Assembly (NCBI RefSeq): GCF_004010195.1
Contig: NC_057757.1
Coordinates: 6,520,682-6,568,818 of the forward strand
Source of the DNA: Chiloscyllium plagiosum
Taxonomy: Eukaryota
Length of the DNA stretch: 48,137 nt
Direction of reading: 5' to 3'
Position numbers and translations under genes: made by a program. Every line of letters starts with the position of its first letter. Within the stretch, counting starts at the first letter, position 1. The notes below the pieces were generated by a model that saw only the letters and a program-made list of their open reading frames with translations, had not been told where the DNA came from and did no database searches. This document shows, piece by piece, positions 1 to 48,137 of the stretch.

Positions 1-4
1 CTTT

Positions 5-101
5 ATTCCTGATGAAGGGCTTTTGCCCGAAATGTCGATTTTGCCTGTCCTCGGATGCTGCCTGAATTGCTGTGCTCTTCCAGCACCACTGATCCAGAAT
101 C
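5..101 (+). mobile_element. Penelope-like terminal fragment with hammerhead-like core
   Basis: CTGATGA-A-GGGC-tttt-GCCC-GAAA-TGTC at 9-36. Near-identical reverse complement of 43393-43490. Confidence 0.65.
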
Positions 102-344
102 TATAACCCCTATCCTCAACCCAGTCCTTACCGGTAAACCTTCTGTGAATGGCCTCGAGTACACTTCCTATCTCCAGCAAGGCTCTGAGACCATCTGATG
201 CAGGCTAACATTACAATATCATTGGTTAGGTCACACTTGGAGTAATGGGCATGGCTTTGATTTCCTTATCTCCAGTAAAATATTATTGCCATCGACAAAG
301 TGCAAAGAATGTCAGACAGGCCTATCCCCTGGACTATCCCGACA

Positions 345-745
345 GACGGAGGCTCAGGGGTGACCTTATAGAGGTTTATAAAATCATGAGGGGCATGGAT
401 AGGGTGGAATAGACAAGGCCTTTTCCCTGGGGTGGGGGAGTCCAGAACTAGAGGGCATCGGTTTAGGGTGAGAGGGGAAAGATATAAAAGAGACCTAAGG
501 GGCAACTTTTTCACACAGAGGGTGGTACGTATATGGAATGAGCTGCCTGAGGAAGTGGTGGAGGCTGGCACAATTGCAACATTCAAGAGGCATTTGGATG
601 GGGATATGAATAGGAAGGGTTTGGAGGGATATGGGCCGGGTGCTGGCAGGTGGGACTGGATTGGGTTGGGATACCTGGTCGGCATGGAGGAGTTGGGCCG
701 AAGGGTCTGTTTCCTTCTCTATGTACATCTCTATGACTCTATAAG
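345..745 (+). mobile_element. HER1/CR1-type LINE 3' end
   Basis: ORF2 C-terminus ESRTRGHRFRVRGERYKRDLRGNFFTQRVVRIWNELPEEVVEAG, then 3'UTR and ctctatgactctat tail. Confidence 0.9.
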
Positions 746-764
746 AGCTATTGCGCACATTCCG

Positions 765-990
765 AAAACAGAAATTGCTGGAGAAGCTCAGCAGGTCTGG
801 CAGCACCTGCGGGGAGAGAGATTGCAGAGTGAACAATTCCAGATCGGATACCTTTCTGGGAGCCTCATAACTGGGCAAACAATTGCTTACCGGTTCTGGG
901 GAAGGGGTCGACAGACTTTAACTCTGTTTTTCTCTCTCTCTCTCTCTCTACAGATGCCGCCAGACCTGCTGAGTTTCTCCAGCAGGATCC
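765..990. mobile_element. Third family of inverted-repeat short element (degenerate)
   Basis: gctggagaagctcagcaggtctggcagca...tgccgccagacctgctgagtttctccagc. Related copies at ~2640-2890, ~11130-11295 and ~14595-14680. Confidence 0.6.
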
Positions 991-1367
991 GTTTTTAAAA
1001 AAAATTAGCAAGAATGCCACTAAGGTCTGAGATGAGGAGAAACTGATGTTCTAGGAAGAGGGCTTTGTTCAGGTTTGGGCGTGGAAGCTCAGTGTTTCCA
1101 ATATGTTTCAGATAGAGATTGATAAATTTCCAATTACTGTCATTTAATGGCGTGTGACACAACGTTGCTTCCCTCTGAGCCTGTGAATCCTCACTGAACA
1201 TCATTATTTTTTACTCAACCTTACCAAACACGACAGGACACACATCTGGAGTGGCTGTGGCTTGAACTTGGACTTTCTGGCTCAGAGGGAGGGACGTTAC
1301 CACTGCACCACAACAGCTTTTTGTCGTCGGACATATACTTACTGACGTGGTTATCTGTGAATACTTG

Positions 1368-2335
1368 GAGTCACTCAGTTTGGAAACAGACCCTTCGGCC
1401 CAACCAGTCTGTGCCGACCTTAAGTCTAAACTAAACCAGCCCCACCTGCCTGCGCTTGGCCCATATCCCTCCAAACTTTTCCTATTCATGAACTATTCTT
1501 TTAAACATTCTAAGTGTAGGCGCGCCCACCACTTCCTCTGGCAGTTCAATCGACACACGAACCACCCTCTGCGTAAAGAAAATTGGCTCTTGTGCCTAGC
1601 TCCTCTCACCTTAATAATATGCCCCTAGTCTTGAAACCGCCCCCCCCCCCCATTCTAGGGAAGAAGACATCTGTCATTCACCTTATCTATCCCCCTCATG
1701 ATTTTATAAACCTCTATAAGGTGACCCTCTGAACTCTCCAGTGAAAACAGCCCCAGTCTTTCCTTACAACTCAAACCCTCCATTCCCGGGAACGTCCTGG
1801 TAAATCCCCTTCTGAACCCTCTCCGATTTAATAATCTCCCTGTAACAGGGAGACCAGAACCGGGCACAGTAACTTCAAAAGAGGTTTATAAAATCATGAG
1901 GGGCGTGGATAGGGTGGAGTAGACAAAGTCTGTTCCCCGGGGTGGGGGAGAGGGCGTAGGTTTAAGGTGAGAGGGGAAAGATTTAAAAGGGACCTAAGGG
2001 GCAACATTTTCACGCAGAGGGTGGTAGGTGTATGGAATGAGCTGCCGGAGGAAGTGGTGGAGGCTGGTACAATTGCAACATCTAAAAGGCATTTGGATGG
2101 GTATATGAATAGGAAGGGTTTGGAGGGATATGGGCCAAGTGCTGGCAAATGGGACTAGCTTTGGTTGGGATATCTGGTCGGCATGGACGGATTGGACCGA
2201 AGGGTCTGTTTCCGTGCTGTACATCTCGGTGACTCTAACAGGCCTCACCAATGTCCTGTACAACCTCAACACGACATCCCAACTCCTACACTCAAAGGTC
2301 TGGGCGATGGAGACAAGTATGCTAAACACCTTCTT
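1368..2335. mobile_element. Cluster of HER1/CR1 LINE fragments in both orientations
   Basis: Minus 1368-1880, plus 1880-2238 and minus 2240-2335, all showing the same ORF2 C-terminal and tail motifs. Confidence 0.85.
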
Positions 2336-3660
2336 AAACCTCCTTAGACCTAATCAATCCAGGTCTCTCTTAATATGTCAGTCCTGCCATTTTAGTCTTC
2401 AGTCTGCTAAACCTTTTCTATGCCACCTCCTTCCTCAGATAAGGAGACCACAACATCATGCCATATGTGATACATAAAGCTAACATTGAAAACATTAATT
2501 GCTTTCACTCACAGTTTTTGGCAATGGATACCTCGGTGAGAAATAGACTTCCTTGTTCGAATCAACCGTCATTGTGCACCTACAGGATCTGACCACCAGG
2601 TGGCTGTGCAGGGCAAGATTCCAACTCTGAGTCAGAAAGCGCCGGAGAAACTCAGCAGGTCAGGCTGGGAGAGAAAACGCAGGTAACGTTCCGAGTCCAG
2701 TTCAGAGCTGATAGCAGGTAGGCATTAATGCTGATAACGGGGTTGCGGTGGGGTGAAGAACGGGTGGATAATTGAAGGCAGAGTCTGAATCAAATAGAGG
2801 TTAGTTGCTATGCCACATCACTGGAAACATTGTGTGTTTTCTCTCGCCACAGATGCTGCCGGACCCTGCTGAGTTTCTCCAGCACTTCCCTGTGTTTATA
2901 GAGTCCTACAGCACGGAAACAGACCCTTCGATCCAAGCAGTCCATGCTGACCGTAAAACCCCAAACTAATCCAGTCCCACTTGCCCCCATTTGGCCCCCT
3001 ATCTCTCTAAACCTTTCCTGTCCTAAATGTTGTAACTGCCCCTGCATCTATCATTTCATCAGGAGTGAGGCTTGTGGCTGAAGGGGGCTGAGAGATAAAG
3101 GGGGCATGGAAGGGGGGGTAAGGTAGCTGGTAATGTGATAGGTAGGTGGAGGTGAGGGGTGAACCGCGCATCAAGTGCAGAACACCACCAGTACTAGGAG
3201 CAGTTTTGTCATGAAGTTACGCTACAGTGAGCATCTCAAAAGAGGGAGAGAGAGAAAGAGAGGTTAAGACATTTATAGAGTCATAGATTCACGAGGATGC
3301 TGCCAGGGTCGGAGGATTTGAGCTATAGGGAGAGGCTGAACAGGCTGAGGCTGTTTTCCCTTGAGGACGGAAAAATAGCTGTAGTCATGCACTCCTCCAA
3401 ACTGTGGAGGGTTCGAAGAAAATCCTAACACCGTAAGACATAGGGGCAGATATTAGGCCGTTTGGCCCATCGAGTCTACTCACCCATTCAACCATGTCTC
3501 TCAACCCCAGTCTCTCACCACCTCCCCTTGATACTCGAGAACCTATCTAACTTCGTCTTAAATACACTCGGTGGCCTCCGCAGCCATGAATTCCACAGAT
3601 TCCCCATCCTCGGCCTGAAGACGTTTCTCCTTAGGTTGTAAGGTTGCTCGCTGAGCTGGT

Positions 3661-3714
3661 AGGCTTGTTTTCAGACGTTTCGTCACCGTGCCGGGTAACA
3701 TCATCAGTGAGCCT
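3661..3714 (-). ncRNA. Minimal type I hammerhead ribozyme motif in a Penelope-like element fragment
   Basis: Minus strand: AGGC-UCA-CUGAUGA-U-GUUACC-cggcac-GGUGAC-GAAAC-GUC-UGA-aaacaa-GCCU. It has core boxes, a 6-bp stem II, a bulged stem I and palindromic ACGU in place of stem III. Confidence 0.75.
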
Positions 3715-3954
3715 CTGGTGAAGCGCTGGTGTTCTGTCACACTCACTATTTATCTGTCCCACTTCTCCGCACCTGGCCCATGACTTTGAATGTTACGATT
3801 CATCAAGTGCTTCGTAAAGGGATCCCATCTCAGCTTCCCTCCCCCCCCCTCCCAACAACAGCAGTCTCCAAGTGAAACCATTCCCCTCCCTCAGATCCCT
3901 TCATCCACCTCCAGTCCACCCACTTTAAAGTGACGCTCCGCCCTCTGGCTGTCA

Positions 3955-5375
3955 CCCCGGCCAATGGGAAGCCGTGACGGTTGACCGGCGGCAGGTGTGA
4001 CCAATAGGGAAACGTGCTCGCTGAGTGACGGTCCATCCAACCAATGGGAGGCGGGTTCGGTTGAGTGCCAGCCGGCTGGCCCAATGGAAGCTGAGGGGTG
4101 GCGACCAAAGTGTGGCGTTCTCCGGCCGGGCAGCGGACCCACGACACTGATGGACAGACCTAATAGCCAATGAGAAGTGGGAGACCCTTGCAACGGCTTC
4201 CTAACACCACCCCAGAAGGCGGGGCAGTCTGCGTACCCGACAGCAGGACCAATAGGATGCAGGTACTGTTAACAGCTGTCAACTTGACCAATGGGAGACA
4301 GGTGTGCTTGAGTGGCGGCCGAATTAACCAAACAGAAGCAGGATCTGTTGTGTGGCGGCCAACTAGACCAAGGGGAGGTGGGACGATTCAGTGGCGGCCT
4401 GCCCGACACGCGTAAATCCTGCGCACTGGACAGCTGGACTAATAGAAGGCAGCTACTGTTGACTGGCGGCCACCTGTACCACTGAGAGGAAGGTGTTGGT
4501 GGAGTGGCGGCCGGCTAGGGCAATGCGAGGAGGGTGAATAGCCATTATGACCAATCGGAGATGAGTACGGCTGATTGGCAGTCTACAAAGCCAATGGAGG
4601 GCTGAGGCCTATTGAGTGGCGGCAGTTCCGACCAATAGGAGGTAGCGTCGATTGAGAGGAGGCCAAGGTGGCCAATGGGAGGCGGGTCATGTTAAGTGGA
4701 AGTGAAAGTGACCAATAGAATACAGGGTCAGTTGAGTGACGGCCAAGCTGCGCAATTGGAAGTGAGGCATGTTGAGTGACAGCCACCCTGACCAATAGGA
4801 GACAGAGGTGGTTGAGTGGCTGCCACACTAAACAAGGGGCGAGGCATGTGAAGTGGTGGCTAAGCCGACCAATAGAAGGCAGGGTTACTTGGGTGGCAGC
4901 AAGGCTGACCAATAGAAGACAGAATCCGTTGAGTGACGACCAAGCTGCCCAAGTGGAAGTGAGGCATGTTGAGTGCTGACCAACCCAAACCAATAGGAGA
5001 TGTGGGGGGGGCGTGATGGCCACACTAACCAATGGGAGGCGAAGCATGTAAAAGTGGAGACGAAACTGACCAATGAGAGGGTTAGTTGAGTGGCGGCCAA
5101 GGTGACCAATAAAAAACAGGTGTACTTGAGTGGCGGCCAAGCTAGCCAATGGAAGGCGAGGCCAACCGAGTGACGGCCGGGCTGACCAATGGTAAGCGGG
5201 ATCCACTGACTAGCAGCCGAACCGACCAATGAGGCGCGTAATCCGTCCAAAGGGACTGATGTCCCATCCCAGGAGGCGGACACTGGCTCGCCCTCGTGAC
5301 CAATGATGGGGGTGCGTCTGGCGGGGCGTGCGCCGGCCGGACCAATGGCTGGAGAGAAGGGGCGGGGATTGGCCT
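3955..5375 (+). promoter_or_regulatory. Degenerate ~40-bp tandem array of CCAAT (NF-Y) boxes
   Basis: Hand count of 24 exact + strand CCAAT, e.g. 3961, 4001, 4041, 4081; 4551, 4591, 4632, 4672, 4712; 5106, 5146, 5186, 5226. Mostly in RRCCAATRR context. Approximate unit gaccaatrggaggcgaggcatgttgagtggcggccaagct. Confidence 0.85.
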
Positions 5376-5419
5376 CGCCTCACGGGCGCCCGGTGGAAAG
5401 TTGTCAACAGCGGGAGGGC

Positions 5420-5591
5420 CGCAGGTCCCGGGGACCGAGGCAGGGGGCTGTTGTGAAGCGACGAGGCGAGTTTGGGGTGGGTTAGGGGAGCGGCTATGGC
5501 GGCGGCGCGGGGCCTGCAGCATGGAGGGGCCTCACGGTCGGCGCTGGCGGCGGCGGAGGACGAGGAGAGGCAGCGGCGAGGAGCCTGACAG
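5420..5591 (+). other. Putative non-coding exon 1 of TSC22D4 (start approximate)
   Basis: GC-rich (GGC)n-type leader downstream of CCAAT and GC boxes, with candidate donor GACAG|gtggga at 5591/5592. Confidence 0.45.
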
Positions 5592-5741
5592 GTGGGAGAG
5601 CTCCCTCTACCCCAGGCCCCTCACTCCCACCGCCCCCCGGGGAGTCTGAGGGGAATAAATAAACCCCCTTCACCCCGGCTTCAGGAAACTCCGAGGCTTC
5701 AGGGCCTGCTCCGGAGGGAGGGAGGGAAAGTCCCCAGACCC

Positions 5742-6500
5742 GTCCCCTTGTCCCCCTGTCCCCCAAATGTCCCCCAAATCTATCCCCTTGTCCCCNNNNN
5801 NNNNNNNNNNNNNNNNNNNNNNNNNNNNNNNNNNNNNNNNNNNNNNNNNNNNNNNNNNNNNNNNNNNNNNNNNNNNNNNNNNNNNNNNNNNNNNNNNNNN
5901 NNNNNNNNNNNNNNNNNNNNNNNNNNNNNNNNNNNNNNNNNNNNNNNNNNNNNNNNNNNNNNNNNNNNNNNNNNNNNNNNNNNNNNNNNNNNNNNNNNNN
6001 NNNNNNNNNNNNNNNNNNNNNNNNNNNNNNNNNNNNNNNNNNNNNNNNNNNNNNNNNNNNNNNNNNNNNNNNNNNNNNNNNNNNNNNNNNNNNNNNNNNN
6101 NNNNNNNNNNNNNNNNNNNNNNNNNNNNNNNNNNNNNNNNNNNNNNNNNNNNNNNNNNNNNNNNNNNNNNNNNNNNNNNNNNNNNNNNNNNNNNNNNNNN
6201 NNNNNNNNNNNNNNNNNNNNNNNNNNNNNNNNNNNNNNNNNNNNNNNNNNNNNNNNNNNNNNNNNNNNNNNNNNNNNNNNNNNNNNNNNNNNNNNNNNNN
6301 NNNNNTCCCCTTGTCCCCCAAATCTATCCCCTTGTCCCCAAGTGTACCCCAAATCTATCCCCTTGTCCCCCAATGTCTCCGAAATCCATACCCTTGTCCC
6401 CAAATATCCCCCGAATCTATCCTCTTGTCCCCGAAATCTAACCCTTTATCCCCCAGTGTCCATTAAATCTCTTGCCCTCGCTCCCCGCATGTCTCAGAAA
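5742..6500. repeat. ~21-bp C-rich tandem repeat spanning a gap
   Basis: tccccttgtcccccaaatcta variants on both sides of N run 5796-6304. Confidence 0.85.
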
Positions 6501-8759
6501 TCGCTCTCCTTGCCCCCCGAATCTTACCTAAATTTAGAGTCGTACAGCACAGAAACAGATTCTTTGGTCTAACTTGTCCAATTCCTAAACTAATCTAGAA
6601 CTGTTTGTCTGTGTTTGGCCCATATCACTCTAAACCTTTATTCCGTTGTATCTAAATGTCTGCTTGGGGAGAAATCATGGGTAGAATTTGCAGGAGATCA
6701 GCTTTGGGACCCTCGTCCCTCCTGAGATACATTAATACAATAAGCCCTGGTGGACAGGGTAGGATTCTTATGGCAGGTAATTAATCATTTTGTTAGAAAG
6801 CATGTGGATAGGACATAAAAAACTGAAAGTAACTCTAAGCATGGAATGAGAGCCAAGATGCCTGGGTCACTGTGTGCCTTACTCATTGAAGGTAGCCAGA
6901 CAGGCGGTGCAGTAAGTGCACAATATCCAAGGGTTTACTAATGAGGGCGTAGAGGACAAGAACCAGGTGGTTATGATAGGCTTGGGCATGAAACAAGTTC
7001 AGGCCTCAACTGGAGGGGGATGTTGTGTCCAGTTTGTTGCACCGGGCTTTCGGAAGGATGGTGATGGCATCAGGTAGAGGGTGCAAGAAAGTTTTACAAG
7101 AATAAGGTGCAGCAGACTTTGTTTTAATCAGCACCTTATGAACTGACACTCTCAATAAACCGGCAAAAATTATATTCCTGAAATACTGTGTTGTCACAAA
7201 GTAGACAGTTGAGGGTGTAAATGAGAAGGCTTTCGGGTAAGTTTTAAGGCAAAGTTGCGTGATTATCTCAGTGATCAATAAACAGTGATGTTTGTGCCTT
7301 CTGCATGTGGTTTTTCGTGTGTGTTTTCACATTCAGTATGTTGGCCTCTGGGATGTTTGATCAACTCGTTCCCATTGTCAGCTAATAAAACGTTTGCTGT
7401 GTTTCCATTGGGGAGTTTAATTGGAAAAGTTTGGACCGTTTTCTGTGAAGACAAAAAAAAGTTTGCGAGAGAATCTGACAGACCGTCAGAGATCTGGACA
7501 GAGTAAAAGAGGGAGGAGCTGCTCCTAGTTGTGAAGGAATCGAGGACGAGAGGGCACAGCGTTTTAAACAAAATCTTGGCAAAAGCTTTGCTACTGTCAG
7601 TGGTTAGGGTCTGGAATGCGCTGCCTGCGAATGTGGTGGAGGCTGGTTCAGTTGGGGCTTTCAGAAGGGAGGTCAGCTAAGGAGTTGGGAGGTCATGTTG
7701 CGGCTGTACAGGGCATTGATTAGGCCACTTTTGAAATACTGTGTGCAATTCTGGTCTCCTCACNNNNNNNNNNNNNNNNNNNNNNNNNNNNNNNNNNNNN
7801 NNNNNNNNNNNNNNNNNNNNNNNNNNNNNNNNNNNNNNNNNNNNNNNNNNNNNNNNNNNNNNNNNNNNNNNNNNNNNNNNNNNNNNNNNNNNNNNNNNNN
7901 NNNNNNNNNNNNNNNNNNNNNNNNNNNNNNNNNNNNNNNNNNNNNNNNNNNNNNNNNNNNNNNNNNNNNNNNNNNNNNNNNNNNNNNNNNNNNNNNNNNN
8001 NNNNNNNNNNNNNNNNNNNNNNNNNNNNNNNNNNNNNNNNNNNNNNNNNNNNNNNNNNNNNNNNNNNNNNNNNNNNNNNNNNNNNNNNNNNNNNNNNNNN
8101 NNNNNNNNNNNNNNNNNNNNNNNNNNNNNNNNNNNNNNNNNNNNNNNNNNNNNNNNNNNNNNNNNNNNNNNNNNNNNNNNNNNNNNNNNNNNNNNNNNNN
8201 NNNNNNNNNNNNNNNNNNNNNNNNNNNNNNNNNNNNNNNNNNNNNNNNNNNNNNNNNNNNNNNNNNNNNNNNNNNNNNNNNNNNNNNNNNNNNNNNNNNN
8301 NNNNNNNNNNNNNNNNNNNNNNNNNNNNNNNNNNNNNNNNNNNNNNNNNNNNNNNNNNNNNNNNNNNNNNNNNNNNNNNNNNNNNNNNNNNNNNNNNNNN
8401 NNNNNNNNNNNNNNNNNNNNNNNNNNNNNNNNNNNNNNNNNNNNNNNNNNNNNNNNNNNNNNNNNNNNNNNNNNAGTGTCATGGAGATGTGATACATTAA
8501 ACAATTTTACATTAAATCTTTCAACTTTTAGAACAGGATTTGCCAATTCTTTGATATGTAAACCCAAGAACATCTTTTAAATTACATTCTCTGGATAGCT
8601 CAGCGTTTCTAACAATAAGTGTGAAATCTGTCTGTGTCCCAATGCCATGTCAGAATGACAAACCCTCTGCATAGTTTTACAGAGTTTTACACGGATTCAT
8701 GCAGGTTTTGAGCAAAATAATATGTAATTCTGCAAAAACATACTCACCCCATAACCTTC

Positions 8760-9066
8760 TATGTGTGCGTGTCGGAGCAACAGAGTGAGTGTGCATGTGA
8801 GTGTGTGCATGTGGATGTGAGTGCACATGGAAGAGTGTGTATGTAGGCTTGGTTAAGTGTCTGTGTGAGTGTGATGGAGTATGCATCTGTGAGATGGTGT
8901 GTGTGGGTGTGAGGGTGGGGGCTTTGCATGTGCATTTGAGATGAGAGGGAGGGGTGTGTTTGAGTGTGTGTGTTTGTGTGTGGGTGTCTGTGTGTGTGTG
9001 TGTGGGTAGGGGTGTCTGTGTGTGTGTGTGTGGGTAGGTGTGTCTGTTTGTCTGTCTGTGTGTGAG
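8760..9066. repeat. Imperfect (TG)n tract
   Basis: Interrupted TG dinucleotide runs. Confidence 0.85.
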
Positions 9067-9771
9067 AAAAGCTGAACAGTTCTCGCAGGATCAGTGGAAA
9101 CATGAAAGAGAGCTGATGTCCTGCCTTCAGGGTGGCTCTGCTTTGGAAGAGCCTGCTCACTGAAAGGGTCCTGTTAGACCAAGCAGCACGTTAACTGTGT
9201 ACCTGTCTCTCCTTCGGAGTCACTGTGAGTCTCTGTGTTTGCTCCCCACCTCCTGAGGCTGCTGCCAGCCCTGCTGTTTATACTGTAAATTCACTGTGAA
9301 GCAAGCATTCTGCTGCTCACGGGTGTAGTTACACAACTGTGAGCTCAAACTCGGGGAGGTGCTGTCAGTGAGGAACGAGCATGTCTGCTGGGTGGTGGGT
9401 GGATAACCAGCAGCGACCGTGTCTAGGTGAGTGGTCTTTCCCCATGCCAGCCCAACTCCATGGGTTTGAATTGTTGAGAAAAGTGAGGGAAGCTGGGGAG
9501 ACGTGTTGGAAGCTTACAGTATGTTGCCTGAACCGTTGGTGGAAACAGGTTCTGTAGCAGTTTTGAAAGGAAGGTTCTGCCAATGATTGGAGAAGCTGGA
9601 CAATTCTGGGCAGAAGGTTAAGAGTCGGGGGCCGGGTTCGAGGCGCGTGACAGAATGGTCTCCTTCCATGCTTGTGTTGTGCTTTGCCGTTGTTTCTGAA
9701 CGGGGTGGGTAGTGCGGCGTGTTGGATCTGAAGCGACTCACCTGCCTCTCTCTGTCTCTCTGACTCCGCAG

Positions 9772-10181
9772 GTCGCTTCTGCTTCTAAACAAAAAAACCC
9801 CCCAAACCTCTGGAGAGAGTTCTGGCCGTGCCCGGTGCGAGGGCAGGGAGATTTCCGTCAGCTGCTCTCATGGTGTCTCCGTCCCGTCCAATCGCTGCCT
9901 GAAAGCCGCCTCCTCGCCTCGCAGCACCTTCCGGCAGTGATGTGGAGGAATTCTGTCAGCTCCCGGGATGCTGGTGGGCACTGAGACCAGCACCTGGTAA
10001 CGCCCGAGTTTGGGGAGTCTGGGAGAGGGTATCCTCGATTACCCTCCCCTCCTGCCCTCTCTCTCTCTCTCTCACACACACACCCTTCCTGCACCGTTTG
10101 GAGAGCGAGTGTGTGTGTGCCTTCCTGCCGTCGGGAGATGTGGACAGTGAGGAGCTGAGGGGCGCGGTGGGCCGCGGCGAA
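9772..10181 (+). other. TSC22D4: 5'UTR part of the TSC22D4 ATG-containing exon
   Basis: Strong acceptor: branch-like gactcac, pyrimidine tract ctgcctctctctgtctctctgactccgcag ending at 9771, then continuous sequence to ATG 10182. Confidence 0.6.
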
Positions 10182-10964
10182 ATGATCGGCAAGAAGAAGA
10201 GCGGCTTCCAGATCACCAGTGTCACCTCGGAGTACGAAGGCAGCACCGGCGGTGAAGGGCTGAGGGAGCCACCGGGCGGAGAGGCGGAGGCTGTGGTGAA
10301 CGGGGATCCGGGTGTGGGCCCCTCGGCCGACACCGAACTGCCGGGCAAGGACGGTCGGACTAAGCCGCCCCCGGCAACAGCGGGACAAGGCACCGCCGGC
10401 AGGGAGGTGCCAAAGGAGACCGGGACAATGGCAACGGGGACGCTCCCCGGGACCAGGTCCCCCCCGCCGCCGGCCCCCAGCCCCTGCGGCTCCCGCTTCC
10501 GGGTGGTGAAGCTGGACCACGGGCTGGGCGAGCCGTATCGCCGCGGCCGGTGGACCTGCGTGGACCTGTACGTGGACCGTGAGCTGGACGCCCACGGGCT
10601 GGCCAAGGTGCTGGCCGGGAGCCGCCACGTCAACTCGCTGGACTCTCACCCGGAGCTGGGCGCCCTGCTGGCTCACCGGGCGGTCAGCCAGCTCCGGCCC
10701 CGGCCCCACGCCCCCAAGAGCCAGGGCTCCCCCCTGGGCGAGAGCCTGCCGGCACCGGGCACCGACACCCTGCACGTGCTCCTGCAGGCGGCCCGCACCC
10801 TCAGCCTGGACTCTCCGCCTGCTCCCCAGGAGAAAGGGGACCCAGCGGCGACGCCTCACCCTGCCAACCAGCCACACGGAGCCAAGGCTGGTGCCAGGGA
10901 GACGACCTCGCCCCCGACGAATGTGAAGCATCCCTCCTCGGGAGATCAGGGAGGACTGAGGAAG
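10182..10964 (+). CDS. TSC22D4: TSC22 domain family protein 4, first coding exon
   Basis: ATG at 10182 starts MIGKKKSGFQITSVTSEYEG (TSC22 long-isoform motif 1), followed by SRFRVVKLDHGLGEPYRRGRWTCVDLY (motif 2). Motif 1 at the extreme N-terminus and the GLGEPYRRGRWTCVD text match TSC22D4. The exon ends at AAG|GCAAGT (GC donor, phase 0). Confidence 0.9.
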
Positions 10965-11313
10965 GCAAGTACAGGCCGGCCACACGCGAGGGGGTGGAGG
11001 GGGAAGAGGCTGCCGCATTCTGGTTAGAAACTATCAGGGCGTGGGCCTCCCTGGCTGTGCCCAGCGTTTATTACCCCGTCCTGGAAACGAAAGCTCCTGG
11101 GAGTCCAAGCAGCAACCATGCGGAGAGAGAGAGAGCTAACTGTCTTGTGATGCTTCAGCAGGACTGACGATGAAGAGTCATCTGGCCTCAAAACATTAGC
11201 TTGCTGTCTGTCTCGCTCGCTCGCTCTCTCTCCATGGATGCTGCCTGTCCTGCTCTGGTTCCCAGCAGGGTTTGTTCTCCAGCATCTGCAGTAATCTGCT
11301 CCCACACTTATTA

Positions 11314-11506
11314 GGCGAAAGTGAGGACTGCAGATGCTGGGGATCAGAGTCGAGAGTGTTGTGCTGGACAAGCGCAGCAGGTCAGGCAGCAGCCGAGAAG
11401 CAGGAGAATCGACGTTGCCTGATGAAGGGCTTGTTCCCGAAACGGCGATTCTCCTGCCCCTCGGATGCTGCCTGACCTGCTTGCTTTTCCAGCACCGCAC
11501 TCTCGA
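11314..11506. mobile_element. Hairpin-family short element (Penelope-like derived)
   Basis: Inverted arms around cctgatgaagggcttgttcccgaaacg, with imperfect flanking direct repeat ctc(c/g)caca(c/t)ttatta. Confidence 0.7.
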
Positions 11507-12024
11507 CTCGCACATTTATTACCCCCGTTTCTCATTGTCCCGTCCTTGAGAGTGGGTGGTGAGCTGCCTACTTGACCTGCTGCAGTCCACGTTCTGACCC
11601 AGCGACACTGAACTCACGGCCGATCTATTTCCAAGTCAGGAGGGTGAGCAGCTTGGTGGGGGGAGTTTGCAGGAGGGTGATGCTCCCATGTATCTGTAGC
11701 CCTTGTCCTTCCAGATGGTAGACATCACAGGTTTGGAAGATGGTGTCTCGGGTGCCTTGGTGAGTCTCTGCAGTGCATCTTGTAGCTGGTACACACTCCT
11801 GTGATTGGGCATCGGTAGTGGAGGGAGTGTGAATGTTTATGGTGGTGAGTGGGGTACAGATCAGACTGGACTGCTTTATCCTGCTGGTGTTGGGCTCCTC
11901 GAGTGTGTACGTCTCCTCCCTCAGTGCAGGTCTTTGGCAATACTTTGTGCTGTCCGATCCCCAGACTCACTGACTGGCGATGTTTGGAGTATTCCCCTGT
12001 CTCCCAGCCCTCCCCTCTTGCCCA

Positions 12025-12490
12025 GGGCACGATGCCTCAGTGGTTAGCACTGCTGCCGTACAGCGCCAGGGATCTGGGTTCGATTCCAACCTCTGGTGGC
12101 TGCTCATGTGGAGTTTGCACATTCTCCCCATGGCTGTATGGGTTTCCTCCCGCAATCCAAGGGGTGATTGGGCGTGCTAAATTGCCCCATAGTGCCCAGG
12201 GATGTGCAGGTTAGGGTGGATTGGCCGTGCTAAATTACCCATAGTGTTCGGGGATGTGCAGGTTAGGGTGGATTGGCCATGCTAAATTACCCATAGTGTC
12301 CAGGGATGTGCAGGTTAGGGTGGATTGGCCGTGATAGATTACCCATAGTGTCCAGGAGTGTGCACGTTAAGTGCATGAGTCTGGGGAAATGTAAAGTAAT
12401 AGGGTTCTGGGTGGGTTCCTCTTTGGAAGGTCAGTGTGGACTTGTTGGGCCGAAGGGCCTGCTTCCACACTGTTGGGGTTCTGTGATGTA
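12025..12490 (+). mobile_element. HE1-type tRNA-derived SINE with internal ~52-bp tandem expansion
   Basis: A/B-box head (cagtggttagcactgc...gggttcgattcc), repeated gattggccgtgctaaattacccatagtgtccagggatgtgcaggttagggtg, and LINE-like tail gggccgaagggcctg. Confidence 0.88.
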
Positions 12491-13441
12491 GCAGCTTGCT
12501 GCAATGGAGCGTTTGCCCGGCCTGTTTCAGGTGAGCCGGTGCCTGTCCTGACTGAGCCCCCATGAGTGCCGTGCAGTCTGTTCAAACACACTCGTGTCTG
12601 TCATTGTGTCTACTCATAATATTTACACTGGGCTCCTGCCAAAAGGTTCCTGCGCAGCGGAGCTCATCGGGATGTTCGTGCCCTGTCGGGAGTGGGGGAT
12701 GGAAGGTTTGGAGAAGGAAGCAGCGCACTGTGTTATCATCAAACCCCAGTCAGCTGGTTCACATGGAGGAAGAGTTTCCCCTGTCTTCCCTTCCGTTAGA
12801 CCGAGGATTTGCACTGTGCTGCTATTCCCTCACAAATGACAGAAGGCTGAGCCACAAGAGGAGGCCATTCACCCCAGCCAGGCTGTGCCAGCTCTCTGAA
12901 AGGGCTATCCCGCCCTCTCCCGGACTTCCCTCTGGACAGATTTGTCTGATTTCTGCGCCTGTACCCTCCTTGGAAACGTATCAGACCTCTCATACAGCCT
13001 TCCAGACCGTGTGCACATCCAGCTTATGGATCGTTTGCATCAATCTTCCCTGTGTTCCCCGTCTGTCCTGCCTGTGGGAAGTTCCCCCCCACCCCACCCC
13101 CGTCCAGTCTTGATGAAACCCCTCATGGGTTTGAGCACCTGTACTCAATGCCACGCCCCTGACCCCTGACCCTTCTCTGCTGTAAGGAGCGTGATCCCAT
13201 TTACCTCTACACCAATGGAAGCCCCTCGTCCCTGGTCGTCTTCTGATAAAGCTTCTCTGCACCTTACCCAGAGGCCTGGATGCCTTTCCTAAGGTGTGGT
13301 AGGGAGCACGGTGTTTCAGCCATTCACCCCACCCCCCCGTGGGGTTTCAGCGCGGCCTCCTCCCCTTCGGGACGTTGTTGTGATCGGGCCCCGTCACTGC
13401 ATGTGGTGGTGAAGTGACTCCTGTCTCTCCCTCCCCACCAG

Positions 13442-13623
13442 TTTCCTGAGCCTCAATCCACATCGGTGTCGCCGGTCCCCCCTGCCCAGGACGGCAGCCC
13501 TTCCCGAAAGCTCCGTGCCTCGGAGGCCAGCGCTGCCGGCTCTCTCCGGTTCGTCTCGCCCATGCAGACGCTGGCCAAGTCCATGCTGTCGGTCGGAACG
13601 CAGCCGGACAGTGACGACGACAG
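13442..13623 (+). CDS. TSC22D4: TSC22D4 second coding exon
   Basis: Acceptor ctgtctctccctccccaccag|TTT, phase 0. Encodes FPEPQSTSVSPVPP...MQTLAKSMLSVGTQPDSDDD(S), resembling TSC22D4 LAHSMLAISGHLDSDDDS. Donor GACAG|gtacgc is phase 2, the usual junction before the TSC-box exons. Confidence 0.85.
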
Positions 13624-13676
13624 GTACGCCTGGCCACCTGGGGTGGGAGGGGAGGTGAGGCGACAGGAGGTGCAGA

Positions 13677-13840
13677 ACCCCAATCCCCCACAGAGGGAGG
13701 GTCGGGGGGGGGGAGCGACAGACCCACGAGACCCCCAATCCCCCACGGAGGGAGGGTGGGGAGTGACAGGCCCGCGAGACCCCCAATCCCCTACAGAGGG
13801 AGGGTGGGGAGCGACAGGCCTGTGAGACCCCCAATCCCGT
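13677..13840. repeat. 48-bp tandem repeat, ~3.3 copies
   Basis: acccccaatcccccacggagggagggtggggagtgacaggcccgcgag units at 13731 and 13779 plus flanking copies. Confidence 0.85.
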
Positions 13841-14929
13841 GGAAGGCTGCGATACGTCACCCCCAAGTAATGCTCCCCGTGTGGGGGGAATGGGGGCCGG
13901 GCTGGCTGTGTGGGCAGGGGGATGGTCCTGCCATCTGNNNNNNNNNNNNNNNNNNNNNNNNNNNNNNNNNNNNNNNNNNNNNNNNNNGGGGATAATTCAT
14001 CGGAACCATTGCAGCACTCATTCAGATTCAGGCATCAGTAGCCCCCCCCACCTCCGTTTTCCCCCCCCGCCCACCCACAAAGACGTGAATGAGTCAGTGG
14101 ATCTGCTGCTAGTGATGAGTACTTTGACTTCTCAGGACCCTCGGTAACAGTGTCACTGTTTTGTGATCAGGAAGCAAATGGTTTTAATTACAGAACTGTT
14201 ATCGTGCAGGAGGAGGCTATTCGGCCCCACCATCTATGTGCTCGCTATTCAAACCAGCATGAATACCCGGTGCCCGTCCCCCTCCCATTTCCCCCATAGC
14301 CCTTCTCACAGTTAACTAGCCAAATAATCATCTCTTGAATGCTTCACTTGAACCTGCCTCCTCCCCATGTCCAGCTGGTGTGTTCCAGATCCTAACTACT
14401 TATTGTGGCGGGGCAGGTAGCAAACTATTTCTATCATCACCCTTGCTTTGTCTGTCCATCACTTTATAAATCTGGTCCCTTTCCCAAGTGGGTGCAGTTG
14501 CTCTCTATCACCACCCATTCCTGGGTTTGAAAGCCTCGATCAGAACTCCCTCTTTCTGTCGAAGGGGAACAGTCCCAATTCCTTCACCAACGCAGACAGA
14601 AGTTGCTGGAAAAGCTCAGTGGGTCTGGCTGTCTCCGCGTGGAGAAAGCAGAATGACCGTTTCAGGTCCAGTGACCCTCATTCACTCCATCCTCATCTGT
14701 GAAGTTTCTCCTTCCTGGGACCATTGTGGTATGTCGCTTCTGTGCACTCTTTCCCCAATGCATTCGCATTCCCCCAACGTGGCACCTACGACTGTACGCA
14801 GTACTCCGGCTGAGTACTTTGTTAGGAGATGTCTGAACTTTCGTGTGTGATCAGCCACAGTGGACGTGTGCTGTGCTGCTGATGGTGTCCCCCTAGATGT
14901 GGAGAGACGCTGCCGATAAGTGGGAATGT

Positions 14930-15285
14930 GCTTCCTCGGCACTTCAAATGCACAGCTACGCAACATACTGCAGCAACTCGCCAAGGCTGCTTGGACAGCA
15001 CCTCCCAACCCACCCCCGTGTCTACCAGGAAGGACAAGGGCAGCAGATGCATGGGAACACCATGGTCTGCATGTCACCTCTCCTAGCCACGTACCTTCCT
15101 AACCTCGGAAACATATCTCTGTTCCTTCAGCTGGGTCAAAATCCAGGAAGTTGCCAGTCCTGTATACAGCGTGTGTTCCTTCTTTCACCACATGGACTGC
15201 AGCATTTCAAGGAGGCAGCTCTCGCTGCTGCTACCACCTCATGGGCAAGACATACTGACCCAGCCAGCATTGCCCATGAACGCAG
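14930..15285 (+). mobile_element. Old L2/CR1-group LINE 3' fragment
   Basis: aggacaagggcagcagatgcatgggaacaccat...ttcaaggaggcagctc. Related copies at ~11530-11830 (-), ~41435-41620 (+) and ~42895-43185 (+). Confidence 0.6.
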
Positions 15286-15469
15286 TACAGAAATAAGTCC
15301 TATTGCTTGTAGAGAGCTCCTCCGACCCAATGTGATGGCAGGTGGTCTGTGGGTGGGGGTGGTGCGGGGTGCGTGATGAATACCTGAGGCAAAATTGTGA
15401 TGGTGGTGTCTGCTGTTTGAATTCAGGAAAGAAATAGTCCCTTCTGCCAAACCCAAGGATTGAACATAG

Positions 15470-15765
15470 GGGTGGCATGGTGATTCAGTGGTTAGCATTG
15501 CTGCCTCACGGCGCCAGGGACCCAGGTTCGATTCCAGACTCGGGCGACTGTCTGTGTGGAGTTTGCACATTCTCCCCGTGTCTGTGTGGGTTTGCTCCGG
15601 TTTCCTCCCACAGTCCAAAAATGTGCAGGTTAGGTGAATTGGCCATAGTGTTAAGTAAGGGGTAAATGTAGGGGAGTGGGTCTGGGTGGGTTGCTCTTCG
15701 GAGGGTTGGTGTGGACTTGTTGGGCCGAAGGGCCTGTTTCACACTGTAGGGAATCTAATCTAAAC
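15470..15765 (+). mobile_element. HE1-type SINE
   Basis: Full head, body and tail. Confidence 0.9.
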
Positions 15766-16384
15766 AAAACGTTACTGAAGTGTGGTTGGCTGTTGTTACT
15801 GGACTGAAGGGATCCACAAGGCAATGGATAAACAGGGGTGAGCCGTCCCAATTGGCTGAAGGAGAAAGCCAGCCGCCAAGTTGGCATTGCAGTGCAGCTT
15901 CCAGAGTGGGAACTGAACCCGTGACCTTTGAGGTCACTCGGAGTTAGCAATCAGCCAAGGCTGCTGCCTTTGTGCAGCCTTCAAGGGGCAGGGAGGGCTG
16001 CTGCCAGGGAGGTGAAATCAGCACAACCCAGGGCCTCTGTGAAGCTGGTGCTATCTTGCTGCACTAGGGCAGGCTCTCTGTTCTTTGCTGTGTGTACACA
16101 AGATAGTGAATCAGCTCGTGACCAAACAGCCAGCTCTACGTTCGGCTTGGCACAGACCTCACAGAGCGCTGGGTGACGTGAGCAGTGCGGCCTCTGGGGG
16201 CCATCACCATCACGTGCTGCAGAACCTTGGCTCGATGCAGAGCTGCTTAGACAGTGGCTCAGGGTGTCGGGTATCAAACAATCCCATCACTTGGCGGGCA
16301 GGTGGCCCAGAGCTTGCTTGGGAGGGAAGGATGGGTTTCAAGGAGACGAGAGAGGCAGGGAGGTCTGAGGAAGGGAAATCCAGA

Positions 16385-16676
16385 GATTAGATTTTAGATT
16401 AGGTTAGATTCCCTACAGTGTGGAAACAGCCCCCTTCCACCCCTGGTCCGGACAGTAACCTACCCAGACCCACCTCCCTCTGACTAATGCATAGCACAGC
16501 CAATCCACCTGACCTGCACATCTTTGGACTGTGAGAGGAAACCGGAGCACCCGGAGGAAACCCACGCAGACACGGGGAGAACGTGCAAACTCCACACAGA
16601 CAGTCGCCCTGAGGTGGGAATTGAACCCGGGTCTCTGGCGCTGTGAGGCAGCAGAGCTAACCACTGAGCCACCGTA
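16385..16676 (-). mobile_element. HE1-type SINE
   Basis: Reverse-complement head at 16600-16676 and tail repeats agattag. Confidence 0.9.
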
Positions 16677-17399
16677 CGGCCCTAGAGCTCGCAGCTGAGG
16701 GAGCACGGAGGCTCACAGCGCTGGAGGTCAAGGCAGAGACCTGGAGCAGTGCAGGGATAGGGGATTTTGGCGGACGGTTCGGAGTGGGGGTGGCGTGGCT
16801 GTCTTACCGGGGCCCAGCTTCTCTGATGTAACCCGTAACTGCCGGGTTCCCAGCAGGGTTTGACTGTCCTGTTCGTCTGTCCACTCTGGGCTGCCTCCTC
16901 ACAGACCAGTCTGGCTGATGGAACGTAGTCCATTTGTCAGAGTCCAGCAGGGTACGGTCCAAATCTGTCCGAGGTGAGAGCTGGCATCAGCTGTGACAGC
17001 GTCCAGTCAGGAGCTGTTACCGGGTTGTGGTGGAGCTCCTGCCCTGGTTTTGGCTCATACAAAGCAGTTGTCGATAAGAATTTTACCGGCAAGCTTTGGG
17101 TCTCTTTACTGTTTCCTCTCTAAACTCAGCAGTCGGGCAGTATTACTGCGTTGTGTTAGATTGTGAGGAGGGATTGTTAGGCAAAGAAAGTGCTTGCACA
17201 TGGTAATTCTGGCACACAAAGGAAGCTACTCGGCCCATTGAGTCTCTGTTGGAGGGATCCAGTCAGTCCCATTTCCCCCAGTCCAGGCCTGGAACCCTAT
17301 GATTAATTCCCTCAGACGCTGGTCTGACTTCCTCCCGAAATGATCAGCTGCCTCCCCATCCACTGGGCATCACAGGCAACGGGCTCGACGTCGCTACCT

Positions 17400-17655
17400 G
17401 GTTTCAGTGTTCGGCCTGCCGTTCCTCCTCCGGCTGCTCTGGTTTCCTACCACACTCCGAAGATGTGCAGGTCAGGGCCGTGGGAAATTGCCCAGAGTGT
17501 CCAGGGACGGGCAGGCTGGGTGGGTTAGCCATGGGAAATGCAGGGTTACAGGGATAGGATACGGCGGGGTCTGGGTGGAACGCTGCTCGGAGGATTGGTT
17601 TCGATTCGATGGGTGGAATGGCCTCTTTCCAGGCTGTAGGGATTTTATGATTGTA
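17400..17655 (+). mobile_element. HE1-type SINE, 5'-truncated
   Basis: Body and tail motifs. Confidence 0.8.
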
Positions 17656-18675
17656 TAAGACAACACATAGCAATGGTTGCTTGTGTCCTGTTTGCGTACC
17701 TCTCCCTGCTCCGACCTCAGCTGCTGCCAGTGTTCACCCCCCCCCCCCCCCCCCCGGGGCCCCCTCCCGGCCCCTGCATATACCCACCTACCCTGGCCAA
17801 GCCACTGATGGCAGAGCCTGCGATATCCAAGCATGGGTCCCTGTAATTCCCATGTCACATACAGTAGCTGTTTGTAAGAAGCACCTTAACGTGCCTCTCT
17901 ATGATCCACCGTCCCACGGTGCTCACTCACCCCTCGGCTACAATGTCGTCTTGATGTTTATGTTCTCACCTTCATATTCAGGTCCGTCCATTGCAGAGCT
18001 CTCTCTCTCTGTAACCTCCTTGAGCCCCACAATCCTCCCACGATCGCCAAGGCTCCCCTTATTCTGGGTTCCAGTCAATCGTAATTTCAATCACTCCACC
18101 CCATTGGCAACCATGCCTTCAGCTACACCTTCATCTACCTGAGCCACAATTTCCTCTCTCAATCCATCCGTCTCTCTCTGTCTCCCTCCCTCTTTCTCTC
18201 TGTACCTCCCAATCCCCCTACCCCCTTCCCAACTCTGCTCTCCCCCACGCTGTGGCTCCCCCTCCCCCTACCCCACTCTTTCTGTCCTCCTCTGTGTCTA
18301 TCTCTCTGACCAATCTCTCTGCTGGTTATCTCCTTCCTATCTGCATTTGTGTGTCCGTGTCAAGTTTAGTTTGTCAGTTCCAATTCCTAGAAAGGGTGGT
18401 TTGCCTTCTGAAGAAGGGCTGAGCAGGCTATCTGCCTGTACTCACTGGCGCTGTGGGGACTTCATTTCAATGGAAAGCTTCTGAAGGATCTTTCCTGGGT
18501 GGGGGTGGGAAGGGTGGCCCCATTTGTTGTGAAGTTTAGAACGAGCGCGCACTGTTGTAAAATAAAATTTGACAGAGAAGGAGACGTTTCTTCTCTGGTT
18601 GAGAATCTTTGGAACTCTTCCTGAAAATACACTGGTAGAGGAATATGGTTTCTTGATAATCAGTTCTTTGAAGTT

Positions 18676-19320
18676 GTGTCACATGTAGACAGGTTGGTTA
18701 AGAAGGTGTTTAGCACACATGCCTTCATTGCTCAGACCTTGGGGTACAGGAGCTGGGACGCCATGTTGAGATTATACAGGACTTTGGAGAGGTCCCTTCT
18801 GGAGCACTGTGTCCAGTTCCGGTCACCCTGTTATAGGAAGGATGTTATTAAGCTGGAGAGGGCTCAGAAGGGATTTACTGGTCAGTTCCCAGGAATGGAG
18901 GTTTTGGGTGATAAGGAGAGGCTGGAATAGGCTGGGAATGTTTTCACTGGACTGTAGGAGGTTGAGGGGTGACCTTCTAGAGGTTTATAAAATCATAAGG
19001 GGCATGGGTAGGGCAGGTGTCTTATCCCGAGGATGGGGGGATTTCCAGACTCTGGGGCATATTTCTAAGGTGAAGAGGAGAAAAGGGCAATTTCTTTTTT
19101 TTTTTTACAGAGTGGTGTGTCTGTGTGTCTGTGTGTCTGTGTGTCTGGAATGAACTTCCTGAGGAAGTGGTAGATGTTCAAAAGACATTTGGATAAGTAC
19201 ATTGGTAAGAAATGTTTGGAGGGATATGGGCCGAGCGCAGGCAGGTGGGACGTTTAGTTTGGGCTTAAGGTCGGCACGGACTGGTTGGGCCGAAGGGTCT
19301 GTTTCTGGGCTGCATGACAA
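18676..19320 (+). mobile_element. HER1/CR1-type LINE 3' fragment
   Basis: YRSWDAMLRLYRTL...EHCVQF...YRKDVIKLERAQK, frameshifted, ending in the family tail. Confidence 0.88.
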
Positions 19321-19759
19321 TGGCCATATCCTAAAAATGGTGGAGTGTTCTTATTTTTTGGTCGGGGGAGGAGATGGAATGATGATCAGGCTTGAGGGGC
19401 TGAATGGCCGTCTCCTCTTAACCTGTATTATCAGATGTAACACTTCTTACGAGCATAAGAGCTCAAGAGTATGAATAGGCCGTTCAGCCCATCGAGCCAG
19501 CTTTGCTGTTCAGTATGGTCATGGCTGACCTGCTTGTGGCTTCTCTCCACTGTCATGTCAACCCCCTCCCCCAGTGTCCTTTTGCTCCCTTGTTGGTGAA
19601 GAATGTATCTGTGTCTTAAACATATTCACTGACTCCTGCCTTCCCCCAGCCTCTGAGTTTTCCCACCCATTCACAGTCCGCAGGGAGGAAGTTCCTCCTT
19701 GTCTCCATCTTCAGTGGGAGACTTTATTCTTAAACTCTGACCTCTCCCAACTTGGAAGC

Positions 19760-20072
19760 ATAGAATCCCTACAGTGTGGAAGCAGGCCGTTTGGCCCATC
19801 AGCGATAATGACCTCCTGAAGAGCATCTCATCCGGGCTCCCTGACCTTATCCCTGTAACCCTGCACTTCCCATGGCTAATCCACCGAGCCAGTGCACCCC
19901 TGGGCACTATATGAGTAATTTAGCACAACCAATCCACCGTAACCTGCACATCTTTGGACTGTGGGAGGAAACCCACGGAGAACGTGCAGACTCCACACAC
20001 AGTCGTCCGAGGGTGGAATCGAACCCGGGTCCTTGGTGCTGGGAGGCAGCAGTGCTAACCACTGAGCCACCA
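19760..20072 (-). mobile_element. HE1-type SINE
   Basis: Head and tail motifs on the minus strand. Confidence 0.88.
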
Positions 20073-20702
20073 GATCACCCATTCACTCTCCACCCTTTCA
20101 GAAAGTGCTTAAACCCCTCAGTGATGCTTATTGTGTTAATGGTGTTAAACAAATACGTGTTATTCCGCATCAGTGACCTGGGTTCTGGAGTTTCACTGTT
20201 GTGGGTGGGTCGGCAGAGTTCGGGAGCTTGTGACTGTATGGCATGTAGTGCATTTAACAGTTATTTATTGCACTCAGCTGATGCCTTTTGTATGTTACCT
20301 TTGTCACGTGTACCAGCTCCCTTGCCGTCTGAGGCGAGCTGTCTCCCATGCACTAACAACAAGGAGGGTGGCTAACATGAAAGTGCCTTTAACTTTCAAA
20401 ATAAAGAAATCTCCACCCTTCCAAGTTACGTGAGGTACAAGACAGAACTGAGCTGAAGCAGCACGTCCGTGAACTGAGTCTTGAGAGTCTGGAAAGAGAC
20501 AGGGGTGTGGTATCGTTAGGCAATGTTCAAATCCCATCACTGCCGACAGTGGAGTTTGAGCTCACTAAAAATCTGGAATCTGGTCGAGTGCTGATCGGGA
20601 ATCCAATTGTTGGAAAAACCCATCTGGTTCACTAGTGGGCTGGAAACCTGGTCTGACCCACTGCAATACGGGTGAAGCTTTGCAATGGCTAAGGGCAATA
20701 AA

Positions 20703-20800
20703 TCAAGATTAGAGTGTGGGGCTGGAAAAGCACAGCTGGTCAGGCAGCATCCGAGGAGCAGGAGAGTCGACGTTTCGAGCAAAAGCCCTTCATCAAGAAT
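20703..20800 (-). mobile_element. Hairpin-family half element
   Basis: gctggaaaagcacagc...gagagtcgacgtttcgagcaaaagcccttcatcaag, inserted in an older SINE. Confidence 0.65.
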
Positions 20801-21444
20801 AACAATAAATATTAGCCTGGCCTCACCTGGCAAATAAATCAGAAACAGAAGATTAATGGAGGTCAGGGAAATGAGCAAAAGGCGAGGGCTTTCAGAAGAA
20901 CTGCAAGTTCTGCCCTGTGACGGTTACATCTCGTTTACCGAATGCGATTCATTTCCATTGCTTTTGTGTGGATTCATGTCACGTTTGCCGCACTGAAAGC
21001 AGGCCATTCAACCCGTCAGCTTTATGCTGCAAATGCAGGTGTTCCCACACCGTGTTGATCTCACCGCGTCAGCAGTTCCCTTGTCCCTAGTGTGTTTATC
21101 CAGCCGCCCCTATCAGGGCAGTGCTGCTGTTTCTCCTCGCTCGCTCGCTCCCCATAGGAGCGGGTCCCACATTCTCCCCACTCCAAGTGAAGACATTTCT
21201 TCCGGAATTCCCAGTAGGATTTGTCAGTGACTGCCACCTGTCAATGACCCTGGTTTTCATCTCCCAACATGTGGGGACTTTTTTTTAATAGTTGTGTTAT
21301 CCTTTAACAGTGTAAGAAGTCTGTAACAAACCACTTGTCAGAATCGTGTGCCTCAAAGAGAGAGCCTCCTTCGATTCAGACTTTCCTGTTGCTATATACT
21401 GTCTTGGTACATTCCTTGGGAATATGCTGTACCGTATAGCATTA

Positions 21445-22510
21445 AAACGTCATAGAGGTCTGCAGCATGGAAACAGGCCCTTCGGCCCACCTTACCCATG
21501 CTGTGCAGTTTTCACAATTTAAACGAGTCCCATTTGTCTGCGTTTGGCCCACATCCTTCCATATATGGTCCTGTTCACTGTACTCACTTCCACCGCGTTT
21601 CATGGTAAGGTCCTGGGGAGTGTTGCTGAACAAAGAGACCTTGGAGTGCAGGTTCATAGCTCCTTGAAAGTGGAGTTGCAGGTAGATAGGATAGTGTAGA
21701 AGGCATTTGGTATGCTTTCCTTTATTGGTCAGAGTATTGAGTACAGGAGTTGGCAGGTCATGCTGTGACTGTACAGGACATTGGTTAGGCCACTATTAGA
21801 ATATTGTGTGCAATTCTGGTCTACTTCCTATCGGAAAGATGTTGTGAAAGGGTTCAGAAAAGATGTTGCCTGGGTTATGAGGGCCATGGATAGGATAAAT
21901 AGACAAAGTCTTTTCCCTGGGGTCAGGGAGTCCAGAACTAGAGGGCATAGGTTTAGGGTAAGAGGAGAAAGATATAAAAGAGACCTAAGGGGCAACATTT
22001 TCACACACAGGGTGGTACGTGTATGGAACGAGCTGCCAGAGGAAGTGGTGGAGGCTGGTACAATTACAGCATTTAAGAGGCATTTGGATGGGGATATGAA
22101 TCGGAAGGGTTTGGAGGGATATGGGCCGGGTGCTGGCAGGTGGGGAGTTGGGTTGGGATATCTGGACGGGTTGGGCCGAAGGGTCTGTTTCCGTGCTGGA
22201 CATCTCTATGGCACTACATCTGGCAGCCTGTTGCAGACACTTGCCCTACCCTCAGCATGAAACAAATCGCCCCTCTGGACCCTTTCGTGTCTCTTCCCCC
22301 TCTCATCTTCAACCCATGCCCTCTGGTTTTAGATTTCCCCCTACCCTGGAGAAAAGCTGACCACTATCGACCTGGGCCATGCCCCTCATGATTTTATACA
22401 ACTCCATAAGGCCACCCTTCAGCCTCCTCCGCTGCAGGTAAGGAAGTCCCAGCCTATCTAACCTCTCCTTTTAAATCAAACCTTCCAATCCAGGTAGCGT
22501 CCTCGTAAAT
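21445..22510. mobile_element. HER1/CR1 LINE fragments
   Basis: Minus tail 21445-21575, plus 21600-22210 (LVRPLLEYCVQFWS...WNELPEEVVEAG) and minus 22260-22510. Confidence 0.88.
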
Positions 22511-23379
22511 CATCCCCGCTTTCTCGAACCTCCTCCAGCTCCTCTGTGTTTAACAGTCCTGTCAATTCAGCCCCGTGCTCATGTTTATCTTCTGCACGTG
22601 CATTACCCCATCAGCATTTCCTTCTGTATCCAGGCTCCTGAACCACTTCCTGTGGAAACGGGTTTAACGTTCTCACCACCCTCTCTGGTGTTTCTCCCTG
22701 AATTCCTCGCGTTAACCACAGGATCGTGACCGTGCAGGTATCAACCAGAACTCTCAGCATTTTGGCTCTGCGCCCATTTCCTGTAACGCCCCGCGCGTCG
22801 TCGGCTAATCCTCTTTCTGGTGCCTGGATTGAAGCTGCCTCCACCCACCCCACCCCCGACGTGACACTGAGTCCAGAGTGGTTGACCCTCCCAGAGCTGC
22901 CTTGGTCCGGACCCCACCCTGGGTGCGCTGAGTGGCGGGGCATAGCAGAAAGCGGGCAACGTTGTGCTTTCAGGAGATGGGTGCCCCTTTGTTGCCAGGC
23001 AAGGAGGTTTATACACCGCCCTGGGCCCTGTACGGTTGCCCGAGAGCTTGCCAGCACTCTGTGTACTCTGCCAGTCTCGTGATGGTGAGGTCATGGTGTT
23101 CCAAGTGAGGATCTGAGCCTCAGGCACACCGACCTAGTTGTGGAGGATTAGCTGCATTACAAACCTCTCCTCTACAGCTTTGTGTTTCACTTGGAGCGTG
23201 TCGTGCCGTTGGCTTCCCAGGCGTTGGGGGGCAGCCAAGGTCCCTTCCTCTCAGGGTGAAGGCTGGGGAATCCCATCGGCGCTTTGCTGCTACATTGTTT
23301 GCCTGAGGTTGGCGCCGAATGTCAGTAATCTCTGGTAAATCCCCCCCCTCCCCCACCCACTTTGCTCTGTAACTCTCCA

Positions 23380-24070
23380 TCGTGGGCAGCATGGGAACAA
23401 GGCGAGGCCATTCAGCCCTTCCAACCAGTTCTGCAGTTCAACAAGATTCCCACCTCAACTCCGCATTCCCAATGTTCTTTCATCCCCTTGGGCATCAAGA
23501 ACCTCTGTGTCTTAAACAGAGGGAAAGATTCCTTAGCCACTGCCTTTGAAGAAGGGACTTCCAAAGACACTCAACTAGGATCTAGAACTAGGGGTCAGTG
23601 TTTAAAAATAAAGGGGTGGCCATTTAAAACAAACATTTATTTTCATCTGAGAGGAAAACATGTTTCCTCATGTTTGTTTTAAATGGCCATCCCTTTATTT
23701 TTAAACACTGACCCCTAGGTTCTCGATTTCTCCCACATGAGGAAATATCCAAGGCACCTCAGCATCTTCCATGTTTTAATTAATTTGCCTCTGACTCTCC
23801 TAACCTGCAGCGGTTACAGGGCCTAGCCTGTTTCACTTTTCCTCAGAAGGCAATCTGTTCATTCCAGGTATGAGTCTAGTCAAGCGTCTCAGTCCCGCTT
23901 CCATTGGTGCAGTGACCAGTAATGTACGCACAGTACTGTGGTCTCCCCACTGCTCTGTATAACTGAAAGATAACCTCGCTCCTCTTGCATTCAATTTCCC
24001 TCGCAAACAAAATGACATTTTGTGAGTTTTTCTGATGACTTTCACTAACCGCAAACTAACCTTCTGCAAT
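23380..24070. mobile_element. Older CR1 fragments including a fold-back junction
   Basis: SRTRGQCLKIKG-type text on both strands and a minus-strand CR1 ORF2 remnant. Confidence 0.7.
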
Positions 24071-24077
24071 TCTTGGG

Positions 24078-24925
24078 ATGGCACGGTGGTGCACTGGTTA
24101 GCACTGCTGCCTCACAGAGTCAGGGGCCTGGGTTCGAGTCAGGTGACTGTGTGGAGTTTGCACGTTCTCCCCGTGTCTGTGTGGGTTTCCTCCAACTGCA
24201 GCGGTTTCAATAGACAAAAGGTCCAGGAGTGGGCCATTCGGCCCTTTGGGCCAGCACCACCATTCATCATGATCATGGCTGATCATCCACAATCAGTATC
24301 CTGTTCCTGCCTTATCCCCATTACCCTTGGTTCCACTATCTGTAAGAGCTCTATCCATCTCTTTCTTGGAAGTATCCAGAGACTTGGCCTCCACTGCCTT
24401 CTGGGGCAGATTTCCTCCCACATTCTAAAGATGTGTAGGTTAGGGTGGATTGGTCAAGATAAATTACCCATAGTGTCCAGGGGTTGCAAGTTAGGGTGGA
24501 TTGACCATGCTAAATTATCCCATAGCGTCCAGGAATGTGCAGGTGAGGGTGGATAGGCCATGCTAAATTATCCATAGTGCCCAGGGATGTGCAGGTGAGG
24601 GTGGATTGGCCGTGCTAAATTATCCATAGTGCCCAGGGATGTGCAGGTGAGGGTGGATTGGCTGTGCTAAATTATCCATAGTGCCCAGGGATGTGCAGGT
24701 GAGGGTGGATTGGCCGTGCTAAATTAACACACGTTGCCCAGGGATGTGCAGGTTAGGGTAGATTGGCCGTGCTAAATTGCCCCACGGTACCCAGAAAAGC
24801 TCAATAGATTAGGCGTGGGGGAATGCAGGGTTACAGAGAGTAGAGTGGAAGGTTGGGTCTGGGTGAGATGCCTTTGAGGGCCAGTGTGGACCCACTGGGC
24901 CAAGGGTCCTGTTTCCACGATGCAG
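24078..24925 (+). mobile_element. HE1-type SINE with nested LINE tail (~24208-24410) and ~7 internal 51-52-bp repeats
   Basis: Head at 24078, interruption by a different LINE 3' end, then tandem gattggccgtgctaaattatccatagtgcccagggatgtgcaggtgagggtg. Confidence 0.88.
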
Positions 24926-26214
24926 GGAGCCTATTCTGTGATAGCTGCACTAGGAGACTCCGATCCCTCTGTATCTCACTCTGCAGTCTCTCACTGTTTC
25001 AGTAACATGCTCCTGCTTTATTCCAGCTGGCTAATTTCTCATCTTATGTTCCGTTTGCACCATCAACCGATCTGTATCGCTGCGTATGTTCTTCAACCCT
25101 TTAATCCAAACCGTAATGGATTTTCAGCCTCAGCACCGAGCCCTGTGACTCTCACACTGGGCTGCCAGCCTGAGGAGAGCCATTCGTTCCAGCTCTCTGC
25201 TGTCGTTAGCCAACCGATCCCCTCTCCATGCCAATAAGTTACCCCTTCACTGCATGCTGTCATTTTCTGCAATGATCTTTTGATGCAGCACCTTATCGAA
25301 CGCCTTCTGGCAATCTAAACGCAAGTGGTGAGGTCTCTTTTGGAGTCACTGTGTCCGGTTTTGGAGAGGGTTCAAGGAAGATTTTCCAGGGGGTTGCTGG
25401 GAACGGAGGGCTTGACTTGTAAGGAGAGGCTAGGACTTTCTTTTTCCACTGGAGCAGCGGAGGGTGATCTGAGCGGTTTGTAACATCGTGAGGGGCACAG
25501 AGAAGGTGGGGCATAGAGCCGAACACACCATGTCCAGGTGGGGGCCCATGCGCAAAGTGAGCACTGGCGCGGACCTGTTGGGCCGAATGGCCTCCCATCT
25601 CGACAGTGCCCGCTGTGTGGGAGCGTGGATTACCTCTTTCGGGTTCCATCGTCACGGAGAGGGCTGCTAGCGGATGCAGTGACATTCCCGTGAGCGTTCT
25701 GGGCCTCCGTGCCCATATTGGTCCCTGTGGCGCTTGGGCTCCTCTCCCCTCCGCTGACCGGTACACCTCTGACAGCCACCTCCGCGCTCCACACCGCTCA
25801 GCCCACCTGCCTTGTGCCAGCGTGGGTAGGCAGGAAAGGAGGCAACCACTTGCTGCAGAGCCAGCCGGTGACCTGATAGTGTTTGTGATTTCGACTGAGG
25901 GAGGGGACTGTTGACCCCAGGTCACGGCGGGGCTGAGGAAGCTCTTGAGCATGGGCATGGTGGGGTGGTGTCTGTCTTGGGGAGGTCTGCTGTGGGGGGG
26001 GGGGGGGTCTCAGTGAAAGCTCACACAGAGGGGCACTTCCCTCCGTATCGCGCTGGAGTGGTAGCCTGGATTTATACGTCCATGCCTTGGCATGGAACCT
26101 GACTGTGAGTGTGGGTGGGAGGCCGTTCAGCCCGTCGAACCCCGTGGCTGCCCTTTGGAAGAGCGGTCAAATCATTACCTTTATCCTGCTCCTATATCCC
26201 GAGTCCATCGCATC

Positions 26215-26820
26215 ACAGAGTCATAGAGCACAATGCTAGACCCTTCAGTCCAACTCATCCGTACTGACCAGATGTCGTCAATTATTCCAGTCCCATTTAG
26301 CAGCACTTGGCCCATAAGCCTCTAAACTCTTGTTATTCATGTACCCATCCAGATGCCTTTACCTGTAACCGTACCAGCCTCCACCACTTCCTCTGGCAAC
26401 TCCTTCTGTACACGTACCACCCTCAGTGTGAAAAAGTTACCCTTCAGGTCCCTTTTATATCTTTCCCCTCTCACCTTAAACCTATGCCCTCTAGTTTTGG
26501 ACCCCCCCCCTCCCCCACCCCGGGGAAAAGTCCTTGTCCATTTATCCTATCCATGCTCCTCATGATTTTAGAAATTTCTCTCGTGTCACCCTGTCGGGCG
26601 CTCCAGGGTAAACAGCCCCAGCCTGTTCAGCCTCTCCCTATAGCTCAAACCCTTTTCTGAACCCTTTCAAGTTTCACAACATCTTTCCGATAGGAAGGAG
26701 ACTGGAATTGCGTGCGGTATTCCAAAAGTGACCTAACCAATGTCCAACAACATGACCTCCGAACTCCTGTACTCAACACTCTGACCAGTGAAAGCAATCG
26801 CACCAAACGCTTTCTTCATT
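26215..26820 (-). mobile_element. HER1/CR1-type LINE 3' fragment
   Basis: Reverse complement of the family tail and ORF2 C-terminus. Confidence 0.88.
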
Positions 26821-27339
26821 GAGATTAAAACAAATCCTTTTATTCCCCTTTCCATCTTTAAGAATCTTTGAGAGCTTAAGAGTTTCTGGATGAAAGCTCT
26901 ATTCTCGCAATACGCTGCACGTTCTGAGTTTTGTTTTTAACAATCTCCCAGCATCTTTCTGGTTTTTTTCTGCCCCCCCCCCCCCACTGCTGATCCTAAC
27001 CGGATGCTCTCTAGTTACTGGCCAGTGGGAAATGTTTTCCTGGTTGCTTCTAATGAGCTAAAACGTCAGAATGCTTCCCCCTCACTAAACCTGACAATGT
27101 ACTCCATTGATTAGAAAGGTCAGGTTGAAAATGTGTAATCGGAAATGAGGAATGAGTGGCTCGTTTATCAGGTGGTCCGTGTGTGGGTGTGGACCGTCCT
27201 CACTCTGAACACCTTGAGCTATCTCCCTGTTTAACCGTACAAGTGCAGGGTTAGGTGCCCCAGTTGACTCTCCAGTGTTGAATATATTTAACACTGGGGT
27301 GTTCGGATTTATTTCATTTGGTCTCTTGGGGGATTCTTT

Positions 27340-27620
27340 GAATCCCTATAGCAAGGAAGCAGGCCATTCAGCCCTTCTGAAGAGCGTCCCACCCCGAACC
27401 CCTCCCCCCATCCGCCCGCTTGCCTCTCCTTGTAACCCTGCATTTCTCACCTGGCCTGCACACCCTTGGATACTATATAGTGCTTTAGCACCGGCCAATC
27501 CACCGTACCCTGCACATCTTTGTGACTATGGGAGGGAGCCCACACAGACAGTGGGATCGAACCCGGGTCCCGGGTGCTGTGAGACAGCACTGCTAACCAC
27601 TGAGCCATCGTGCTGCCCTA
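27340..27620 (-). mobile_element. HE1-type SINE
   Basis: Head and body motifs on the minus strand. Confidence 0.82.
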
Positions 27621-27973
27621 ATCGAGGGACAGGCAGGAAAGTGGAAATGTAACCCCAAGTATTGAAAGGCGGAACGAGCTCGATGGGCTGAATGGCTCAC
27701 CGCTGTCTCTCGTGAATCTTGTGTAAAATGCTGAGGTCAACTCCGATTTGTATGAGCTCAAGTTGCTTGCCAGCGTAGCCTCTGCTCCCATTGTACCCTG
27801 GGGAGGATCTCAGGGTGGGGCCAGTGCAGGAAGACGTCCCCCCACCCCGAATCCGTGCCTCCATTCCGTTAGATCATACCCATGAGCCATGTCGGCCGGG
27901 GCGAGTTGGACCACAGTCAGTTTCCGTGACTCTTCGCCCTGTAATTGTTGTACCTTTTTGCCCAATAATTGTC

Positions 27974-28178
27974 GTTGAAACTTTATTGCTGGAACAGCAC
28001 AGCAGGTCAGGCAGCATCCAGGGAACAGGAGATTCGACGTTTCGGGCACAGGCCCTTCTTCAGGCCTGTGCCCGAAACGTCGAGTCTCTTGTTCCCTGGA
28101 TGCTGCCTGACCTGCTGTGCTGTTCCAGCAATAAAGTTTCAACTTTGATCTCCAGCATCTGCAGACCTCACTTTCTCC
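27974..28178. mobile_element. Hairpin-family short element with 81-bp arms and 14-bp TSD
   Basis: Arms 27974-28054 and 28063-28143 (2 mismatches). gcccaataattgtc is duplicated at 27960-27973 and 28179-28192. Confidence 0.85.
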
Positions 28179-29074
28179 GCCCAATAATTGTCTCCTTCTG
28201 CACTAATTCCCCCTCCCCGCCAGCCCTGATCCCTGAACCGCGACGGTTTTTTACAGGGCTACGTAGGGACCTGTTCCAGATTCCCACTCCTCTTCTGTGA
28301 GGAATACCTTCCAACGTCACGTCTGAGCAGCCTGGCTCGAATCTGAGGTGCTGTGTAAATGCAGGGCCGTTCTTTTTGAAGGCTTGCCCTTGATTGTGCC
28401 CAAGCGGCTAAACCCGTTGAGCCAGCTCAGGCAGCCCTTGGTCCTGTCGCTTGCTGCCCGTGTGCCTGGTAATCTCCTTCAGCCTGTGCCTAAAGAAGAT
28501 AAGCTGTTGGCACCCATATCACTTGTGGAAAGTGTTCGCTGTTTTACCTTCAGTGTTAATTTCACCTGAAACCTGATGAGCTGGCTCAGTGCTGGGATCC
28601 TAGTTCACACCAGGCACCCCCCCTCGACACTGCTGTGCTTGTCCCAAGTGTCTATTGATCAGCCAGTCTTCACCGCACTTGCATTTGACTACCACCTGAT
28701 GAAGGAGCGTCGCATTAAACCTGTTGGACTATAACCGGGTGTTGTGTGATTTTTAACTTTCTACATCCCAGTCCAACACCAGCATCTCCAAATCATCTCT
28801 TGCATCTGTTTGTCTCGCTTCCTCCTGCTTTGCAACCTGATGATCTCTGTGCAGCCACTCTGTGAAGACTGACTGCTTTTGCATCCCAGTGCCTTCCACT
28901 CGCAACCCACCCTTCAACTGTCCAGGCTTTAGCTTTTGGAAAGTTTTCTTCAAAAATATTCGTTTGGGTGGGGGCAATGTTGCCTGTTGCGTCTCCCTAA
29001 TTACCGTCTGCACTGAGTAGCTTGCTGGGCCGTTTCAGAGGGCAGTTTCCTGCCTGCTTTCCACACTGTACAGA

Positions 29075-29422
29075 TTAGAGTCATAGAGATATACAGCAAG
29101 GAAACAGACCCTCTGGCCCAACCCGTCCATGCCGACCAGATATCCCAACCCAATCTAGTCCCTCCTGCCAGCACCCGGCCCATATCCCTCCAAACCCTTC
29201 CTATTCATATACCCATCCAAATGCCTCTTAAATGTTGCAATTGTACCAGCCTCCACCACTCCCTCTGGCAGCTCAGGGAAAACAGGCCCAGCCTGTTCAG
29301 CCTCTCCCTATAGCTCAAACCCTCCAACCCTGGCAACATCCTTGTAAATCTTTTCTGAACCCTTTCATGTTTCATAACATCTTTCTGATAGGAAGGAGAC
29401 CAGAATTGCACACAATATTCCA
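29075..29422 (-). mobile_element. HER1/CR1-type LINE 3' fragment, internally deleted
   Basis: tagagtcatagag tail and QFWSPSYQKDV...ERVQKRFTRMLPGLEGLSYRERLNRLGLFSL on the minus strand. Confidence 0.9.
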
Positions 29423-29570
29423 GCGTGCCTCTCGCCTCCCAGATTTTACTGGAAGAGACACCAGCTGCTCAGCCTCCTGAACTGGTTCTGTTCTGAGAGT
29501 CACAGCTAATACCTAACCCTGTATCAATAATAGGATCAGATAAATTGATCATTGGTCACATGTGGAAACA

Positions 29571-29724
29571 GCTGAAAATGTGTTGCTGGAAAAGCACAGC
29601 AGGTCAGGCAGCATCCAAGGAACAGGAGAATCGACATTTCGGGCATGAGCCCTTCTTCATTCCTCATGCCTGAAACGTCGATTCTCCTGCTCTGATCTCC
29701 AGCATCCGCAGCCCTCACTTTCTC
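29571..29724. mobile_element. Hairpin-family short element with 14-bp TSD
   Basis: Same family text. cac(a/g)tgtggaaaca is duplicated at 29557-29570 and 29725-29738. Confidence 0.8.
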
Positions 29725-30624
29725 CACGTGTGGAAACAAATTGGGTGTTTGTGTTCCCTGTGGTATTTCAGCTGTCATCCAGAACGTCATCCCATCGCTC
29801 CTTCTTCCCTCCCGGTTTAAGGTGTTGATCTAACGGACTGACGGAACCGGTTCAGGAGGCTGAGCGGCTGGTGTTTCTTCCAGTAAAGTCTGGGAGGCGC
29901 GAGGCTGGTTTTAGTGCCCCATCTCTGCCAGTGCAGTGCTGTTTCACATTGTGTTTGTGGGTCCGCAGTGGGACTTGCATCTTCATTGTATCAGCAGCCT
30001 GAGTGTAAGTCTCCAGAACATTGTTTTACAGGAAGGGTGCGACCAGACTTTATTTCAGGTTTGCAGTTTTAATTGAACTGTCCTCAGAAAACCTTCTGAG
30101 GGAGTGGGGTGTCTGTGTGTGTGTGTGTGTTTGTGTCTGTGAGTGCGCGCCATACTTTGACTGTAAGCCTGAGTTAAGCTTGCATTGAAATACGACAGGC
30201 AGTTCCTCTGGGCAGTCCGGGTTTGGATCAGCCTGACTGCTAGCGACCACACGATGGAGCACAGTGTCCTTACAAATACTCACTGTCTTCATCGAGCCTG
30301 TTGAAATGCAGCCCCGCTCTCCGAACTATCTTGTGTAGGCGACTTCATCAACAAGGTTAGAGAGGGTCCTGTGTTGTTCGTTTCAGGAACCCAAAGTCCG
30401 AATCAAACCCTCGCAGGGTAGGTGCAGAAAGTGAAGTCGATCTATCTGTACATCGAACAGGTTCAGCATGGGGTGAGATAAAGGGTAAAGCTCTCTCTCT
30501 CCATCATCCCCTCCTTGGGTCTCTCAGGATTGTATGATGGGAAGGGGGTTTTCGCGTTGAGCTGGTAGGCCATTGAATGGAGTCTCCATGACAGGGATGA
30601 GTGAAAGGAATTGGGGAAGGCCCT

Positions 30625-31578
30625 GTCATAGAGGTATACAGCACAGAAGCAGACCCTTCGGCCCAACCCGTCTATGCTGACCAGATATCCCAACCCAATC
30701 TAGTCCCACTTGCCATCACCCGGCCTTTATCCCTCCAAACCCTTCCTATTCATATACCCATCCAGATGCCTTTTAAATGTTGTCATTGTACCAGCCTCCA
30801 CCACTTCCTCTGGCAGCTCATTCCATACCCGTACCACCCTCTGCGTGAAAAAGTTGCCCCTTCGGTCCCTTTTATATCTTTCCCCCCTCACCCTCACCCT
30901 ACGCCCTCTAGTTCTGGACTCCTCCACCCCAGGGAAAAGACTTTGTCTATTTATCCTATCCATACCCCTCATGATTTTATAAACCTCTATAAGGCCACCC
31001 CTCNNNNNNNNNNNNNNNNNNNNNNNNNNNNNNNNNNNNNNNNNNNNNNNNNNNNNNNNNNNNNNNNNNNNNNNNNNNNNNNNNNNNNNNNNNNNNNNNN
31101 NNNNNNNNNNNNNNNNNNNNNNNNNNNNNNNNNNNNNNNNNNNNNNNNNNNNNNNNNNNNNNNNNNNNNNNNNNNNNNNNNNNNNNNNNNNNNNNNNNNN
31201 NNNNNNNNNNNNNNNGCAGGTAAAGGGATGGCTGGAAAATGGGAAGCCTTCAGAAATGAGATAACGAGAGTCCAGAGAAAGTATATTCCTGTCGGGGTGA
31301 AAGGGAAGGCTGGTAGGTATAGGGAATGCTGGATGACTAAAGAAGTTGCGGGTTTGGTTAAGAAAAAGAAGGAAGCATATGTCAGGTATAGACAGGATAG
31401 ATCGAGTGAATCCTTAGAAGAGTATAAAGGCAGTAGGAGTATACTTCAGAGGGAAATCAGGAGGGCAAAGAGGGGACATGAGATAGCTTTGGCTAATACA
31501 ATTAAGGAGAATCCAAAGGAGTTTTATGAATACATTAAGGAGAAGAGGGGAATTAGGGAGCGAATAGGGCCCCTCAGT
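30625..31578. mobile_element. HER1/CR1 LINE: minus 3' end and plus mid-ORF2 fragment across a gap
   Basis: 30625-31003 is a minus-strand 3' end. 31216-31578 encodes KWEAFRNEI...WMTKEV...REIRRAKRGHEIALA...KENPKEFYEYIK (linker between endonuclease and RT). Confidence 0.88.
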
Positions 31579-31769
31579 GAAGGCAGCTCCTCCGATTCCA
31601 CATGAATTAACTCTGGCTGGGGACAAAGGTCACCCTTGCCAGATTGAAGGTTTGACAATTTGGTAAATTCCTTTCCAAGATTGTTCTGGGGGCCACCGCT
31701 GCTGGCTCAGTGATGCAGATCAGGGTTGCTGTGTTTCTTCAGGCTGAATAGTACCCTCTGCCCCGTGTT

Positions 31770-32100
31770 CCATAGAATCCCCACCGTGTGGAAACTGGCC
31801 CTTCGGCCCAACAAGTCCATACCGACCCTCAGAAGAGTATCCTACCCAGACCCATTCCCCTACCCTATTGCTGTACATTAACCTACACATCTGTGAACAC
31901 TATGGGCAATTTAGCACGGCCAGTCCACCTGAATCTGCACATCTTTGGATCAGGGGAGGAAACCGGACCACCTGGAGGAAACCCACGCAGACATGGGGAG
32001 AATGTGCAACCACCACACACAGTCGCGTGGGGCTGGAATCGAACACTGGTCCCTGGTGACATGAGGCAGCAGTGCTAACCACTGAGCCACCGTGCCACCC
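31770..32100 (-). mobile_element. HE1-type SINE
   Basis: Head, body and tail on the minus strand. Confidence 0.9.
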
Positions 32101-32644
32101 CACAGGGCTGTCTGAGAGTCAAACTCATTCCGTTACACATTAGCCACCTGAGTATTCACTTCCCCTTGAAATCAACTCGGCATCTCTCTGTTATCTGCAC
32201 CTAATGCCTGTCTCTGCTATGAGCCCTCGATACTTGTGATGCCCCTTCAGGTCCACCTGACATGGGGTTCCTGAAACAAACAGCACAAGAGCTCAGTCTT
32301 TCAGAAGTCCGGTCACCACTTGGCATTTCGTGTACATTACATCTCTAGTTCCAAATGAGGTCTTTGTGATGCTCCCACGCCTGTTCTCTGACATTGCGAA
32401 CGTGGGCAGAATAAATCTCCTGGAATTGCAACACAAAGACCCCCACATCATTGGTGAACATTACATTAGTGTCTGCGACATTTGGAGAAATTCTGGAACA
32501 TTCTGATCTCATGCCTGACCCACATTCGCACTCGCGTTCCTGTCAGGAGGCAAACAGTTTTCTCGGTGGGAACTCTGACTGGTTCTAATCCCTCTGAGCT
32601 TTAATCGTACTAAAGCAGGCATTTCTGTCCTCTTAGTAACACTA

Positions 32645-35600
32645 ACTCTACTGTCAGGCAGCAAGTAACTCTTACCCTGCTGAATATACAGAGTGTACTG
32701 TCAGACAGCGAGTAACCCTGACCCTGCTAAATATACAGTGTACTGTCACACAGCGAGTAACCCTAACCCTGCTGAATATGCAGTGTACTGTCACACAGCG
32801 AGTAACACTTACCCTGCTGAATAAACACAGACTGTACTGTCAGACAGCGAGTAATCCATACCCTGCTGAATAAACACAGACTGTACTGTCACACAGCGAG
32901 TAACCCTTAGCCATCTGAATACACGCTGACTGTACTGTCACACAGCGAGTAACCCTGACCCTGCTGAATAAACACTGACTGTACTGTCAGACAGCGAGTA
33001 ACCTTTACCCTGCTGAATAAACACTGACTGTACTGTCTCACAGCGAGTAACCCTTACCCTGCTGAATACACACTGACTGTACTGTCTCACAGCGAGTAAC
33101 CCTTACCCTGCTGAATACACACGGACTGTACTGTCTCACAGCGAGTAACCCTTACCCTGCTGAATACACACTGACTGGTCACACAGCGAGTAACNNNNNN
33201 NNNNNNNNNNNNNNNNNNNNNNNNNNNNNNNNNNNNNNGAATACACACGGACTGTGCTGTCACACAGCGAGTAACCCTTACCCTGCTGAATAAACACTGA
33301 CTGTACTGTCTCACAGCGAGTAACCCTTACCCTGCTGAATACACACTGACTGTACTGTCTCACAGCGAGTAACCCTTACCCTGCTGAATACACACTGACT
33401 GTGCTGTCACACAGCGAGTAACCCTTACCCTGCTGAATACACACGGACTGTGCTGTCACACAGCGAGTAACCCTTACCCTGCAGAATAAACACTGACTGT
33501 ACTGTCTCACAGCGAGTAACCCTTACCCTGCTGAATACACACTGACTGTACTGTCTCACAGCGAGTAACCCTTACCCTGCTGAATACACACGGACTGTGC
33601 TGTCACACAGCGAGTAACCCTTACCCTGCAGAATAAACACTGACTGTACTGTCTCACAGCGAGTAACCCTTACCCTGCTGAATACACACTGACTGTACTG
33701 TCTCACAGCGAGTAACCCTTACCCTGCTGAATACACACGGACTGTACTGTCTCACAGCGAGTAATCCTTACCCTGCTGAATACACACTGACTGTACTGTC
33801 TCACAGCGAGTAACCCTTACCCTGCTGAATACACACGGACTGTGCTGTCACACAGCGAGTAACCCTTACCATGCTGAATAAACACTGACTGTACTGTCAG
33901 ACAGCGAGTAATCCATACCCTGCTGAATAAACACAGACTGTACTGTCACACAGCGAGTAACCCTTACCCTGCTGAATAAACACAGACTGTACTGTCATAC
34001 AGCGAGTTACCCTAACCCTGCTGAATATACACTAACTGTACTGTCACATAGCGAGTTACCCTTACCATGCTGAATAAACACTGACTGTACTGTCAGACAG
34101 CGAGTAATCCATACCCTGCTGAATATACACTGACTGCACTGTCAGACACTGATTAACCCTTACCCTGATGAATATACACTGACTGTACTGTCACACAGTG
34201 AGTAACCCTTACCCTGCTGAATATACACTGACTGTACTGTCAGACAGCAAGTAACCCTTACCTTGCTGAATATACACTGACTGTACTGTCACACAGTGAG
34301 TAACCCTTACCCTACTGAATATACACTGACTGTTCTGTCACACAGCGTGTAACCTTTACCCTGCTGAATAAACACAGACTGTACTGTCACACAGCGAGTA
34401 ACCCTTACCCTGCTGAATAAACACAGACTGTGCTGTCAGACAGCGAGTTACCCTTACCCTGCTGAATATACACTAACTGTACTGTCACATAGCGAGTTAC
34501 CCTTACCATGCTGAATAAACACTGACTGTACTGTCAGACAGCGAGTAATCCATACCCTGCTGAATATACACTGACTGCACTGTCAGACACCGATTAACCC
34601 TTACCCTGCTGAATATACACTGACTGTACTGTCACACAGCGAGTAACCCTTACCCTGCTGAATATACACTGACTGTACTGTCAGACAGCAAGTAACCCTT
34701 ACCTTGCTGAATATACACTGACATTACTGTCACACAGTGAGTAACCCTTACCCTACTGAATATACACTGACTGTTCTGTCACACAGCGAGTAACCCTTAC
34801 CCTGCCGAATATACACTGACTGCACTATTACACAGCGAGTAACCCTTACCCAGCGTAATACACACAGACTGTGCTGTCACACAGTGAGTAACCCTTACCC
34901 TGCTGAATATACACTGACTGTACTGTCACACAGCGTGTAACCCTTACCCTGCTGAATATACACTGACTGTACTGTCAGACAGCGAGTAACCCTTACCTTG
35001 CTGAATATACACTGACTGTACTGTCACAGAGCGAGTAACCCTTACCCTACTGAATAAACACTGACTGTGCTGTCAGACAGCGAGTAACCCTTACCCTGCT
35101 GAATAAACACTGACTGTACTGTCACACAGCGAGTTACCCTTACCCTGCTGAATATACACTGACTGTACTGTCACACAGCGAGTAACCCTTACCCTGCTGA
35201 ATAAACACTAACTGTACTGTTACACAGCGAGTAACCTTTACCCTGCTGAATATACACTGACTGTACTGTCTCACAGCGTGTAACCTTTAACCTGCTGAAT
35301 AAACACTGACTGTACTGTCAGACAGCGAATAACCCTTACCCTGCTGAATAAACACTGACTGTACTATTACACAGCGAGTAACCCTTACCCTGCTGATTAT
35401 GCACTGACTGTACTATTACACAGAGAGTAACCCTTACCCTGCCGAATACACGCTGACTGTACTGTCACACAGCGAGTAACCCTTTCGCTACTGAATATAC
35501 ACAGACTGTACTGTCACACAGCGAGTAACCCTTATCCTGCTGAATAAACACTGACTGTAATGTCACACAGCGAGTAACCTTTAACCTGCTGAATAAACAC

Positions 35601-38046
35601 TGACTGTACTGTCACACAGCGAGTAACCTTTAACCTGCTGAATAAACACTGACTGTACTGTCTCACAGCGTGTAACCCTTACCCTGCTGAATATACACTG
35701 ACTGTACTATTACACAGCGAGTAATCCTTACCCTACTGAATATACACTGACTGTACTATTACACAGCGAGTAACCCTTACCCTGCTGAATACATGCTGAC
35801 TGTACTGTCAGACAGCGAGTAACCCTTTCGCTACTGAATATACACTGACTGTACTGTCAGACAGCGAGTAACCCTTACCCTGCTGAATAAACACAGACTG
35901 TACAGTCTCACAGCGTGTAATCCTTACCCTGCTGAATATACAGTGTGTACTGTCAGACAGCGAGTAACCCTTACCCTGCAGAATATACACTGACTGTACT
36001 GTTACACTGCGAGTAACCCTAACCCTGCTGAATAAATACTGACTCTGCTGTCACACAGCGAGTAACCCTTACCCTAGTGAATATACACTGACTATACTGT
36101 CACACAGAGTGTAACCCTTACCCAGCTGAATCTACACTGGCTCTACTGTCACTCAGCGAGTAATCCTTACCCTGCTGAATAAACACTCACTATAATGTCA
36201 CACAGCGAGTAACCCTTACTCTGCTGAATATACACTGACTGTACTGTTACACTGCGAGTAACCCTAACCCTGCTGAATAAATACTGACTCCAATGTCACA
36301 CAGCGAGTAATCCTTACCCTACTGAACATACACTGACTCTACTGTCACACAGCGAGTAACTCTTACCCGACTGAATATACACTGACTCTACTTTCACACA
36401 GCGAGTAACCCTTACCCTGCTGAATATACACTACCTGTACTGTCACACAGAGTGTAACCCTTACCCAGCTGAATATACACTGACTGTACTGTCACACAGC
36501 GTGTAACCCTTACCCTGCTGAATATACACTGACTGTACTATTACACAGCGAGTAACCCTTATCCTGCTGAATATACACTGACTATACTATCAGACAGCGA
36601 GTAACCCTTACCCTGCTGAATATACACTGACTGTACTGTTACACAGCGATTAACCCTTACCCTGCTGAATAAACACTGACTGTACTGTCACTCAGCGAGT
36701 AACCCTGACCCTGCTGATTATACACTGACTGAACTGTCACGCAGCGAGTAAACCTTAGCCTGCTGAATATACAGAGTGTACTGTCACACAGCGAGTAACC
36801 CTTACCCTGCTGAATATACACTGATTGTACTGTCAGGCAGTGAGTAACCCTTACCCTGCTGAATATACACTGACTGTACTGTCACGCAGCGAGTAACCCT
36901 TAGCCTGCTGAATATACAGAGTGTACTGTCAGACAGCGAGTAACCCTTACCCTGCTGAATATACACTGATTGTACTGTCAGGCAGCGAGTAACCCTTACC
37001 CTGCTAAACAAACGCTGACTGCACTGTCACACAGCGAGTAGTCCTAACCCTGCTGAATAAATACTGACCGTACTGTAACACAACGAGTAACCCTTATCCT
37101 GCTGAATAAACACTGACTGTACTATAACACAGCGAGTAACCCTTACCCTGCTGAATACATGCTGACTGTACTGTCAGACAGCGAGTAACCCTTACACTCC
37201 TGAATATACACTGACTGTCCTGTCACACAGCATGTAACCCTTATCCTGCTGAATATACACTGACTGAACTGAAACTCAGCGAATAACCCTTACCCTGCTG
37301 AATATACACTGACTGTATTGTCACACAGCATGTAACCATTACCATGCTGAATATACACTGACTGAACTGTCACTCAGCGAGTAACCCTTACCCTGCTGAA
37401 TATACACTGACTGTACTGTCACACAGCGTGTAACCAATACCATGCTGAATATACACTGACTGTACTGTTACACAGCGAGTAACCCTTACCCTGCTGAATA
37501 AACAAGAGTGTATTGTCACACAGCGAGTAACCCTTACCCTGCTGAATATACACTGACTGTACTGTCTCACAGCGTGTAACCCTTACCCTCCTGAATATAC
37601 ACTGACTGTACTATTACACAGCGAGTAACCCTTACCCAGCTGAATATACACTGACTCTACTGTCACACAGCAAGTAACCCTTACCCTGCTGAATATACAC
37701 TGCCTGTACTGTCACACAGCGAGTAACCCTTACCCTGCTAAATATACACTGACTCTACTGTCACCCAGCGAGTAACCCTTACCCTACTGAATATACACTG
37801 ACTGTACTGTTACACAGCGATTAACCCTTACCCTGCTGAATAAACACTGACTGTACTGTCACTCAGCGAGTAACCCTGACCCTGCTGAATATACACTGAC
37901 TGTACTGTTACACAGCGATTAACCCTGACCCTGCTGAATATACACAGACTCTACTGTCACACAGCGAGTAACCCTTATCCTACTGAATATACACCGGCTC
38001 TACTGTCACTCAACGAGTAACCCTTACCCTGCTGAATATACACTGC
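32645..38046. repeat. 49-bp minisatellite, ~110 copies, running into an assembly gap
   Basis: Unit cacagcgagtaacccttaccctgctgaatatacactgactgtactgtca (e.g. cagcgag at 33314 and 33363), with occasional shorter variants and a small internal gap at 33195-33238. Confidence 0.97.
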
Positions 38047-38546
38047 NNNNNNNNNNNNNNNNNNNNNNNNNNNNNNNNNNNNNNNNNNNNNNNNNNNNNN
38101 NNNNNNNNNNNNNNNNNNNNNNNNNNNNNNNNNNNNNNNNNNNNNNNNNNNNNNNNNNNNNNNNNNNNNNNNNNNNNNNNNNNNNNNNNNNNNNNNNNNN
38201 NNNNNNNNNNNNNNNNNNNNNNNNNNNNNNNNNNNNNNNNNNNNNNNNNNNNNNNNNNNNNNNNNNNNNNNNNNNNNNNNNNNNNNNNNNNNNNNNNNNN
38301 NNNNNNNNNNNNNNNNNNNNNNNNNNNNNNNNNNNNNNNNNNNNNNNNNNNNNNNNNNNNNNNNNNNNNNNNNNNNNNNNNNNNNNNNNNNNNNNNNNNN
38401 NNNNNNNNNNNNNNNNNNNNNNNNNNNNNNNNNNNNNNNNNNNNNNNNNNNNNNNNNNNNNNNNNNNNNNNNNNNNNNNNNNNNNNNNNNNNNNNNNNNN
38501 NNNNNNNNNNNNNNNNNNNNNNNNNNNNNNNNNNNNNNNNNNNNNN
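38047..38546. other. Assembly gap of exactly 500 N (probable arbitrary-size scaffold join)
   Basis: Round length, unlike the other gaps (5796-6304, 7764-8475, 13938-13987, 31004-31215, 33195-33238). Confidence 0.85.
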
Positions 38547-38668
38547 GACAAGGGGTATATGTGAGTGACGGGAGTATATGTGAGTGACGGGGGTATCTGT
38601 GAGGGGGTGTTGGTGGAATGTGCCTAGTATTTCCTGAAGCCCTCTGTGCACTGGAACATTGCCAACAG

Positions 38669-38914
38669 GTGGAGTTCTACTTCCTGTCTCAGTACGTCTC
38701 TGCCACTGACACACCTTTCCGGCACATTCTCCATGGACGGGGTGACCACACACTGGAAGCCCTTTACAGACATTTCCAACTGCTTAAGGACAAGCCGAGC
38801 AAGTTTGACGAGAAGAAGTTCCGGAAGCAGTTGGCCCTGGTGACATGGACCCTGCAGGGAGCTGCCAACGCTCTGAGTGGAGACGTCTGGAACATTGGTA
38901 ACAACAGCTTCTAG
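38669..38914 (+). CDS. TFR2: Transferrin receptor 2, last coding exon (C-terminal helical/dimerisation domain)
   Basis: cag|GTG GAG TTC TAC starts [32 protein letters not shown]...[31 protein letters not shown]. Diagnostic residues are TFR2-type ([26 protein letters not shown]) rather than TFR1-type (VEYHFLSPY, GSGSHTL, TWTIQG, VWDI). Confidence 0.93.
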
Positions 38915-39044
38915 AACGTCCAGATCATCAACACCGTTGACTCATTCTTCACTGACCCTTCACTGAGAGAGGGAGTGTGCTGTGGGCCTCCTCAAACCCT
39001 GCCAGACTTGGTTCAATCACCACTCGTTCGAGGCTTCCATGCAG

Positions 39045-39240
39045 CATCTCTCCCCTCCTTTCTGTCCTCTGCTCATCCTTCACTCCTCTCCCCTCCTTCT
39101 CATCTCTTCCTCTCCTCACCCTTCCCTCCTTCTCCCCTCTCCATCCTCACCTCTCCTCCACCAGTCTCCTCTTCTCCCACTCTTCCTTCACACACTCGCT
39201 CCCTCCGAACCTCTCTCTTCCTCCTCCAACCCTTCCCAGG
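39045..39240. repeat. CT-rich low-complexity tract in proximal TFR2 3' region
   Basis: Near-continuous pyrimidines on the + strand. Confidence 0.8.
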
Positions 39241-40393
39241 ATAACCAGGGGCGGAGGGGGTGAGTAAAGAGGACTCCCCGTTCCCATGTCTTTCTGATCA
39301 ACACCAGATGGCATGTCAGTTCATGTCCCACGCATCTTTATCTCTGTTTCCGACTCCCCACCCCACATCACTTTCTCCCCATAATTCCCTCCTCTATCTT
39401 TCCATCTTACTCTTCTGTTTTTCCCTCTTTCGCTGTCCGCCTCCTTTTTCTCCACAAGATGGAATTGTCTGCACATTAACCGTTTCACTTTGAATTCCCG
39501 CCGTTTAACCTGTGCTATTGCGTCAGGATCAGTAACTTCGAGTTCAGTTCAACATTGGACCATCAATCTCTGGTTGGGAGTTCACGTCCCTCCCTGACTG
39601 AGGTGCAAAATTGATTTAACTTTTAAAAAATCCAATAATTTTCAGTTTAAATTTCAAATCTCTATTGCCTAAGGTTAGATTCTCCAACACAGATGGGGGT
39701 GTTGGAGGGAGGTTCATTCTTGACTCTGGTCCTGTGATAACTTTTATGCCCCCTTCACGATCTGGTGGTGAGTAATCTGAGGTCATCGTGACAAAGTTAA
39801 ATATGAATGGTACCGAAACAGGCCATTTGGCCCACCCGCTCCATATGTTTCTGTTCCATATGGACCTCCACTCCCATTCCTCCCTTTACATGTTGTACAA
39901 ATATAGGAAATTAGGAGGAGCGGGCCTCAAGTCTGCTCCAATTTGAGAGAGCTTTGAAGATTCACAATCCTCAGAAGTGTCCCCTTGACCATCAGAGATA
40001 GGAGCAGAAGGCCATTCAGCCCATCGGATGTGTGCTGCCATTCAGAGATCACTGCTGACCTGATAATCCTCAGGTTCTGAAACAAGGTCTTCTATGCCTC
40101 AGTCAAACTGCCTCTTAGCCTTCCAGCAGAGTTTCACCCCCATCACCTTCTTATTCCTTTCTCCCTCCTGTTTATCCAGTTTTCTCTTGACTGCTTTGAC
40201 ACTATATTTGCCTCAACCACTTTGAGGTCGCAAGTTCCCCATTCTCACCGTTCATATACCACATAAGGAGATTTCTCTTCACTACCACAGTGACTTTCTG
40301 GTGTTGATGATCTCTATGTATCCGCAGTCTAATCTCTGCAAGAGTCTGTCTCATGAAATTTTCCAACATAGTTTTGAGGACATCTTATGATGG

Positions 40394-40671
40394 TCATGAT
40401 TGGAGACGCTGGTGTTGGACTGGGGTGTTGAAAATCCCACAATACCAGGTTATAGTCCAACAGGTTTATTTGGAAACACTAGCTTTCAGAGCGCTGCCCC
40501 TTCATTAGGTGGTTGTGGAGAATAAGATTGTAAGACATGGAATTTATTGCAAATTTATTCTGTATCTTACGATCTTATACTCCACAAGCACCTGACGTCG
40601 GAGCAGCGCTCCGACAGCTAGTGCTTCCAAATAAACCTGTTGGACTCTAACCTGGTATTGGGTGATTTTTA
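40394..40671. mobile_element. Second family of Penelope-like inverted-repeat element
   Basis: Arms ccaggttatagtccaacaggtttatttggaa... and ...ttccaaataaacctgttggactctaacctgg, with flanking direct repeat atcttat(g/a)atgg. A related fragment lies at ~28690-28795. Confidence 0.7.
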
Positions 40672-40893
40672 ATCTTATAATGGCTTCTCTTTTCTAGTGA
40701 AAATAATGTAGTTGTGTTCAGTCTTAAGTCAATACCTCTGTCATGTTCTTTTCCAGAAAGTAACTTAAAGATGGGAATTTAAAGTGAATAGATGAATGGC
40801 TAAAAAATGTCACGGCAAATGAAATTAGATTGTGTGTTTGTCCATCCATATCTAGTGCTGGTGTCTAGACTCCGGTTGTCATCAATGATTGTT

Positions 40894-40926
40894 TAATTTA
40901 TCAGGGACAGTGATCACTATAAATTA
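40894..40926 (+). promoter_or_regulatory. Iron-responsive element 1 (TFRC IRE-A-like)
   Basis: TAATTTAT-C-AGGGA-CAGTGA-TCACT-ATAAATTA: 8-bp lower stem, bulged C, CAGUGN loop, and an upper stem with one G.A mismatch. Confidence 0.75.
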
Positions 40927-40944
40927 TTTTTGTAATATATTGTT

Positions 40945-40973
40945 AATTATCGGAAGCAGTGCCTTCCATAATT
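40945..40973 (+). promoter_or_regulatory. Iron-responsive element 2 (TFRC IRE-B-like, canonical)
   Basis: AATTAT-C-GGAAG-CAGTGC-CTTCC-ATAATT: perfect lower stem, C bulge, 5-bp upper stem and CAGUGN loop. Confidence 0.95.
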
Positions 40974-40977
40974 CCAA

Positions 40978-40988
40978 CAGTTATACTG
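40978..40988 (+). promoter_or_regulatory. Non-IRE triloop hairpin immediately 3' of IRE 2
   Basis: CAGT-TAT-ACTG. The same text follows IRE-B in human TFRC as I recall it (GACAGTTATACTGTC). Confidence 0.5.
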
Positions 40989-41069
40989 GCTTTGAATGGA
41001 AAAAGCATCTTCTGTTTGTTAGAAGCCAGGTGGTAGAGGCAAGTTGTTGGCAATGCTCAGGTTAGTCAA

Positions 41070-41240
41070 GCTGCCATTTTGTAGTTTTCCCTGTCTTCAA
41101 TGGCAGCCATTTTGTAGTGCTCCCTATCTTCACTGGCAGCCATTTGCATTGGCCCCATGTTGGCTGGCCACTTGCAGCGTCCTCTGTCTTCATCAGCAAT
41201 CTGCTATCTTCAATGGCAGCCATTTGCAGAGCCATCTGTC
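41070..41240. repeat. Degenerate ~33-bp repeat with GCCATTT cores
   Basis: gccattt at 41073, 41106, 41139 and 41219 within cttcaatggcagccattt-type units. Confidence 0.6.
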
Positions 41241-41845
41241 TTTGTGTGGACATCTGCCATACCTCTATCCCGCCATCATTATGATTCCTGTGTGGAATCT
41301 CCTTGGGGATTGCAGGCTGTCTGGTAGGATTTTTTAAATGCTTTCCTGAAGTGTAGACTGATCCTTTAATTTGTTTTGAAAGCAAAAGCTCTGAGGAGTT
41401 ATTGGTGCTAAGTCAAACATCTGAAATCCAATGCGGGAACACCACTGCCTGCAAGTTCCCCTCCATTGCCCATCCTGACTTGGAAATATATTGCCATTCC
41501 TTCAGTGTCACTGGGTTAAAATCTTGGAATTCCTTCCTCAATGGAACTGCGCATGTTCCAACACTTAAGTGAAGTGCAGGGGTTCAAGAAAGCAGTTCAC
41601 CTCCCACCTCCTGGACAGCTAAAGATCGACATGGTGCTTATGATCCCTTTAGAAATGTATCCCTTGCAACGCCCAACTCCCCATCTACACCCTAAATCTG
41701 ACTGCTCTTGAAATAGAGACAAACAAATGGCAGCAGAGCATTGCCAATAAGAGAGACATCATTGTACGAGGGGCACATCAGCATTGGGATCCTCTAGTAC
41801 GAATACTGCCATTAATCTATCAGCTATTGATAAAGAAAACGTGTT

Positions 41846-41874
41846 AATTATCGGGAACAGTGCTTCTCATAGTT
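41846..41874 (+). promoter_or_regulatory. Iron-responsive element 3 (TFRC IRE-C/E-like)
   Basis: AATTAT-C-GGGAA-CAGTGC-TTCTC-ATAGTT: fully paired with two G.U pairs, and extendable by GTGTT/AGCAC. Confidence 0.92.
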
Positions 41875-42226
41875 CAGCACATTGCTTACTTGTTGAGGCC
41901 TAGTTATTTACCCCCACTGACCTGAGTCTGTTGTGTACCTGTTTGTTTATGCTTTGGTTGGTTTGATGTGCCAGTCTAATGAGAGGGTCAACCTGTAACC
42001 ACATTGGCCATACCCACTCTCTTCCTTTCAAGCGTAATATGCTCTGGATCGAGGGGTGCAGAGTTGGGGGAAGATGGCACTGTACCAGTAACTGAGGATG
42101 GTGGGGGGGGAAGAAAAGGGGTGTGTGTGTGTTTTCTTTTTAAAACCATCTGTCAGAGCTTTGTGCTGTGCTGCTCAGACTGGCCCAGAGTCACCATAAA
42201 ATGCTTCAATGTATCACAACTGGAGA

Positions 42227-42232
42227 ATTAAA
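42227..42232 (+). terminator. Candidate distal poly(A) signal for TFR2 (ATTAAA)
   Basis: PAS-type hexamer after the last IRE, followed ~30 nt later by a G/T-rich stretch. Confidence 0.35.
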
Positions 42233-42314
42233 AATTTAGCCAAACTACAAAGCTGCCTTGGGTTTAGTTCCTACCTAACTCTGTTGCTCCAACCAGAGAC
42301 ATCAGCAAAGCTGA

Positions 42315-42730
42315 TACAGGTCATTCTGCTTGAACGTGTGATTCATTAATGCGAATACCCGATTGATGAATTATAGAGTTATAGAGATGTACAATGTGGA
42401 AACAGACCCTTCGGTCCAACCCGTCCATGCCAACCAGATATCCCAACCCTAATCTAGTCCCACCTGCCAGCACCCGGCCCATATCCCTCCAAACCCTTCC
42501 TATTCATATACCCATCCAAATGCCTGTTAAATGTTGCAATTGTACCAGCCTCCACCACTTCCTCTGGCAGCTCATTCCATTGTTTCTAAAGTGCCAACTT
42601 TTAAAACACGTGTTGGCTGTGACAGGACTGCATCACCAACACTTTAAGCGCTGTTTCTAAAGCACAATTTTTTTTAATAACGGGGGTCACACAAGAACGT
42701 AACTATGTCATTACAGAAAAACTACCTGTA
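42315..42730. mobile_element. Possible Tc1/mariner-pogo MITE interrupted by the LINE tail
   Basis: TA-caggt...acctg-TA ends with imperfect inverted repeats. Confidence 0.4.
42372..42580 (-). mobile_element. HER1/CR1 LINE 3' tail
   Basis: Family tail text on the minus strand. Confidence 0.88.
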
Positions 42731-43364
42731 GGTGTGAGTGAGCCAAAAAACACTGAATGGTTCTCAGCTAGTGCTTATAGGAGAGAGAGTTTTAAATTGG
42801 CTCATCTGGTCTCTTACATTGCACTGTCAGTCAATCACTATTTCTGCTGACAAGTATTGGTCCACTCTCTCCACCACCCATCTCAGTAGCAGCAGCAGCA
42901 TGTACCATCTACAAGATTCACTGCAACACCTTTCTAACTTCTAATCTCATCACAGAGAGACTAGGGCAGCAGATACATGGGAACACCATTTGCAAGTTCC
43001 TCTCCCACCATCCTGACTTGGAAATTTATTAGCCGTTCCTGCAGTGTTGCTGGGTCAGAATCCTGGAGCTCCCTCCCTAACGACACTGTCCCCAAACAGA
43101 CGGCAGCGATTTAACGCAGCAGTTCACTGCCACCTTCTCCATTACCGATAGGCAACAGTTGCTGGCCTCGACATTAATGCCCATATGCTGTGTACAAACA
43201 AAGTGGGCGTGGTGGCCAATGTGGCCCATGCCAAATCTGGCAAGGATTTGGTGCTCTGAGCTAGGCCCAGCTTTCATTCTGCAAGTCAGCCTGACCTGCA
43301 GAACAAGGGAAGAGAAAGGGGGGGGGATAAAGAGGTGTAGGTTAAGCACATGATCAAGGTGGTA

Positions 43365-43630
43365 AAAACAATGACTGCAGATGCTGGAAACCAGATTCTG
43401 GATCAGTGGTGCTGGAAGAGCACAGCAATTCAGGCAGCATCCGAGGACAGGCAAAATCGACGTTTCGGGCAAACGCCCTTCATCAGGAATGAGACAGGGA
43501 GCCTCCTGGGTGGAGAGATAAATGGGATGTTAATTCTCCTGCTCGTCGGATGCTGCCTAACCGGCTGTGTTTTTTCAGCACCACTCTAATCTCAACTCTG
43601 ATCTCTGGCATCTGCAGCACCCACTTTCGC
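43365..43630 (-). mobile_element. Penelope-like hairpin-family element(s) with intact hammerhead-like core
   Basis: Minus strand CTGATGA-A-GGGC-gttt-GCCC-GAAAC-GTC at 43459-43486, with family text gcagatgctgg...gctggaagagcacagc...ggcagcatccgagg. Confidence 0.65.
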
Positions 43631-44079
43631 CTGGTGGGTTTGAATCCTGTCAAATGGCACATGGTGGAATCTGAAATCAGTACAAGTCTGGAATCAAGGG
43701 TATAATGATGACCATGAATCCACTACCCAGTGTCGGATGAACCCACCTGGTCCACTAATGTCCTTTGGGGAAGGAAACTGCCATTATTACCTGCTCCTAC
43801 CTACATTGTGGGTGGCTCTTAAACTCCTCTCTGGGCAATTAATGCTGTCCTCAGCCCTGTTACCCTCATGGCATGAAGGAATTGAATTTTAAAGGGCATT
43901 CCAGAGGCCCATACTCATGCCTTGGGGACACAGGTTAAAATACCACCATGACAACTGGTGAAATTTAAGTTAACAAATCAATCTAGCCAGCTAGTTACAG
44001 AAACACATGGCTGAGACACGGGAACTTGGAACGCAACAAAGAGAAAAATCAAACAGGATTTAAAACAATAGCTGACGCC

Positions 44080-44085
44080 TTTATT
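44080..44085 (-). terminator. Poly(A) signal AATAAA of an unidentified convergent gene
   Basis: The minus strand reads ...ttgtatttgcactttgcaaaaaaaaatagaacttgtacaaatgtaaag...gtgttttAATAAAggcgtc followed by a T/GT-rich tract, a typical mRNA 3' end. Confidence 0.6.
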
Positions 44086-45514
44086 AAAACACCACGTGGG
44101 GCCCAAAGGGGCATAAGTACATTTGGTCGGACTTTACATTTGTACAAGTTCTATTTTTTTTTTGCAAAGTGCAAATACAATTCTTTTTTTAAAATTAAAA
44201 AAAATCTGTTGTGAGTTTACACAGGACTTTCATTCATTCTGACATCCAAATCCCAATTAATGTGCACAGATCTTCAAAAAAAAAATGAAAACACACGTGC
44301 GCGCACACACACACACACACACACGCAGAAAACCCAGAATATATATTAAAAAGTTACAGCGCCCCAGTCGGTGACAACCCCTATCATTATTTCGAGCACA
44401 TGCACACATGCAGCAGCAATCTGGGAATTTCAGGCTGGAGAGCGGCAACCAGAGGTCAACTCTGCAAACCGTTGTTGGAGGAGATTATGTCAGCTTCTTG
44501 CTGCACTGAGAAGGTGGACAAGGCCTAGAGCACAACCTCCCAATGAGACCCTGACAACAGCACATAGCCATGGTGCACAGAGGTCTCCTCCCATGGGGAC
44601 CCGGTTCCTCCCCTTTCCCCAAACATCCCTACCCAGCCCACAAGACAACTAAAAACACTCTGCTACCAGTCCTGCTAACCCACTACCCTATTGAAACAGA
44701 CAAAGTCCGTAGCTGGATGGGGCAAAGATGATTAGCTGATTAAGACCCACCCTAGCAACCCATGCTACTTTCCCTCATCCTAACCAGTCCTAGAGAGTTG
44801 GTTGCTGCAGTAGCTTCTCCCTCAGACTCCGTGGTACTGAGAGAACACTGATGGGTCAGGATTAACCATCGCTTAGTTGGAGAAATTCCTTCAATTTGAG
44901 GGAGGATTAGTCAGGCAAAACATTCCACACCAAGGCTCCCAGAACAGGGACAGCACAGGGTAAAGCTTCCTCTCTCTCTGTTTCAGCATAGGATTGGTGT
45001 TCAGCTGCAGTACACACCACATGTGAATATCCTACACTGGGCCCCACAGGGTGACCAGTTGCCTAAAACATCAGTGAAGGACAAGATGAGGCTGGAAATG
45101 TGCCACATCAAGACAGTCTTGGTCAACTCCGAGCTGCCCCCCACTCCACTATCACTATCTCTGAACTTACCCAAACAAAATCAAGAACAGCTCCTTTTCT
45201 CATGTTCAATATTCCCAAAGCCCCCTCCCTCCTCCACCCCCAACCCAAAGGCATCTCCTACTACACATTTTAACCTCTCCCACTTTCCCCAGTCGAAGGT
45301 CACCCATTCACTCCAGTTACTCCCACCTTAGGCCAGTCAAGTGCCCCACCTATAGGGGCCAGTCTCCGAAAGAGATAAAGTGCTCAAGTACCGACCAATT
45401 GCCGGACCACTCGCATGAGGAACCTTCCCTTATTGCAATGCGTGCTTTTCCAAAAGTAGAGAACTACGGAAATCGCAGACTCTCTCCAGTTGGGGTAGTG
45501 TCTAGACTTTATAA

Positions 45515-45576
45515 CTGAAAATGTGTTGCTGGAAAAGCGCAGCAGGTCTCCAGCATCTGCAGACCTCACTTTCTCC
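45515..45576. mobile_element. Internally deleted hairpin-family element with 14-bp TSD
   Basis: tctagactt(t/c)ataa is duplicated at 45501-45514 and 45577-45590. Confidence 0.75.
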
Positions 45577-47289
45577 TCTAGACTTCATAAACCTTATTGG
45601 TCACAGTCTCTATTACAAATCGTCTAGAGGCCGTATTCTGAATCAGTGGCATTGTTAGTGTCAACAGAGACCTGGAGTTAATGGAAATAACGGAGTGCAT
45701 TTCAACCCAGGGATCACTGGTTTAAAGATGTGCAGCACATTCCCAGGCAATTGAGGGACATATTTATCTGGGGCACTGGGGAGTGCGTCCCTTGTCCTGG
45801 ATAAAATTCAACTGATGGAAGAGCAAACTCCTTCCTTTGTAGAAATACTCAAGCATCGGTCAGCAGGAACTAAGCGTTACAGACTCGCAGTGCAAAGGGG
45901 GAGTTCACAGATTCACAAGAAAACCGAGAAAACAAACCCAACAGACGACAACCCACAGGAGAACCCATCTGAACATTACCGGCGAACGAGATCTCCAAGG
46001 ATTGTGGGGTCGGACCACCGTCCCTTTGTCAGAAAGATCAACCAGCTCACAGCCAGCCCGTTTAGAAGGGTAGTACAGCACATCATTTCTTGGTTCCAGG
46101 AAACTGGAAGTTAGCGCTTCGGACAAGAGGTGGCCATTCAGCCCTTCCAGTCTGGCCCAACATTCAATAAGAGCATAGGCACCACACCCTCTGGTTACAA
46201 ACCAATGCTCCATATTCATCCAGCAAAGATCTCAGTACAATGGTTTGAATCCAGGCAATACAGCCCCCTTTTTTTGAGGTGGGAGGGGGTTAGGAGGTGG
46301 TCTTTACCAGCAGCGTCTGAAATAATGTAACTTCTTCATCTCAATAATTCCATGTTAAATTTACACCAGCTTATACAACTGTAAGACCAGGCTCCTAGGA
46401 GCCTGCTCCATAGTGCACACACTGTGAGAGAAAGGTTTCACTTTCGCATCATTCTGAAGGGACGGTAAGATAAAATTTCCTTCATTGTAAATGCAATCTC
46501 TGTAACATGGGAACTATGGGTTCTCTCCAGTCAGAGCCCAAATCCACCCCCAGTCCGAAAGCCTGATCGAGAGCTGGCCCCACGGGAGAAGGGATTCAAG
46601 GGTTAAACCAGAAAAAGATGAAGTGGGAATGAGAATCATTAGATCGAACTGAATGACAAAGCAGACCTTTCTGTTTGCACATTCTGCAGTCAGAAAGCTG
46701 TGAGCTCACTCACCTCCTGCACCTCTACACGGTTTAACAGCAACTTGGAAAACAGGAGCCTACTCTGGTATTCATTATCACAGCTGATCATCAACTCCAT
46801 CCCTAATCCCTGCTTTTGCCCAGTACCCTTTCATCCCTCACTGGGTGAAGTGATTTCCCATCTCAGTCCTGAATGGCCTACTCTGTATCCTGGCTCTGGA
46901 CTCTCCAGCTCATCGGGAACACCCCTCCTGTGTGATCTAATCCTGTTGGGATTTTATAGGTTTCTGAAATTTCCACCCCTCGTTCCTCAGAATTCCAGTG
47001 AACACATTCCTCGATTCACACACCAACATTAGCCTCCAAACCGCTGCAATGCAACTCCACAAATACATACTCCCAACATAACTGCCCACCCTCCAAATAA
47101 ACCACAGTTCAAACACTTCTTGGTACAGTACTTACTGGTTCCAAATAATGGGGATCAAGAGCAAAAGCAGTCGATTATTTTTTTTCTATTACAGGGGGAG
47201 CAAAAGTAAACTTCTTCATTCAACCCTACCAGCCACACTGGGGCTGGAGAGAGACAGAGCCTACAGGCGAGCATTGGAAAGTGACAAAG

Positions 47290-47915
47290 ATATACATTTT
47301 CCTTCATGTGCGGTCTGGACAGAGTAGATGGGGAGAATTGATTGTCAAGGATGAGGGGGACGTGTAAAAGGAGCAAGGGTGAGACGAGGTGAAGGAAAAT
47401 CATCTTCACCCAGCGAGCAGTTCTAGTCTGGAACACACCGCCTTGAAATAGGGTGGAGGCAGGTTCGACTGAGGCATTCAAGGGGGCACTGGATGGGTGT
47501 TGGGATTGAAGCAAGGATACGGTGAAAAAAGGCAGGAGAGTGGCACTTGGGGGATGGGGGGGGGGGGCGAGAATTTACAAAGTGCAGATGTTCCTTCATG
47601 CTTTTAAAATATCATGAGTGGGAGAGGAGTAGATCTGTTTCAGACGAGTGGGAGTGGTGCGTCTCTGTGCCCCTCCGTGCATGTCCCTCTCACAGAAACC
47701 TGTACAATCCTGATGGAACTGGACAGGCTACATGCAGGAAGCATGTTCCCAATGTTGGGTAAGTCCAGAACTAGGGGTCACAATCTAAGAACTAGGGGTC
47801 ACAATCTAAGAATAAGGGGTAAGGCCTGAGAAAAGGGAGAATTTCTTCACTCAAGAGAGTTGCAAACCTGTGGAATTCCCTCCCACAGGAAGCTGTCTGG
47901 GCCAGTTCACTAGAT
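47290..47915 (+). mobile_element. Degenerate CR1 fragments
   Basis: SRTRGHNLR text including a short tandem duplication agaactaggggtcacaatcta, and WNSLPQE-like text. Confidence 0.75.
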
Positions 47916-48137
47916 AGAGTGAGAAAGGAAGAGCGGGTAGGGTTAGGAGAGAGAGGGGGGAACGGGCAAGGTGGGAGGGAGAGACAGACAGACGCAGGTT
48001 TTCCTTCGCGCCTGGGCTAGCCAGGGCAGAGAGATTTCCACCCAGCGAAAGGAACGAGGCGGCAAGGACCGTGGATTTAAAAAAAGAAAGGGGACGGGTT
48101 GAGAAAAAACAAGAAAGGAGGGGGAGGGAGACGGAGG

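Follow-up and report, generated by a model that had tools for sequence, protein, structure and literature searches.

The closest described relative of the element analysed here is the DECA-CCAAT composite, in which GAnnGAC lies 11 bp before CCAAT and the pair is bound by PBX/PREP and NF-Y with Sp2 bridging; models tolerate 10–12 bp (10.64898/2026.02.16.706105). The bias to 11 bp also appears in PMC7793273, and co-occupancy in zebrafish is described in PMC6023610 and 10.1101/720102. As far as the available text of these four sources goes, the composite is known as a single copy or a few copies per promoter. In the mouse Sp2 promoter there are five CCAAT boxes, three of them with DECA at 10–11 bp (10.64898/2026.02.16.706105). 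NF-Y itself bends DNA by ~80° over ~30 bp, maintains a nucleosome-free upstream border and sets the start site (10.64898/2026.02.16.706105; PMC4368557). We analysed a window of 48,137 nucleotides of shark DNA, the window being the whole stretch at its full length. It holds an array that shares the order, orientation, 11-bp distance and promoter position of the known composite, but is a 36-unit tandem in which the PREP half-site is mostly GGC.

Several other systems combine repeated CCAAT boxes. Sp2 peaks of the highest strength include several CCAAT pairs with a mean distance of ~35 bp (PMC4368557). The array resembles these multi-CCAAT Sp2/NF-Y promoters in its tandem CCAAT boxes, and their Sp2 signal rises with box number; they have several box pairs, however, and the available text of the same source does not describe them as a 24-box tandem-repeat array. 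The U3 region of human ERV-9/LTR12 carries 5–17 closely related units of ~41 nt with CCAAT, GATA and MZF1 words (PMC11853044). Like the array, it has CCAAT units of about 40 bp that share one orientation and precede a start with no TATA or a weak one, but it belongs to a dispersed human retroviral family, whereas the shark array consists of 36 loose units for which no LTR ends were found. The TALE site of human MER57 is found 3′ of CCAAT, at a long distance (PMC12065363), in contrast to the 5′ location at 11 bp here. The ABO minisatellite has a 43-bp unit in near-identical copies. Four of its CBF/NF-Y repeats raise reporter activity (PMC2988417). It likewise places tandem NF-Y motifs at a cellular gene, but with at most four copies ~4 kb upstream, as opposed to 36 old, diverged copies that touch exon 1. 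By analogy, the array may function as the enhancers of LTR12 U3 and the ABO minisatellite do, but it is not LTR12; no GATA or GTGGGGA (MZF1) word occurs inside it. The component parts are already known. The array itself is real and non-random and lies at a verified first exon, and a literature search, outside which most subscription papers fell, returned no description of it and none of a CCAAT array in any shark or of DECA-CCAAT elements in tandem.

Architecture of the array

Between 3961 and 5346 the plus strand has 24 exact CCAAT, where composition predicts 0.8; two reverse copies lie within 3940–5350. The density is 17.0 per kb in the array and 1.0 per kb across the remaining window. Fourteen of the 23 successive spacings are 39–41 bp and six are 74–86 bp (two units); the others are 36, 42 and 263 bp. 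The top autocorrelation peak is at a period of 40 (0.437, against a left-flank maximum of 0.30), followed by 197 and then 80. The consensus of the NF-Y box is a purine-flanked CCAAT of the RRCCAAT type. This context is present at 23 of the 24 array boxes and at 9 of the 45 CCAAT elsewhere in the window; the extended form RRCCAAT[CGA]R is found at 23/24 and 0/45, respectively, with flanks that are partly inherited from one unit.

Wrap-around alignment of 3940–5350 to a circular consensus, seeded with arbitrary 40-mers and without motif anchoring, gives 36 slots of a 40-bp unit (Table 1) with a mean pairwise identity of 53%. The left border is sharp, at ~3940, and the final 100 bp align weakly. 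CCAAT is lost in 12 of the 36 slots. The tally by block in Table 1 covers 35 slots, one slot having no aligned first C, and the block past 5240 keeps the box in two of its three slots. Tandem Repeats Finder detects only the best part of the array, as a 40-bp stretch at 4709–4826 and a 197-bp higher-order repeat at 4708–5155. The original prediction of about 24 CCAAT boxes in a single orientation at a ~40-bp period, in strongly diverged units that keep the RRCCAAT core, agrees with these data. Its outline of the array also stands, with the border moved to ~3940 and with the 12 lost boxes and the five-unit duplication added.

Table 1. Coordinates of features in the window
Feature	Position	Strand	Details
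Diverged tandem array, 36 slots	3940..5350	+	Unit: DECA-like decamer, 9 bases, CCAAT, purine-rich tail
Distal block	3940..4100	+	CCAAT intact in 4/4 slots
Decayed block	4100..4530	+	CCAAT intact in 3/10 aligned slots; lag-5 duplication 4227-4306 vs 4419-4498
Core block	4530..5240	+	CCAAT intact in 15/18 slots
Higher-order duplication, 197 bp (five units)	4708..5155	+	2.3 copies, 78% matches
Strict GAnnGAC-11bp-CCAAT	4023..4045	+	
Strict GAnnGAC-11bp-CCAAT	4149..4171	+	Strongly rearranged unit
Strict GAnnGAC-11bp-CCAAT	4774..4796	+	With perfect DECA decamer (start 4773)
Strict GAnnGAC-11bp-CCAAT	5168..5190	+	
CTAAT slot	4439..4443	+	C at 4440 in one organism B contig, giving CCAAT
GC box	5359..5367	+	Between last CCAAT and exon 1
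Non-coding exon 1, TSC22D4	5366..5591	+	Spliced contig of run X14; 5366 is the contig end, not a mapped start
Intron 1	5592..9771	+	GT...AG
Exon 2	9772..10964	+	Start codon 10182; 3′ end from tblastn match
Next coding exon (approximate)	13439..13621	+	tblastn

In the four of 24 listed runs that were examined, no sequencing contig matched the array at below 90% identity; it is mostly uncovered there, and the result carries no weight against an LTR family. Contigs internal to the array in runs X9 and X11 have a depth of 3–5, at which RNA or DNA origin is not distinguishable. At position 4440, runs X9 and X5 (organism A) match the CTAAT of the window; the organism B contig with C has a depth of 3.3, under the caution level for errors. 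A search of 2500–7700 against Rfam gave no match. Degenerate one- and two-unit patterns had no match in metagenome and viral contigs, which hold little vertebrate DNA, so this carries no weight. A coding reading of the array was dropped, as its frames run from stop to stop and reach at most 208 aa.

Promoter position and the downstream gene

The protein predicted from the frame at 10182 matches TSC22D4 of Hemiscyllium at 94% and of Rhincodon at 69%, and an unnamed protein of Chiloscyllium punctatum at 98%, which identifies the gene downstream of the array as TSC22D4 and suggests a bamboo shark or a close relative as the origin of the window. A contig of run X14 spans 5366–5593 without differences, and its next 24 letters match from 9774; splice signals are present in the window as GT at 5592 and AG at 9770–9771. 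Together these point to a splice that joins non-coding exon 1 to the TSC22D4 coding exon, supported by one contig from one run; contigs cannot map the start site, which could be further upstream. From the end of the last CCAAT to the first base of the spliced contig (5366) is a distance of 20 bp, and this places the array at the promoter. That the array would lie upstream of TSC22D4 had been proposed before, and it in fact abuts a real first exon. The boxes nearest to the contig start, which is not a mapped transcription start, are at 5342, 5300 and 5226; an NF-Y box typically lies at −60/−100 from the transcription start (PMC12065363). No TATA word is found in 3700–5800. The GC box next to exon 1 (Table 1) is one that we take to be a Sp/KLF-type word.

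The GC content of the array is 58% and its CpG observed/expected ratio is moderately raised at 0.63 (0.54 in the middle and 0.85 in the proximal part); three stretches of the flanks give 0.41, 0.42 and 0.32. Within the unit, CpG columns are conserved at 0.59 and other G/C columns at 0.68. This pattern would fit partial protection from methylation; it does not demonstrate an open island.

The exon-2 peptide, which does not include the TSC box, matched no Pfam family. The TSC-box exons were not found by tblastn in 13621–48137 and may fall in an unread stretch or outside the window. In exon 1 there is an upstream ORF of 30 codons (5496–5588) and, at 5521, another ATG; the exon 2 region ahead of the TSC22D4 start (9870–10160) has four more upstream ORFs, all short. 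At the start of intron 1, another X14 contig (5640–5790, depth 9.8) passes two AATAAA words and could be unspliced RNA or DNA. At 4486 a contig of run X5 departs from the array, and its next 27 letters match ~16325, a short G/A-rich word being common to both places. This junction may reflect chimerism in the library or an allele with an 11.8-kb deletion that lacks exons 1–3.

Conservation of the CCAAT box

Mean column conservation is 0.894 for CCAAT, 0.736 for the ten decamer columns and 0.634 for the 25 spacer columns. The best five-column window is CCAAT, or overlaps it, in 74 of 78 seeds (39–41 bp). CCAAT had been predicted to be better conserved than the other unit positions, and the unit alignment proposed as the check on this bears it out (89% against 63%).

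Starting from the consensus, neutral arrays were simulated by duplicating blocks and introducing mutations, then aligned by the same procedure. They were scored by the best five-column window anywhere, which allows for ascertainment. The observed excess was reached in 0/360 pilot runs, in 1/4200 runs of six models, some with CpG and G/C bias and some without, and in 7/2500 runs of five models in which column rates followed a gamma distribution. In 15 of the 4200 runs the commonest 5-mer was counted 24 times or more. Mean identity was 0.66–0.69 in the simulations and 0.69 in the observed array. On a tree that used all 40 columns of 35 units, without the partial last one, the parsimony steps per column are 3.8 for CCAAT, 7.0 for DECA and 9.5 for the spacers.

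Recent duplicates were compared in nine hand-chosen lag-5 pairs (six among the most similar and three that extend blocks, one unit being used twice). CCAAT cells differ in 8/45 cases and spacer cells in 70/225 (one-sided p 0.049). Constraint on CCAAT is thus clear over the history of the array and weakly supported for recent times. That CCAAT is kept far better than the other parts of the unit suggests an unusually large landing platform for NF-Y.

The second core

GAnnGRC-CCAAT pairs at 6–17 bp occur 10 times, and the distance is exactly 11 bp in nine; this shared spacing is a single inherited event, recognised post hoc. Four of the nine are strict GAnnGAC (Table 1) and five are GAnnGGC, among 24 boxes. 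The decamer TGAnTGACAG is present 11 bp before CCAAT with at most two mismatches at 11 of the 24 boxes and with at most one at five. When distances of 9–13 bp are allowed, the best decamer lies at 11 bp for 20 of the 24. The chance of finding the composite in one ancestral unit is 0.002 at 11 bp and 0.005 at 10–12 bp, figures that by our own estimate should perhaps be raised about tenfold given the several known CCAAT-aligned partners.

The original prediction saw a homotypic NF-Y platform with an NKX2-type second core. As an account of the whole locus this would mean that the boxes were selected and that the second core is an inherited passenger or serves a different factor (NKX2, for example), which we consider unlikely. 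It draws on several features of the decamer. DECA cells in the recent duplicates differ in 27/90 cases, the same rate as in the spacers, and DECA quality and CCAAT survival show no coupling (11/16 versus 13/19, p 1.0), so joint conservation was not found. The half-site for PREP is mostly GGC instead of GAC: its A position is G in 24 of 36 slots and A in seven, the latter matching the background G-to-A level. No text on tolerance of GGC by PBX/PREP was found in the literature searched. The word TTGAGTG, which we take to be NKX2-type, occurs 10 times in the array. Across the array, however, the decamer columns beat the spacers, an excess reached in 17/4200 neutral runs; that it was reached in 62/2500 runs of the harsher null with gamma column rates counts against the composite. 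The parsimony steps per base also favour DECA over NKX2. NKX2 requires the G of AGTG, which has taken eight steps, whereas four are counted for the G of TGA and five for the decamer's final G, beyond the NKX2 word. In DECA recognition the G of AGTG is uncontacted (10.64898/2026.02.16.706105).

The second core fits a DECA-like TALE (PBX/PREP) site at the published 11-bp distance better than an NKX2 site, a claim we grade weaker than that for CCAAT. Of the earlier proposal, the recurring core and the preferential retention of CCAAT stand, and the NKX2 identity and the purely homotypic unit do not; the unit is probably composite. The composite is the likely ancestral monomer and would work only at some units. 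In one unit a near-palindrome at 4270–4281 stands in place of the decamer, one mismatch from the TALE dimer site TGACAG-CTGTCA. Reading the GGCGG core as a YY1 or E2F site was set aside on motif grounds.

Origin and proposed mechanism

Our preferred reading, which we hold to be somewhat probable, is that a DECA-CCAAT promoter module was tandemly amplified upstream of TSC22D4 and that its NF-Y boxes have been kept by selection, redundantly. An ordinary vertebrate module, a DECA-like site 11 bp before CCAAT, would have been amplified by repeated unequal duplication, most recently in five-unit blocks, to ~36 copies. The copies would then have diverged, with purifying selection sparing CCAAT. NF-Y is predicted to bind many of the boxes, to keep the region nucleosome-poor and to fix the start site of this TATA-less promoter. 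PBX/PREP, bridged by Sp2, would join NF-Y at about one-third to one-half of the intact units, and together with Sp2 would stabilise NF-Y at the canonical ones. A 40-bp unit would leave room for both complexes. Single boxes could be lost because the boxes are redundant.

The earlier suggestion of an LTR remnant gives a different origin. In this view an old LTR element of the shark would have had the array as its U3 enhancer, selected while the element was mobile and later adopted as the TSC22D4 promoter, as human LTR12 copies have been; we regard this as rather unlikely. The layout is LTR12-like, with ~41-nt CCAAT repeats in one orientation directly before a TATA-less start (PMC11853044), two AATAAA words follow exon 1 (5654 and 5658), and the flanks are rich in interspersed repeats. 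Against this, TG...CA ends with a matching target duplication of 4–6 bp were found in 3 of 1275 pairs, where ~5 are expected by chance, the right flank being partly unread and old ends prone to decay. The array, with 36 units at 53% identity, is longer and looser than the 5–17 closely related units of LTR12, CCAAT is somewhat spared even in the recent duplicates, and the window contains no second copy of the array. With termini and target-site duplication not beyond chance, and with none of the GATA and MZF1 words of LTR12 in the array, the suggestion finds no support in the window. A neutral old minisatellite that began from a CCAAT-containing unit, its conservation reflecting mutation-rate differences and shared descent, would suit the many minisatellites of the window, the loss of 12/36 boxes, the one box that apparently differs between close relatives and the borderline recent-duplicate test, but is highly improbable given that the best-window excess is reached in 8/6700 pooled runs (models with late duplication and with rates biased at CpG or G/C or varying randomly by column) and at the CCAAT columns themselves in 0/2500 gamma-rate runs, and that the array terminates at exon 1.

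The 36 diverged copies at one locus provide a self-contained evolutionary footprint of the bases that matter in an NF-Y module, without a second species. The array is also a natural substrate for questions on NF-Y: simultaneous occupancy of adjacent boxes, spacing limits on cooperativity with PBX/PREP and Sp2, and nucleosome exclusion. The DECA-CCAAT grammar of mammals and zebrafish would extend to cartilaginous fish, and the locus would be an example of a promoter that grew by amplifying its own module in tandem. Were binding limited to the proximal boxes, it would be no more than a curious repeat.

A bolder form of the proposal, quite improbable in our view, would see in the array a naturally occurring polymer in which the TALE/NF-Y/Sp2 composite is repeated in 36 units, many of them co-occupied, with ~1.4 kb coated by NF-Y instead of nucleosomes. 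A length of 40 bp would then be about the smallest repeat that fits both complexes, the LTR12 and ABO periods would reflect a common steric rule, and amplification would be a general means of tuning output in shark promoters. In a geometry calculation, an 80° bend per unit with a phase shift of about −69° gives ~3.5 units per superhelical turn. The literature searched yielded no account of a 33-bp spacing rule.

Other repeats in the window

About 180 bp to the left of the array, the stretch 3637–3760 resembles what we take to be the end of a shark Penelope-like element. A 48-bp minisatellite at 13706–13838, unrelated to the array, directly follows exon 3; it has CCAAT in poor flanks and, at 13717, a chance strict GAnnGAC-11-CCAAT, which weighs against the composite reading of the array. 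Two related 52-bp tandem arrays (12162–12369 and 24430–24778), presumably SINE-derived, have ATTGG in each unit. About 110 tandem copies of a 49-bp unit, at 88% identity, make up 32638–38045.

Follow-up and report, generated by a model that had tools for sequence, protein, structure and literature searches.

The window analyzed here, a 48,137-base stretch of DNA from the hemiscylliid bamboo shark Chiloscyllium plagiosum, contains the last coding exon of TFR2 and, 3' of it on the same strand, three hairpins that resemble the iron-responsive elements (IREs) of TFRC (TFR1). The hairpins lie in the probable TFR2 3' untranslated region (3'UTR), together with repeats and candidate poly(A) signals. 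The features on which the analysis rests are as follows.

38669-38915, + strand: final coding exon of TFR2 (81 codons, then the TAG stop at 38913-38915), with an AG acceptor at 38667-38668
38916-42250, + strand: putative TFR2 3'UTR of about 3.3 kb, covered by contigs to 42105, its end placed near 42250 from the ATTAAA signal
40428-40672, no strand assigned: high-copy element forming an inverted repeat, its 121-nt arms 83% complementary; the contig chain breaks here
40630-40635, + strand: AATAAA that may act as an upstream poly(A) signal (short isoform without IREs)
40895-40925, + strand: IRE hairpin 1 (A-like), loop CAGUGA, C bulge, G·A mismatch in the upper stem; 32.5 bits
40944-40974, + strand: IRE hairpin 2 (B-like), canonical, loop CAGUGC; 41.4 bits
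40978-40988, + strand: small 4-bp hairpin with a UAU triloop, immediately 3' of hairpin 2, aligning with a 7-bp hairpin after TFR1 IRE-B
41073-41145, + strand: 33-nt tandem repeat (2.2 copies) located between hairpins 2 and 3; less exact copies extend to approximately 41228
41845-41875, + strand: IRE hairpin 3, canonical, loop CAGUGC, one G·U pair; 31.9 bits
42227-42232, + strand: ATTAAA, the likely poly(A) signal of a long, IRE-bearing mRNA

The exon is open throughout, and its translation of 81 residues is 100% identical to a protein model from Chiloscyllium plagiosum; the best-matching proteins carry the name TFR2. When the exon peptide was placed in a midpoint-rooted tree (39 rows, 81 residues, no outgroup), it fell inside the chondrichthyan TFR2 clade with SH-aLRT support of 98-100, and the split between TFR1 and TFR2 in the same tree was supported at 100. 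A separate TFR1 gene is present in the same genome, on contig C13, with TFR2 on contig C48. The initial annotation had assigned the exon to TFR2 and had named a phylogeny against TFR1 and TFR2 as the check; the exon did not cluster with TFR1, and it belongs to a TFR2 orthologue, with TFR1 excluded. The window contains the last TFR2 exon only. Directly 5' of it lies a 500-N gap (38047-38546), and other exons are found farther upstream on C48 or, in the case of the middle exons, on three unplaced contigs, while a search of the assembly for the penultimate exon matched only the counterpart in TFR1. From 38547 to 48137 there are no N runs, and the exon and the IREs are therefore free of any intervening gap, as had been claimed.

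Three IRE hairpins downstream of the TFR2 stop codon

The window was searched on both strands with 4227 Rfam families, and the only matches at or above the gathering score were three hits to IRE_II (RF02253; gathering score of 30 bits), all on the + strand and all full length (1-31 of 31). The same result was obtained with 38547-48137, and no above-threshold Rfam matches were found in 42250-48137 and the following 9.9 kb. These matches agree to within one base with the sense-strand coordinates given in the initial annotation, which had proposed an Rfam search for IREs and had placed the hairpins 2.0-3.0 kb past the stop; the measured distances are 1,980 nt to the start of hairpin 1 and 2,960 nt to the end of hairpin 3, and all three hairpins exceed the gathering score. 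Hairpins 1 and 2 are 49 nt apart, start to start, with hairpin 3 another 901 nt downstream, behind repeats. Genome-wide, three IRE_II matches were obtained at E ≤ 0.001, namely, two TFR1 IREs and hairpin 2, with 87 of approximately 1.06 million first-look candidates scored.

Each hairpin contains UAUC followed by a 5-position upper stem and a loop of CAGUGA or CAGUGC, and the C bulge and lower stem are present in all three. According to Table 2 of the SIREs description, motif 1 is the six-base apical loop CAGUGN (PMC12230718), which the loops CAGUGA, CAGUGC, and CAGUGC of hairpins 1 to 3 fit. All five upper-stem pairs form in hairpins 2 and 3, compared to four of five in hairpin 1 because of its G·A mismatch; thus, of the anatomy originally described for all three hairpins, the UAU-C bulge and the CAGUGN loop hold throughout, and the 5-nt upper stem holds for hairpins 2 and 3 but not for hairpin 1. 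Folded in isolation, hairpins 1, 2, and 3 adopt the IRE shape at -5.7, -7.6, and -7.6 kcal/mol, respectively; when 140 nt of context were folded, the minimum-energy structure kept hairpins 2 and 3 and lost hairpin 1. A motif scan on both strands (C-N5-CAG[AT]GH-N5, at least four of five upper pairs) returned 8 sites, among which all five lower-stem pairs were found in IRE hairpins 1-3 only. In the eight hairpins of TFR2 and TFR1 taken together, pairing is present in 94.8% of 96 cells and 8 of 12 pairs vary on both sides, a level of pairing and covariation attained by none of 500 shuffles. Judged by sequence and predicted fold, the three hairpins are TFRC-type IREs, and IRP binding is predicted for hairpins 2 and 3.

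Transcription of the IRE region

Contigs from three public runs of three studies, X5, X10, and X11, were compared with the locus; the runs are RNA by presumption and by virtue of a splice junction, and X11 comes from a relative that is approximately 93-96% alike. In all three, the genomic match breaks off at 38668 into upstream TFR2 coding sequence. The X5 contig of 3,998 nt consists of 2,207 nt of upstream sequence and then 38668-40440, and the 30 letters preceding the junction encode NRMYNDKIMR, which shares 9 of 10 positions with shark TFR2 but 6 of 10 with shark TFR1. Contigs of X5 cover 38668-40440, 40554-40813, and 40845-42105, the last spanning all three IREs, at similar mean depths of 21.4, 21.8, and 28.8, and those of X11 cover 38668-39098, 39193-40424, 40632-41465, and 41487-42096, including both IRE stretches, at depths of 58.6, 70.4, 56.4, and 79.9; X10 yielded the same splice junction and UTR pieces up to 41816 at a depth of about 4, contig depth being a poor gauge of transcript level. 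The intron and 42722-43389 had zero depth in X5 and X10, which speaks against DNA carry-over. Contig coverage stops shortly 5' of the ATTAAA at 42227-42232. A raw single-cell RNA run, X20, gave 0 reads on this stretch, a result that carries no weight either way. Two further features of the contigs were seen near the inverted repeat: the X11 depth is very high at 40428-40672, and the X5 sequence differs from the genome by clustered A>G-only changes at 40584-40634.

The IREs sit in sense-side DNA that is covered by spliced, TFR2-bearing contigs. With regard to the UTR continuity that was to be checked, contigs extend beyond 40890 and cover the IREs, while the chain from exon to IREs is broken at two stretches, 40441-40553, within the high-copy inverted repeat, and 40814-40844; a single continuous TFR2 mRNA is what we infer across them. 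The AATAAA at 40630-40635 is the sole AATAAA or ATTAAA between the TFR2 stop and the IREs, and this signal could produce a short TFR2 isoform that ends before the IREs. Given its presence, and with 40440-40845 unjoined by contigs, 40845-42105 might be imagined to come from a separate RNA that starts 3' of a poly(A) site used by TFR2 near 40650. We regard this as very improbable, since the flanking segments are similar in depth within each of the three runs (about 4, 21-29, and 56-80) across an approximately 15-fold range, and the breaks fall at a high-copy inverted repeat and at a 31-nt gap, as is typical of assembly breaks. Also counting against a separate RNA, none of the 28 stop-to-stop frames that reach 70 aa in 42250-48137 is exon-like in appearance, and, to our knowledge, multiple TFRC-type IREs occur in 3'UTRs only.

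Homology with the shark TFR1 IREs and origin of the cassette

The hairpins were compared with the IREs of the shark's own TFR1, in place of those of human TFRC. The shark TFR1 3'UTR carries five IREs within approximately 310 nt, and 40886-40988 aligns with its IRE A-B at 79% over 111 nt (E of 1e-20), the aligned module comprising TFR2 hairpins 1-2 and the small hairpin 3' of them. Other similarity between the two UTRs is limited to single hairpins, and the remainder is unrelated. Hairpin 1 shares 26 of 31 positions with TFR1 IRE-A, and hairpin 2 shares 30 of 31 with IRE-B, while hairpin 3 matches IRE-E and hairpin 2 equally well, at 25 of 31 each. On the strength of this alignment, hairpins 1-2 and the triloop hairpin behind them are homologues of IRE A, IRE B, and the first non-IRE hairpin in the TFR1 3'UTR of the same shark. 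Both IRE stretches are single-copy in the 3.56-Gb assembly, and on this ground the idea that the hairpins are part of a transposable element was rejected.

The broken state of the locus, with its 500-N gap, middle exons on unplaced contigs, and missing penultimate exon, would be compatible with a TFR1 3'UTR misjoined behind the TFR2 exon. This was rejected because the exon-UTR and IRE stretches, with flanks that are not those of TFR1, recur in independent contigs of three studies, and because the module is just 79% like that of TFR1, which retains its own five IREs; with no N between exon and IREs in addition, we find such an artefact barely credible.

The small UAU-triloop hairpin that follows IRE-B in TFR1, which we take to be loop I of the TfR1 non-IRE hairpins, folds at -5.9 kcal/mol in TFR1, compared to -2.1 kcal/mol in TFR2, a value equalled or bettered in 62 of 200 shuffles. 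Around the TFR2 IREs, triloop hairpins of the Roquin type did not stand out in number, with 7 found versus 3.7 expected and at least 7 present in 43 of 500 shuffles.

As for how TFR2 came by the module, we tentatively entertain the view that IREs A and B, together with the decay hairpin next to them, were present in a single early-vertebrate receptor gene before the split, that shark TFR2 is IRP-regulated, and that the IREs were lost toward mammals as TFR2 became a hepcidin-pathway sensor. The module may instead have been copied from TFR1 to TFR2 in an elasmobranch ancestor, by ectopic gene conversion or other transfer. Such copying, which we think rather unlikely, would be in keeping with the identity of hairpin 2 to IRE-B at 30 of 31 positions, even though IRP binding tolerates other stems (IREs C, D, and E), and with a UTR similarity limited to one 111-nt patch and single hairpins. 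It would also suit hairpin 3, which shares the 5' flank of hairpin 2 besides being as like hairpin 2 as IRE-E and is therefore possibly a local duplicate. On the other hand, TFR1 and TFR2 are on different contigs. Any transfer was not recent, given a 7-nt indel and numerous changes in the A-B spacer, 5 differences among the 31 positions of hairpin 1, and flanks that soon fade; moreover, high identity confined to functional elements fits an old shared cassette under prolonged purifying selection. Copying from TFR1 contests the origin of the hairpins only and leaves their function untouched.

Proposed regulation of shark TFR2 by cellular iron

We lean toward the interpretation that the shark TFR2 mRNA carries an IRP-bound 3'UTR of approximately 3.3 kb, with three TFRC-type IREs whose origin is shared with TFR1. 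For TfR1, IRP binding is described as blocking Roquin-dependent decay via non-IRE hairpins (PMC8058555), and the mechanism proposed here for TFR2 is borrowed from this IRP/Roquin model. At low cellular iron, IRP1/IRP2 would bind hairpins 2 and 3, with weak or absent binding to hairpin 1, and the bound IRPs would protect the TFR2 mRNA against decay; with plentiful iron, the IRPs would dissociate and the mRNA would be degraded. Cellular iron would thereby determine the level of shark TFR2, like that of TFR1 and unlike that of mammalian TFR2, which is described as being without IRE/IRP regulation (PMC6316356). Together with the five TFR1 IREs, three aconitase-family loci in the genome (IRP1 and IRP2 undistinguished) plausibly indicate that the IRP system is present, and because the same genome contains a hepcidin gene, the axis on which mammalian TFR2 acts may exist in the shark. 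Against the proposed regulation stand the spread of the IREs, which span 980 nt and are separated by a tandem repeat and other repeated elements, and the conservation of the hairpins, which was observed in near relatives only, where neutral DNA would persist too.

The hairpins could also be relics that are transcribed yet have no iron-regulatory role and are slowly decaying, a reading to which the mismatch of hairpin 1, the repeats inserted between hairpins 2 and 3, and the shrinkage of the adjoining non-IRE hairpin to 4 bp lend some weight. We judge it distinctly unlikely, since hairpins 2 and 3 retain all defining IRE features and fold as IREs in context, and the changes in hairpin 3 relative to hairpin 2 preserve pairing. 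Furthermore, assuming an old cassette, 31-nt hairpins free of constraint would have drifted from those of TFR1, with which they still share 25-30 of 31 positions, as the rest of the UTRs became unalignable.

Under the favored reading of an IRP-bound UTR, shark TFR2 can be set beside three known systems. It resembles the TFRC (TFR1) 3'UTR in Rfam family and hairpin anatomy, in the location of its IREs in a long 3'UTR 2-3 kb past the stop, and in an A-B module and UAU-triloop hairpin that align between both shark genes. It differs from TFR1 in its host, the paralogue TFR2, in having three hairpins, one of them mismatched, instead of five, in IREs that are dispersed among repeats and do not form a compact cluster like the approximately 310-nt one of shark TFR1, and in non-IRE hairpins that are weak or missing. 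With mammalian TFR2 it shares an orthologous protein and a genome that encodes hepcidin, whereas the shark mRNA tail, unlike the mammalian one, bears IREs. SLC11A2 (DMT1) and CDC14A, whose single 3'UTR IREs are described as validated (PMC12230718, PMC8466369), likewise have 3'UTR IREs without the full TFRC cluster, and theirs stabilize the mRNA in low iron; however, these single IREs are of other sequence types, whereas the three in shark TFR2 are TFRC-type and homologous to those of TFR1. No published report of an IRE in any TFR2 mRNA was found in a literature search that covered few subscription journals.

The lack of IREs is a standard contrast of TFR2 with TFR1 and is among the reasons for regarding TFR2 as a sensor and not an importer. 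The presence of hairpins that are a hallmark of TFR1 in a shark TFR2 mRNA suggests that both receptors may once have been under cellular-iron control. If this is true, the loss of IREs toward mammals would have accompanied a shift of TFR2 from an iron-regulated uptake receptor to a protein-level sensor of the hepcidin pathway. A TFR2 that has kept its IREs would provide an entry into how the two receptors split their tasks after duplication and into the age of the 3'UTR branch of the IRE/IRP network, and, because its IREs are present alongside reduced non-IRE hairpins, the shark TFR2 UTR would serve as a natural test of which regulatory parts of TFRC are required.

Identity and genomic context of the TFR2 exon

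The exon that the initial annotation attributed to TFR2 forms one uninterrupted reading frame of 81 codons closed by a TAG stop, with an AG acceptor directly 5' of it.

TFR2 exons and segments of the gene model P0002
38669-38915 (+): last coding exon of TFR2
10182-10964, 13439-13705 and 16067-16273 (+): TSC22D4-like exons, first 416 residues of P0002
38666-38911 (+): TFR2 last exon as used in P0002, last 82 residues
C48 6491679-6494059: candidate TFR2 5' exons, on the scaffold of the window and 27-29 kb upstream of it
Unplaced contigs C98897, C97512 and C87855: TFR2 middle exons

When a large protein collection was searched with the exon peptide, 302 proteins from 328 candidates were obtained at E ≤ 0.001. 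Among the 120 matches listed, the great majority of the named rows carried the name "transferrin receptor protein 2" and spanned sharks, rays, ray-finned fishes, lungfish, coelacanth, amphibians, reptiles, and mammals. The cartilaginous genera with a TFR2 match included Scyliorhinus, Carcharodon, Heterodontus, Heptranchias, Pristiophorus, Pristis, Hemitrygon, Mobula, and Narcine. The UniRef name "Transferrin receptor protein 1" was borne by three matches (P0097, P0101, and P0105), and several were unnamed or "hypothetical." The human TFR1 C-terminus, found in a search of solved structures, aligned with the exon at lower similarity (E ~6e-25). Searching the 3.56-Gb assembly of the window with a catshark TFR2 protein showed that contig C13 carries another receptor gene, whose last exon was 48% identical to the query and matched shark or ray "transferrin receptor protein 1-like" proteins in 14 of 14 cases.

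A tree of 39 rows was built by a "quick" method from 19 TFR2-named and 18 TFR1-named proteins, hand-picked for taxonomic spread out of 120-row match lists with the remaining rows omitted, and the two shark exon peptides, both of which occupy only 10% of the columns. With midpoint rooting and no outgroup, the TFR1/TFR2 split received an SH-aLRT value of 100; the window exon was placed within chondrichthyan TFR2, where the three smallest sets enclosing it scored 98, 99, and 100, and the C13 exon within chondrichthyan TFR1. Because the TFR1 and TFR2 clades each contain cartilaginous and bony vertebrates, the duplication predates the split between these lineages. Altogether, the phylogeny, the match names, and the distinct TFR1 gene on C13 confirm that the exon belongs to TFR2, not TFR1.

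The best match of the exon peptide, at 100% identity, was P0002, a 496-residue Chiloscyllium plagiosum model annotated as "TSC22 domain family protein 4." This model is a chimera of three TSC22D4-like exons and the TFR2 last exon, with 22 kb and three N gaps between them. TFR2 itself is scattered across the assembly; its penultimate exon was not found there, and the 500-N gap at 38047-38546, before the last exon, is the probable location. The placement of TSC22D4 between the 5' and 3' parts of TFR2 may be a scaffolding error.

TFRC-type IREs in the TFR2 and TFR1 3' regions

The Rfam family IRE_II (TFRC-type IRE) matched at or above its gathering score at three places 3' of the TFR2 stop, all on the sense strand, with no further match in the window.

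IREs of the shark TFR2 and TFR1 genes
40895-40925 (+): TFR2 hairpin 1; best TFR1 match IRE-A, 26/31 identical
40944-40974 (+): TFR2 hairpin 2; best TFR1 match IRE-B, 30/31 identical
41845-41875 (+): TFR2 hairpin 3; best TFR1 match IRE-E, 25/31 identical; 25/31 identical to TFR2 hairpin 2, with a 5' flank common to both
L025 5957-6267 (-), i.e., G000:C13:53977456-53977766: TFR1 IRE cluster; five IRE_II matches within ~310 nt

A genome-wide IRE_II scan, in which only 87 of ~1.06 million first-look candidates were scored, gave three matches at E ≤ 0.001: hairpin 2 and two in the C13 TFR1 3'UTR. Folded singly, each TFR2 hairpin formed a lower stem, a bulged C, an upper stem, and a CAGUGN loop. This fold persisted for hairpins 2 and 3 within 140-nt contexts and was lost for hairpin 1, whose upper stem is interrupted midway by a G.A mismatch. 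The three sense-strand IREs of the initial annotation are all recognized by Rfam; of the 5-nt upper stem described for each, hairpin 1 pairs only 4 of 5 positions.

The eight hairpins of TFR2 and TFR1 were aligned and scored on the IRE structure. Of 96 cells, 94.8% were paired, with both-side changes in 8 of 12 pairs, values matched by none of 500 shuffles; sliding the partner lowered pairing to 40-45%. Within the inner 11 pairs, the sole unpaired cell was the hairpin 1 mismatch.

The TFR1 cluster begins ~2.9 kb past the TFR1 stop, and its loops are CAGAGU in the first IRE, CAGGGA in the last, and CAGUGN in the remaining three. When 9.7 kb of TFR1 3' sequence was compared with the TFR2 3' region by sensitive blastn, a single significant patch emerged, 40886-40988 against TFR1 IRE A-B (79% over 111 nt, E 1e-20); outside it, only single hairpins matched. 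The spacers that separate the first two hairpins in TFR2 and TFR1 differ by a 7-nt indel and many changes. Since similarity is limited to functional elements, these sequences fit an old IRE cassette common to both genes, as initially proposed, and kept by selection in each; alternatively, the module may have been copied long ago from TFR1 into TFR2. Apart from their match to each other, the IRE-bearing stretches of TFR2 and TFR1 are single-copy in the genome, which rules out both a repeat family and misassembled TFR1 sequence as their source.

Past the 3' side of hairpin 2, the two genes remain aligned over a small UAU-triloop hairpin, of 7 bp in shark TFR1 and 4 bp in shark TFR2. Directly 3' of hairpin 3, at 41876-41890, a CAU triloop caps a 4-bp stem (AGCA/UGCU). 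A similar hairpin of 5 bp, AGCAG-CAU-CUGCU, comes after the UAU hairpin in TFR1, a likeness that could be due to chance given how short the TFR2 stem is.

Contigs covering the TFR2 3'UTR

The presence of the IREs in TFR2 mRNA was assessed with contigs of three public sequencing runs (X5, X10, and X11) that carry no RNA record for this stretch, the reading resting on contig placement itself. A 3,998-nt X5 contig covers 38668-40440 and has an upstream extension of 2,207 letters that does not match the genome. The last 30 letters of this extension, up to the junction, translate in frame to NRMYNDKIMR, which agrees at 9 of 10 residues with the end of the shark TFR2 penultimate exon (NRIYNDKIMR) and at 6 of 10 with shark TFR1 (CRTYNNRIMR). 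Contigs of X10 and X11 share this breakpoint to the base, and all these junction contigs are spliced TFR2 cDNA.

Further 3', X5 covers 40554-40813 (mean depth 21.8) and 40845-42105, including all three hairpins (28.8), compared to 21.4 for its coding contig. X11, labelled as a different organism and with contigs differing by roughly 4-7%, covers 39193-40424, 40632-41465, and 41487-42096 at depths of 56-80 (coding contig, 58.6), while X10 pieces reach 41816 at depths of 3-5, with none on the hairpins themselves. As a control for silent stretches, X5 and X10 had zero depth in the intron before 38668 and at 42722-43389. Thus, spliced TFR2 contigs and sense-side coverage support the claim that the IREs belong to TFR2 mRNA, which is probably one continuous transcript. 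No contig spans 40441-40553 or 40814-40844; the former break is an inverted repeat, with 121-nt arms, of a very high-copy element.

The contigs are uninformative on transcript ends and levels; from an ATTAAA at 42227 and the lack of coverage beyond, we infer that the mRNA ends near 42250. The inverted repeat also holds an AATAAA at 40630, use of which could yield a shorter isoform without IREs.

Two other features of this 3'UTR were observed. Its first 300 nt hold a CT-rich low-complexity tract (39048-39240) of CTCTC-like units and 24-25-nt imperfect repeats. The X5 contig departs from the genome by eleven listed differences at 40584-40634, in one arm of the inverted repeat spanning 40428-40672. 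All are A>G when read on the + strand, as A-to-I hyper-editing would produce in a double-stranded 3'UTR segment. These differences may instead be alleles, as X5 bears another organism label.

Proposed regulation of shark TFR2 by iron

According to PMC8058555, IRE-bound IRPs protect TfR1 mRNA, which without IRPs undergoes Roquin decay via three non-IRE hairpin loops in a ~200-nt region. By analogy, hairpins 2 and 3 would be putative IRP sites that stabilize shark TFR2 mRNA at low iron, with binding at hairpin 1 probably weak. The decay side is the weak point of this proposal: the TFR2 3'UTR has just one recognizable non-IRE hairpin, in reduced form, and triloop hairpins are not enriched near its IREs. 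The genome holds three aconitase-family loci, assigned at the family level (IRP1, IRP2, or mitochondrial aconitase), and a hepcidin-family exon in locus L028 (G000:C100387:9045-9140, + strand; Pfam PF06446, 48.1 bits, cut-off 27), from which both an IRP system and a hepcidin axis are plausibly present in this shark.

A TFR2 review describes Tfr2-alpha as lacking IRE/IRP-dependent regulation (PMC6316356), and two IRE-family reviews name TFRC, the word TFR2 being absent from both (PMC8466369, PMC12230718). A literature search confined to a limited library yielded no description of an IRE in a TFR2 mRNA of any species. The initial observation is confirmed and its interpretation partly supported: the TFRC-type IRE set in the shark TFR2 3'UTR is real and transcribed, while what we infer about its putative IRP-dependent function and evolutionary origin is testable with public genomes and simple assays.

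Follow-up and report, generated by a model that had tools for sequence, protein, structure and literature searches.

In the 48,137-nt stretch of Chiloscyllium plagiosum DNA analyzed here (the window), the last coding exon of TFR2 is followed by a block in which IRE A, IRE B, and stem-loops I and III of the TFRC 3' UTR have homologues at the same spacing, and in which stem-loop I has lost its two outer base pairs. On our best reading, which rests on comparison of sequences, the module of IREs and decay hairpins would predate the TFR1/TFR2 duplication and would have been partly dismantled in shark TFR2. We give roughly even chances to the full account, namely, that a shortened stem-loop I behind three intact-looking IREs is likely a heritage from before the duplication and is predicted to be a weak Roquin site.

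Host gene and transcript

The preliminary description had compared this region with TFRC as if the gene were its orthologue, and that premise has to be replaced. The reading frame that closes at 38914 is the last exon of a transferrin receptor, its best protein matches are chondrichthyan TFR2 proteins, and comparison with catshark gave 72/81 identical residues for TFR2 and 38/81 for TFR1. In a tree of 20 rows, picked by us from several hundred matches and with the window gene represented by 81 residues, the exon was grouped in a chondrichthyan TFR2 clade (100/100) nested in TFR2 (100/100), while a separate catshark TFR1 was placed in the TFR1 clade (96.7/97), apart from shark TFR2, and a hagfish sequence fell outside both clades. 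TFRC orthology of the window gene is rejected by this placement. Since the host gene is TFR2, the hairpin is of more interest than it would be in a TFRC orthologue. The UTRs of mammalian TFR2, the orthologous gene, are described in PMC4019842 as having no IRE and no regulation by IRP, and TFR2 is presented there as an IRE-less paralogue with regulation at the protein level, whereas three Rfam-grade IREs lie behind the shark gene.

Only one TFR2 exon was found in the window, and it sits behind a gap of 500 N, from which point on (38547) the genomic sequence has no gaps. A tandem repeat with a 49-bp unit in 21 copies (37000 to 38045) reaches this assembly gap just upstream of the exon. A Chiloscyllium plagiosum protein model matches the window in four blocks at 98 to 100%, and TSC22D4 exons lie upstream of the TFR2 exon; in human, TFR2 lies near TSC22D4. 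The NCBI model P0001, in a gappy stretch of the assembly, joins the 5' exons of TSC22D4 to the last TFR2 exon (10182 to 16273 plus 38669 to 38914). This fusion is probably an annotation artefact: neither further TFR2 exons nor the TSC box (searched for as a peptide motif) turned up in the window, and in spliced contigs a normal TFR2 exon precedes this one.

Transcript contigs were taken from runs of related organisms, whose RNA label is a guess. At least half of 12 sampled words were contained in 20 of the 24 listed runs (5 organism labels, 8 studies), and four of the 24 were compared over 38610 to 42360, with X10 as the most distant organism among those compared. Contigs of X2 and X5 extend before 38668 into the previous TFR2 exon, reading NRMYNDKIMR (catshark, NRIYNDKIMR), and are therefore derived from spliced transcripts. 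Downstream, contig pieces span 38668 to 40432 and 40525 to 41911 in X5 and 38668 to 39303, 39274 to 40401, 40635 to 41499, and 41479 to 41893 in X10. Depth after 40677 is similar to that before in all three contig runs (X2, X5, and X10) and drops near 41890 to 41910, X2 going on at a lower level. The pieces are separated by a palindromic repeat (82% inverted self-match, with a hairpin of -157 kcal/mol and very high repeat depth) that no single contig bridges, as seen in the X5 break between 40432 and 40525, so that we infer, rather than read, the junction between the IRE block and TFR2 mRNA. Given the spliced TFR2 contigs and the similar depth up to ∼41890, a 3-kb TFR2 3' UTR carrying all three IREs, assembled here from separate contigs, is likely.

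Several features of this UTR deserve mention in their own right. Seven A>G differences occur at 40569 to 40620 in the X2 and X5 contigs, six of them at paired positions of the palindrome hairpin, a cluster that looks like A-to-I editing of a plus-strand UTR. The sole AATAAA of the putative UTR, at 40630 to 40635 within the palindromic repeat, precedes every IRE, and its use could yield a short isoform without them; poly(A)-tailed reads at this signal are repeat-like and not assignable to the locus. Neither AATAAA nor ATTAAA was found in 41801 to 42000, near the predicted UTR end, and raw single-cell reads of X21 (about 2 in 100 sampled) fell nearly all on repeats and were uninformative as to strand and 3' end.

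The IRE block and the hairpin behind IRE 2

TABLE 1 Features of the TFR2 region, in coordinates of the window
Feature	Position	Strand	Basis or remark
Last coding exon of TFR2	38669..38914	+	81 codons plus TAG; AG acceptor ends at 38668
Putative 3' UTR, ∼3.0 kb, end approximate	38915..41911	+	Contig pieces, depth drop
Palindromic repeat element, 245 nt, inside UTR; RNA contigs break there	40428..40672	.	Self-match
IRE 1, IRE A-like	40895..40925	+	Rfam 32.5 bits; canonical CAGUG loop
IRE 2, IRE B-like, canonical	40944..40974	+	Rfam IRE_II 41.4 bits
TFRC stem-loop I homologue	40976..40990	+	4-bp stem, UAU triloop at 40978-40988
Damaged TFRC stem-loop III homologue	41001..41016	+	3/13 changed, closing pair broken
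IRE 3, near putative 3' end	41845..41875	+	Rfam 31.9 bits
Another 4-bp inverted repeat with a YAU triloop, immediately after IRE 3	41876..41886	+	Predicted sequestered in an extension of the IRE 3 stem

For comparison, an IRE pattern scan recovered four loci (L001 to L004) in metagenome contigs and none in genome contigs or viral contigs. L001 carries bird TFR1 coding exons, while L002 to L004 have the same cluster and no coding sequence, so that their TFR1 label rests on UTR layout.

All three shark IREs lie on the plus strand above the gathering score of Rfam IRE_II (RF02253), a family that does not take in decay hairpins, and each has the CAGUGN loop, 5-bp upper stem, bulged C, and lower stem, with the exception of one G-A mismatch in the fold of the IRE 1 upper stem. 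Three IREs that appear intact, and for which IRP binding is predicted, stand behind shark TFR2; a fourth was not detected in 38900 to 44500 (Rfam, E up to 10), nor were IREs C and D in 41014 to 41900. IRE 1 matches IRE A at 26/31 positions in L001 and 25/31 in L002. Its canonical loop is unlike that of IRE A in both of these loci; in the ancestor, IRE A may have served as an ordinary IRP site. IRE 2 shows 0/29 differences from IRE B of the bird locus and 0 to 2/29 across L001 to L003. IRE 3 ties between IRE E (26, 24, and 25 of 31) and IRE B (24, 26, and 25 of 31); it may have arisen from IRE 2 by local duplication. A 13-nt 5' flank is common to IREs 2 and 3. In both (regions 40940 to 40980 and 41841 to 41880), the lower stem can gain 5 further pairs by drawing on the 5' arm of the YAU mini-hairpin that follows.

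Behind IRE 2, a 2-nt linker leads to ACAGTTATACTG at 40977 to 40988. As the preliminary description had proposed, CAGU-UAU-ACUG is the minimum-energy fold here, in both 19-nt and 38-nt contexts; its triloop lies at 40982 to 40984 and is a YRN loop of the best type (YAU), and the stem is indeed of only 4 bp. The element lies as far from the IRE loop as TFRC stem-loop I does and shares 13 of 15 bases with it (binomial p ∼4e-6), and its 11-nt core is identical in all 11 positions to L001 to L003. In addition, C25, G48, and C54 of the numbering published by Rupani and Connell (PMC4931119) map to 40957 C, 40980 G, and 40986 C. By the match, the fixed offset, and these three positions, the hairpin is a homologue of TFRC stem-loop I, which has been described as a Roquin-dependent decay element (PMC8058555, PMC4931119), and a chance hairpin is rejected by the homology at a fixed position. 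The TFRC hairpin given in the preliminary description proved to be the one listed in Supplementary Table 6 of Braun 2018 and present in L001 to L003; the published TFRC CDE has arms gacagt and actgtc around a tat loop, exact in five mammals, with a folding probability of 0.69 (PMC6294493). One further locus, L004 (oriented, 15 to 29), has a TFRC-type stem-loop I with a one-sided A-to-G change in which pairing is kept as G-U.

The proposed alignment with vertebrate TFRC UTRs likewise bore out the relationship: 40889 to 41016 aligned with bird TFRC at 78% over 137 columns (E 1e-23), and the score of the 46 nt behind IRE 2 was reached by 1 to 2 of 18,320 windows in a scan that included the site itself. 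As a structure, the hairpin is unremarkable (z -0.94, with 38 of 200 shuffles folding as well). Four-base-pair YRY hairpins number 86 on both strands of the window (0.93 per kb), 10 of them with YAU loops, and since such hairpins are common, structure alone proves nothing.

Compared with the TFRC 3' UTR, shark TFR2 has IRE A, IRE B, and stem-loops I and III in the same order (PMC4931119, PMC8058555), with the same spacing from IRE B to loop I, the same UAU triloop, and the same inner 4 bp (PMC4931119). The described TFRC arrangement differs in having five IREs and a 6-bp loop I against three IREs and a 4-bp loop I in the shark, where loop III is damaged, no loop V, IRE C, or IRE D was detected, and the block begins 1,981 nt past the TFR2 stop.

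State of the decay elements

It had been suggested that both the protective and the destabilizing halves of the switch may be ancestral and retained. Ancestry is probably correct; retention is overstated, because the stem is short of 6 to 8 bp with its outer pairs lost uncompensated, the fold is poor in wider context, loop III is damaged, and neither loop V nor IREs C and D could be located. The changes at 40976 and 40989 break the two outer pairs and reduce the stem from 6 to 4 bp, and the hairpin energy is -2.1 kcal/mol versus -6.6 kcal/mol for TFRC stem-loop I. In a five-row alignment of the shark with four TFRC-type loci, 96 of 99 cells pair when calculated on the MAFFT register, and all three unpaired cells are in the shark row, two of them being outer pairs of loop I and one the closing pair of loop III. 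No pair in this alignment is changed on both sides, and the differences of L001 from the other three TFRC rows in loops I and III keep pairing by G-U.

Change is unevenly distributed: between the shark and L001 to L003, the core differs at 0/11 positions while the linker differs at 2/2 and the spacer at 6 to 7/13, which is consistent with constraint on the core; the outer sites differ at 2/4 and loop III at 3/13. Loops I and III together thus have 5 changes in 28 positions, against 0/29 in IRE B. Moreover, folding of the hairpin depends on the context considered. Its mean closing-pair probability falls from 0.50 to 0.26 and 0.10 in 50-, 70-, and 100-nt folding windows, and the hairpin probability is 0.00 to 0.04 in those of at least 160 nt (range by folding window, 0.00 to 0.8), compared with closing-pair probabilities of 0.64 to 0.81 for three TFRC loci.

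The relaxed Roquin CDE consensus of Braun 2018 comprises a YRN triloop, best YAU, on a stem of 6 to 8 bp, and 5-bp stems are reported to be less active (PMC6294493). Like this element, the shark hairpin lies in a 3' region and carries a YAU triloop on a Watson-Crick stem, but with 4 bp it falls short of the 6 to 8 Watson-Crick pairs, has a low folding probability in wider context, and is accompanied by no intact partner CDE. The 6-bp rule is not absolute, since TFRC stem-loop III is described as functioning with 5 bp (PMC4931119). No YRN hairpin of at least 6 bp was found in 38915 to 41911.

The aaaagcatc tract noted earlier is present at 41001 to 41009 and turned out to be the damaged stem-loop III. 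Its loop is no longer YRY in the MAFFT register, and the relic (41000 to 41020) folds as a pentaloop of -1.3 kcal/mol; a second register (+2.2 to +3.7 kcal/mol), in which one pair is compensated and another mismatched, is unstable. An allele with a 4-base deletion in this relic was present at 695/1541 depth in X2. Stem-loop V was not found, the best match being 10/17, and the minimal instability element of TFRC (IREs B to D plus intact loops I, III, and V) is incomplete here. For the repeat behind IRE 3, the extension pair of the IRE has a probability of 1.0 and the hairpin pair one of 0.0.

Mechanism, alternatives, and significance

Bound IRP protects TFRC mRNA, and Roquin-1/2 are reported to act via loops I, III, and V (PMC8058555, PMC4931119, PMC6795136), which act additively (PMC4931119). 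In shark TFR2, whose mRNA would carry the IREs, IRP1/2 would bind them in cells short of iron; once IRP is released, the 4-bp UAU hairpin would recruit Roquin weakly, in competition with the extension of the IRE 2 stem. Because the loops are additive in TFRC and here loop I is short, loop III damaged, and loop V absent, the iron response of TFR2 is predicted to be much smaller than that of TFR1. Intact IRP binding combined with a weak single-loop Roquin response, and hence damped iron regulation, would be the outcome, a proposal that we judge to have an evenly balanced chance of being right. Shark TFR2 would then be an intermediate between the TFR1 switch and the IRE-less mammalian TFR2. Lineage-specific decay or transfer from TFR1 may also account for the block, the UTRs compared being those of shark TFR2 and TFRC-type loci.

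It is also conceivable, though rather unlikely, that the 4-bp hairpin functions in full as a Roquin element, possibly as a conformational switch toggled by IRP. Since the hairpin is isoenergetic with the lower-stem extension of IRE 2 (each -9.7 kcal/mol), IRP binding would hide it and release would expose it. The fully kept core with its best loop type is consistent with a working element, as are the confinement of both changes to the four outermost of 15 sites (p 0.057 under a uniform distribution), a hairpin probability that in a 51-nt context is higher at 28°C (0.78) than at 37°C (0.57), and the occurrence of a second YAU hairpin behind IRE 3 (background, 56 of 45,962 sites, for a motif picked after sighting). 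In X2, furthermore, the sole difference within 40815 to 41003 is at 40844, with none in IREs 1 and 2 or the hairpin. However, the stem is below the consensus length, the fold all but disappears in folding windows of at least 160 nt, forcing the core IRE fold lowers the hairpin inconsistently, the counterpart behind IRE 3 is predicted to be unformed, and the partner loops are damaged or absent. A bolder version, which we hold to be a little less probable still, is that shark TFR2, controlled by IRP and Roquin, keeps the switch from before the duplication in a form rewired to IRP-toggled, mutually exclusive folds, and that protein-level sensing came after its loss in later lineages.

Just as doubtful as a fully working element is the opposite view, that the hairpin is a dead relic, with selection acting on the IREs (perhaps including 40976 to 40980 as a stem extension) and neutral decay in the Roquin loops. 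Sharks evolve slowly, and that such a relic persists only through this slow evolution has a similarly small likelihood. The mostly damaging nature of the changes in loops I and III, set against the unchanged IRE B, fits a relic, as do the deletion allele in loop III, the lack of a longer YRN hairpin in the 3-kb UTR, and the example of CDC14A, whose 3' IRE is described as able to function without Roquin (PMC10351883). Neutral decay accords poorly with positions 40981 to 40988, that is, the loop and 3' arm, which lie outside the extension and have nevertheless stayed fully conserved since TFR1 and TFR2 separated, and with the fact that both changes spared the core.

Later copying of the block from shark TFR1 into the TFR2 locus, by gene conversion or insertion, would leave the switch undated; we consider it quite improbable. 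Identity of IRE 2 with bird TFRC IRE B over 29 nt would suit a transfer, and the TFR2 UTRs examined are from shark only, but the order, strand, and position behind the stop are all as in TFRC, the isolated third IRE 900 nt further on is as expected of a partly eroded cluster, and the canonical loop of IRE 1 is not that of TFRC IRE A. Least probable is that the block lies outside TFR2 mRNA, in a separate transcript or beyond polyadenylation at AATAAA 40630: the contig break at the palindrome, that signal, and the lack of a canonical one near 41900 would favor it, against the gap-free genomic sequence and the similar depth on both sides of 40677 in X2, X5, and X10.

What is new here is the TFR2 host gene and the degraded state, the hairpin itself being already known from TFRC. 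Among open-licence papers, no report of IREs in a non-mammalian TFR2 was found. Piccinelli and Samuelsson (2007) may mention an IRE in an amphibian TfR2; if so, TFR2 IREs are not wholly new, while three IREs together with decay-loop relics may be.

On the preferred reading of a partly dismantled heritage, a shark TFR2 with three IREs and two relics of Roquin loops likely places the origin of the whole switch ahead of the TFR1/TFR2 duplication in the jawed-vertebrate stem and suggests that decay loops were lost before IREs. Shark TFR2 thereby offers natural variants for two questions, namely, the minimum stem that Roquin accepts and the role of 3' IREs that are accompanied by weak Roquin loops.
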